From contig OX597828.1 of NCBI GenBank assembly GCA_951406725.2, positions 71,734,001-71,798,000 on the forward strand: a stretch of 64,000 nucleotides of DNA. Direction: 5' to 3'. This document shows positions 1-64,000 of the stretch, in pieces. Numbering within the stretch: position 1 is the first letter of the stretch; every line of letters starts with the position of its first letter. The notes under the pieces are model-generated. The model did not search any database and was not told where the DNA came from. It saw only the letters and a program-made list of their open reading frames with translations. This DNA comes from Octopus vulgaris (taxonomy: Eukaryota). The position numbers and the translations under genes were made by a program.

Positions 1-177
1 TAAGGGACATGCTCAACTGGTTAAGGTCAAACAACTGACAAGCAAATCTGTGGTATTGAGCAGAATATTTGCTGTAGCCCATCTTTTAGTACCAAGACAT
101 AACAATGTACATAATAACACTTCCAATCAGTTAAGATCAGAAGCCATGAGAGCCACTGCCTGGTACTGCATCAGGGC

Positions 178-268
<91 letters not shown>

Positions 269-283
269 ATTATTATTATTATC

Positions 284-1408
284 CTAACTTCTCCTAAGAT
301 ATCTATGTCACGTCTCTTCAATTCCTTTCCGCAGCTAAGAGACGCAACATTTTCCTCAACACATGCAGCGATGTTCCAAATATTGCTGCCAACTGAATAC
401 TTGCTATGAAGTTTGGCATTTGCAGCTTTTGATGTCAGAATATCACATTCTTTGCGATGCACCCAAGTACACCAATGAGTATCACGCTCGATTTTGAGGC
501 TGTGGGTTCGTTTCACTTCTAAATTTAAGTGCACCTCCTCCTCCTCCTCCTCCTCCTCCTCCTCCTCCTTCTTCTTCTTCTTCTTCTTCTTCTTCTTCTC
601 CTCCTTCTTCTTATCATCATCATTGTTGCTGTTGTTGTTTTTATTACTCTTTGAACTTGAGAATCAAGATCATTTTCGTTTTGGGCGACATGTTTGACGT
701 CATCCATATATACAACAGAATATCTTATTTCCGTCCTTGTTCTAAGCAAGTTCATAAGCAGGTTTGCATTTGCTCGGTTTTGTAAATCAAAGAAATCGAT
801 GCAATCAAGAAAAGCAACAGAGAAAGTAAGATTCCGCATTTTCCCATTTTTTTTCCCGATAATTCACTTCCTCGCTTTTAGTTCAATTTCCCGCTGTCTC
901 ATCGCGGACCCCAAAGGTTCTCAACCACTCCAAAAGCCAATAATGTAATGAATTATCAGATACCTTCTTGTAGTCTCTCCAATCCAACCAATTGCTAATT
1001 TCTTCTTTCTTAGCTGCTCATCACTTCGTATCATTCTATCGATATAAAACAAATCAACGGCTCCCTTTGATTTTCTTATGCAACCTTTTTGCTCTTCTGA
1101 TAACCGTTTCTCCTGTAAAGAAAAACGAAAGCTATATAATTCCTCTGCTATGATACCAGTGAGCAATATCTACAGCAATGCTAAGCTCGTAATAGGCCAA
1201 TAATTACTGACTTTCTCTATTTTCGTTCTTCTCTATTAACGCTTTCCTTCTTTTTGTCATCCATATTGGTGATCCATTTTCTACACAAGCGGTAAGAAGG
1301 ATTTATGTATAACTGAAGAATTATTGGAATTGTGGAATTTTTGAACCAGAAACCCTGCATATTGTCTGGTCTTGGTTCTTTCCAGTTTCATATCCTTTTA
1401 AACATGTT
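284..1408 (-). mobile_element. Degenerate R4/Dong-like RLE non-LTR retrotransposon (RT fragments plus C-terminus and 3' UTR)
   Basis: Minus-strand remnants LTGIIAEELYSF...LSEEQKGCIRKSKG (921-1166), YMDDVK..QNENDLDS (RT catalytic motif, 525-839) and a frameshifted C-terminus IGVLG...AAIFGT..VLRKML. The 3' end abuts (TAA)n on the minus strand (181-283). Confidence 0.8.
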
Positions 1409-1425
1409 CTACTGATGATGATAAC

Positions 1426-1486
<61 letters not shown>

Positions 1487-1509
1487 TAATAATAACAACA
1501 ACAACAAAC

Positions 1510-1865
1510 TATGCTGGATCATAGACATAGCATGCGCAGCTGTCAACAAGGTATGCGATAAGGTAGAAAGAAAGTTAGTGAGATATGACAGGTTAGCTTG
1601 GGAGGTTAAGCAGTTGTGGTCGATGAAAAAGGTAGCAGTAGTACCAATAATTGACTGAACCCTGGGAACAGTGAGCAAAAATCTTGAAGTACGTGGAACA
1701 AATAGGGGCTGCAATAAGGGTGGGGTACTTGTAGAAAACAGCGCTGCTTGGAACCGCTCAAATACTCCGGAAGGTGCCCGAAAAATAAGAGGTGTTTCTT
1801 TAGTTCATTGGTAGTGACCAGCTGACACCGTAGTACATTTCCAGCATTAGAAGCTGTGCAAAGTC
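1510..1865 (+). mobile_element. 5'-truncated R4/Dong-like element (RLE C-terminus plus 3' UTR)
   Basis: Translates CWIIDIAC..NKVCDK...RYDRLAWEVKQLWSMKKVAVVPII..LGTVSKNLE...TALLGTAQILRKV with stops and frameshifts. Flanked by (TAA)n/(CAA)n upstream and (TAA)n downstream. Confidence 0.85.
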
Positions 1866-1925
<60 letters not shown>

Positions 1926-1926
1926 G

Positions 1927-1997
<71 letters not shown>

Positions 1998-1998
<1 letters not shown>

Positions 1999-2146
1999 CG
2001 GCATTATTTGGGACTGCACGCATATTGCGTAAATTACTGTCTGTCTGAGTTCCTTGTTGTGACTTGACAGACAATACAGATCTCCGGTAGACACAATATC
2101 TTCAATCAACAACATGACAATAATGGATACTGTGCGACATCTTAAA
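1998..2146 (+). mobile_element. 150-bp 3' stub of an R4/Dong-like element
   Basis: SALFGTARILRKLLSV* followed by a 3' UTR hairpin, embedded in (TAA)n. The 3' UTR shares ccttgttgtgacttgacaga with the 38390-38706 copy. Confidence 0.8.
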
Positions 2147-2179
2147 TAATAATAATAATAGTAATAATAATAATAATAG

Positions 2180-2387
2180 TGGTTTCAAAATTTGCCACAA
2201 GAAAAGCCATTTTGGGGGAGGGGATAAGTCGATTACATCAACCCCAGTGTTTCACTGGTACTTAATTTATCGACCCCGAAAGGATGAAAGGCAAAGTCGA
2301 CCTCGGCAGAATTTCAACTCAGAATGTAGCTACGGGCGAAATACCGCTAAGCATTTCGTCCAGCATGCTAACGATTCTGCCAGCTCC
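2180..2387 (-). mobile_element. tRNA-derived SINE family A (variant with ...aaattttgaaacc tail)
   Basis: Shares the core ctgagttcaaattccgccgaggtcgactttgcctttcatcctttcggggtcgataaattaagtaccag with more than 15 other copies in the window. Confidence 0.85.
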
Positions 2388-2405
2388 ATAATAATAATAA
2401 TAATG

Positions 2406-2438
<33 letters not shown>

Positions 2439-2469
2439 TAATAATAATAATAATAATGTTTTCAGTCAC

Positions 2470-4155
2470 AAGACAAAGTGTTGTAGATCAGAAATATCAT
2501 AAAATGAGAAAACAATACCAATTTTAGTTGAAACTGGAAGAGAGTCGTAGCAGTAAAAGATGAAAAACATGGTTAGTTACGAGAGGAAATTGAACAAGGA
2601 ATGGCAGCAAGATCAATGAACCATCGGGAAGAAAGAAGAAGGAATGAGTGTGAAAATAAATTTTACTTCATAGAGGAATAGCATATGAAAGAAGCAGAAA
2701 GGAGCTGGCGTCAACTTTTGAATGAGATAAGGAGATTACGAGAGCTGAGAAGCAATAACTAAAAGCAGTAAGGAAAGTGGAGAGTCTAGTAGAGAAAATC
2801 AAAGTGTAGAATGTAATGGAGATGGCTTCATATGATGTGCTGCTGTGTGTGTTGCTGTGGAGTGTCTTGGAGTTAAAAGTCGAGCAGAAGAAAGGGTCAA
2901 AAGGCTTGTAGTGGAAAAGGAGATACGAGGAGCAAGTGAAGCAGCTCAATAAAAATCTTGAAGGATTCACGTTAGAAGTGAAAAAAATATCGGCGATAGA
3001 AAGACATAGGAAGAAGCTACAAAGAAAATATATGATGTCAGGCACAGAGGGTTGATGGCTGCTAAAGAAGAGATTAGACAAGAGGTTAAAGGACAGTCCG
3101 GTAAAAAGTATGGAATACCAACAAAGACTAAATCAGTAACAGCCGAACGGGCTCTTCAGAAAGAGTAAAAGAAAAATTTTTTTAAGGCTTGATGAAAATG
3201 AAATACCATCAGGAGGAATGGTGTACCAATTGTAGAAGCAGTAAGGAACTTTTGGTTCGATACCTGAAGCAAGGAGGTACAACAAGCAAAGAGCTTAAAA
3301 ACAGAAGCTTAAAAATGGAAGCTTAAAAATAGAATGAGAAATAAGTTTAGATAGACATAATTATTGCAGAAGAGAAAGTAGAACATACTTAAAAGGATAC
3401 AAAAGTGGAAAGAACCAAGACCAGACGATATCCAGGCTTTCTGGCTTGGAAATATCACAAGTATGCACTCAGGTATATATAACTCTTTCTTACTGTCGGA
3501 AAAATTTGATAACGGCCAATATCGATGAAATCAATCAGAGAGCAAACGCAGAAACGTAGGAAAGGAGAAGAAAGACGAAAGTATTAAAAATCTATAGAGT
3601 GAATAGATTTGCTAGCACAAAATGAGTATAAGAGACGGCATGACTGTGTTGGTAAAAGAATGCAATGGGGTGTTCACCGAGAGTATGAGTTCAAAGTAGC
3701 AGAAAAAGTGGTATAAAAAATGAGCCAGAGACAATGACAGACAATAATAATTAGGGGATTTTAGGGGATTTCTCCATAAAGACTGGCCAAACTGTTAATG
3801 TATGAAGACCAGATATGATTATAGGGGACAAAAATGATAGAAACAATAATCGACTCCATGATGTCATTATGATATAGTGGATGGCAAAGATATTGAAAGA
3901 ATTGGGAAATATCAGCCTGAGAAATATAGCCAGAGAGATGAAGAAATTGGGGCTGTTTGAGACCACAATTATTCTTGCGGTAATTAGTGGACTTGACACA
4001 ACACTAAAAACTGTAACCTAAGCGGCTGAAGGGTATTGGAATCGAAATCGAAACGTTGCATCTTGTATTCTGCATGGAAGATTCTAGAGGCTTTGAAAGA
4101 CTTGTCACCAAACCTGAAGACATCCCAGCAATCAGATGTAGCATATAATAGATTT
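2470..4155 (+). mobile_element. Highly degenerate, internally deleted R4/Dong-like element
   Basis: Remnants KRIQKWKEPRPDDIQAFWLGNITSMH (about 3390-3470), LLAQNEYKRRHDCVGK (RHD motif, about 3610-3660), a PD motif (about 3810) and ILYSAWKILEAL (about 4060-4095). Flanked by TAA/CAA tracts. Confidence 0.7.
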
Positions 4156-4188
4156 AATGATGATAATGATAATAATAATAATGATGAT

Positions 4189-4277
<89 letters not shown>

Positions 4278-4405
4278 CCTTTTCTTTTACTATTGTTTTC
4301 AGGGTTCTTTCCTATAATAAAAACGTCAAATATAATGGTTACAAAGTGGGTGTGGATTGACAAAGAAACTCATATTAAAATTGAGGAGGGTGATAAAGAC
4401 ATTAT

Positions 4406-4481
<76 letters not shown>

Positions 4482-4693
4482 ATACTCTTTTACTTGTTTC
4501 AGTCATTTGACTGCGGCCATGCTGGAGCACCGCCTTTAATCGAGCAACTCGACCCCGGGACTTATTCTTTTGTAAGCCCAGTACTTATTCTATCGGTCTA
4601 TTTTGCCGAACCGCTAAGTGACGGGGACATAAAGACACCAGCATCGGTTGTCAAGGAATGCTAGGGGGACAAACACAGACATACAAACATACA

Positions 4694-4753
<60 letters not shown>

Positions 4754-4902
4754 TACGACGGGCTTCTTTCAGTTTCCGTCTACCAAATCCACTCACAAGG
4801 CTTTGGTCGGCCCGATGCTATAGTAGAAGACACTTGCCCATGGTGCCACGCAGTGGGACTGAACTCGGAACCATGTGGTTGGTAAACAAGCTACTTACCA
4901 CA
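4482..4902 (-). mobile_element. tRNA-derived SINE family B with internal TA/CA microsatellite
   Basis: Head ggtaagtagcttg..ccacatggttccg.gttcagtcccactgcgtggcacc.tgggcaagtgtctt, internal (TA)n, tail ggcggtgctccagcatggccgcagtcaaatgactgaaacaagtaaaaga. Many copies in the window. Confidence 0.9.
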
Positions 4903-5270
4903 AAGCTAAATCCACCTTAAAACGTGTGAGTGAAAGTCCTCCAGCTAAGTTGGGTGTGAACATCCGACGAGTTTACTCGTCTGTTCGGTTCTGGGTTACG
5001 GGATAAGTAGGGGCTGGGGGCTCTAGCTAGATCTACCGGTTGATAGTTGTTATGGTTTTCATCAAAAGCTTTCGATCCAGATTCCTTTAAAAGATGTGGG
5101 TGGGTGGGTGGGGGGTAGGCGTATAGGGATCCTTTAGAAGAGGGAGAGAAAGGGGGAGGGGAGAGAAGTATATGGTGTTCAAAACTAGGGAGATAAAGAG
5201 GAATGGAGAGGACGCATAGAGGTTTCCTAAAAGAAGGATATAAAGATGGAGAAGATATGCAGGAAAAGTG

Positions 5271-5307
<37 letters not shown>

Positions 5308-5435
5308 AAAAATTTTTAACATCTTTCTCGTAAAATCTATCAGAATCTGGATTGAAAAGGAATATCGATTTCTTCAAATCGCCGCTCGATTCTTTTTATG
5401 CGTTTCTAAACACACGTATACATGCACATTTTCAT

Positions 5436-5471
<36 letters not shown>

Positions 5472-6241
5472 TATTGCTGTCCATCCTATCCAATGCTGAC
5501 CACCTCTTTAATTTGTGGATCTTTTGATAATTATATTTTCTTGCCTTTAATATACAGTCAGATTTTATACATTTTAACACACACAAATACACACACGATT
5601 TTCAACAGATATGGTCATACACACATACGCACACAGACACCATGTATATACACTCACGATGTATACATACATGCAGACACACTGACACACTATATACGCA
5701 TACAGATCACTATACACTAAACGCTATATACACATACGGGCACACTGACACACACACACGTTTACTATACACTTATACAGATACACTGATACACTTACAC
5801 ACACACACACGTTCACACAATTACATACATAATAGCGCAAACATTTTTACTGGCTCAAATAACTACACACACTAACATCCATACACACAACTACACACAC
5901 ACACGATCGCGCAATGACACAAGCATAGCAACATGCATACGCTCACAGATACACACACACAGACACACACACACACACACACACACACAAATACATTGAA
6001 ACATAGACACACAGACAGATGCCTTGCCTTGTCTTGTAAGGTCGCCGCCATGACATTTCTTGAGCTTTCTTAGACTTATCCCATCGCTCTCTCTATCAGA
6101 CGACAGCAGAGAAAAAAAGAGGAAGAAAAACAGGATGAAGGGGAGACCACGGCACGATTTGAACTCACAACGCATAGAACTGGAACGAATGCCAGAAGCC
6201 AATCTACCAGACTCGCTAACGATTCTGCGAATTTACCACTA

Positions 6242-6519
6242 CAGTAATCCCTCGCCGCATCGTGGTCCACCTATCGCGGTCCACCTATCGCGGTTCACCT
6301 ATCGCGGTTCATCTATCGCGGTTCACCTATCGTGGTTTCTTATTTAAGCTTACGTCGATTCCTCCGTGGTATTGTTTTGCATTCATAATAAAATAAATAT
6401 ATACAAATTATAAAAATAATAAAAAATATATATAGTACAGTACTGTTTCTACTTTGCGGATTTTCACTTATCTTGGGGTGATTCGGAACGTAACACCCGC
6501 GATAGTTGAGGAATTACTG
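6242..6519. mobile_element. pogo/Tigger-like MITE with internal 14-bp tandem repeat
   Basis: Imperfect TIRs cagtaatccctcg...atcg and ccgcgatagttgaggaattactg, TA at the left end, about 5 copies of cacctatcgcggtt at 6268-6338. Confidence 0.7.
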
Positions 6520-7020
6520 TTTACTAAAACGCATACATACACGTATATATTTCTTTTTTTCTAAGATGGCGTCTATTTTGCGTTTGCAATTTCTGCTATG
6601 GCTTTTTTATTCTTTTCACCATTTTCGCACCTTCCTTTAACCCACAAACCCAACAATTTATTTAGATTTCTATAGAGGCGTATCTTCTTTTATATTTTTT
6701 TCTGTGAAAATAATAAAATAAACGTTATTAACGTTATATCCATCGAAGCATATGTCACACCTGTATTATTTGAGATACTTTATGTAACCTTAAAAACTAA
6801 TTTTCGTTGCTAGTGATTTCTCGGCTTTGATCTAATATATGAAGCTGAATACATTTCCATAGATCAAAGTGTTATGAATTTTTGTATTATACAATTTATA
6901 GCATTTAATTTACTAACAAATATTTATTTTTCTATTTCTTATATATTTACATCACTATCTTTAAATGTGTGAACTTTGGATTAAATACATACATACATAC
7001 ATACATGTATGTATGTAGCA

Positions 7021-7057
<37 letters not shown>

Positions 7058-7664
7058 CGTGCGTCCGTACGTACGTACATATATGCATATACACATACAT
7101 ACATACATACATACATACATACATACATACATACATACATACATACATGTATGTATGTACACACTCAGATATACATTAACGAAGAAATCTGAAATGAGCG
7201 CTGTAATATGTAAGCTTGAGTTGAGGTGATGAGTAAAGTTTGCGATTCGAGTTCGATTTCTGTTGGAACTATTTTACTTTACGTCCTTAACGAATCTTTA
7301 GAACAGCATGAAGGCCTCCACATACAGTGATCCTTTTCTGCTTAATTCTATTCGATCATGAAACTGTGCTAGCTCTGTACTATAGCATATCGTATCAGAT
7401 GTGTGTGTGTGTGTATGTGTGTGTGTGTGTGAGTGTGAGTGTGAGTGTGTGTGTGTGTGTGTGGTGTTAATAGGGCTAACACAACACGTATGAAGGTGGT
7501 GGGGATGGTGTAGTCGATTAAGCTGGTTCCAGTACTTGGTTGGTCCTTTATTTTAATGGCCAGTGGAAGAATAAAAAAGTAAAGTCGTCAGCCCCGCTGC
7601 CCGCAAGTTTAGGACTTAGAATCGAAGACAGAACTAAATACCACAGGAGGGTTTATCCGGCAGA

Positions 7665-7900
7665 GAAGGGATGTTATAACGAGAACTAAAGGAATATAAT
7701 GCTATGTACCAGTATTTTAATGGTATAATGTAAGTTTTCTAAACTCCGAAAGGAATTTTAAAGGCGGGAACCCTGGCTGTGCCGTGGAAGATTACAGATG
7801 AAAGTTGAATCACAGAAACATAGTTAATTTGTAGAATCTTCCCAGGAATAAGAGATTTGAGTGTTTGGGATGGTGTTGTGATAGTGTGGTGTGTAAGACG
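7665..7900 (-). repeat. Unclassified interspersed repeat, copy 1 (homolog at 20447-20687)
   Basis: About 235 bp aligning in inverted orientation with 20447-20687 (e.g. gaagattacagatgaaagttgaatcac and ttttaaaggcgg). Confidence 0.75.
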
Positions 7901-8274
7901 GTGGGGTGTTGGATAGAGTGAGGAGGAGAACAAACCGGTGCAAGAGGGCGTGTGTGTTGTGTGGAGCAACAAGTGCTTGACTTATCTTGGATAATGTTGG
8001 CCTTTCCTCTCAGCTGATCTTTCCTCTCAACATACTACTCATTTTTTTTTACCTTCACTGGCGGTGGCGAGGAGGAGAAATTATACTCCAATGCTTGCCA
8101 AATAGGCGGTAGCATTTCCTGGAATTGGAGCTGTTTTTATCTGGATACAAAGCAAAAGGATACGGCCAGGCTGGGAGCGGTAGATGTGTCTTTTAATTAC
8201 TCTAATTTTCTACAAATATTTTCAGTGTTTATTTCGCGTTCCGCCCATCCGGTAATATTTCTAGTGGAAATAAG

Positions 8275-8485
8275 ACGGCGCGCTGGAAGAACCGTTGGCA
8301 CGCCGGAAAAATACTTAGCGGCATTTCGTCCGTCTTTACGTTCTGAGTTCAAATCCCGCCGAGGCTGACTTTACCTTTCATCCTCTCGGGGGTCGATGAA
8401 ATAAGTCCGAGTTGAGCCCTGGGGTCGATGTAATCGACTTCCACCCTCAAAACTGCCAGCATTGTGCCAAAATTTGGAACTAGTA
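8275..8485 (+). mobile_element. SINE family A
   Basis: Family A core and tail. Confidence 0.85.
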
Positions 8486-9339
8486 TCAGTTCGGGATACG
8501 TAGTAGTTTGGACATTTCAAATTATGTTGACAAAATGACTTAAATACGTGCAGTCTTTTAATGATGGCCAACCAGTCGGCTGCCATATTTTTAGTGTGTT
8601 TAAAGTTGAATTGTAAAAAAGAGGCTTTTGTAAGAGATAAGGGGCGATAATTCGAAAAGTTTGAGAAACTCTTAAATAGTTCGTTATATCCATTCTTAAA
8701 TGTCATAAACTCTTTGAACTCGTACAACTGACTCTGTTATGTACAGTTATTTCTACGTGGACAACGTCGCTTCTCAAATCACGTACTATAATTGCAATCA
8801 CAGCCTCATCAGCCATCCTGTACTTTATAAAAATTCATTTGCATGCCCTCTGAGGGTGTCATGCTCTTCCACAAATGTACATCGAGCAATTACTGCATCC
8901 TTGGATGGCACTGAAAGCAATTATGCATATACTAAGTGCAAACACTTTCTAAGCACGTTTCTTTTAACATTTCCATTCCCTCAGGTCAAAGAAAAGGAAA
9001 CATTGTACGTCTTTATTTCAATTCGTTTGAAAAGAGGCAGCCCAGGGACTTTTATGGCCTTCACTAACATGGAACATCGTCGCTGGGTTCGAAAGGATAT
9101 TTTAACGAACACGAAACTGTAGAACAAAGCAAAACAACATACATCTCTTAAATGGCTATCAGCAGTAATGTTCGCAGGTGGCGACCGAATGGGGATTTGT
9201 CTTAGAAAATTACCAAATCACTAAACGCCCGAATATCACAATTCTCAAACTTCGGCTAAAAAAAAATTGACATTAGTTACCACTAACCCTCGGAGGAAAC
9301 AACCCTGAGTTGTCTCCAGCTGCAACACATTGCAATACT

Positions 9340-9955
9340 GTACTGGTCCTCCGTCGGTTACAACGATGAGTGTCCTAGTTTATCCGATCAATGGAACAGC
9401 CTGCACGTGAAATTAAAGTGCAAGTGGCTGAGTGCTTCACAGACACGCGTACTCTTAATGTAGTTCTCAGGGAGATTGAGTGTGAGATAATGTGACATGG
9501 TTGACCCCTTTTGAATTACAGGTACACCTCACCTTTGCCAGCTGAGTGGACTGGAGCAACGTGAAATAAAGCGTTTGCTCAAGGACAAAACCATCGCTAG
9601 GAATGGAACTCACGACCTTACGATCATGAACTGAATTCCCTAACCCCTGATCCGCACACTTTCACAAGAAGTAACCCGTCAGTTACGATGACCACGGTTC
9701 TAGCTGATCCGATCAACGGAGAAGCCTGCTTCGGAAATTAATTTGCAAGTGGCTGAACACTCCGCAGACACGCGTACGCTCAATGCAATTCTCAGGGAGA
9801 TTCAGCGTGACACAATGTGACATGGCTGAATTACAGGCACAGCTCATTTTGCCAGCCTAGTGGACTGGTGCAGCATGAAATAAAGTGTCTTGCTCAAGGA
9901 CACGACGCGCTGCCAGAGATCCTGAGTCGAGTTCCCTAACCAGTAAGCCATGCAT
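9340..9955 (-). mobile_element. Two tandem copies of tRNA-derived SINE family C (9340-9660 and 9675-9955)
   Basis: tRNA-like head, tccttgagcaagacactttatttcacgttgctccagtccactcagctggcaaa core and a tail ending cgt..taaccgacggag. Further copies at 22565, 30997 and 59360. Confidence 0.85.
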
Positions 9956-10361
9956 CTTTACATTTCTGTACAAGAGTTACCGTTGTGCAAGCCCGATCAA
10001 GTGATCACCGTTAACACATAAGAACCGACGTTACAAGTGAACTTTCGTATATATTGCTTTCCCCGGTCATCGACATCTACAAAGCCGTCTGAAAGATTAC
10101 AACTACACTGCTCATGGCATGCGTTTGTGCCTGTGTGAAACTCCGACTAACAACGGAGTATACTCTTCCTTAGCTTCCAGTTAAAAGATATCACAGATTT
10201 CTTCAGTCTACTGTTCCTTGCTTGCTAAAACATGGCTTGGCTCTGTCAAAGATGTTTCTTGTTACTTCGGGACTTTCCAGAACACTTGAAAAAAAGATGT
10301 GGAGTTCTCTCTCGCTTCACATATACAGAATACTTTTGCCTTCCATTTGTACATACCAAAA

Positions 10362-10413
<52 letters not shown>

Positions 10414-10420
<7 letters not shown>

Positions 10421-10684
10421 TTATAATAAAGAATGGAGCTGAACGAAGATTTAACAAAATTCCTTTATTTTATTTTCGACATATGTTTCGAAGTCTGCAA
10501 AATTCCTAATTCCGAATGAATAAGGAGTCCATTATGCAGCTTTCTCTTCAGGAAAATCCAGGAACTTCTTTCGTCAACAAAATGCACAAGTTTTTCGATG
10601 ACTTTTTCGAAACATATGTCGAAAATAAAATAAAGGAATTTTGTTAAATCTTCGTTCAGCTCCATTCTTTATTATAAAAAATTA
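10414..10684. mobile_element. Penelope-like pseudo-LTR fold-back module (79-bp inverted arms)
   Basis: 10414-10492 is the reverse complement of 10606-10684. It starts at the end of a (TA)n tract and contains a hammerhead motif. Confidence 0.75.
10472..10557 (-). ncRNA. Minimal type I hammerhead ribozyme motif
   Basis: Minus strand reads attttc-CTGAAGA-gaa..ctgca[loop]tgcag..ttc-GAAA-catatg-TC^gaaaat. Core intact, 6-bp stem I, palindromic helix III (ACATATGT). Confidence 0.8.
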
Positions 10685-10822
10685 AACTTCAAATTTCCAC
10701 ACTAAGGCACGGAGTTTATGCCCTATGGTCGTAACTTCAACCGTGCTCTTTCTGTTGTGAGTTTGCTACCCAGGTATCGGTTATCTTTCGAATTATCCGT
10801 AATAAAATAATTCATTTGTCTA

Positions 10823-10923
<101 letters not shown>

Positions 10924-11675
10924 ATATGTATATGTGTGTGTGCGTGTGCGTTTATAAGTACAAGTGAATGTGTATATATGTACATATATTACGGCATGCC
11001 ATTTCTGATAGATGGAAAGTACCTAATGAGAAAGAACACCGAATAATTATGTAACGCCTTAAAGTTACGTAATATGTGTCAGGTGCACCACTTGAAACAC
11101 ATGTAGTGAATAACTACCTCTGCCTTACCTTTCATTCATAGACTTAATTAACGCAAAGTAAGCAACTTTTGCATAGTAACAGTTATCGGAATTTCTGCCA
11201 AATTTCGATATGGGACGAAGTGTATTGGTTGCATTGATTGGTAAAATTTATTGATTGATTATCGTCTCGTATTGCGTTATTTATACAAGCCATGTCTATG
11301 CTAGAAGATAACCAACCGTTTTTACAACGATTTAGATCTCGCTACTTTTATCTATCTTTCTGTCTGTCTGTCTAAATACATACGTATAGATGTATATGCC
11401 TGTATATATATATATATATATACAAACAGACATATACATATATAAGTACATCAGATACAAAGTGTGGAATAAACAACATATTAATGGTTGAGGCGAATGA
11501 GGTTGTAATTGTAGCGTGTAGAATGTGAAGCAAGAAAAGGGTGAGTTGCATATTGTAATAAGGGAATTTGGAGTGTTTCGTTATAAATAGTGTGTCGAAA
11601 ATGTGTAACTGAGATAGCGTAGATATGTGGCAGCGACACACCCTGGCAATATATATTATATATATCATATATATA

Positions 11676-11712
<37 letters not shown>

Positions 11713-13182
11713 CATTATACACACACACACACATACATACATTTACATATACCCACATATACGCACGTATATATGTTTATATATATAGAGATATATAACA
11801 ATTTATGTTATGTTTATGTGTTTTATACACGTGTAGTTGTGTGTCTGTTTGTCAAAGTGTTCGCGCGTGTGTGCATGTGTGTTTGTGAGAGAGAGAGAGA
11901 GTATGTGTGTGTGTGTGTCTTATGTAAACATTGTTAAGTTGTGTTCCACTGATAAAGCTAATCTGAAGTATTAATCAGAAGTGACCTCGTGACGCTTGCG
12001 ATAAGAAGATTACTACGCGAGGGTCGCATTACAAAGGACTTTTTACACGGCCACCATTACAGAGCACAAAACCAAGTAAACAACAGATTCCACATTCTAA
12101 AGCTGTGATAAACGGGCGGGGAAAGACAGGGTATCACTCATAAAATATAAATATTATACAAAGATAATGACAGCCTTTCTTTCTATAGTGATGCTAGCTT
12201 TTTGACTCCAAACACTGAAAACGATAAATTTCCCATACAACATACAACTATATTATCCTAGTTTTTCCTTTTTTGACTATAAAGCCGTTCAGTGTTCAAT
12301 CACTAAAATCTTATCTTTATGCCATCTAAGGTCTGGCGGTAATTTTGATGTTATGAATCACTGATATGACCTAATAAGACCGGAACACGCATAGAGTTAT
12401 CCCTATAGCTGTAAAGATCAGATTTCCCCTCTTTCACTGCAGCCTCTTATCATATGCGCCCTATTTTTTTTTTACCGAAGTCAAATTTAAAATTTTGGTT
12501 ATGTAGTATATCCGGACGAAATACTATCACACGTAAAATATGTTTAAGGAACGAGACGCTGTCCCTAGGACAGCCTATTTATTTAATTTAAAATAATATG
12601 ACCCAATGAGGACAATTAGGATTTCAAGATGCAAATTCACCCCTTATAGAACAACTTATTTTTTTCCATGATCACTCTATATTTATTCTAACTATCATCC
12701 TAACATTAGTTATATATATTACAATTTTATTAATAACAAATAAATTTTCTTCATTAATAATTACAGAAAGTCAAAACATTGAAACAATCTGAACAATCAT
12801 CCCCAGAATCATGAAAATCAAATCCTTTTGATAAAAAACTGGTCAAAGCTGCAGACAGAATATTTACAACTTGATGATTATGATAATGATGAAGATGAGG
12901 ATGAGGATGATAATGTAGTAGTAATGGTGGTGGTAGTTGTAGTAGTTGTAGCAGGAGTAGTAGTAGGGCAGGCAACAAGACACGTTTCAGGCCTCGGTTG
13001 GTCAACTGACAATTGGTCGGTATATGTCTGTGCTGGTCTGAGCATTGGTGACGACGTCGAAAAATGTGGCTACGTGTCCCATGGGCAGCCTTCACATTTT
13101 CCTATCAGAACTTTTAAAACAAACTGTCACGCGTCATCATTTATAGCTTTATCTGCTTCGAGGTTCACTGTTCCTAAAAATT

Positions 13183-13298
<116 letters not shown>

Positions 13299-13309
13299 AC
13301 ACACACCAA

Positions 13310-13645
13310 AGGCAATTGGCTCAGTGGTTTGAGCGTTGGGCTCACAATCACGAGGTAGTGAGTTCAATCCTGGACCGAGTTCGATTCCTGGTCTGGACTG
13401 TGTGTTCTGTTCTTGAGCAAACCACTTTATTTCACGTTACTACAGTTCACTCGGCTGTAGAAATGAGTTATGACGTCACTGGTGCCAAGCTGTATCGGTC
13501 CCTTTGCCTTTCCCTTGGATAGCATCAGTAGTATCGAGAGGGGGTCTGGTAGGCATGGGCGACTGCTGGTCTTTGTCTGGACTTGTGCCTTGGAGGGGAA
13601 CTTTCTAGGGGCAATTCCATGGCCATTCATGATCGAAGGGGGCCA
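13310..13645 (+). mobile_element. tRNA-derived SINE family D
   Basis: A-box tggctcagtgg, B-box gagttcaatcc, core shared with family C and a distinct 3' half. Second copy at 53648-53977. Confidence 0.85.
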
Positions 13646-13813
13646 TGCTGGAGCACCGCTTTTAGTCGAACATATCGATCCCATGACTTATTCTTTGTAA
13701 TCCTAGTACTTATTCTATCGGTCTCTGTTGCTGAACAGCTAAGTTGCGGGGACGTAAATACATCAACATCGGTTGTCAAGTGAGGGGAGAAATACAGACA
13801 CACACACAGACAT

Positions 13814-13881
<68 letters not shown>

Positions 13882-14040
13882 GACAGGCTTCTTTCAGTTT
13901 CCGTCTTCCAAATGCATTCAGAAGACTTTGGTCGGCCCGAGGCTATAGTAGAAGACTCTTGCCCAAGGAGCCATGCAATGGGACCGAACCCAGGACCATG
14001 TGGTTGGGAAGCACGCTACTTACCACACAGCCACCCCTGC
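13642..14040 (-). mobile_element. SINE family B (tail clipped at the junction with family D)
   Basis: Family B head, internal (TA)n and 3' half. Confidence 0.85.
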
Positions 14041-14058
14041 TAACGTCATTACATATCT

Positions 14059-14251
14059 AGACTGGATTTACCTGTCAATACTAATAATTAAAGGTATACC
14101 ATAGACCCCCTCATATTTCCCTTCCTCGCAGACCAGCCTTACCTGTCCAGTGTAATGATTAAAGGTACATATAGTCTGCGTCCCTCATATTTTCCCACCC
14201 CCAGATCAATTTTACCTGTCTGTTGTTAATATAATTAAAGGTATATCTTAG
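14059..14251. repeat. Degenerate ~71-bp tandem repeat, about 2.7 units
   Basis: Recurring aga....ttacctgtc...taat.attaaaggtat/c...tag..ccctcatattt. Confidence 0.7.
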
Positions 14252-14706
14252 AATATGTAAACAAATAACGAACAAGACATTAATTCCATCTCCGTTAATT
14301 AGTCTATTGATGTTTCTGATAAATATGTGTTGTTCAATTAACAGGTGTCAATAGATAAACAATTCTATCTGTTGATGAGGTTTATGCCAATGTGTGTGGG
14401 TGTGTGTGGGATTTGAAGTGCGGTACGATAAAAGATGTGTGTGGGTGTGTTTCTTTTTGACTATGATGAGAATGTCAAAGGTAAGAGAGATAATAACACG
14501 GAAGAAATTGAGTCACGTTGAGGGGTGGGGTGGGGTGGAGAAAAAAGGGTGTGTGTGTGGGTGTAGTTTAGATAGAGTTATGGGTAGATAAGTAGATAGG
14601 TAAGCTGATACATGAATAGGTAGATAGACAGATAGATATACGCATATAGATACATGCATGCATATACACATACATACACACTCACACACACAAATATATA
14701 TATATT

Positions 14707-15578
<872 letters not shown>

Positions 15579-15581
15579 CAT

Positions 15582-16525
15582 ATACAAAAGTCTCGCAGAA
15601 AATACAGAACCCCAGCAATGTTGCACACCTGCAGCAGGAGTTGGAGTCAATCTACAGATGGGCTGAGGATAATAATATGCAGTTTAATGCTGAAAAATTC
15701 CAGGACCTGCACTACCAGCATCCAAAACTGAATATTAAACTTACAGGATACACCGGTCCACAAGGAATTTCAATCCCAGAGTCTAAGTCTGTGAGGGACC
15801 TGGGTATCAACATGAGTGATGATACCTCTTTCCAAGTGCACATTACCAGGATGGCGACAAAGTGCAGACGACTGGTTGGATGGATCCTAAGAACATTCAG
15901 AACCAGAGATAAGGAAACCATGATGGTCCTCAGCCGCCTGGATTACTGCTCACAGCTATGGTCACCTATCAGTGTAAAATTAACAGCGGACCTTGAAGCA
16001 ATCCAGAGAAGATTCACAAAGATCGTCTCTTTGGAACAGCTCAGCTACTGGGAAAGGTTGAAACAGCTAAGACTCTACTCCTTAGAGAGAAGACGGGAGA
16101 GGTATGCAGTAATATATGTCTGGAATATCCTGGAAGGAATTGTGCCAAATTTTGGCATTGTAAGCTACACCAATGCTAGAACGGGAGGACACTGCATAGT
16201 GCCAAAGATCCCAGCAATGCGATCACGCTTCAGGACCAGCTTCTGCAACAGCCTGGGTTTCAAGGACCCACAGCTTTTTAATATTCTCCCAAAGAGTCTG
16301 AGGAACTTGCACAAAGTAGATGTAGCAGTTTTTAAATCAAAGCTGGACATCTTCCTGTCGAGAGTTCCAGATGAACCTACCTCACGGCAAGAGGTGCAAA
16401 TGAGAGTAGCTATGTCAAACTCCATGCTTCACCAAGTGCCACATATTAGAGGAGGTTCTTCATAGTAGCAGTGTAGCACAAAACGGCGGTGCATCAGCAT
16501 GGTCGCAGCTCTGAGCTGAAACAAG

Positions 16526-16528
<3 letters not shown>
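15582..16528 (+). mobile_element. 5'-truncated CR1/L2-group LINE (RT C-terminal part and thumb, short 3' UTR) inserted in (TA)n
   Basis: Open frame to 16465: [103 protein letters not shown]. Confidence 0.9.
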
Positions 16529-16589
<61 letters not shown>

Positions 16590-16849
16590 AGTTCCATATT
16601 ATGAAGTTTCTGATTATGTATTCGTCTGTATATTCTCTGAAGAAAGGATGACACTCCGAAACGTCATATTTTTCAGTGTCCCTTACTGGTCAACTAACCA
16701 CTGTATTTCATTTACGACAACTTTGTGTTTAATGAGCAACATAAAACATTATAGACATTAACAAGGAACCGATAGTATAGAAGGCCTGGGACAGGGCGCG
16801 AACTACGCATCTGTCGCATTCCGATCAATGACACTGCAAGGTTATTGAG

Positions 16850-17450
16850 TGCCTGAGGTTTCTTTCTCTGTCTCTCTGTGTGTCTTTCAGTGTGCCTCTC
16901 TCTATATGTCTCTCTCTATATGCCTCTCTCTGTATGTGCCTCTCTCTCTCTCTCTCTCTCTCTCTGTGCCTCTCTCTCTCTGTGCCCCTCTCTCTCTCTG
17001 TGCCTCTCTCTCTATGCCCCTCTCTTCCTGTGCTTCTCTCTATGCCTCTCTCTTTCTGTGCCTCTCTCTCTATCTCTCTCTCTCTCTCTCTCTGTCTCTC
17101 TGTGCCCCTCTCTCTGTGCCTCTTTCTCTCTCTGTGCTTCTCTCTCTGTGCCTTTCTCTCTCTCTCTCTGTGCCCCTCTCTCTCTCTGTGCCTCTCTCTC
17201 TCTCTCTGTGCCCCTCTCTCTCTCTGTGCCTCTCTCTCTGTGCCCCTCTCTCCCTGTGCCTCTCTCTCTGTGCCTCTCTCTTTCTGTGCCTCTCTCTCTC
17301 CCTCGCTCTCGCTCTGTCTCTCTGTGCCTCTTTCTCTGTGCTTCTCTCTGTCTGCCTTTCTCTCTCTCTGTGCCTCTCTCTCTCTCTCTCTGTGCCTCAT
17401 TCTCTCTACTGTGCCTCTCTCTCTCTCTGCCTCTCTTTCCCTCTCACACT
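16850..17450. repeat. Compound (CT)n-GTGC pyrimidine-rich satellite
   Basis: Repeated ctctctct(ct)gtgc(c) units. Confidence 0.9.
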
Positions 17451-17540
17451 TTCTCTCCGATAAATTACTGCACAAAAGTATTATAGTGACAAAGTAACAA
17501 TTCTACCTTCATAAATATTTCTTTTATTATCTCAAGCTAG

Positions 17541-17584
<44 letters not shown>

Positions 17585-17587
17585 ATG

Positions 17588-17619
<32 letters not shown>

Positions 17620-17642
17620 CATATACATATAATATATATAAT

Positions 17643-17689
<47 letters not shown>

Positions 17690-17756
17690 ATATATATAAT
17701 ATATATACACATACACACATATATACATATATAATATATAATATATATATACACAC

Positions 17757-17794
<38 letters not shown>

Positions 17795-18169
17795 GTATAT
17801 GATACATACATACACACACACACACAAACATATATATACGTGTATGTGTGTGTTTAAATATAAATATATATTTGTATTTACACGTATTATGCGTGTATGT
17901 ATCTGTACAGACACACACACACACACAGACAGAGGCTGGGAGTAAAGGAGATTTATGTGTGCGGTTCGACACGGAGGGATGGACGTATAACTGTTGATCA
18001 TTTGGTAAATTTAAGAAAGAGAGAAGTGGGGGCCATTTTAGGATGGCGGAGGAGGGAGCAGTGACGTGAAATGGGACGGAGGGGTGAAGTGGGTCGTGGT
18101 GGGGGAAGGGAGGGGGGGCAATAACTGTCAGGTCCTTTTCGGACCGAGAGTAATCTTAGCAATATCATT

Positions 18170-18183
18170 GTTACCATAGCAAC
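18170..18183. promoter_or_regulatory. RFX X-box-like motif
   Basis: gttaccatagcaac matches GTTRCCATRGYAAC and lies in a G-rich unique stretch with YY1-like aggatggcgg and aagatggcgg. Confidence 0.4.
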
Positions 18184-18752
18184 GCTACGATAAAAATAGT
18201 TCGATGTGATAATAAATTATGGTAAGGAGTGAGAGAGGTTGTGTGGTGGTTGTGGTGGTTGTGGTTGTGGTGGTGGTGGTGGTGGTGGTGGTGGTTGTGG
18301 TGGGGCTGTTGAAAAATTTAACGAGACTTCGGTCAAGTGGAAAGATAGAAGAGATGATAAGAAACATTTTTTTAGGGATGTTCACGGATGGAAGTAATTA
18401 ATGAGTTACATAAATACAAAACTGGAAAAACAAGAGAGATATATCTTCTGTTAAAATAGAAGATATATGATGGAGCGGAATAAATAATTGCTGAGAGATA
18501 AGAACGATAAATAGATTATAAGGAAGATGGCGGGGCGAAATCTAGAAGGAAAATATTTCATTTGGTTTTTGTCGGCGACCATGATATTTCAGTTGGTCGG
18601 TCGGAGAAACAACCAGATTAATTAATTTTGTGTGTAAGTAGCTGAATACTCCACAGATTCCAGTCTTGTGTACTCTTAAATGTAAGTCTAAAGCCGAATC
18701 AGAATGTGACAGAATGTGTGAGAAGGTCGACGCTTTCGAATTACGATGGTGC

Positions 18753-18984
18753 CTATTTCTTTATTACCCACAAGGGGCTAAACATAGAGAGGACAAACAA
18801 GGACAGACATAGGTATTAAGTCGATTACATCGACCCCAGTGCGGAACTGGTACTTAATTTATCGACACCGAAAGGATGAAAGGCAAAGTCAACCTCGGCG
18901 GAATTTGAACTCACAACGTAACGGCAGACGAAATACCGCGAAGTATTTCATCCGGCGTGCTAACGTTTCTGCCAGCTCGCCGCC
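18753..18984 (-). mobile_element. Full-length SINE family A with target-site duplication
   Basis: TSD ctttcgaattacgatggt on both sides. Confidence 0.9.
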
Positions 18985-19319
18985 TTTCGAATTACGATGG
19001 TACCGCCAGGATGTGACTTGAAGCTGCATTCGCTGATGGAGTTCTGGTTGGGGAGCTCCAGAGTTTCGAGAAGCTGTGGTACCTTTTATTAGCCCTGCCC
19101 CCACTCCGGGTCAACTCTGACTCGCAGTAGGATGAGTAACATCTGTTAGGGTCCCAACTATGGATTAATTAGCATGTCACGGAATTCCCTCCGTAAGGAG
19201 GTTCACTCACGCACATCTCAGTGAGCCCAGGGTAAAAGAGGCCCTTCAGTTCTTCAGCCGTCCATCTAAGAAAAGTTAACTTCATGCAACCACTGGGCTC
19301 ATGGTACTTGATGCATCAA

Positions 19320-19552
19320 AAGGCAGCGAGCTGGCTGAAGCATTAGCACGCCGGGCGAAATGCTTAGCAGTATTTCCTCTGCCGCTACGTTCTGAGTTCA
19401 AATTCCGCCAAGGTCAACTTTGCCTTTCATCATTTCGGGGTCGATTAAATTAGTACCAGTTACGCACTGGGGTCGATATAATCGACTTAATCCGTTTGTC
19501 TGTCCTTGTTTGTCCTCTCTGTGTTTAGCCCCTTGTGGGTAGTAAAGAAATA
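19320..19552 (+). mobile_element. Full-length SINE family A with target-site duplication
   Basis: TSD ggtacttgatgca on both sides. Confidence 0.9.
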
Positions 19553-20027
19553 GGTACTTGATGCACCTAACCAATACAAGTTTGAAGGACGTGAGAGCCG
19601 GACTGTCAGCACTGGATTAACTATTGCCCACTCTAATAATATTTATCGTTCAGATTGATTAGCAAACCGAGACACCAACACGCAGCTGGGTCCTGCTGAA
19701 CTGTCATTCGTCGAAGTGACGAGAAAGTTCACCATAAAAATGGGCTTCTGCACAATTTCCATTTCCCACAAATCATTCACACAATATAGGTCAACACGAA
19801 GTTATGTTTTGCCCAAGATGTCACGCAACAGAATCGAAAGCAGAACATCATGGTTACACAGGAGACATCTTAAACATTTATTTATTTTGGTTTTGTGAAA
19901 AAATGTGCTTTAGCCACAAATTCGCCTGGATCGAGTAGATCAATGAAAACAGTCGTTCCATCCGTGTCCATTTCGTCTTTTTATTCTCGATGTTGCAAAA
20001 TATCGGGTAGCGAAGTATAGAAATCGC

Positions 20028-20104
<77 letters not shown>

Positions 20105-20446
20105 AGCTGGAATCTAGGGAGACCAGTTAGTTTCTGAAACGGTGAGAAACAGTGAATAAAATTGATAAAATAAGTTTATATTCTGTGAAGGAAAGGTAAG
20201 ATCTGATGGTTAGGAGAAAGTTCCTATCAATTACTTGTTAATTACGCGTTAATAACGTGTGTAGTGATGAGAAGAGATAGTTTAGAAGCTTCGAGAAAAG
20301 GTAAAAAATGGTGTGCAGAGAGGAACGGTCAACGCTATCCACGATAATAGTCAGACTCGTCTCCCTGCAAAACATTGCCCCCCACCCCACACTGCCCTAT
20401 CCTGAATACCCTATCCTATATCCCCTATTCTACATCCCACCCCCTG

Positions 20447-20687
20447 TGTCTTAGACACCACTCTAATCACATGGTCATCCCAAACACTCAAGTTCCTTAT
20501 TCCTTAGAAAATTCTACAAATTAACTATGCTTTTGTGATTCAACTTTCATCTGTAATCTCCCACAACAAAGCCGGGGTTTCCGCCTTTAAAATTCCTCTC
20601 AGCGTTTAGGAAACTTATATTATGCCATTAAAATACAGGTACGTGGCATTATATTCCTTCAGTTCCCATTACAACATCCTTTCTCTA
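20447..20687 (+). repeat. Unclassified interspersed repeat, copy 2
   Basis: Inverted homolog of 7665-7900. Confidence 0.75.
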
Positions 20688-21545
20688 ATATTATACGGTG
20701 AACAAATATTGAAATGCGTTGTGTCTTACAGCAAACCATTCGCTCTTGCGCTCTCTCTTTAAGAACCAAAAATGGTTGCCGAAAGGCGAATTATTCTAAT
20801 CCATTAATCCTCCTTGTTAAACAATACAAAGCGATTTTAGCTCTCAAGCTCTAAGTTATTCAAATGTGGAATTATATTTTACCATTCCTTGTTAAATCCT
20901 TTATCCATTGTTTGCCGTATATATAAAAGCAAAAACGTTTCATGTATGAAGCTACGAAAACCAAGGAAATTTAGTATTACCAATACCAATGCATAGAAAT
21001 ACCAATACATCTAGTAATGTGTCTTGCTATAATCCCCATTCGAAAGCTTAAAACATCTCCGAACATGGTCGTACATCTAAAACCATGGCATTTATAGCTC
21101 TAATCCATAGTACACGACTGTGAATTCTTGGTTATTCTTAAGACTTACATCTTCCAATTTTCGAGGTTATCCAAAACAATAAACCCAGCATTTGTATTCT
21201 TATTCTCCCAAAACATTTTAGAAATTAACAGAGATTTTTATTTGATTCTTAACTGTAATCTACCAGAATACATTCGAGGTTTCTTTCTTTCTGCCTAATC
21301 TCAAATGACAGATTTAGATTTCTGTAACAACATGCAACAATCGCAGACATTCTGTGGATTCTTATGGATCTCACCATTATTAATGGCTGCCTATCGTTTG
21401 TTCGACGTTAAAGATTATTATTTTTCAATGCTGTGACAGTCTTTAGTGTTTCGGACTTGTTTTACATACAAACCCTTCCGGAGTCAATGTTATCGTTGAT
21501 ACAATTTAAAGTGTTATCTGTTCACCATGGACAGTAGGCGATTCA

Positions 21546-21854
21546 CAGGGGTCGGCGAACCTGGGTAAATTACCACAAGTAGGGTAAAAATGAAATTCTT
21601 GGGGGTAATGAGGACTAATTAGACATAAGTAAAATTACATAAAAAATGTGTTCCTTATTATGACAGAATTTTTTCTCCTGGCAACACTGTATCTGTCCAA
21701 TGTAATGGACGAAGAAATAGATTCGTATAAAAAGATTCAATAAACGTTTTGAATTCAAAGAATCGATGATTTTCTTCCTTTCAAAACAAGGGGGTAACGT
21801 GGCGTAAATAAATATATTTTGGGGTAATTGATTAAAAATGTTCCTCGTTCCCTG
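21546..21854. mobile_element. Probable hAT-like MITE
   Basis: Ends caggggtcggcgaac and gttcctcgttccctg form imperfect TIRs, with repeated subterminal ggggtaa. No clear 8-bp TSD. Confidence 0.5.
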
Positions 21855-21938
21855 AACTAAACCCTTTCGTGAGGTAACGAGGGAGTCTCTACGTAGTTAA
21901 TGAGTGCGAGCCTGTATGTGTGTATGCCATTGCTCTGA

Positions 21939-22170
21939 AGGCGGCGAGCTGGCAAACTCGTTAGCGCGCCGGGCGAAATGCTTAGCGGTATTTCGTCTGT
22001 CGTTATGTTCTGAGTTCAAATTCCGCCGAGGTCGACTTTGCCTTTCATCCTTTCGGGGTCGATAAATAAAATACCAGTTTCGCACTGGGGTCGATGTAAT
22101 CGACTTAATCCTTTTGTCTGTCCTTGTTTGTCCCCTCTATGTTTAGCCCCTTGTGGGTAGTAAAGAAATA
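21939..22170 (+). mobile_element. Full-length SINE family A
   Basis: Complete from ggcggcgagctggc to gtgggtagtaaagaaata. Confidence 0.9.
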
Positions 22171-22564
22171 TATATATTGTGTGTGAGTATAATCTATACA
22201 CACACATATATAGCTGTGTGTGTATTTTCCAAGAGAACGATGTTAAGGATCCTTGTGATGCTTCAGGATTCTTCATTGCGCACCAATTCGATGAGATTTA
22301 GCGGTTGGGAGTAAGCGGGCTTTGTTCTGCCATTCCCCAGCATCCTCAGGCTTTAGAAAACCAAAAAAAAAAAACCTTCTTATTACATAGCCCTGCGTAT
22401 TCATGAAGGAAATAAACACAAATGCAAATTTATAGCCTAGACCTGTTAGAAATAGCAGTCACATCTTATCGCCCTCAAACGACATCCTTTCATTTTAAAA
22501 TGTAATGGACATATTAGACAATGTAACCCTCCAAGGTAAGCTGTACTCGAAGATGAATTGACTA

Positions 22565-23050
22565 GCTGGTACTCCGTCGGTTACGACGACGATCATTCCT
22601 AATGATCCGATCAATGGAAGACTCTACCCATGAAATTAATGTGCAAGCGACTGAGTACTCCACAGACATGCGTACCCCTTAAAGTAGTCCTCAGAGAGGC
22701 TCAGCATGACACACAGAATGTGACAAGGCTGTCCCCTTTTGAATTACAGGTACTACTCATTTTTGCCGGCTGAATAGACTGGGGCAACATGAAATAGAGT
22801 GTCTTGCTCAAGAGTACAATGTATCACCGGGAATGTGTGTGTTGATGCCTTTGCGTGTGCTTCTATTTGCTACCCACGCCGATTGACGATCGGTGTTGGT
22901 TTGTTTACGTTTCCGTAACTTAGCTTTTCGGCAAAACAGACCAACAGAGTAAGTACAAAAAACACAAATAAGTGCTGGGGTCAATTTTTTCGACAAGCGC
23001 CTTCGAGGCGGTGCCCCAGCATGGCCACGATCCACTGACATAAACAATTT
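22565..23050. mobile_element. SINE family C (minus, 22565-22830) joined to the 3' half of family B (plus, 22840-23050)
   Basis: Family-diagnostic cores. Confidence 0.8.
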
Positions 23051-23143
23051 AATACACACACACACACACACTCTCTGTGACGCATACAAGCAAACAGACA
23101 GACAGACAGACACACACATGCTACATATATATCAAATGGTCTG

Positions 23144-23180
<37 letters not shown>

Positions 23181-23183
<3 letters not shown>

Positions 23184-23301
23184 AAAATCCAAAATGGGAC
23201 AAGAACGCAAAACATCCAAATAAACGATACCAAAAACACGGACGGGTCATTCGAAGCCTCTAATCTTCAGTCAAGAACCGGATCATCCTCGCAATTTCGG
23301 C
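23181..23301. repeat. TA-embedded repeat fragment (homolog at 35247-35395, inverted); possibly Penelope pLTR-derived
   Basis: Shares aaaatgggacaagaacgcaaaacatcc, ggacgggtcattcgaag and cctcgcaatttcg with the second copy. Both sit inside (TA)n. Confidence 0.6.
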
Positions 23302-23332
<31 letters not shown>

Positions 23333-23355
23333 AATTTGTTTTAAATCTCTGAGCG

Positions 23356-23419
<64 letters not shown>

Positions 23420-23497
23420 TATATATATATACATACATATGTGTGTGTGTGTAAATATGTATCTGTCTATCTGTCTATCCGTCCCTCCCTCTCTCTC

Positions 23498-23626
<129 letters not shown>

Positions 23627-23741
23627 ATGCCCACATACACATGTATGCATACATACACACACCATAGCACTAGTAAACAGAGAAACCAATACGAGCAGCA
23701 GCAGCAGCAGCAGCAACGACACAAGCCAATATAAATAGCTG

Positions 23742-23772
<31 letters not shown>

Positions 23773-24183
23773 CTTCTTCTTCTTCTTCTTCTTCTTCTTC
23801 TTCTTCTTCTCCCCATCCTCCTCCTCCTCCCCCTCCACCACCTCCTCTTCTCAACAGGGAGCGGACGCTCTCACATTCGTCTGCGCCCTCAAAGTTACGT
23901 TAGTTATTTATAGTGAAGTTAGTGTTACATATTTAATGTAGGGTGGATTAAAAAACGAACAGTAGATTGACTCCGTGATAAAAACAACCAAACAGTCACG
24001 GATTCTGGAATAATTGTGGAATGCTAGAATCGCAGAATTACAGAAAAATTAAGAGCCCTTTACTACTTGACGCTAACATCATTGGTGAAGGGTAAACAAA
24101 ATACTATGTCGTAAGGGAGTGGAAAGTAACCATGACTTGCTATGGCATTGTGGATGTGTGTATATATATATATATATATTTAT

Positions 24184-24232
<49 letters not shown>

Positions 24233-24283
24233 GAGACAGAGAGAGAGAGAAAGGGAGAGAGATACATACATACAGACGTACAT

Positions 24284-24385
<102 letters not shown>

Positions 24386-24613
24386 ATATATATGTGTATG
24401 TGTGTATGTGTGTATGTGTGTGTTTGTAAGTATACATACCGTACATATATAAAATTTCCATGTATAAAAGTGCTCAATGCTTAGAAAGAAGTTAATAGTA
24501 AGACAAGGCTGCAAAACCTTATATCTATCCTCTGCTGTATGTGTACACACACACATACACATCTCTAAATATCTGTGTACGTGTGTGTGTGTGTATTTAT
24601 ATGTATATGTATA

Positions 24614-24696
<83 letters not shown>

Positions 24697-24861
24697 TGAA
24701 GTATTTGTAAATCAGGAGGAAGAGAGCTGCATGGTGTATTAAGTTAATGTCGACAGAAAGACGAAGTGAGTTATAGAGACCATAGAAATAGATGGAGAAA
24801 GATAGAGATGTGGAGGCCTATATATATACATTTGTGTGAGTGGTGATTGAGAAGAAAGAAG

Positions 24862-24957
<96 letters not shown>

Positions 24958-25283
24958 ATAACGGCAGACACTTTGGCCGAAAAGCAATGATGTATAATGT
25001 TCGTCATTGAATTCCGTGTTGTATTGAGAATGATAGGAGCAGACGATGGTATTATTTCATTGAAGGAGGAAGAGAGGTAAGAGAGAGACAGATAGCGTGA
25101 TGGCGGCGGTGACGGAGTGATGGTGTCGGTGGTGTTGGCGCAATGGCGATGGCGGTTAAAAGATATAGATCAATATATATAGAGAGATGTCAATGATTAT
25201 AGTAAGATTTGACGAAGTGTGGTGTTTCAGCCATGTGTGAAGCTGTAGCAGTGAACAAGGGAAGCTTGATTCATCCGTTTCGT

Positions 25284-25345
<62 letters not shown>

Positions 25346-25529
25346 ACACACACATACACTCTTCGACACCACACTGCAGCACACCGTATTGCAACCATTC
25401 CTCCTCTTACTTCGGCATTATTCCTCACTAACGCTACTAATACAACCATAACCGCTACTACTACGACTACTGCCACTAGCACCGCCATCATCACCATCAC
25501 TATTACAATCGCTAATACCACCAACATGA

Positions 25530-25702
25530 TTTCTACCACCACCACCACCACCACCACCACCATCACCACCACCACCACCACCACCACCATCACCACCACC
25601 CCACCACCACCACCACCACCACCACCACCACCACCACCACCACCACCACCACCACCACCACCACCACCACCACCACCACCACCACCACCACCACCACCAC
25701 CA
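25530..25702. repeat. (CAC)n microsatellite
   Basis: Direct inspection. Confidence 0.95.
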
Positions 25703-25824
25703 TCGATTCATAAACGTCTCTGTGACAACAGCTTCCTCTCCGCTAACATACATACATATACATTCCTACATATATGTAATATATACGTACTTATATGCAT
25801 ACATACATACATACATACATACAC

Positions 25825-25857
<33 letters not shown>

Positions 25858-26036
25858 TGTACATTAATACACGAACATACTCATATACATCTCTACCTTT
25901 TCTTCTTCACTCGTTTCTATTTCATCTTATATAATATATATAGATTTATTTGTATGTATGTATCTATGTGTGTTTAAATATATTTATATACCTATGTGTG
26001 TATGTATACATAAATGTATGTGTGTGTGCGTATGAA

Positions 26037-26081
<45 letters not shown>

Positions 26082-27145
26082 GCATATACCTACATATATA
26101 TATATAGACACACACATACACTTATATACTTTCTCTTCTACTTTCACTTTCTCTCCCCTTCCCCCTCTCCCCGTTCCTCTCATATACATCCTCACTTTCT
26201 TCTCTTCTTGTTCCTCCTCCTCCTCCTTCCTTCCCTCTCAGTCAAATCGATCTATTTTGCTAAAGCTGCGTGTCTCAATGTGTGTGTGTGTGTGTGAGAA
26301 AGAGAGAGAGAGAGAGTGTGTGTGTGTGTGTGTGTGTATGTGTGTGTGTGTGAAAGAGAGAAACACTGATTAGAGAGAGGGTTGGTTGAAGTGAGAGGCA
26401 CATATTGTTTATAGAGTTAAAGAGTTATAGTTATTATAGACGGAGGGGGAGCGAAATGAGTTGGTTTTATAGAGAGAAGGTAAATAAGAGAGAAAAGGGG
26501 AGGGAAAGAGAGAGAGACTGTTGGTAGAGGAGGTGGAGTGAGAGGAAGATGATTTATATCGAGAGAGGGAGTGAAAAATAAGTGAGAGAACATGAATGTG
26601 AAGCAAAGGATAGTGAAAAGAGAGAGAGAGAAAGAGAAAAAGAAAGAGAGAGAGAGAGGGAGAGAGAAAGGAAGAAATTGAAAGGAAGAGAGAGGGAGAG
26701 GAATTTAGAGAGAGATGGAAAGTAAAAAACAAAATGAGAAAGAGAGGGAAAGAAAGCGAGAGAAAAAGACAGAGAGATGGAGAGAAGAGAGAGAGAGAGA
26801 GAGAAAGGAGAAGGGAAATAAGATGCGAGGATAGGAGAGACAAACTAAGGAAGGCGAGAGAAAAGAGAGTAAGACGCAAATGATAAAAATTACAGGTATT
26901 TGGTGTACCTGTAATCAGCTCCATCAAACCCTGTCCATGGCACCGCCACCTCACCATCCTGTCCCATACCCCGCCCTTCCACAATATCCTTTCCCCCAGG
27001 CCTCCATACCATCACTATGTTAAGGCCTAGTTAGGCAATGTTAAAATGTATATACCCCTTATCTTATTTTGGACTGACGTGGGAGAGAGAGACAATGTTT
27101 TAGGGGATTAATATTTAGCCTGGTGCTGTATGCATGTACGTCCAG

Positions 27146-27190
<45 letters not shown>

Positions 27191-27504
27191 CTTCGTAGTT
27201 TCCTTTAATGTAATGCCAGCTATTTGAAGTCCAGTGTTTAGCTCGACATTCCGTTCCTATGCCCGCTTTGTCTTCTAATCATATTAACCATGTAAAAGCA
27301 GTCCAGATTATTAAAAACACGAGTCCCATAATATTTGAATAATGACAGAAACGAGTTATTGGCGTTTCGAATACATCTAATGATACACGTGTTTCAAAGG
27401 GTAACGTAACGAGTGGTTACGCAGTTATCCACTTACCACGGTCACTTCAAACAAAGAAAATGAATAACGGCGCAACCCCTTATTATGTAACCACTTGAAA
27501 GATG

Positions 27505-27532
<28 letters not shown>

Positions 27533-27544
<12 letters not shown>

Positions 27545-27728
27545 GAAGTAAGGTACTCAGAAATCTGGATGGTTTTACATTTACAGATTTTTATTAATAT
27601 GTCACATGCATTTATAAATCATATATTAGCGCTTGCGTCTACTCTAGTAGAATCTCCAGATTATAAAAACATGTAACATAAAGTAAAACTATCCAGATTT
27701 CCGAGTACCTTATTTCTTCTAATATATA
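27533..27728. mobile_element. Fold-back module (46-bp inverted arms) with a decayed hammerhead-like motif in the spacer
   Basis: 27533-27578 versus 27683-27728. Minus-strand spacer reads CTGGAGA-t-tctact-ag-agtaga-c-GCAA-gcgc-TA. Confidence 0.6.
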
Positions 27729-28029
27729 ATACCTGTACATCACCTCCAAACCTTCTAATATATATATTGTATGTAACAGTTGCCAGGAATGTGTTTCCCT
27801 ATGTAAATTTGTCAATCCAGTTGTGTTATACAGCTAAACTTAGTGGGTATTCAAGCAATGTGTTCTTGGATAGTTGATAGATTGGATGTAGCGCTGACGA
27901 GAGAGCAATGATTCTTGAAATGTGCATATATACCCATTACCTATTTTTTCTATTTTCGATCGCATTGTTTACATAGACATATTCGTTTACGAAATGTCGT
28001 AACTTGCGAGGGTGGCTCTGAATTCTATA

Positions 28030-29715
28030 GAGAATAAAAACGGAGAATGTACAAGCAAACGTACGGTATCACTTTAGAGTATTTAATTCATAATTTAGAC
28101 ACAGTGTCAAGTTATAGGAAAGACTCTTACAGCTGTTCCTAGAATAGCTAAGCCTATGAATCTTTTATCAAGTAAAGATTTCCACGCCAGGTAAGTATTC
28201 CGTCTTCGGAGAGAGAGAAATAAGGTACATCCTTAAGCCAGAATATTATTAGTTACCAGCTCATTGAGGGATAAAGGAGTGTCCAAAGTAAAAGATGGTA
28301 TTGGTCGATAGATATCATTTATTATGAATCTCCTTAATCCTTCCATCATGGATCTACTGACCGATACCATTTTTTACTTTGGACACTCCTTAATCCCTCA
28401 CTGAACTGTAATTAATAATATTGTTACGAGGGGACCTCCGAAAACTGTACGGAATCCCTCAGACAGGCCCGACTCGATCAGCGAACGTTCTCGCCACGGA
28501 AACTCGTCGGAGAGAGGAGAGGAGAGACACAACCGCAGCAAGGCAACAGAGACACAGAGACACAACCCGAGAGAGACACCAAAAGAGGCAAGGCAAAACG
28601 GCAACACTGGCTTACATTCAACAACTAGTTTATATGACAATCAATGGTTACAACATCAAAGCATTTAAGGCAAACAACAAATCAATGCATCATACGGGTA
28701 TACCACAGACCAAAGCATTTAACAACATACATGTAACAATATATCAGTCCGGAGACACAGCAAGTCATATACAGTATTCCAAAGGTACACGTTACGTCAC
28801 AGTCCAATCAGAACACTATAATCGATACATTATACAATGTTCGTATCACAACAATTCACGTTACAGTTCAAAGTTCATTATCGTCTACATCAGAGTCCTT
28901 CTTTTTCTCTCTTCTTTTCTCTTTCTTTTCTTTTACATCGTAACACGTATCAATACAATTAAATACCTTAATTCCTAATTGAATCGCCAGTGTCCCAATA
29001 TTGCACCTCATCTCTCCGTACCGCTAATTCCTCTGTACATATTTCCCTCTGTGCCGCCAAGCTCTCGCATCCCAACTTGCTCCTAAAATTCCAACTCCTT
29101 GCCGACTTCCAGAATCCGACTGTCCTTCTTCGACGACCGACTCCAACTGCCAAGACCTCACTTCCTCTCTAACTGCCCTGCTCCCTTACTGCCTATCTCT
29201 ATCGCCTCAATCTGTCCCTAGCCTTATACTCTATCTCTCTCACTACTTTTCTTCTCTCTGCCCCTCATCCTCTCTTACTGCCAACACCCTCTCCATCTGC
29301 TCTTAGATTCCTTACTCTATCTTTTTCTTACTACTGCTAGATTCTTCCTCACATATTCAAGGGGTGTCTAGAACGACCCCTAATTCACCCGAAAGGGGTC
29401 GCAGAGTTTACCCAGAACCGATCAATCCACCTGAATCTGACAGGACAATGGGTTTATCCCAAAAGTAGGTCAAGAAGTACCGTGAACTGAACTATTCACA
29501 ACAATATATTAGATTACAAATATTCCTTCTCTCTCTCTCCGATGACGGTATACTTTGCTGACGTAGAAATCTTTGCTCAATAATACAAGATTCATGGGCT
29601 TAATTATTCTAGAAACAGCTGTAAGGAACTTAACAATAACTCCTCTGAATTATGTCTAGATTATAAATTAAAAGCTCTAAAGCGATACCATATGTCTTGC
29701 TTTTTTATTCTCTGT
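28030..29715. mobile_element. Long imperfect palindromic Penelope-like module with two inverted hammerhead motifs, interrupted by a solo LTR
   Basis: 28030-28320 is the diverged reverse complement of 28345-28421 plus 29504-29715. Motifs CCGA(A/T)GA...GAAA-cagctg-TA at 28124-28213 (-) and 29535-29627 (+). Confidence 0.7.
28422..29503. mobile_element. Solo LTR (probably Gypsy-type), 1082 bp
   Basis: Begins TGTTACGA and ends TCACAACA, with a 4-bp TSD ATAT at 28418-28421 and 29504-29507. It splits one arm of a palindrome. Confidence 0.75.
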
Positions 29716-30429
29716 TTTTAATATATATCTATCCTCTTAAGGACGGACTACTTCTAACCATCTTCGACAGGTAACTTCAACCCTACATTTTCTCAGTTTG
29801 GTTCACCACTAGAACCTGAGTTTTAATGGTAAATCAAAATGAACGCTAACAATACACACCTGTCGTTTTGCGTCATCAGAGGTAAACTCTTTGTATGTAT
29901 ACGCATGTGTATGTAGTGTGGCTATGTGTACATGTGTTCTATACGTTTACACCATGTTTCTATACAGGGCATCAATCGTGTCCTGTGCGCATGATTGAAA
30001 AACTGGGCGCGAAACGAATACTGGGTATATGTTCGTTTATTTTAAACATGTAGCTGTCTATATGCATATATATATATATATATAAGTATAAAATCATTAA
30101 TTTAAAATAAAATAACGATTTTATCAAGTGGCCTGCATGGAAAAAATAACCTTCAAAGGTAATAATTATTAAAATTATAAATTAGGGTATCTACGAGATA
30201 CTGGCATGCTGAAAATAGCAGCCATGATCTGACTCTAAAACCACCTTAATTGTCCATATCGGAAACACGGAGAGAAAACAAAGAGACAAGATGAAACTAG
30301 TAAAAAATTACTGGATTTCTGACTTCGCATTTAGGAATGCTTTGCCTCGTCAGTAGAATACACACAGAAAAGAAACATAAATACATATATATATATAAAC
30401 ACAACATACGAATACTTACATATACGAAC

Positions 30430-30475
<46 letters not shown>

Positions 30476-30996
30476 GTATGCATATATATAATTTTTATAA
30501 TTATATATATATATGTGTGTGTGTGTGTATGTGTGTGTGTGTGTGTGTATCCATATTACACTCACATACACACATACACACATACACATATATATATATG
30601 TACATACATGTTATACGTGCACACACATACGCGCACATATATATCGACAGTGCACACACACACGACGTACACATCTAAACACATATGCATGTATACGTAT
30701 GTATATCAGTGTGAGTATGCATACATACGTTTCCGTGCATTTGCGTATTTGTGTGTGTGTTTCTGTATGTGTGTGTGTGTTACATTTATGGAAGAATGTG
30801 TGAGTGTGTGTAGAAGAGCGTTGTGTATATAGAGGCGTCGTTGTGTAGAGGTGTGGCTGGATCTTGTCTGTTGTGCCACGAGATTAAGTGAGAAAGATTT
30901 TAGGCAATAAGGAGAGAAACAGACAAGGAATCCTTGTTGTTTACTGAAATATGGATAAATAACAGTTTCAACCTCTTTGTGGATGAAGTAAAATAT

Positions 30997-31535
30997 ACTG
31001 GTCCTCCGTCAGTAACGACGCCTAGTGTTCCATTTGATCCGATCAATGCAACAGCCTGCTCAGTAAATTTATACGCAAGTGGCTGAGCATTCCACAGACA
31101 TGCTTACCCTTAAAGAGGTTCTCTGGGAGATTGAGCGTGACACAGAATGGGACAAGTCTGGCCCCCTTTGAATTACGGGCATAATTCATTTTTGTCCGCT
31201 GAGTGGACTGGAGCTATGTGAAATAAAGTGTCTTGCTCAAGGACACAGCGCGTCGCCGGGAATTGAACTTGCAACTTTGCGATCGTGAGCCAAGTACTTA
31301 AATTTCTAACCACTAAGCCAATCTTTTCTATTCTAGGCACAAAGCCAAAAATTTTGGGGGAGGGGACCAGTCGATTAGATCGACCCCAGTACGCAACTGG
31401 TACTTAATTTATCGATCCCGAAAGGATGAATGGCGAATTCGACCTCGGCGGAATTTGAACTCAGAACGTAAAGACAGACGAAATACTGCTAAGCATTTCG
31501 CCCGGCGTGCTTACGGTTCTGCCAGCTCGCCACCT
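30997..31535 (-). mobile_element. SINE family C (30997-31320) adjacent to SINE family A (31321-31535)
   Basis: Family-diagnostic cores. Confidence 0.85.
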
Positions 31536-31619
31536 TAGAAGTATCCAATATCAATTGTGTTCATGTTTATTTTTATATCATTTCTGCTCCGCAACATTAT
31601 CTAAGCTTTTATTTTCAGT

Positions 31620-31990
31620 AGTGTTACAAGAAGAAAAAGTTCAACCAGCACTTTATCTAGTTACTGGAGTTCTTAAGAAGCAGAACCAGAGTTCGTAAAG
31701 TAATGGCAGAAACAGTTAAGAAGAGTTCCAAATGGATTTGGTCAAGGAGGAATGGAAGTGAATTTTGGAAAACACAATTTGTTTTTCGAGTCAAGTGACA
31801 TCTTAGAGTGAACTGGTTACAACAACTAACACACCTTGGCTCTGGGGGTACCTTAGCCATTCAGGAGATTTGCATTGCATACAGTAGCACAAAATGTGGC
31901 TGCAGTGGAGTGTCCAGGAGTGTAAGGAGTTAAGGGCCGAAATATTTGCTTGAGGACGGAGAGGCCTTTTCTCTGAAGACCTTTTGTTGT
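31620..31990 (+). mobile_element. Possible decayed 3' end of a HERO/NeSL-like RLE retrotransposon
   Basis: KVMAETVKKSSKWIWSRRN resembles the terminal AE.AE.AS.WLW.RR motif of HERO-type ORFs. Short match only. Confidence 0.4.
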
Positions 31991-32154
31991 TCTGCTATTT
32001 CCCGAGTTTCTCATTCTCTTGTAACAAGATTTTTATTTTATACAAATGTCCTTCTCTCAACATTTTTTTTAATCATTTATCTTTTATGGTGAACTGATTA
32101 AAGCCCTAAGCGTAATACGACACAACACTATATTTTAAAGGTTTATTAGATTTT

Positions 32155-32564
32155 TACTTATTCGACTGCGGCCAAGCTGGAACACCGTCTTCAAGAGTTT
32201 AGTGGTACAAATCAGCCCCGGTACTTATTCTATTAGTCACTTTTGCCGAAGCACTAAATCACGGGAGCGTAAACAAATACCAGTTGTCAAGCGGTGGCGA
32301 TGGAAGACAACAAACACAAACACACATACATAAATGCCGAGCTTCGACGCGATGGTTTTCAATGAAATATTTTTGACTGAGTCTTTTAATTTTAAGCCAC
32401 AACATTTCTACAAAATATTGTGGTTTTGCGCAAAGAAGTTTACTTCTCAACAACCACATGACTTCGGGTTCAGTCCCACAGCGTGGCACCTTAGCTGTCT
32501 TCTATTATATCTCCGGGAAGACTTTTGAGTGGGTTTGGTTGGCGGAAACTGAAAGAAGCCCATC

Positions 32565-32617
<53 letters not shown>

Positions 32618-32835
32618 GCGCACGTGCGTGTCAGTATTTGTGTTCGTCCCCCATCACCGCTTGACCAGTCTGTGGTTTGTTTACGTCCCTGTAACTTAGC
32701 GGTTCAGCAAAAAGAGACCGATAGAATAAGTATCAGCCTTAGGAAAAGAAGTCCTGGGATCGATTCGTTCCACTAAAACCCTCGAAGGGATTGCTCCAGC
32801 ATGACCGTAGACCAATGACTGAAACAACTAAAAGA
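32155..32835. mobile_element. SINE family B pair: minus 3' half (32155-32330) and plus near-full copy (32428-32835)
   Basis: Family B head, internal (TA)n and tail. Confidence 0.8.
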
Positions 32836-33659
32836 TAAATGACAAAAGCTCTTTTGTATTTTCCGCGTACACTTTTCTAACGACATCCTATCCACGAGAA
32901 AGAACGCCATTTTGTCTCGTCGTTTTGAAAACTAACAACACCGAGTGAAGTCGATCACTAAACGAGATATAATCGCGACTGAATGTTGTAAACCGAACCG
33001 AACCAATCCCAACACTTCCATTAATTAAATCTTTATTTTTCTACTTGCCTCAGACTTCTCTTTGCAGGAACAATATTCTATTTCTTCTTTAATTCTTTTA
33101 TCCATTTTTTTTTCTTTTCTCTTTTCATTTTCTGTTGCTTCTTAATATCAGGAATGTTCTAAAAACCATTTTCAGTAGGAGAATCTTATCTTTCCCTTTT
33201 CTTTTTATATAACCATTTTTTTTTGTTTGTTAAGGTTACTAGCTGCTGTCTTTCATTCTTCAGCTAATGTATACGCGACTGGAATTTATCTACACCAGTT
33301 GACATGGAAAACATCATTAAAGTATGTCACAATGTAATATTCTCTGAGAAACATCAAATTTCCCATCCCTCCTTGTGTTTCCCCTTATCTCTCAACACAC
33401 TCACTCACACACACGTGCACACACACACAAACACACACGCACACAAGTATTCACATGTACAAACTCTCAAACACATACGCTCTGAAATACAACCTTACAC
33501 GCAGGCCACCTATATATATATATATATATATATATACGCACACATTTTATATAAACAATTGACAGAAGTTGCAACAACTTCTGCCGATTGTTTATAAAAG
33601 AAAACCGTGTATATACTCGTGTTAGGAGTTCTATTTTCTTGTTTGCATCACCAAAACTG

Positions 33660-33816
<157 letters not shown>

Positions 33817-33913
33817 CGGGAAGCTTTATGAAAATAAACAGAAGACGAAGGCAGGTGGAAAACAAACGAATAATTGTATTAGTATGGCGCTCGGGAAATA
33901 TAAATAAAACAAG

Positions 33914-33951
33914 TCTTTAACGTTTCGAGCCTACGCTCTTCAACAGAAAGA
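33914..33951 (-). ncRNA. Ultra-minimal hammerhead-like motif (A6U core variant) in a TA-flanked module (33816-34010)
   Basis: Minus strand reads tcttt-CTGTTGA-a-gagc-gtag-gctc-GAAA-cg-TT^aaaga. Confidence 0.55.
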
Positions 33952-34142
33952 TACACAGAGAGAGAAAAACACAGAAAGAAGGAGAGAAAAAAAATGCGTG
34001 CAGTAGCTAACGATATATATATATATCTGTACCTCTATCTATCTGTCTATCTGTCTTTATATATTTACATATATACGTGCGTGTGTATACATACACACAC
34101 ACACACATACAAACAAACATAAATACATATATACATATACAC

Positions 34143-34195
<53 letters not shown>

Positions 34196-34359
34196 TAGAT
34201 AGAGAGATAGATACACACACAGACAACACCCATCCACGTATAGTTTACGCCCCACGGCCAGCCTTCGACTTTTTATATTCAAGAAAATGTTTAACCCAAT
34301 AATTACATGCTATTATTTATAGCTTTATTTACTTCGAGTTCTACATTTAAAAACGAATC

Positions 34360-34686
34360 ACATACATACATACGTGCACACATACATACATACATACATA
34401 CATACATACATACATACATACATACATACACACATACATACATACACACATACACACATACATACATACATACATACATACATACACACATACACACATA
34501 CATACATACATACATACATACATACATACATACATACATACACACATACACACATACACACATACATACATACATACATACATACATACATACATACATA
34601 CATACATACATACATACACACATACACACATACATACATACATACACACATACACACATACATACATACATACATACATACATACA

Positions 34687-34718
<32 letters not shown>

Positions 34719-34720
34719 CA
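34360..34720. repeat. (CATA)n/(CA)n compound microsatellite
   Basis: Direct inspection. Confidence 0.95.
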
Positions 34721-35022
34721 TGAGCATGTCTGGATATGCAACTATATGAATGAGAATACATACATTAAGCAAAACATACAAATCTACACATATACATATA
34801 TACTTACATACAAACAAAAATACCCTGTTGTTGCTGTTGAAATTCCAATGAAGGAGCCTTGGATCTGGGTTAGAAACCGGTTCTTTCTCTCTTGGCAAAA
34901 AATCTTGAAATAAAACTGAACAATGTCATACATACATTTATACAATATATTCTTTGAAATGTTTCAATCATTTGATTGCATAATACTGGTGCACTGCCTC
35001 GGGTGCCTACATATATATGTAT

Positions 35023-35054
<32 letters not shown>

Positions 35055-35066
35055 GTATATATATAC

Positions 35067-35240
35067 AGGCGCAGGAGTGGCTGTGTGGTAAGCAGCTTGC
35101 TTACCAACCACATGGTTCCGGGTTCGGTCCCACTGCGTGACACCTTGGGCAAGTGTCTTCTACTATAGTCTCGGACCGACCAAAGCCTTGTGAGTGGATT
35201 TGATAGACAGAAACTGAAAGAAGCCCATGGTATATATGTA
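35067..35240 (+). mobile_element. SINE family B 5' half
   Basis: Intact head ggcgcaggagtggctgtgtggtaag through gaaactgaaagaagccc. Confidence 0.85.
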
Positions 35241-35394
35241 TATATAAGGCGAAATTGCGAGGACAATATGGTGCTTGACTTCGAATGACCCGTCCTTGTT
35301 TTCTTTGTATCGTCTATCTGGATGTTTTGTTGTCCCATTTTTGTATCACCTAACTGTTCGGATGTTTTGCGTTCTTGTCCCATTTTGTATTTTT

Positions 35395-35450
<56 letters not shown>

Positions 35451-35452
<2 letters not shown>

Positions 35453-36004
35453 CAATAATAATTCTCTAAAAGGGATATAGACAGTAACTGCTCGATAACA
35501 TAAGGGACTAAAGCCATCTGAATATGGCTCGTGACGGTGTCGAGCCTTTCTGGTGACGTCGATGTTCGCCTGGGGCTAAATGCAACAGTAACACCCCCAC
35601 CACCCTGCCCTGTCCCTAGCCATATTCAGATGGCTTTAGTCCCTATGTTATCGAGCAGTTACTGTCTATATCCCTTTTAGAGAATTATTATTGCTTTCGA
35701 ACAGATTTTCGAAATCAGCAAATGTATTTTGCTTGAAAATCTATATAAGAAATCCTGCATAGTGAGAATTCGTCGAGGAAGCGGAGGCCTACCACACGCC
35801 GATGATAGGCAATACACCTTGAAACCATGGTCCGTGTGTGGTTTCCGCTTCATCGGGGAATTACCTCCTTGCAGGTTTAGGGCACCGTGACGGTGTCGAG
35901 CCTTTCTGGTGACGTCGATGTTCGCCTGGGGCTAAATGCAACAGTAACACCCCCACCACCCTGCCCTGTCCCTAGCCATATTCAGATGGCTTTAGTCCCT
36001 TATG

Positions 36005-36008
<4 letters not shown>
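35451..36008 (+). mobile_element. Penelope-like pseudo-LTR module: inverted tail plus partial tandem repeat plus hammerhead, inserted in (TA)n
   Basis: 35451-35529 is inverted at 35618-35695, 35530-35651 is directly repeated at 35886-36008, and a hammerhead lies at 35793-35838. Confidence 0.85.
35793..35838 (+). ncRNA. Minimal type I hammerhead ribozyme motif (U4C core variant)
   Basis: cacacg-CCGATGA-t-agg-caataca-cct-t-GAAA-ccatgg-TC^cgtgtg. Stem I extends further (gaagcgga/tccgcttc) and helix III is the palindrome ACCATGGT. Confidence 0.8.
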
Positions 36009-36031
<23 letters not shown>

Positions 36032-36041
<10 letters not shown>

Positions 36042-36330
36042 TAAATTAGAGATAAAACCACTATTAGGCAAATCATACAATGAAAAACATGAGCCAATAC
36101 ATAAAATTAATTAATTTATATTATTTTAAATATATATCATAAGTATTAAAATTTAATAAAAGATAATGAGTAAAACATAATAGTGTTTTACTCATTATCT
36201 TTTATTAAATTTTTAATACTTTTGATATATATTTAAAATAATATAAATTAATTAATTTTATGTATTGGCTCATGTTTTTCATTGTATGATTTGCCTAATA
36301 GTGGTTTTATCTCTAATTTAATATAATATA
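36032..36330. repeat. Near-perfect AT-rich hairpin (~146-bp arms, 6-nt loop)
   Basis: 36032-36177 versus 36184-36330. Starts at a (TA)n tract. Confidence 0.9.
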
Positions 36331-36467
36331 ATATTTTACTATAAAATTGGATTCAATCCTAAATCTGATTTTTCCCTGTAAGTTTGGATTTATTCCCTAA
36401 TATTTTATTATTAATTTATATATATAAATTATATATATATATATATACATATGTATGTACATGTTTA

Positions 36468-36736
36468 TGTGTCTATGTTTGCCCCCCCCCCGCCATCGCT
36501 TGACAACCGATGTTGGTGTGTTTATGTCCCCGTAACTTAGCGGTTCGGCAAAAGAGACCGATAGAATAAGTTCTATGCTTACAAAGAATAAGTCCTGGGG
36601 TTGATTTGTTCGACTAAAAGTCGGTGCTCCAGCATGGCCACAGTCAAATGACTGAAACAAATAAAAGAATGTGTGTGGGTGTGTATAAATATATATATAT
36701 GTGTATGTGTGTGTATGTATGGATATATACATATAC

Positions 36737-36771
<35 letters not shown>

Positions 36772-37168
36772 TCTTTCTCTTTTCTCTTTTACTTGTTTCA
36801 GTCATTTGACTGCGGCCATGCTGGAGCACCGCCTTTAATCGAGCAACTCGACCTCGGGACTTATTATTTGTAAGCCCAGTACTTATTCTATCGGTTTCTT
36901 TTTTGCCGAACCGCTAAGTGACGGGGACGTAAACACACCAGCATCGGTTGTCAAGCGATGCTAGGGGGACAAACACAGACACACAAACACACACACATAT
37001 ATATATATATACGACAGGCTTCTTTCAGTTTCCGTCTACCAAATCCACTCACAAGGCATTGGTCGGCCCGGAGCTATAGCAGAAGACACTTGCCCAAGAT
37101 GCCACGCAGTGGACTGGACCCGGAACCATGTGGTTGGTTAGCAAGCTACTTACCACACGGCCACTCCT
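36468..37168. mobile_element. Tail-to-tail SINE family B pair (36468-36668 plus, 36785-37168 minus)
   Basis: Family B 3' halves in inverted orientation about 115 bp apart. Confidence 0.9.
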
Positions 37169-37230
37169 ATATATATATATATAAATATATATATATAGAT
37201 ATATATATATATATATATATATATTCACAG

Positions 37231-37270
<40 letters not shown>

Positions 37271-37774
37271 CTACTCATTCCTGCCTTGGTGTTTATTGAC
37301 TTACTTATCCGACCTTACAACCGGATCCGTCACCATTTTGCGGCCATGTTTAACGTAAAGTAAATAGATTTGATCGTTTGATCACCTTTGATTTCTTGGA
37401 GACTAAGAAAATCGAAAGGAGATTATCTGCTTTCAGATTAGTATTGACATTATTTCCAGATTATACAATCTGTCTGTCTTGTTGGATTTCAAGATCTATG
37501 TGTGGTAGCGGGAAAGGTCATCGAATGTGATTCTGTGTTCGATTGGTATCGATCTTACATTGATGCAGAATATTATGGTGTTTGTTTGTTTGGCTTCGAA
37601 GCAATTTTTCCCTTGTTCCAGTTCTAACTGTCAAAGACACCATTGCTCGCTGCCGGTTCCGTCTCCGCTGCCAACCAACGTCACCAACGCCGCCACCTCC
37701 GCAGTCGCTATCACGCTCATTATCACACCCCCACCGCAACAAAACAACCACTCTCACTATCCCTACTGCTACTG

Positions 37775-38135
37775 CCGCCACCACCGGTACCACCACCGCC
37801 ACCGCCGCCACCACCGCCGCCACCACCGCCGCCACCACCGCCCCCACCACCGCCGCCACCGCCACCACCACCACCACCGCCACCACCACCACCACCGCCA
37901 CCACAGCCACCACAGCCGCCGCCACCACAGCCGCCGCCACCACCAGCACCACCAGCACCAGCAGCACCACCACCACCACCACAGCCACCACAGCCACCAC
38001 AGCCGCCACCACCACCACCACCATCGTTCTTGCTGCAACCATCCACGCCGTTACCTCCGCTGTTCTTCTTCTTCTTCTTCTTCTTCTTCTTCTTCTTCTT
38101 CTTCTTCTTCTTCTTCTTCTTCTTCTTCCTCCTTC
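37775..38135. repeat. (CAC/CGC/CAG)n followed by (CTT)n
   Basis: Direct inspection. Confidence 0.9.
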
Positions 38136-38389
38136 CTCCTCCTACTCCTCGTCGTCGTCGTCATCGTCCTTACCATCACCATCACCACCACTACCCTCCT
38201 CACCTGGCTTCCTTTCAGCTCTTTACAGTCTGTGTTCAAATCCAGCCAAATTAACTTTGATTTTTCGTCCGTCCTCGTTGGGTCGACAAAATAACGTAGC
38301 ACTCAAGTCTGGGAGCCATTGTTTCCTTCTCCCCCAAAACTGGTGTCCTTGTACCGTTGTGAGTTGATGTACCAAAACTGATGTACCTT

Positions 38390-38706
38390 GTAATGTTGTG
38401 AGTAAAGAGGTTGAAAAAAAAATCACCAAGTCCTCCGAATTGAAAGTGGAAATGGCAAGACTGTATGGAATACGAGAGGGTAATGTAAAAGTGATACCAG
38501 TGGTGATCGGAGCGTTGGGCTCAATACCATTTGAACTTCAAGACTGGAAATCCCATGCAAGATTGATGTCTTTCAAAAAGCAGCCTTATTGGCCACAGCG
38601 CACATCTTAAGGAAAGTATTATTTATCTGTGTCTGAGGTCCTTGTTGTGACTTGACAGATGACTAAAGACTCCGGTGCATTTTTATCTACACTGTGTCAC
38701 GAAGGA
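38390..38706 (+). mobile_element. 5'-truncated R4/Dong-like 3' fragment
   Basis: KEVEKKITK..ELKVEMARLYG...VKVIPVVIGALGSIP...ALLATAHILRKVL, then a 3' UTR hairpin and (TAA)n. Confidence 0.85.
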
Positions 38707-38717
38707 ATAATAATAAC

Positions 38718-38787
<70 letters not shown>

Positions 38788-38802
38788 GTAATATGAATAA
38801 TG

Positions 38803-38856
<54 letters not shown>

Positions 38857-38864
38857 GTAAGGAT

Positions 38865-39039
38865 GATGCTTAGCGCTATTTCATCCGTCGCTACGTTCTG
38901 AGTTCTCATTCCGCCGAAGTCAACTTCGCCGTTCATCCTTTCGGGGTTGATAAATTAAGTACCAGTGAAATACTGGGGTCAGTGTAATCGACTAGTCTCC
39001 TCCCCTAAAATTTCAGGTCTTATGCCTATAGTGGAAAGG

Positions 39040-39041
<2 letters not shown>
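38865..39041 (+). mobile_element. SINE family A (head truncated)
   Basis: Family A core. Confidence 0.8.
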
Positions 39042-39111
<70 letters not shown>

Positions 39112-39163
39112 TTTATTATTTTTATTATTATTATTATTTTTATTATTTTTATTATTATTGTTA

Positions 39164-39225
<62 letters not shown>

Positions 39226-39274
39226 TTTATTATTTTTATTATTATTGTTATTGTTATTATTATTATTATTGATA

Positions 39275-39348
<74 letters not shown>

Positions 39349-39355
39349 GTTATTA

Positions 39356-40900
39356 CTTTTTTTTTCTTCTTTCAAATTTTCTTCCATTTCTTGCCGAGTG
39401 TCTTCCCGACTCCTAGGGCAAAGAAACTCATAGTGTATATTGGTAGGCCATTAAACCAAACTCAGTAGTTCGTTCATTTTTTAAAATTGTTTTTTTTAAA
39501 GTTAAATTAAAATACATGAGCAGCAACAGTTCTCACATCGACAATGCTCTTCTCAATACGTGTGATGTATCAGTTAAGACAATCTTTTGCACTTCTTGCA
39601 GGGATGGTAAGCCAGGGATCATTCTCATATAATTTTCGGTTCCCTTCTTGATCATTCCTAGTGCTCCTACGATCACTGGTATTGTAACCGCCTTGAGATG
39701 CCACATTTTCTCAATTTCAATGAGTAGGTCTTTATATTTTCTGAGCTTGTCAAACTCTTTCGCTGAGATATTATGATCACAGGGGATGCTCATGTCGATC
39801 AATAAGCAAACTTTATTGTTTTGGTCTTTCACAACAATATCTGGTTTATTGGCCTTGATGGTTCGGTCTGTATGTACTGGAAAGTCCCACAGAATGGTTA
39901 CATTTTCTCCTTCAGTTACAGCCTCAGGGTGGTGATTATACCACTTGTCGGCAGTTTTGATATTGTAATGCCGACTTATTAGCCAGTGGAGATATTGGCC
40001 AACTCTGTCATGTCTTAATTTATACTCCACTGGTGCTAAGACTTTACATCCAGAGATTAGGTGGTCCACTGTTTCAATCATGTCGTTGCAGAATCGGCAT
40101 TTTGGGTCTGCTCCATTTTTCATCACATTAGCCTGGTAGTTCCGGGTTGATAGGCTTTGGTCTTGAGCAGCCAGGATGAAACCTTCGCTCTCTGCTTTTA
40201 GCCCTGAGCTCCGCAGCCACTGATGGGTTTGCTTCTGGTCAACATCAGCTTGTTTGCTGCGGGTCACATATTTGCCGTGCAGAGGTTTCTCCTCCCACCT
40301 ATCAGCCAATTGCTCGTGCGCTTTTTTCATTGCCATCATTTTCACCTTCTTTGCAACAATAGTTGCCGTACTTCCCTCGGGTTGTTCAGTTTGGGTATCC
40401 TGCACGAGATCAATAGCAAATTTTTTGCTTTCCTTGATGATAGAATGAAGCTTCTTTCGTCTCTCGTGATTTTCCACGAGCTTTAGCATCCAGTCATTCG
40501 ATATTTCGAGATATTTGGCCAGTCCAATTGTGGTTGTTTTGTAAGCTAGTTCAAATTGGATCAGGCCTCGACCTCCTTGGGCTCTGGGAAGGTAAAGGCG
40601 ATCTACGTCTGCCTTTGGGTGGTGCATCCTATTACAACTCAGCAGCTTGCGTATTTTTCTATCTATATTCTTTACTTCACTCATATTCCAGTTCAACACA
40701 TTGTAGCTATAAGTAACAACTGGAACTGCTAGGGAATTTATAGCTAACACCTTGTTACGTGCATTTAGTTCAGATTTCAGGACTGCACGAACTCTCCTAT
40801 AACATTCCTTCCTGATTTTCTCTTTCATGCTTGCATGCTGAATACCAGAGCATTCATTTATCCCTAAATATCTGTATGTTTGTTCTTGGTCAAGCTCTCT
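39356..40900 (-). mobile_element. Young 5'-truncated R4/Dong-like RLE retrotransposon in a compound (TAA)n array
   Basis: Uninterrupted coding frame and about 175-bp 3' UTR, with TAA arrays on both sides. Confidence 0.92.
39533..40900 (-). CDS. Partial ORF: RT end/thumb, CCHC zinc knuckle and PD-(D/E)xK restriction-like endonuclease (no true start codon)
   Basis: YRYLGI; HPKADVDRLYLPRAQGGRGL; LHGKY; AAQDQSL.TRNY; CRFC..ETVDHLISGC; RHDRV; NKPDIVVKD..LLIDMSIP..KLRKYKDL; IPVIVGALG. The upstream poly-Ile in the ORF track is microsatellite. Confidence 0.9.
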   Translation of the reverse strand, partial: RELDQEQTYRYLGINECSGIQHASMKEKIRKECYRRVRAVLKSELNARNKVLAINSLAVPVVTYSYNVLNWNMSEVKNIDRKIRKLLSCNRMHHPKADVDRLYLPRAQGGRGLIQFELAYKTTTIGLAKYLEISNDWMLKLVENHERRKKLHSIIKESKKFAIDLVQDTQTEQPEGSTATIVAKKVKMMAMKKAHEQLADRWEEKPLHGKYVTRSKQADVDQKQTHQWLRSSGLKAESEGFILAAQDQSLSTRNYQANVMKNGADPKCRFCNDMIETVDHLISGCKVLAPVEYKLRHDRVGQYLHWLISRHYNIKTADKWYNHHPEAVTEGENVTILWDFPVHTDRTIKANKPDIVVKDQNNKVCLLIDMSIPCDHNISAKEFDKLRKYKDLLIEIEKMWHLKAVTIPVIVGALGMIKKGTENYMRMIPGLPSLQEVQKIVLTDTSHVLRRALSM

Positions 40901-41658
<758 letters not shown>

Positions 41659-41875
41659 AAGCGGCGAGGTGGTAGAGTCGTTAGTACGTCAGGCAAAATG
41701 CACAGTGGCTTTTGTTCCTTCTTTACGTTCTTAAGTTCAAATTCCATCGGGGTCGGCTTTACCTTTCATTCTTTCGGGGTCGATAAAATAATACCAGTCG
41801 ATCACTGGGCTTCATGCAATCGACTTAGCCTCCTCCCCCCAAATTGCTGACCATGTGCCAATATTTGAAAATAAT
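41659..41875 (+). mobile_element. SINE family A
   Basis: Family A head, core and tail. Confidence 0.85.
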
Positions 41876-41970
41876 TATTATTAGCAAATGCGTTAGAAAG
41901 CAGAAGGCATGGGACGTGTTGTTTAAGGAATATATTTAGATTAAGAAACCCCGCGGGACCCGACCTCATG

Positions 41971-42013
<43 letters not shown>

Positions 42014-42250
42014 GGATATATATATATATACGTATATATATGCTGAGAGTAAGAGAGAGAGACAGAGAGATAAGGGAAGACAGAAACAGATAGACAGCCA
42101 GAGATTTATTAAATTATACAGTAATTAAATGTTATTTATATAAATCAATATCGATTTCGTATATAAATACCGAATATTGATTTCTCATACAAATATATAT
42201 TTATACACCTATGTACGCATTTCACAAATACATAAATACGTGTATATATG

Positions 42251-42291
<41 letters not shown>

Positions 42292-42923
42292 ATACACACG
42301 CAAACACATACATAAACTCTTATGTATGTATGAATGTGTGAATGTATGCATGTGTGTGAATGTATACATGTGTGTATGTATGTGTATATGTATGCATGTG
42401 TGAATGTATGCATGTGTGTACGTGTGTATGTATGTATGCACGTGTGTATGTTTACATGTGTGAATGTATGCATGTGTGTATGTATGTGTAAATGTTTGCA
42501 TGCGTGTGTGTATGAGCTATTTACATAGTAGAAGTGCAAAGAGGTTAAGGAGCGACATTGATCGTTGGATGATTATAGAATGAAGAAGTATGTTTGGGTA
42601 TGTGTATATATTATATACATGTGTGTGTGTATGTGTATATATATATATATATGTATGTATGTGTCTCTATGTTGGGGTGTGTCTAAATCTGTACGTATGT
42701 ACGTATGTACGTGTGTGTGTATGTAAGTGTATGTAAGTATGTGTGTGTGTATTATGAACGTTGCTGTGTATGTGTGTATGCGTGTAATGTGCACAGAGTG
42801 AAACATAGGAAGATAATGGCGTTGCAGCAAGCTATATCTGTGCTGGATGCGTATATTTATAAATACACAAAGAGATAAGTCAACAAGCCGTTTGATGATG
42901 ATCTGTCTGTAAAATTAGACACG

Positions 42924-42955
<32 letters not shown>

Positions 42956-43182
42956 TATATCTGGCAAATATATGTAACCGCCATCATAAACCAAGAGAAA
43001 CAGTCATAAATCCGTTGCCCTACCCACCTTCCACCAACCCTTGTCCCCCCCCTCTCTTTCTCCGCTCTCCGCCTCCCCCGCCACCGATGGCACCGTGCCG
43101 ATGGTATTAGGCTGGCGCTGTTTAATTGCCTCTATTACATTTAGTTATCGCCAAGGCACACTCACAAACACACACACACAAA

Positions 43183-43215
<33 letters not shown>

Positions 43216-43307
43216 CACACATAGACACACACACACATACACGCACACACTCGCACGCGCGCGCGTGCACGCGGGCACGCAGTGTCTTGTTGTAGTGCCA
43301 GATATAT

Positions 43308-43689
43308 CTTTTATCTTTTACTTAACTCAGTCATTTGACTGCGGCCATGCTGGAGCACCACCTTCAGTCGAACAAATCGTCCCCAGGACTTATTCTTTGT
43401 AAGCCTAGCACTTATTTTATCGGTACATTTTGCCGAACCGCTAAGTTACGGGGACATAAGCACACCAGCATCAGTTGTCATGCGATGGTGGGAGGACACA
43501 CACACACACACACACACACACATATGTATACGACGGGCTTCTTTCAGTTTCCGTCTACCAAAGCCACTCACAAGGCTTTGATCGGCTCGAGGCTATAGTA
43601 GAAGACACTTGCCTAAAAAGCCACGCAGTGGAACTGAACCCGGAACCATGTGGTTAGGAAGGAAACTTCTTACCACACAGCCACGCCTG
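43308..43689 (-). mobile_element. Full-length SINE family B with internal (CA)n
   Basis: Family B head to tail. Confidence 0.9.
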
Positions 43690-44137
43690 TTCAATGTTCA
43701 ATGTTCGTCTCAGATGTTAAAGGTTCTTGGTTCAAATCCTCGTTGGCCAAAATTCCCATCCAGGTTTACTTTTGCTTCCTTCAACTATTCTAAAACTAAT
43801 GGCTGACACCTGTTGCTTGTACGCAGCCAATAGCATAGCAGTTATGTTTGGCCCCAAGTTACACCTTAGTCTTCTGAGAAGGGAGAGACACAAAGGGTCA
43901 TTCTTTGTACAATAGGCAGGTTTGAGGCAGGGGGGAAGACGACTGGTGCTTATTTTATCGATCTCGAAAGGACGAAAGGTGAAGTCGGCGTTAAAAACGG
44001 GCAAAATACCACTAGGAGGCATTTTGCCCGATGTGTTCACAATTCTTTTAGCTCACCAGCTAGAAAATAAGGAGGGAAAGTCACGACGGGAACGTCTTTT
44101 ATTTAAGGTTTGCTCGACCAGAGCTGACGTGAGATTA

Positions 44138-44208
<71 letters not shown>

Positions 44209-44264
44209 CCGCAGCAGCAGCAGCAGCAGCAACAACAACAAGACAAATTCTAGTTTATGTTGGC

Positions 44265-44480
44265 AAACAAGCCTTTTGTTTCTTCACGAAGCTGCAGCTG
44301 ACCCCTCCTGGATGTCAGAGCCTGCCATTCTTGAAAATGGTCATTGAAGAACAATCTCTTCCAGCCTATTCACCAAACTTCGTTTCCTGTGACTTCACTC
44401 CAGTTATCAGATTTGAAGAACCATTTGAATGGCAAGCTGCTGCACTCTGCCAATGAAGAACTGCAATTGGCAACAACAAT
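44265..44480 (+). pseudogene. Mariner transposase fragment
   Basis: Frameshifted LLFLHEAA...AYSPNFVSCDF...DLKNHLNGK..NEELQ resembles the mariner YSPDLAP.DF..F..LK..L.G region. Confidence 0.6.
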
Positions 44481-44667
44481 GGTGCGCAGAATGGTACTGA
44501 AAAAAAGGAAAAGAGTAGCGAAGTCAAATCTTGGCGAAGTTGCTGAAAAATTAAATAATTTGTCGAAAATTATATTAAAATATTCTTTCCCTGTTGTCTT
44601 GCCGTAAAAAAATCTGCTGAAAACGTTTGGATCACCCTGCGTTTGGCTCTCTCTCTCTCTCTTTATC

Positions 44668-44758
<91 letters not shown>

Positions 44759-44905
44759 GTCTATCTATCTGTCTGTCCCTCTATCTATCTCTCTTTGCCT
44801 ATTTTATATTTGTGTATGCATGTGTGTGTGTGTGTGTGTTTATGTATGTATTCGCGTAAGCATATATATATAAGCAACAAGGATATCCAAGGTAGTGTAG
44901 TAATG

Positions 44906-44990
<85 letters not shown>

Positions 44991-45842
44991 GTATGTATGT
45001 ATACTCACACACACGCACACACGCACAAGACGAGTTTCTCCATAGTTTCCGCCTTCCAAATGCCTTTATTTGTGTACTTGTCGCTCCCAAAGCTATGGCA
45101 GACGTCACTTCTACCTTAGGCGGTACCGTGTAATTGGCTCGAACCAGGCACCAAGTGGCTGCGTTGTGAACTTCTGAATAACAACACGGCTATTGTTTTA
45201 GACAATAAATCAAATGAATTAACGAGAATGGATGAGAAAGCCAGTCACCTATATAGTATTAGTAGCATTTAATATCATGACAGAGAGAGAGAGGGGGGGA
45301 GAAAGAGAGAGGTGAAGAGAGAGGGAGTGAGAGGGAGAGACAGAGAAAGAGATTGTTATAGCGTCTAAATTGAGAAAACGCTGGGGATTTGATGAAAATC
45401 AGACGACAGGTTAAGGAGGCCATTATTGATGTTTCTCACAACCTTTCACCGCTAAGTATAACATCTGCTGTGTGATAGCAGAGAATATAGATGAGATGAG
45501 TGAGAGGAACGCTAGGTTAGAAATATGGCAGTAGTTTATTATGGAGATCTAGAATCTGGGTTACATGGAAGACAACAATAGCGAAAGCAACCAGAGTAGT
45601 CACAACAACAATGTTTTGACGCTTACCTGCCTCGGTCTTTGGACTATAGCACAGCTGGAGCATCCTTCCTTCAAGGGTTTTGCTCTAACAAATCTACATC
45701 AGTTTTTATTTTTAAAGCTGGTAATATTTTTATCGATTCTTGTTGCCAAATAGCTAAGTTACGGCGACGTAAACAAGAAAACAAAAACACCAGCTGTCAA
45801 GCCGTAGAGAAGAAAAGCATACAGACACATAATTACACGCAT

Positions 45843-47548
<1,706 letters not shown>

Positions 47549-47619
47549 TACGTGTGTGTGTGTAAGTATATACATGTGTTGTGTGTGTGTATGTATGTAT
47601 TAATGTATGTTTGTGTGCC

Positions 47620-48006
<387 letters not shown>

Positions 48007-48579
48007 CTTATATGTATATATAACTTTATGCAAGAGTACATATGACATTTGCCATCTATAACAATATATCATTTGACCGAATCTAAAAAAAATCCATCGT
48101 CTTAAATATGACCTGAGAATCAATAACTGTTTCTATACAAGAAGCGGCTTTCACCCTCTCGGTCAGTCGCTGAAAACAACTATTTTAGATATGAACAGCA
48201 AATATATGCTACGAGGACAATGTCATATAAAACAACCTTGCCGTGTAAAGAATACCACACAGGGGACGCGACCAATACGTGTTGTTATTTGAAGAGAGAG
48301 CGTTTGCTTTGTTTTATATGTTTGAAAATGTTTTCTGTAGCTTCTGGCTGATAGAGTTGGTGGTTATTCAGATTGCTTTTTTTTTTTATTGTTTACGAGG
48401 TTAATCACACATTAAGTATTTTTTTACAATGGCTAGAGTGACAAGGGAGTGCTGGTATAACGTACGTGGAACAAATATTACAGGGTGTTTGGGGTTAGAA
48501 AGTACCGGTTAGCTATGGTTTTAACCTCTCCCGTTGACATATATCAGCGAAAGACACACACACACACACACACACGCGT

Positions 48580-48622
<43 letters not shown>

Positions 48623-48629
48623 TATTTAT

Positions 48630-48992
48630 GGGAAGGGCCCAGTTGATTAGGTCGACCCTAGTATGCAACTGGTACTTAATTTATTGACCCCCGAAAGGAT
48701 GAAAGGCAAAGTCGACCTTGGCGGAATTTGAACTCAGAACGTAAAGCCGGATGAAATACCTATTTCTTTACTACCCACAAGGGGCTAAACACAGAGGGGA
48801 CAAACAAAGACAGACAAACGGATTAAGTCGATTATATCGATCCCAGTGCGTAACTGGTACTTATTTAATCGACCCCGAAAGGATGAAAGGTAAAGTCGAC
48901 CTCGGCGGAATTTGAACTCAGAACGTAGCGGCAGATGAAATACCTCTAAGCATTTCGCCCAGCGTGCTAACGTTCCTACCAGGTCGTCGCCC
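48630..48992 (-). mobile_element. Tandem or nested SINE family A copies
   Basis: Two family A cores (48630-48758 and 48760-48992). Confidence 0.85.
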
Positions 48993-48999
48993 TTGTATG

Positions 49000-49069
<70 letters not shown>

Positions 49070-49944
49070 AATATATATGCGTATGTGAATGTATATATAT
49101 ATATGAACGTGTGTGTATATATGCGTATATGTGCGCATGCATGCATGGTGCGTCTATATTTGTTTACCGGTGTAAATCGGTGGAAATGAAACTCCTTGTG
49201 ATAAGTATTATGTGGGGAGTAACTCCCTAAATGGCTAATCAAAGGAAACTATTTTATTGGAATTATAGCCAGAACCGCAAAGAGCTGCTGAGCTTTCAGC
49301 GAATCGAGTTTCACGATACGTTTTCAATTTCCGAATGAGGAAGCTATAAGTAGTTCTCATTTTCTTCTCCACCTCCCTTCTTAGATATCTCTGATACTGA
49401 AGAGATCAATAATTATTCTATTGATCTGAACTGAACTGATTAGTTTCCTTCATCAGCACCAATCTCGGATCCTTTGGTTTCCGCGATAAGTGGCTTCCCG
49501 GAACCTCATCGTTTCCGAATCTTATTAGCTTCCATTCAAAAATTCACCTTCTTTGACCTTTCGTAACCAGACTTGTTCAATTCGATGCTGAAATTATTCT
49601 CCTCTTGACCGATCTATCAGCAATCTTTCGTTTCGTTTAATGTTAATCAAAGATTAATATTTTGAACGTTTATTTTTATTTCAAAATTTCCGTTAATAAT
49701 TTTTTCAAGTCTTCAAGTGACAAAAACCGGAAGTGCATCAGCAAGTGACCGGAAACAGCGCCATATAATTCTTGTTTTATTGTGATCAAAACGTTTATGC
49801 TAGATTTCTGAGGTATCTGCTTATTTTAAAAGCAGCGCAGTCGATGTCTTGACGGTATTTCATTGTATTTGGTGCCGTTAAAGAAGTGCAGGAAGTAACA
49901 CAAGGAACTCAAGAAGATTTACATTAATCTAGGGTAAAATTAGA

Positions 49945-50142
49945 TTAGTTAGCATGCCGGACAAAATGCTTAGCAGTGTTTCTTTCGGCCTTATGTTCTG
50001 GGTTGAAATTCTGCCGAGTTTGACTTTACCTTTCATCCTTTAAGGGCCGATAAAATAAGTACCAGTTGAGCACCGGAGTCGATGTAGGCGACGAGCCCCC
50101 TCCTCCATAACTTTAGGCTTTGTGCCTATAGTTTAAAGAATT
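49945..50142 (+). mobile_element. SINE family A
   Basis: Family A core. Confidence 0.8.
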
Positions 50143-50314
50143 ACTTTAGGTAAAATTCATAATCCGAGAAAGTGGTAAGGGTTTGTCATTGCTAAAATTA
50201 ATTTATGGGGAGAATTCAACAAGTTTAATTACATTGAAGAAATCTAGCACTCCAGTTCTTTTAGCTTCGTTTAATATGCGAGGTACAATGAGAAAGAGAG
50301 ATAGATAGATAGAT

Positions 50315-50382
<68 letters not shown>

Positions 50383-51951
50383 ATGGTGCTAGAACAGACG
50401 TCACAACATTACAGTGGATCCCACCTAGTACTCTAACCATTCTGCTAATTCCTCACCCTGGAGTGGTATTTTTAGTTATCTTTTCTGAAAGAATAAAAGG
50501 CAATATTGACCTCGGTGGGATTTGAACTCAGACTGTAGAGAGACAGCACATTTAACACGAAACACACACATACACACATACACTCCCCCCACACATATAA
50601 ACTCACTCACAAATACACAAACATATACAATGAGCTTCCGTACAGTTTCCGTCTACCAAATTCACTCACGAATTTCATCCTGTGCCGCCCAGTAGAAATG
50701 AACACGAAATCACGCGGCTTGCAAAGTGAGTTGCTGTTAAATAAAAAAACTTTAATGCTTATTTATGTATTGTTTATTCTGCGAATAACACTTTAAATAA
50801 TGTTTAGTGATGTATGTATTCTGTGGATTAAAAAAAATGGCTGCGATGATGAATTTAGCGACGCTGTATATTTCACGTTGTGCTTATTTTGCGACGGAAT
50901 TAACCAGGTAATGAAATTACAGTCAATCTATTAAACGTGATGCAATTAGGCTAAATGAATTTATCGCAATGATAAATTGCCGAACACCGTCTGAAGGTAA
51001 CATATCCCCGTTTCCTCCCCGCCACTCACAGAGGTTCATATAAAGGTTACGGTTCAACACTTCCACCTCTTGCATAAACCAATAAAAAATTGAAAAAGAA
51101 AGAAGAGATCAGCTTAACAAGACCTCTCTCTTCGCACGGGTGATTTCGAGACACTCGTAAATCATTCAATGTTCCCTCAAATTACACTTGCAGACAGTAA
51201 CTACCTCAATATCTATTTTTATACTTTAGTGAATTGAAACAGCTGTAAATCTCATTAATACTTAAATAGTTTCCAGGAATATTTCTCTATACAGTGTTAC
51301 AATACCTCTAACAGTTCACAAAAACCTTCATTTCCCCCCACTTTCCTCACTTCTAACTGATGACGATCACAGAGTTAAGCTTGATTAAATATTTATTAAT
51401 TTCAATACATTTAAAACGAAAATATAATAAAACAAATCAACAAATCTCGAAAATAATAAAAAAAGTGATTGATTAGTAAATCATTATTTCATTACAATTA
51501 TCATATTACCAGTAAAAGCGTCTCATAATGTTCCATATTAAATATACAAACGGTATAGTTTTTTTCTCTCTCTCTCTCTCTTCAAATCGAATGAGCAGAC
51601 GATAACATGATTAAATTACAACTGGTTGGATGGAATGAGATAAAAGCAACACGGCGACAGTTATTGAGTAAACACTAGTTTTGTAGAGGGAAGCTTGTGT
51701 GTTACATCAGTTAATTACTAACATTATATGTGTATATATATCTGTGTGTGTATGTATGTATGTATGTATGTATGTATGTATAGTGTTGTGGTCTTTACAT
51801 ATTTGTTTTTATTCGTGAGTAAATAATGATGCCGCGTTAAGGCTTTTAATTAAGTGAAACTATCTTAAACAACACAGAATACACACCACACAATTTAATC
51901 AGTTACAACGACAACGACGACCTCCACAACTGCTAGTAATTAATATTATTA

Positions 51952-51991
<40 letters not shown>

Positions 51992-52000
51992 GGAATAGGA

Positions 52001-52215
52001 CTGGCGGGCAGCTGACAGAATTGTTAGCACACGGGCCAAAATGCCTACCAGCGTTTCATCCGTCTTTACAGATCTGAGTTCAAATTCCGCCGAGGTTGAC
52101 TTTGCCTTTCATCCTTTTGGTGTCGATAAAATAAGTACCAGTTGAACACTGGGGTCGATGTAATCGACTTACCCTTTTCCCCCGAAATTGCTGGCCTCGT
52201 GCCAAAATTGGAAAC

Positions 52216-52307
<92 letters not shown>

Positions 52308-52960
52308 TTATTATTATTATTGGAGTGGGACGGTTGGTGAGCTGGCAGAGTTGTTAGCATGCAGAAAAAATGGTCAGCAGCATTTCGTTCTGAGTTCAAA
52401 TTCCAACGAGGTCGACTTTACTTTTCATCCTTTCGGGGCCCATAAAACAAGTACCTGTTGAGCTCAGGGGTCGATTTAATCAACGAGCTCTCTTGCCCAA
52501 ATTTTAGGCCTTGTGCCTATTGTAGAAAGAATTACTCTAAGGTGGCGCCCTGGCAGAATCGTTATCACGCCGGACAAAATATTTGGCGACGTTTCTTCCG
52601 AATTTACATTCTAGTTTCAAATTCTTCCGAGATTAACTCTCTCTTTCATACTTTTGGGGGTTGATGTACTCGATTAAACTCCACCTTAAAATTTCCGAAT
52701 TTGTGCCTATAGCAGGAAGGAATCACTATTGAAATAGGATAAAGCGGATAACAGGCAGAAAGAATAGTCAGTGCGTCGAACAAAATACTTAGCAACCTTT
52801 CTTCCGGCTCTTCACGAACAAGTCCCGCCAAGAGCCACTTTGTTTTTCGTCCTCTCGGGGTCGATTACAAAAGTACCAGTTGAATACTGGGGTCTATGTA
52901 ATCGAATAATCCCTTTCCCCTGGAAATTGCTGGTCTTGTGCTGAAATTTGAAGCAGTTAT
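52001..52960 (+). mobile_element. Head-to-tail cluster of four SINE family A copies
   Basis: Copies at about 52001-52217, 52330-52533, 52541-52720 and 52745-52960. Confidence 0.85.
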
Positions 52961-53496
52961 TAAAACAGAACGATAGTTTTTATTGCCGTCGCTAACTCCC
53001 AGCGCAGCTCTTAGCTATCAGCCGTATCACTACAGATATTCCAGCCGTGACCATCCCTTTGATCTTTTTTACTCTGTGCTAGAAACTAGGGACTAAATTT
53101 TTTAAAATGTTGATTGCCAGATCGATTTTGAGGGAGATTTGGCTACTCTTTCTATTACATTGAGTGAGGATCTAGAGCAGCAGCTGTGGCTTTGTGGCCC
53201 TTAGGCATCATTCCGGCGGCCCTCAATGGTCTTCCCACTCGAAATATGATATCTTTCTTTAATTGCTGATGAAGTAAAGAACCAGCCAAGTACTACATAA
53301 TAAAATACCTAATCCACTCTCTGTTCCCTTTGTCTACATCATCCAGAAACTTCTATCAGCTGTTCTTATAATTATCTCCCTTGTGTGCAAACCAACAGGG
53401 AAAGTTTTTATCAAAATCGATTGACAGAAAACTGAGAAATCCTAAATTTCACACCTAAGCTATTAGCGTCGTTCTGGGTGTATGTATGTGTACGTG

Positions 53497-53639
<143 letters not shown>

Positions 53640-53647
53640 CACACATA

Positions 53648-54205
53648 CACATGGCTCAGTGGTTAGAACGTCGATCTTACGACCGTGAGGTTGTGAGTTC
53701 GAATCCCGGACCGGGCTGCATGTTGTGTTCTTGAGCAAGACACTTTATTTCACGTTGCTCCAGTTCACTCAGCTGTAGAAATGAGTTGTGACGTCACAGG
53801 TGCCGAGCTGCATCGCCCCCTTTGCCTTTCCCTTGGATAACACTGGTGGCGTGGAGAGGAGAGGCCGGTATGCATTTGCGACTGCTGGCCATCCATAAAC
53901 AACCTTGTCCGGACTTGTGCCTTGGGAGGTAACTTTCTTGGTGCAATCCCATGGTCATTCGTGACCGCAGGGGGTCTCCATGTATTCATTTACTTTCTTC
54001 TACTTTTACTTGTTTCAGCCATTTGACTGCGGCCATGCTGGAGCACCGCCATTAATTGAACAAATCAAGCCCAGGACTTATTCTTGATAAGCCGAGTACT
54101 TATTCTGTTGGTTTATTTTGCCGAACTCCTAGGTTACGGGGACGTAAACACACCAACATTGGTTGTCAGGTGATGGTGGGGGTGGGGGACAAAGACGGAC
54201 ACATA
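53648..54205. mobile_element. SINE family D (plus, 53648-53977) followed by family B 3' half (minus, 54000-54205)
   Basis: A/B boxes tggctcagtgg and gagttcgaatcc, plus family cores. Confidence 0.85.
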
Positions 54206-54942
54206 AATTCATACATACATATATGTATGTGTGTTTCTCTCTCATCCTTTCTCTAATTCTTTTTTTTCCCCTTCACTGTTTTCTATTTGCCTGTTCCTCT
54301 CTCTATCCCTCTTCCTCCTTTACTCTCTCTCTCGTTGCTCACACGTAACCATCGTCCATCTTTCTTCTCCTCACGTGATCATTATTCTTTTCCGTCAGAC
54401 TATAGTGCAGGGCCAGACGCATTCTTGTCTGTCTCCTCTCCTATCTTTTCTCTTATCAAAGAATCTTCTCCAAGCGTTCGCCACTTTACCTCATCTGAGC
54501 CTAACAACCCTCCCTGTTTGTATTCGTTTCATTTTGTTTGTTGTATGTCCTATTTTTGTTACCAACTTTGAAACTCCGCAAATCCCGAATTTTCTTTTCA
54601 TTTCGGTTCGCGGGAGCAACTGCTTTCAAAGTCTTATCTTGTTGTTCAATGTTCGAAATATGGAGTAGAAGGACAGCCGACAACTGATGAAGGGTCGCTT
54701 TTTTTGTTGTTACTTGTCTTCTTTTCCATTCGTGTCTCTCGTTTCTCTGCGTACTCAACATTGCTTTCGCATTTCATATTTGTTTACGTTTATATGTATA
54801 TACATATATGTGTCTATATATGCATATATATAATAATATAGGGTAAGATTAATTAATTAATAAATCAATCAATTAATTGATTAATAATTAATAATTTTAC
54901 CAAGTAGTCAGTACGTTAAAATAACATTTTTATGTGAATTAC

Positions 54943-55133
54943 ACAAAATATTCTATAATTATATACATAAATATAATTACAATCAGGGGTCAGCTAATTG
55001 CTTCGCCATGTACCGAAATTAGAATTAGAAGCTAATGGCATTAGCTTCTAATTCTAATTTCGGTACGTGGCGAAGCAATTAGCTGACCTCTGATTGTAAT
55101 TATATTTATGTATATAATTATAGAATATTTTGT
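54943..55133. repeat. Near-perfect palindrome (~95-bp arms, 1-nt centre)
   Basis: Centre gctaatg-g-cattagc at 55031-55045. The right arm ends in tatatata. Confidence 0.9.
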
Positions 55134-55144
55134 ATATATACACT

Positions 55145-55263
55145 GCGGGTTTCTTTCAGTTTCCGTCTACTAAATCCACTCACAAGGCTTTTGTCGGCGC
55201 GAGGCCATAGCAGAAGACACTTGCTCAAGGTGCCACGCAGTGGGACTGAACCTGGAGCCATGT
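55145..55263 (-). mobile_element. SINE family B 5' part
   Basis: Family B core. Confidence 0.8.
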
Positions 55264-55529
55264 TTGTTCCACGTCCTCGCGTTGTTGTATTTTTTGTGCT
55301 TTCTTGTTTGGATTAACTTTATATATATATATATATATGTATATGTTTCTCTCTTTTCCTTTTCCCTTCTGACTAGTTCGTATCATAACTAGATCAAGGA
55401 TATTCTAAATTTGTTCTGTCTCTGTCTCTTTGTCTGTGCATCTCTTTGCTATCTCTCTCTCTCTTTTCTCTATCTTTTCCTCCACCCTCGCCGCCTTCAC
55501 CTGATAAACATGCTAAAACAAGACCGTTG

Positions 55530-56002
55530 CCTCACGCCGCCGCCGCCGACGACGACGACGACCACTACCACAACTAACACCACCACCACCACCACCACCA
55601 CCTCAACCACCACCACCACCACCACCTCAACCACCACCACCACCACCACCTCAACCACCACCACCACCACCACCACCGCAACCACCACCACCACCTCAAC
55701 CACCACCACCACCACCACCACCACCGCAACCACCGCCGACCACCACCACCACCGCAACCACCACCACCACCACCACCACCACCACCACCACCACCACCAC
55801 CACCACAACCACCACCACCACCTCAACCACCACCACCACCACCTCAACCACCACCTCAACCACCACCACCACCACCACCACCTCAACCACCACCACCACC
55901 ACCACCACCACCACCACCACCGCAACCACCGCCGCCACCACCACCACCGCCACCACCGCCGCCACCACCACCACCGCAACCACCGCCACCACCACCACTA
56001 CC
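55530..56002. repeat. (CAC)n compound microsatellite
   Basis: Direct inspection. Confidence 0.95.
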
Positions 56003-56849
56003 ATGGAGGAAAATTCCTCATGCCAGTCTCTCTCTTATAAATGAGCAGAGATTTTATTGTCAGCCACCCCCCACCCCCAACCATTCGTTTTAACGAAGAA
56101 CAAATAAATTTATTGTCGGCCATTACAAAATGGTCGCTGTTCCAATGAGAACAACAACAACAACCACAATAACAACGACAATAGCAACATCAACAACATC
56201 AACAGCAGCAGCAGCAGAAACAGCAGCAGCAGCAGCAGCAGCAACAACAACAACAACAACAACAGCAACAGCAACAACTGCGACGACGAGCTTTTTGCTT
56301 GTTATTCCCCTGAACCTGGTTGCGTTCGTTTATTGTTGATCCACACAATGGTCTGTAGTCTGTCATGGCTTGTCTTTTATACACTATCGTTATTCTATTA
56401 TTCTATCATGCTATTATTCTGCAGTCCTGTAACGTGTTCCAATCACTGAACCTCGGCCATACTGGAGCACCAGCTCCAACGATTTTTAAAAGGTTTTAAA
56501 ACTTTTTACTTGATCGTGTCGATTTCGATACTCGTTTCTTACAGGTACTTATTTTATCGATCTTTACTGGTCGAATGGCACACACACACACTGACCCATA
56601 CACATGCGCACAAACAAAAAGGAACGCAGTGTAAATAACGGACAGAGTCAAGACAATTGAAAAGGTTACAAGACGCAACGAAAATTTTAGGAAAATAAAA
56701 ATATGAAATAAGTGGAAATTTTACCGGTGAGTGTGTTACATAATAAGGCACAAAAAAGAAGATGACTTTCCCCAGACACAACAGAATATGTTTCAACACA
56801 CAAACTCACATAAAGAAGCTTACAAACCAAATTCAAAAACATTTTCGTG

Positions 56850-56900
<51 letters not shown>

Positions 56901-56905
56901 GTGTA

Positions 56906-56944
<39 letters not shown>

Positions 56945-57613
56945 ATGAGTGTGTGTGTGTTCAAGTTTGGTCCAAGGCCAGCAAATTTGGAGGAGAGGAT
57001 AAGTCGATTACGTCGTCCCTAGTGGTCGGTGGAAGTATGGACGACAAAGTTGACTGCGGCAAGAGTTGAACATACAGGGTAGAGAGCCATAACGCATACC
57101 GGAAGTTACTCTAACCGACGCTTTAACAATCCGGGAGGATTATTTCTCTGGTGCTTGCTTGCTTGGCCATCAATGGTGAGTATGGTTTGGAGATATGTGC
57201 CTTGTTCTCGCAAATTATTTCAGGTGCCCTTGTAGTCGCGAGCAGTGGTAGACACCCTTTTGACTGCTTGTGCATGCTACGGCATTCATCCGAGGTGAGT
57301 TGAGCCGGTTTCGATCAACAAGTCATCCGTGTTCAGAGTTTCAGTGATAATACAAGTCCACATGTGATACCTGGTCACGTGCATACACATTTTGGGATAG
57401 CGTGGCCCCTAACAACTCACCTCGCCGTCATTTGTTGACCGTCGCAGAGGATTCGCTGACCAATTTACCGCCGATTATTGGGGCAGACTTGCCTGGGTCT
57501 CAAGCGGATTCTAGCGACATGCTTTTAGCAAAAGCATAGAGATGCCTCGCTCCCAGTGGTCTTCCAGCGCGCCGGACACCAACCCGGAATTTCCTTTGAC
57601 CCAGCGGACAACT

Positions 57614-57700
<87 letters not shown>

Positions 57701-58049
57701 CTGAGAGGCTAATGCAGTCGGTTGGTACTTATTTTCAGTTGTATAAGGCTAGACATCGTAAAAAGCTGTGCCTGCTTTAAAGACAGAAAGAACCGTCTTG
57801 TCAAGGAACCGAACGCATGACCTTATGGTCGAGAACGCAATACTTTAACCACTACGCTATATTCTCTTCGGTGAGTATTCTTGAGATAATCTAAGCAAAG
57901 ATCATTAATTTATTTTCTCGGAGTTCCATGAGAAGCAATTTGCAATCGAATCATCTACGAGTCTGCTCTGTATCAAAGTAACACATTTTACACACACAAA
58001 CACTCATACACACACAAACACTTACAGAAACACACACACACACTCATAT

Positions 58050-58121
<72 letters not shown>

Positions 58122-58579
58122 ACATGCACATGCAGGCTCACACATATACGCACACAGACACAGATATACACAAACACAGGCACATACGTACACATACATA
58201 TTCAGTCATAGAAAGACATGCACACACAAACACGCTTATACACACGGACATCACATACATACATACACACGTACATGCATACAGATACAAACTCTCACAA
58301 ACACCTAAAGACACAGATATATACGCACACGTTTGCACACCGCCACACACATACTGACACACACACGTCCACACACGTCCACACACCTCTACACTCACGC
58401 CAAACTTGAACAGACAAGAGATACTGCAGAAGCAATTTATTCTCGCCACCAACAATCACAAGTTATTGTTACAAACCTTGCGTCGCATTGATTGGGACAT
58501 TTACTGTGTTTATTATTATATTGGGAAGAAAATATAAGAAAATTCCAGAGAGACCAGACCATTTTTTGCTTAAAACGAA

Positions 58580-59345
58580 CATCATGAAACAAAATGGACG
58601 TCGACATCGTTACGTGGTTAAGAAATTCACTTCACAAATATGTGGTTCCGTGACTTGAGTCTACAACCAAAGCATCATGGCTGAAGTTTGGCGGACGGCG
58701 ACTTCGTGGAAAATCGACGGAGGGAGCATCCTGTTCGTCATTGATGTATACACGGCACAGGAGTATGGTAAGAAGTTTACTTCCCATCCTGGTTCCGTCC
58801 CACCACGTGGCACCTTGGGCAAGTGGCTTCTACTATAGCCTCATGCCGGCCAAAGCCTTGTCAGTGGATTTGGTAGACGGAAACTGAAAGAAGCCCATCG
58901 TCTGCGTGTGTGTATGTGTGCGCGCGCGTATCTTTGTGTCTGTGTTCGTTCCCCTCATGACCACTTGACAACCGGTATTGGCGTGTTAACATCCCCGTAA
59001 CTTAGCGGTTTGTCAAAACAAATCGACACAATACAAAATCAAGTACTAAGGTCGATTCATGCGGCTAAAATTATTTAAGGCGGTGCCCCAGCATGGCCGC
59101 AGTCTGATGTCTGAAACAAGTGAACGATAAAAGATCATGAAACATTTTGGACGTCGACATCGTTTTGTGGTTAAGAAATTCACTTCATATATATGTGGTT
59201 GCGTGTTCGACCTTACTGCGGGGCACCTAGTAAATGTGTGATGTTGTTGTAGTCTTCAGTCTGCAGCCAAAGCATTTTGGTTGAAGTTTGGAGGCCGTAG
59301 ACAGCGTGGAAAACCGTCGGAGGGAGCATCCTGTTTGTCATTGAT
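58580..59345 (+). repeat. Diverged direct repeat (58580-58746 and 59134-59345) flanking a SINE family B copy (58754-59133)
   Basis: Both units run atcatgaaaca...ggacgtcgacatcgtt..gtggttaagaaattcacttca to ggagggagcatcctgtt.gtcattgat. Confidence 0.8.
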
Positions 59346-59359
59346 ACACGTAAGGAGCT

Positions 59360-59670
59360 GGTTGCGACGATGAGTGTTCTAGTAGAGCCGCTTAACAGAA
59401 CAGCATTCTCATGAAATTAACATGCAAGTGGCTGAGTACTCCGCAGACATGCGTACCCTTAACGTAGTTCTCAGGAAGATATAGCGTGATACAGAATCTG
59501 ATAAAGCTGGTCTCTTTGAAATAACAGGTACAACTCTTTTTTTGCCACCTGAATGGACTGAAGCAACATGAAATAATGTGTCTTGTTCAACGATACTATG
59601 CACCGCCAGGAATCGAACTCACGACCGTACGATTGTGGGCCGAATACCCCTAACCTCTAAGCAACGCACC
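59360..59670 (-). mobile_element. SINE family C
   Basis: Family C core. Confidence 0.8.
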
Positions 59671-60074
59671 CTCTCTAACTGCCCTGTTTAACACCACCAG
59701 TTAGTCTGTGGGTATTCGGCTTAGGGCCGTGAGGTTGTGGGTTTGTTTCATGAGTTCCTTTATTGCAGTGAGTCCTTGAGCAAGATACTTCATATCACAC
59801 ATCACACTGTTCTTGTCTACTCAACAGCCGTGGTGCTGTTGCAACATTCCCCTTCCTCCTCCTCCCCCTCCCCCTCCTTCCCCATTACCACATTCTGGAT
59901 GTTTTACTGTTGTCAAGGGTGACGGCGAGCTGTGAAAATGTCTATGTAAGCTCGCACCAAAGCATAAGCACCTAAAACAATTAGAGAAAGCATGGTACAC
60001 ATCGAACTCCAATTTTGGCACAAGGCCAACAATTTCGTAGTAACGGGGCTGGGGTTTCAGTCGAGGGTTCAGTC

Positions 60075-60290
60075 AGGTACTTATTCTTCTCTACTATAGG
60101 CACAAGGCCTTAAGCAAGGTACATATTCCTTTCTATTATAGGCAGAAGACCTTAAGCAAAGTACGTGTTCCTCTCTAATAACGCGCCTTGTGATCCCGGA
60201 ATCGAACCCACGACCTTATGACCATGAACCGAGCAAGGTACGTATTCTTCTCTATTATAGGCACAAGGCCTCAAGGAAGGTACATATTAT
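60075..60290. repeat. ~41-bp minisatellite with a 54-bp SINE-head insert
   Basis: Units aaggtac.tattc.t.tcta.tataggcacaaggccttaagc; insert at about 60179-60231. Confidence 0.75.
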
Positions 60291-60937
60291 CAAGTAAAAC
60301 TTGAGATTTATGGCTGGCAGTATATTTCAGATTTGATCAGACAAGACATTTTTATCTCTTTGCTTTTAATCAAGTATTGAGTACCTAGGACTATATTATC
60401 AAATTGGTTCTTTTTTAAATTTAAGTTGGTAAGCCCCAGGTCTAAGAATAACTTGTTTGTCTCCTCCAATCAGTCTCCGAGAAATTAAAATGTGTGATGG
60501 GCGCTGCACCTCCTCCGCAACTAAGTCATCAAAATGAAGAAACTGTCTGCCGAAATCTTTACAAATGAAATAAAAGCCGTCATTATTAAATTATAAACAA
60601 TTCATTTTAACTTCGACTGAATTCCAACCACTTCGCAGATGAAAACAGAATCATTAGAACATTCTAAAATTGGTAGAGATCGATAAGTGTTCAATTAAAA
60701 TAAAAAAAAACAAAAGCCAGCTAAAACAAAAAATCGAAAACCAAATATTTTGATGCCTGAAACAATTTTAATTTTTTAGTGTCTGTAAAATAGTTTAAGA
60801 TATAATATCAGATGTAGAGGTCTCGTCTTGAGAGTGTCCTATTCGTACACACACACATACATATATACATACATACATACATACATACATACATACATAC
60901 ATACATACATACATACATACGTACGTACGTACGTACG

Positions 60938-60969
<32 letters not shown>

Positions 60970-60980
60970 GCAATAAACAC

Positions 60981-61442
<462 letters not shown>

Positions 61443-61455
61443 ATCTATCTATCTA

Positions 61456-61528
<73 letters not shown>

Positions 61529-61727
61529 AATTTATGAGAGAAGAGGGAACAAACGGGCTTCAATTACAAATTACAGCATTTGTCTTTCTGCACTGACAAC
61601 AGCTTTATGTTACTGAGTTTTCATTCTCAAACCATTACATAAATTTATTTTATTAATAATTACATAACTAAATATGATTCAACAACAGCTGTGTGCCGGC
61701 GCTTCATCGGGTAGATTGCTTTTAAAG

Positions 61728-61771
<44 letters not shown>

Positions 61772-61830
61772 AATTCGACTTATTGAGTATATATGTGGAT
61801 GTCCGCTTGCTTTAGTTGGTACAATCATGG

Positions 61831-61877
<47 letters not shown>

Positions 61878-62146
61878 TTTATTTACTTTTTTTGTGTGGT
61901 TACACATTTTAATAGACTGGACTGTTAAATATATATGCCTGCTTTAAATGTGAGTGTACATGTATTTCCTTGATGTTGGTTATAGAACTATGAGTTCAAT
62001 ATGGAACATTATTGTCTTTGTTAATGTATATTGACCTATATTGTTTATATTGTATTATTGTGTATATATATATGTGTAGAAATATGAGTGTCTATGCACA
62101 CATATTTATATTTATATGTAAATTTTTTTCATACTTACATTAAATT

Positions 62147-62244
62147 CTCTGAAGAGGCCGTGAGACATTCTTGTTAATGTCTCATTTATACAGCTAATAG
62201 GTTAAATGGGACATACCTGTCTTCACGGCCGAAACAGCTGTCAG
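62147..62244 (+). ncRNA. Hammerhead ribozyme motif with canonical core and extended stem II
   Basis: CTGAAGA-ggccgtga[59 nt]tcacggcc-GAAA-cagctg-TC. Helix III is the palindrome ACAGCTGT; stem I is only 2 bp in cis. Confidence 0.65.
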
Positions 62245-62410
62245 CTACAATATAAATGTATTTTCTATTACTATTTCTATGTCTTGTTATATTTGTAATA
62301 TATTATGTATAATATAACTGCTGTTGTGTAATGGTTTAATAAAGTATTGATTGGGTATTATCTGATGGTTGATGATTGATTTAGGTATATTTCTCCATTT
62401 TCTCATTTTG

Positions 62411-62467
<57 letters not shown>

Positions 62468-62492
62468 ATTATATATATATTATATATATATT

Positions 62493-62514
<22 letters not shown>

Positions 62515-62529
<15 letters not shown>

Positions 62530-62766
62530 GTATGCACGTATATATGTATGTATGTATGTACGTATATATGTATGTATGTATGTACGTATATATGTATGTA
62601 TGTATGTATGTACGTATATATGTATGTATGTATGTATGTACGTATGTATGTAAGTATGTATGTATGTATGTATGTATGTATGCATGTATGTATGTATGTA
62701 TGTATGTATGCATGTATGTATGTATGTACGTATGTATGTATGTATGTATGTATGTATGTATGTATG

Positions 62767-62796
<30 letters not shown>
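62515..62796. repeat. (TATG)n microsatellite
   Basis: Direct inspection. Confidence 0.95.
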
Positions 62797-62798
<2 letters not shown>

Positions 62799-63914
62799 GT
62801 AATGAATATATTGGTATCACATTTATTACTGGTTACAATCGTTTCAATAACAGTCGGGATAGATAAATCCTTGTAGATGCTGGAAACATGTGTTCAGCGT
62901 AAGAATATTATAATATTCATTCGAGTGATGCCTTCTGTCTCAACTTTGAGCCTCGCGATTTCTCATTTTATCAAATGATCATTTTAATTCTGTAATGGCG
63001 TTGCTTTGTTGGCGAACACAGGTCACTTAAATCTTACGGAAACGGCTGTAGGTCACAACCAAATAAAAAGAAGAAAAAGGCGCATAAAAATATTTTTCGT
63101 AAAAGAAGACAACTGCACTTCATTTAATCGTAAAAATTCACTGGCTCAAAGACGTTAACTTGGTTTAATCCTCCTTCCAGTTGAAAGCATTCATAAATAC
63201 TGTTAGACAGAACTTTTAAAATCCTGGTTATTATGTACTTCTTTACACAGATATCACAGAGTATTTAACGAGAAATAGTGGAAAGGCAAGCGATACTTGT
63301 ATATGGAACAAAAGTCCACAAATCTCTAGTCACGATAAAACATTTTTTGAACGTCTCATAAGCAACCAGTCCGAATGAAATCGTGGAGTCACAACTAGTT
63401 GTCCCTAAGATAGAAAATATTCACCAACTGAAATAATATACAAAGCTGACTTTGCACGGTTAAAATGTACAGCAGGCTATCGAGAAAAAACTTTAAAAAT
63501 CTTATATTACCAGCGCGTTTATTCCTTTAAATCCAATGGCTGGTGCAATACTACTTCTCTTTCGAAGTACATTTAGTATTTAAAAGATAGAGAGGGAAGA
63601 CACCTTAGAGTAAAATAGGACATTTTTGTTAAGACATGGACAAATAGTTAAGAAACTAGCTTTGCAATCATGACGTCCCACGTTCGATCCTGCAGTATGA
63701 TATTTGGGGAAGGGTACTTTTACAAGCCTTAGTTCGATCCAAGCCTTGTAAATGGAGTTATGTGGGCATAAACTGTGTATGAAGCCTATAAGCACTGCGT
63801 CTGTAATTCAAAGACCCAGCATTGTTTGGCAGTGTAACGCGGAAATTGTCTGATCATTGCGCTAGAAATACCTGTGTCTGTGGAATTGTCAGCTGTTTAC
63901 CCACCAATGTAAAG

Positions 63915-64000
63915 AGGCGTGGCCTAGTGGTCAATGCATTCGGTTCATGGTCATAAGGTCGTGGGTTCGATTCCGGGATCACAAGGCGCGTTATGTCTTT
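63915..64000 (+). mobile_element. SINE head (family C-like), truncated by the window edge
   Basis: ggcgtggcctagtggtc...gggttcgattccg with A/B boxes. Confidence 0.7.

Follow-up and report, generated by a model that had tools for sequence, protein, structure and literature searches.

The window, a 64,000-nt stretch of the Octopus vulgaris genome, contains at 35451..36008 a short insertion with an inverted tail, a partial tandem repeat, and a hammerhead ribozyme motif. What kind of element left it there, and which RNA was copied? A preliminary description of this DNA proposed a retrozyme, made by reverse transcription of a small circular or multimeric RNA, as opposed to the tail end (pLTR) of an ordinary Penelope-like element.

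A young family of hammerhead-bearing repeats

The insertion has the following parts. Family positions are those of an actual monomer, taken from locus L004, with numbering that starts at the predicted cut site.

35402..35450, (TA)n target microsatellite, left flank
35451..35529, minus strand, inverted arm of 0.22 unit (family positions 144-222), with the long (222) start site at the outer end
35451..35494, minus strand, 44-nt tail (family positions 179-222), at the left end only
35530..36008, plus strand, direct arm of 1.33 units (family positions 56-359 followed by 1-178), with the short (178) start site at the outer end
35652..35695, plus strand, internal copy of the tail, a predicted stem-loop with its two feet at the two start sites
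35754..35875, plus strand, extended stem that carries the hammerhead (fold prediction)
35793..35838, plus strand, type I hammerhead (motif and predicted stems)
36009..36034, (TA)n target microsatellite, right flank

The inverted tail is as first described: the 79 nt at 35451-35529 align in reverse complement to 35618-35695 with a single gap of 1 nt, and match the family reference at 79/79 positions. The reported direct repeat with a period of 356 (35530 versus 35886) is real in this copy (115 nt are exact, and 123 nt are 99.2% identical with one 1-nt gap), but it is not the period of the family, which is 359-360 nt. Nor is this copy the best-preserved module that it was taken for, as it is missing three single bases (479/482 columns match the family reference).

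A search of the genome (2.8 Gb in 227 contigs) with the monomer gave 301 matches (best 40 of 606 candidates), in arrays with a period of 359-360. So this is a multi-copy family and not a single-copy sequence, and the identity of 99-100% among the 150 matches listed bears out the earlier view that the insertion is young. The units are 359-360 nt long and lie head to tail, with up to 15 per arm, on many contigs. Exact searches for the hammerhead motif gave 802 matches for the subfamily in the window and 415 with another base at position 7, or about 1,200 ribozyme copies genome-wide. One contig had 18 + 18 family loci in the two motif lists; scaled up from that contig, the family would have about 450 loci genome-wide. 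A sister family has 1,011 motif matches. The longest open reading frame in a 4-mer of the monomer is just 58 amino acids. We conclude that 35451-36008 is one insertion of a young, non-coding, hammerhead-bearing repeat family.

The copy in the window has a single hammerhead, and so does not have the two consecutive hammerheads by which Li et al. define active copies. We predict that, unable to release a monomer on its own, it is a dead end. Many other loci of the family carry at least two consecutive hammerheads.

The sequence from the window also occurs, whole or in part, in 20 sequencing runs from 10 studies, with no RNA run listed among them. Contigs assembled from each of four of these runs loop back by 359 nt, a pattern expected from a circle and from tandem DNA or RNA alike. 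One run contig starts, in the sense strand, with what we take to be a template-switch oligo, which is a weak hint of transcription only.

The window has other repeats as well. A second AT-rich inverted insertion lies in the same (TA)n, at 36032-36410; its 130-nt arms are 96% complementary, the right arm runs on for about 80 nt, and it looks like another tailed Penelope-type insertion. SINE-like repeats are at 35066-35230 and at 36486-36968, where an inverted pair of them flanks a microsatellite. Judged by eye from their translations, 15107-16465 (plus strand) and 39533-41680 (minus strand) are 5'-truncated ends of LINE-like reverse transcriptases fused to microsatellites.

Insertion ends

We analyzed 93 loci: the 40 best DNA matches (including the window), and 16 and 37 loci from the motif searches. 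Because 40 of the 93 are best-scoring matches, the sample favors long arrays. Most of these loci (69/93) have a minus arm followed by a plus arm. Another 23 are in a single orientation, with the short end at 14, the long end at 8, and another end at 1, and the remaining locus is complex.

The preliminary description anticipated circularly permuted endpoints. Instead, the outer 3' ends are fixed at two sites, about 178 and 222, which are 44 nt apart, and only the inner truncation points are spread. Among the 69 inverted loci, 63 have one end at 164-182 and one at 214-225, and none have two ends alike (p = 1e-19); the other six have one damaged or non-canonical end. All 63 insertions with two canonical ends consist of an inverted truncated copy with a tail at one end. 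The copy in the window obeys this rule, as its left arm runs from 222 to 144 and its right arm from 56 to 178. The sister family has the same two ends. A hairpin formed by the tail is the minimum-free-energy fold in the young family and in one of three sister sequences.

(TA)n with at least three repeats adjoins 148 of the 155 canonical 3' ends in the 93 loci. Where the target is not pure microsatellite, duplications of 8-13 nt are visible (at L045, L046, L091, L230, and L242; these are approximate, with a 6-nt shift allowed). The 161 inner ends are scattered over the monomer, and a pile-up at the cut site was rejected (4/161, p = 0.19), which counts against a cleaved linear monomer as the template.

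These two fixed ends match the signature of two-site reverse transcription and tail formation by Penelope-like elements. Such elements form inverted truncated copies, often with a 30-40-bp tail at one end, and prefer (TA)n (Craig 2021, in the available text of PMC8557442). According to the accessible text of Frangieh 2024 (PMC11167929), a purified Penelope-like protein acts on both strands of AT-rich DNA, which it cuts and extends, with initiation at two internal sites, one at each boundary of the tail. Insofar as they are covered by the parts of PMC8557442, PMC3846280, and PMC11167929 available to us, the EN+ Penelope-like elements share with the octopus family the inverted head-to-head structure, a one-sided tail, targets that are AT-rich or (TA)n, duplications of 8-13 nt, and two internal start sites downstream of a hammerhead with a palindromic stem III. 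The octopus family differs from them in that it lacks an ORF, has a 44-nt tail, and repeats its monomer as multimers in both arms. Also, the tail at one end is described there as occurring "often" or "optionally," whereas it is present in 63/63 cases here. It is very likely that Penelope-type twin priming made the two-armed insertions.

The hammerhead and its U4C core

The hammerhead motif is where it was first placed, with the core (CCGATGA in the DNA) at 35799-35805, GAAA at 35821-35824, and GUC at 35830-35832. Its parts, all on the plus strand, are:

35793-98/35833-38, stem I
35799-35805, core CCGAUGA (U4C)
35807-09/35817-19, stem II, after a U.U pair
35821-24, GAAA box
35824-31, palindromic stem III
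after 35832, predicted cut, following GUC (35830-35832)

The motif with stems I-III is present in 382 fetched units. The monomer has a more stable fold than 100 shuffled sequences (z = -5.2). We also examined covariation across 23 homologs (the window, one copy from the other subfamily, two sister copies, and 19 older relatives from a set of 20 loci, of which L089, an unrelated-looking match, was left out). In this alignment, 91% of cells are paired, and 47 cells have two-sided changes; compensatory changes affect 5/6 pairs of stem I and 2/3 pairs of stem II. None of 500 shuffles scored as high, and slid controls gave 18-42%, but 20 of the 23 homologs were chosen by stem III and the core and are related, so the shuffle counts are not probabilities. 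Rfam gave no match to a hammerhead family for 35700-35900, and for the whole window there was no hammerhead among the 150 of 230 matches listed (microsatellite noise). The assignment as a ribozyme thus rests on the motif plus covariation, and we consider it a putative hammerhead.

Stem III is short, and in the monomer the active hammerhead fold (-4.4 kcal/mol) is predicted to lose to an alternative fold (-19.1 kcal/mol). The dimer is predicted to fold at -22.5 kcal/mol, versus -8.4 kcal/mol for two monomers. Palindromic stem III and a dimeric arrangement have been reviewed for the hammerheads of Penelope-like elements (available text of PMC6765202 and PMC4209133), and the HHR_Amex2 hammerhead from axolotl, which also has U.U as the basal pair of helix II, is reported in the accessible part of PMC7229834 to cleave better as a dimer.

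Position 4 of the core is C in 381 of the 382 units, and the exact core context with A, G, or T at this position has no matches in the genome. Two apparent U4 revertants (L105 and L111) were rejected, as the two CTGA matches examined are chimeras at inner junctions. U4 is the state in the sister and older families, which makes U4C a derived change whose fixation preceded at least two bursts. This agrees with the suggestion that U4C is a feature of the lineage and not decay.

The CCGA motifs at 28203-28209, 29539-29545, and about 61705, which had been cited as further cases of the core variant, are not from the 359-nt family. The first (minus strand) and second are within another repeat, whose copies are 78% alike over 200 nt. 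By eye, the layout of this repeat (28115-28218 on the minus strand and 29530-29640 on the plus strand) is hammerhead-like, with a CCGA(A/T)GA core, a long stem II, and a palindromic stem III ending in GUA, and it belongs to a clade with thousands of motif matches. The third (61704-61710, minus strand) is a decayed CCGA motif without a GAAA box. A minimal hammerhead-like motif with a canonical core also lies at 16637-16664 (plus strand), just past a LINE-like fragment.

Position 4 varies in a different hammerhead clade of the genome, with 2,538 matches for C, 2,295 for T, and 118 for A or G. U4C is also known from a viroid hammerhead, where it lowers activity in vitro but is sufficient in vivo (Ambros and Flores 1998, cited in PMC3088659). 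Judging from the available text of that source, it is a rare variant in the viroid, whereas in the octopus it is fixed in a genomic family and is common in other hammerhead-like repeats.

The older and sister repeats (L070-L088, L151-L180) are homologous to the family, with periods of about 345-360 and U4 cores. A conserved block downstream of the cut site, at about positions 87-118, is common to this clade and is a candidate protein-binding site.

Template and machinery

The unit contains no ORF for a reverse transcriptase with GIY-YIG endonuclease, and none is attached to it. Enzymes of a suitable class do exist in the genome: GIY-YIG elements are numerous, and some copies combine a 781-aa open frame with an end in (TA)n. 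At 42 GIY-YIG loci (from the 150 matches listed among 6,136 candidates), no sequence is common with the monomer or its older relatives, nearby independent insertions aside. A co-location search with profiles and tblastn (7 proteins, 248 sequences) found no end of a Penelope-like ORF within 987 nt upstream of a same-orientation match to the clade, and a motif from a run contig, tried in the same search for a partner, had no matches. L188 was rejected as a partner: its matching sequence is an older relative about 1.3 kb downstream, beyond L188's own (TA)n end.

Some Neptune-like elements carry hammerheads of their own. L181, L187, and L189 are a young family with a 781-aa ORF and, by eye, a minimal hammerhead about 1 kb past it; its core is U3-A8 covariant, and it is preceded by repeated CCAAT/CRE-like boxes. 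The hammerhead of another Neptune-like element (L188:5805 and L191) resembles that of the retrozyme in two respects, a C at position 4 and a basal U.U pair in stem II, and there is no other sequence homology between them. L188, which encodes both a reverse transcriptase and a GIY-YIG domain, has the core CCGAAGA.

This kind of element is already known. The metazoan non-LTR retrozymes of coral, mussel, and axolotl, as far as the accessible text of PMC7229834 describes them, are likewise non-coding tandem monomers (in the range of 150-450 bp) with a type I hammerhead, GC content below 50%, target duplications of over 4 bp, and co-occurring Penelope-like elements. For those retrozymes, circles and cleavage were demonstrated, whereas the octopus family is known here from genomic sequence. 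On the other hand, U4C is fixed in the octopus lineage, and we found no description in that text of fixed two-site ends or head-to-head two-armed insertions. Non-autonomous Penelope-like derivatives with multicopy head-to-tail insertions have also been described by Li, Clavereau, and Pollet (bioRxiv 10.64898/2026.07.22.740005) and, in the part of PMC8557442 available to us, among non-autonomous Chlamys elements such as MRC1. In the bioRxiv study, the link to Penelope is co-occurrence and pLTR homology; in the octopus family, the link is the anatomy of the insertion ends, and no homology to an autonomous pLTR was found at the 42 GIY-YIG loci. The choice posed at the outset, retrozyme or pLTR, is therefore partly a false one: the family has the tandem monomer of the one and the Penelope-like tail and fixed ends of the other, with no attached ORF. 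We would classify it as a putative non-LTR retrozyme, that is, as a non-autonomous Penelope-like element.

Which RNA was copied? The arms are 0.1-15 units long, are truncated at spread positions, and are joined head to head. Within one insertion, arm lengths are uncorrelated (rho 0.03, n = 66), and arms from the long and short ends are equally long (medians of 578 and 626 nt, n = 65). Arm lengths are poorly fit by either an exponential (p = 0.023) or a log-normal distribution (p = 0.025; n = 89). Of 98 minority variants, just four have a counterpart in the other arm, and these four are at L046. Together with the uncorrelated lengths, this indicates that the arms are independent syntheses.

At the 35 loci with at least four units in total, we classified the variants at sites covered by at least four units. 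While 94 variants are in all units of the locus and 4 are in all but one, 149 are in a single unit and 16 are partial. Seven loci carry a variant that is fixed locally and absent from the other sampled loci, and at five of these it is in both arms. For position 303, the one position covered by our genome-wide check, A303C has 13 matches, all in the two arms of L060, where it is fixed in 13/13 covering units; A303G is fixed in L058 but is not private, as it is found at four loci. Of 396 units, 387 are exact across the cut site, and none have added bases. The all-or-one pattern and the locus-fixed variants are best explained by repeated copying of one monomer, i.e., of a circle, and we think it likely that a monomeric circle was the main template.

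A homogeneous source array that is absent from the assembly could mimic a circle. Also, the two arms of L046 change haplotype identically at one and the same unit, which requires a multimeric template, and the 16 partial variants (spread over L032, L036, L043, L050, L056, L069, L230, L241, and L046) require template switching, multimers, or later duplication. These cases show that multimers or template switches occur as well. In L056, L069, L043, L050, and L032, variants in only some units have a period of 2 or 5, and a G8A change in the core is present in two adjacent units of L056. The unit variants and the insertion ends thus support the original proposal of reverse transcription from a circular or multimeric RNA.

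Our preferred reading, which we consider probable, is a non-LTR retrozyme whose inverted copies, with one long and one short end, were made by an enzyme likely to be a Penelope-like reverse transcriptase with GIY-YIG endonuclease. This enzyme would nick both strands of (TA)n and prime from each, probably on a monomeric RNA circle. Tandem arrays would be transcribed, cut by hammerheads working as dimers, and ligated into circles of 359-360 nt. A lone circle would resist re-cleavage because its stem III is only 2 bp and its core has U4C. Two reverse transcriptase active sites, one per strand, would account for the one site per arm that we observe in inverted insertions, and each would run around the template until it dropped off, as the spread truncation points and uncorrelated arm lengths suggest. 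More speculatively, a Penelope-like dimer may hold one circular RNA of 359 nt by the two feet of the tail hairpin and perform rolling-circle copying from both nicked strands, with one subunit per site, and U4C may be a recurrent tuning-down of the ribozyme that was fixed independently in several families. We offer this extension tentatively and doubt that all of it will hold.

The same twin priming might have used an uncleaved, linear, multimeric read-through transcript, with the U4C hammerhead being too slow to matter. Unprocessed RNA was the dominant substrate, and cleavage was unnecessary for insertion in vitro, in the available text of PMC11167929. A slow hammerhead would itself favor long copies, and the lack of a pile-up of ends at the cut site, the weak fold of the monomer, the mirrored switch in L046, and the 16 partial variants all fit as well. 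But 94 of the 98 minority variants are not mirrored between arms, A303C has no source elsewhere in the assembly, and a homogeneous 12-unit source would presumably need a monomer-based origin itself, so we consider a linear template unlikely. Alternatively, one arm could have been copied from the other by self-priming or fold-back, which was proposed from junction palindromes in head-to-head Penelope structures (accessible text of PMC3846280). The mirrored arms of L046 and the overlaps of 1-10 nt at many head-to-head junctions would be explained, but the arms start at unrelated monomer positions, either arm can be longer, minority variants are mostly unmirrored, and the strict pairing of long and short outer ends in (TA)n is not predicted. 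Fold-back is very improbable.

Two other explanations concern how the arrays and tails arose. Short insertions might have been amplified later in place, like satellite DNA, by unequal crossing-over or gene conversion. This was suggested for retrozyme arrays (bioRxiv 10.64898/2026.07.22.740005), and variants that recur every 2 or 5 units within an arm (L043, L050, L069) are in keeping with it. Yet arrays are present in each of the two arms, the insertions are young, near-identical, and intact at their ends, and variants specific to one locus are fixed in the two inverted arms alike, which makes in-place amplification quite implausible as the main process. Finally, a tail, an inversion, and a partial tandem are all usual in Penelope-like elements (PMC8557442, in the part available to us), as expected if the window held an ordinary 5'-truncated tail-end copy (pLTR) of an autonomous element. 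That is largely refuted and, in our view, barely credible: the 359-nt unit has no ORF and forms head-to-tail series of up to 15, the 248 sequences searched with seven proteins had no Penelope-like ORF end within 987 nt upstream in the same orientation, and at the 23 single-orientation loci the sequence on the 5' side is mostly simple repeat or else differs from locus to locus.

Among the papers that we consulted or saw listed, we found no account of the 359-nt family, of the strict rule of one site per arm, or of unit-level evidence for rolling-circle copying. We also found no fixed U4C in an animal retrozyme, although existing papers may cover U4C variants or cephalopod retrozymes. The machinery that moves animal retrozymes is stated to be an open question in the available text of PMC7229834 and PMC7761336, as is the origin of tandem or inverted Penelope-like insertions with a one-sided tail in that of PMC8557442 and PMC11167929.

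The octopus family bears on both questions. Its hundreds of near-identical recent insertions have ends that show Penelope-like two-site priming, strictly with one site per arm, and its unit-level variants record the template. At 359 nt and with both start sites mapped, the RNA is a compact substrate for the in vitro assay that already exists. A core variant known from a viroid is fixed here in a successful animal element, and any motif search restricted to CUGA would overlook more than half of the motifs in one clade (2,538 with C versus 2,295 with U). If the dimer-on-circle reading is true, it would explain the inverted-plus-tail anatomy of all such elements, and U4C would let the circles survive as templates.
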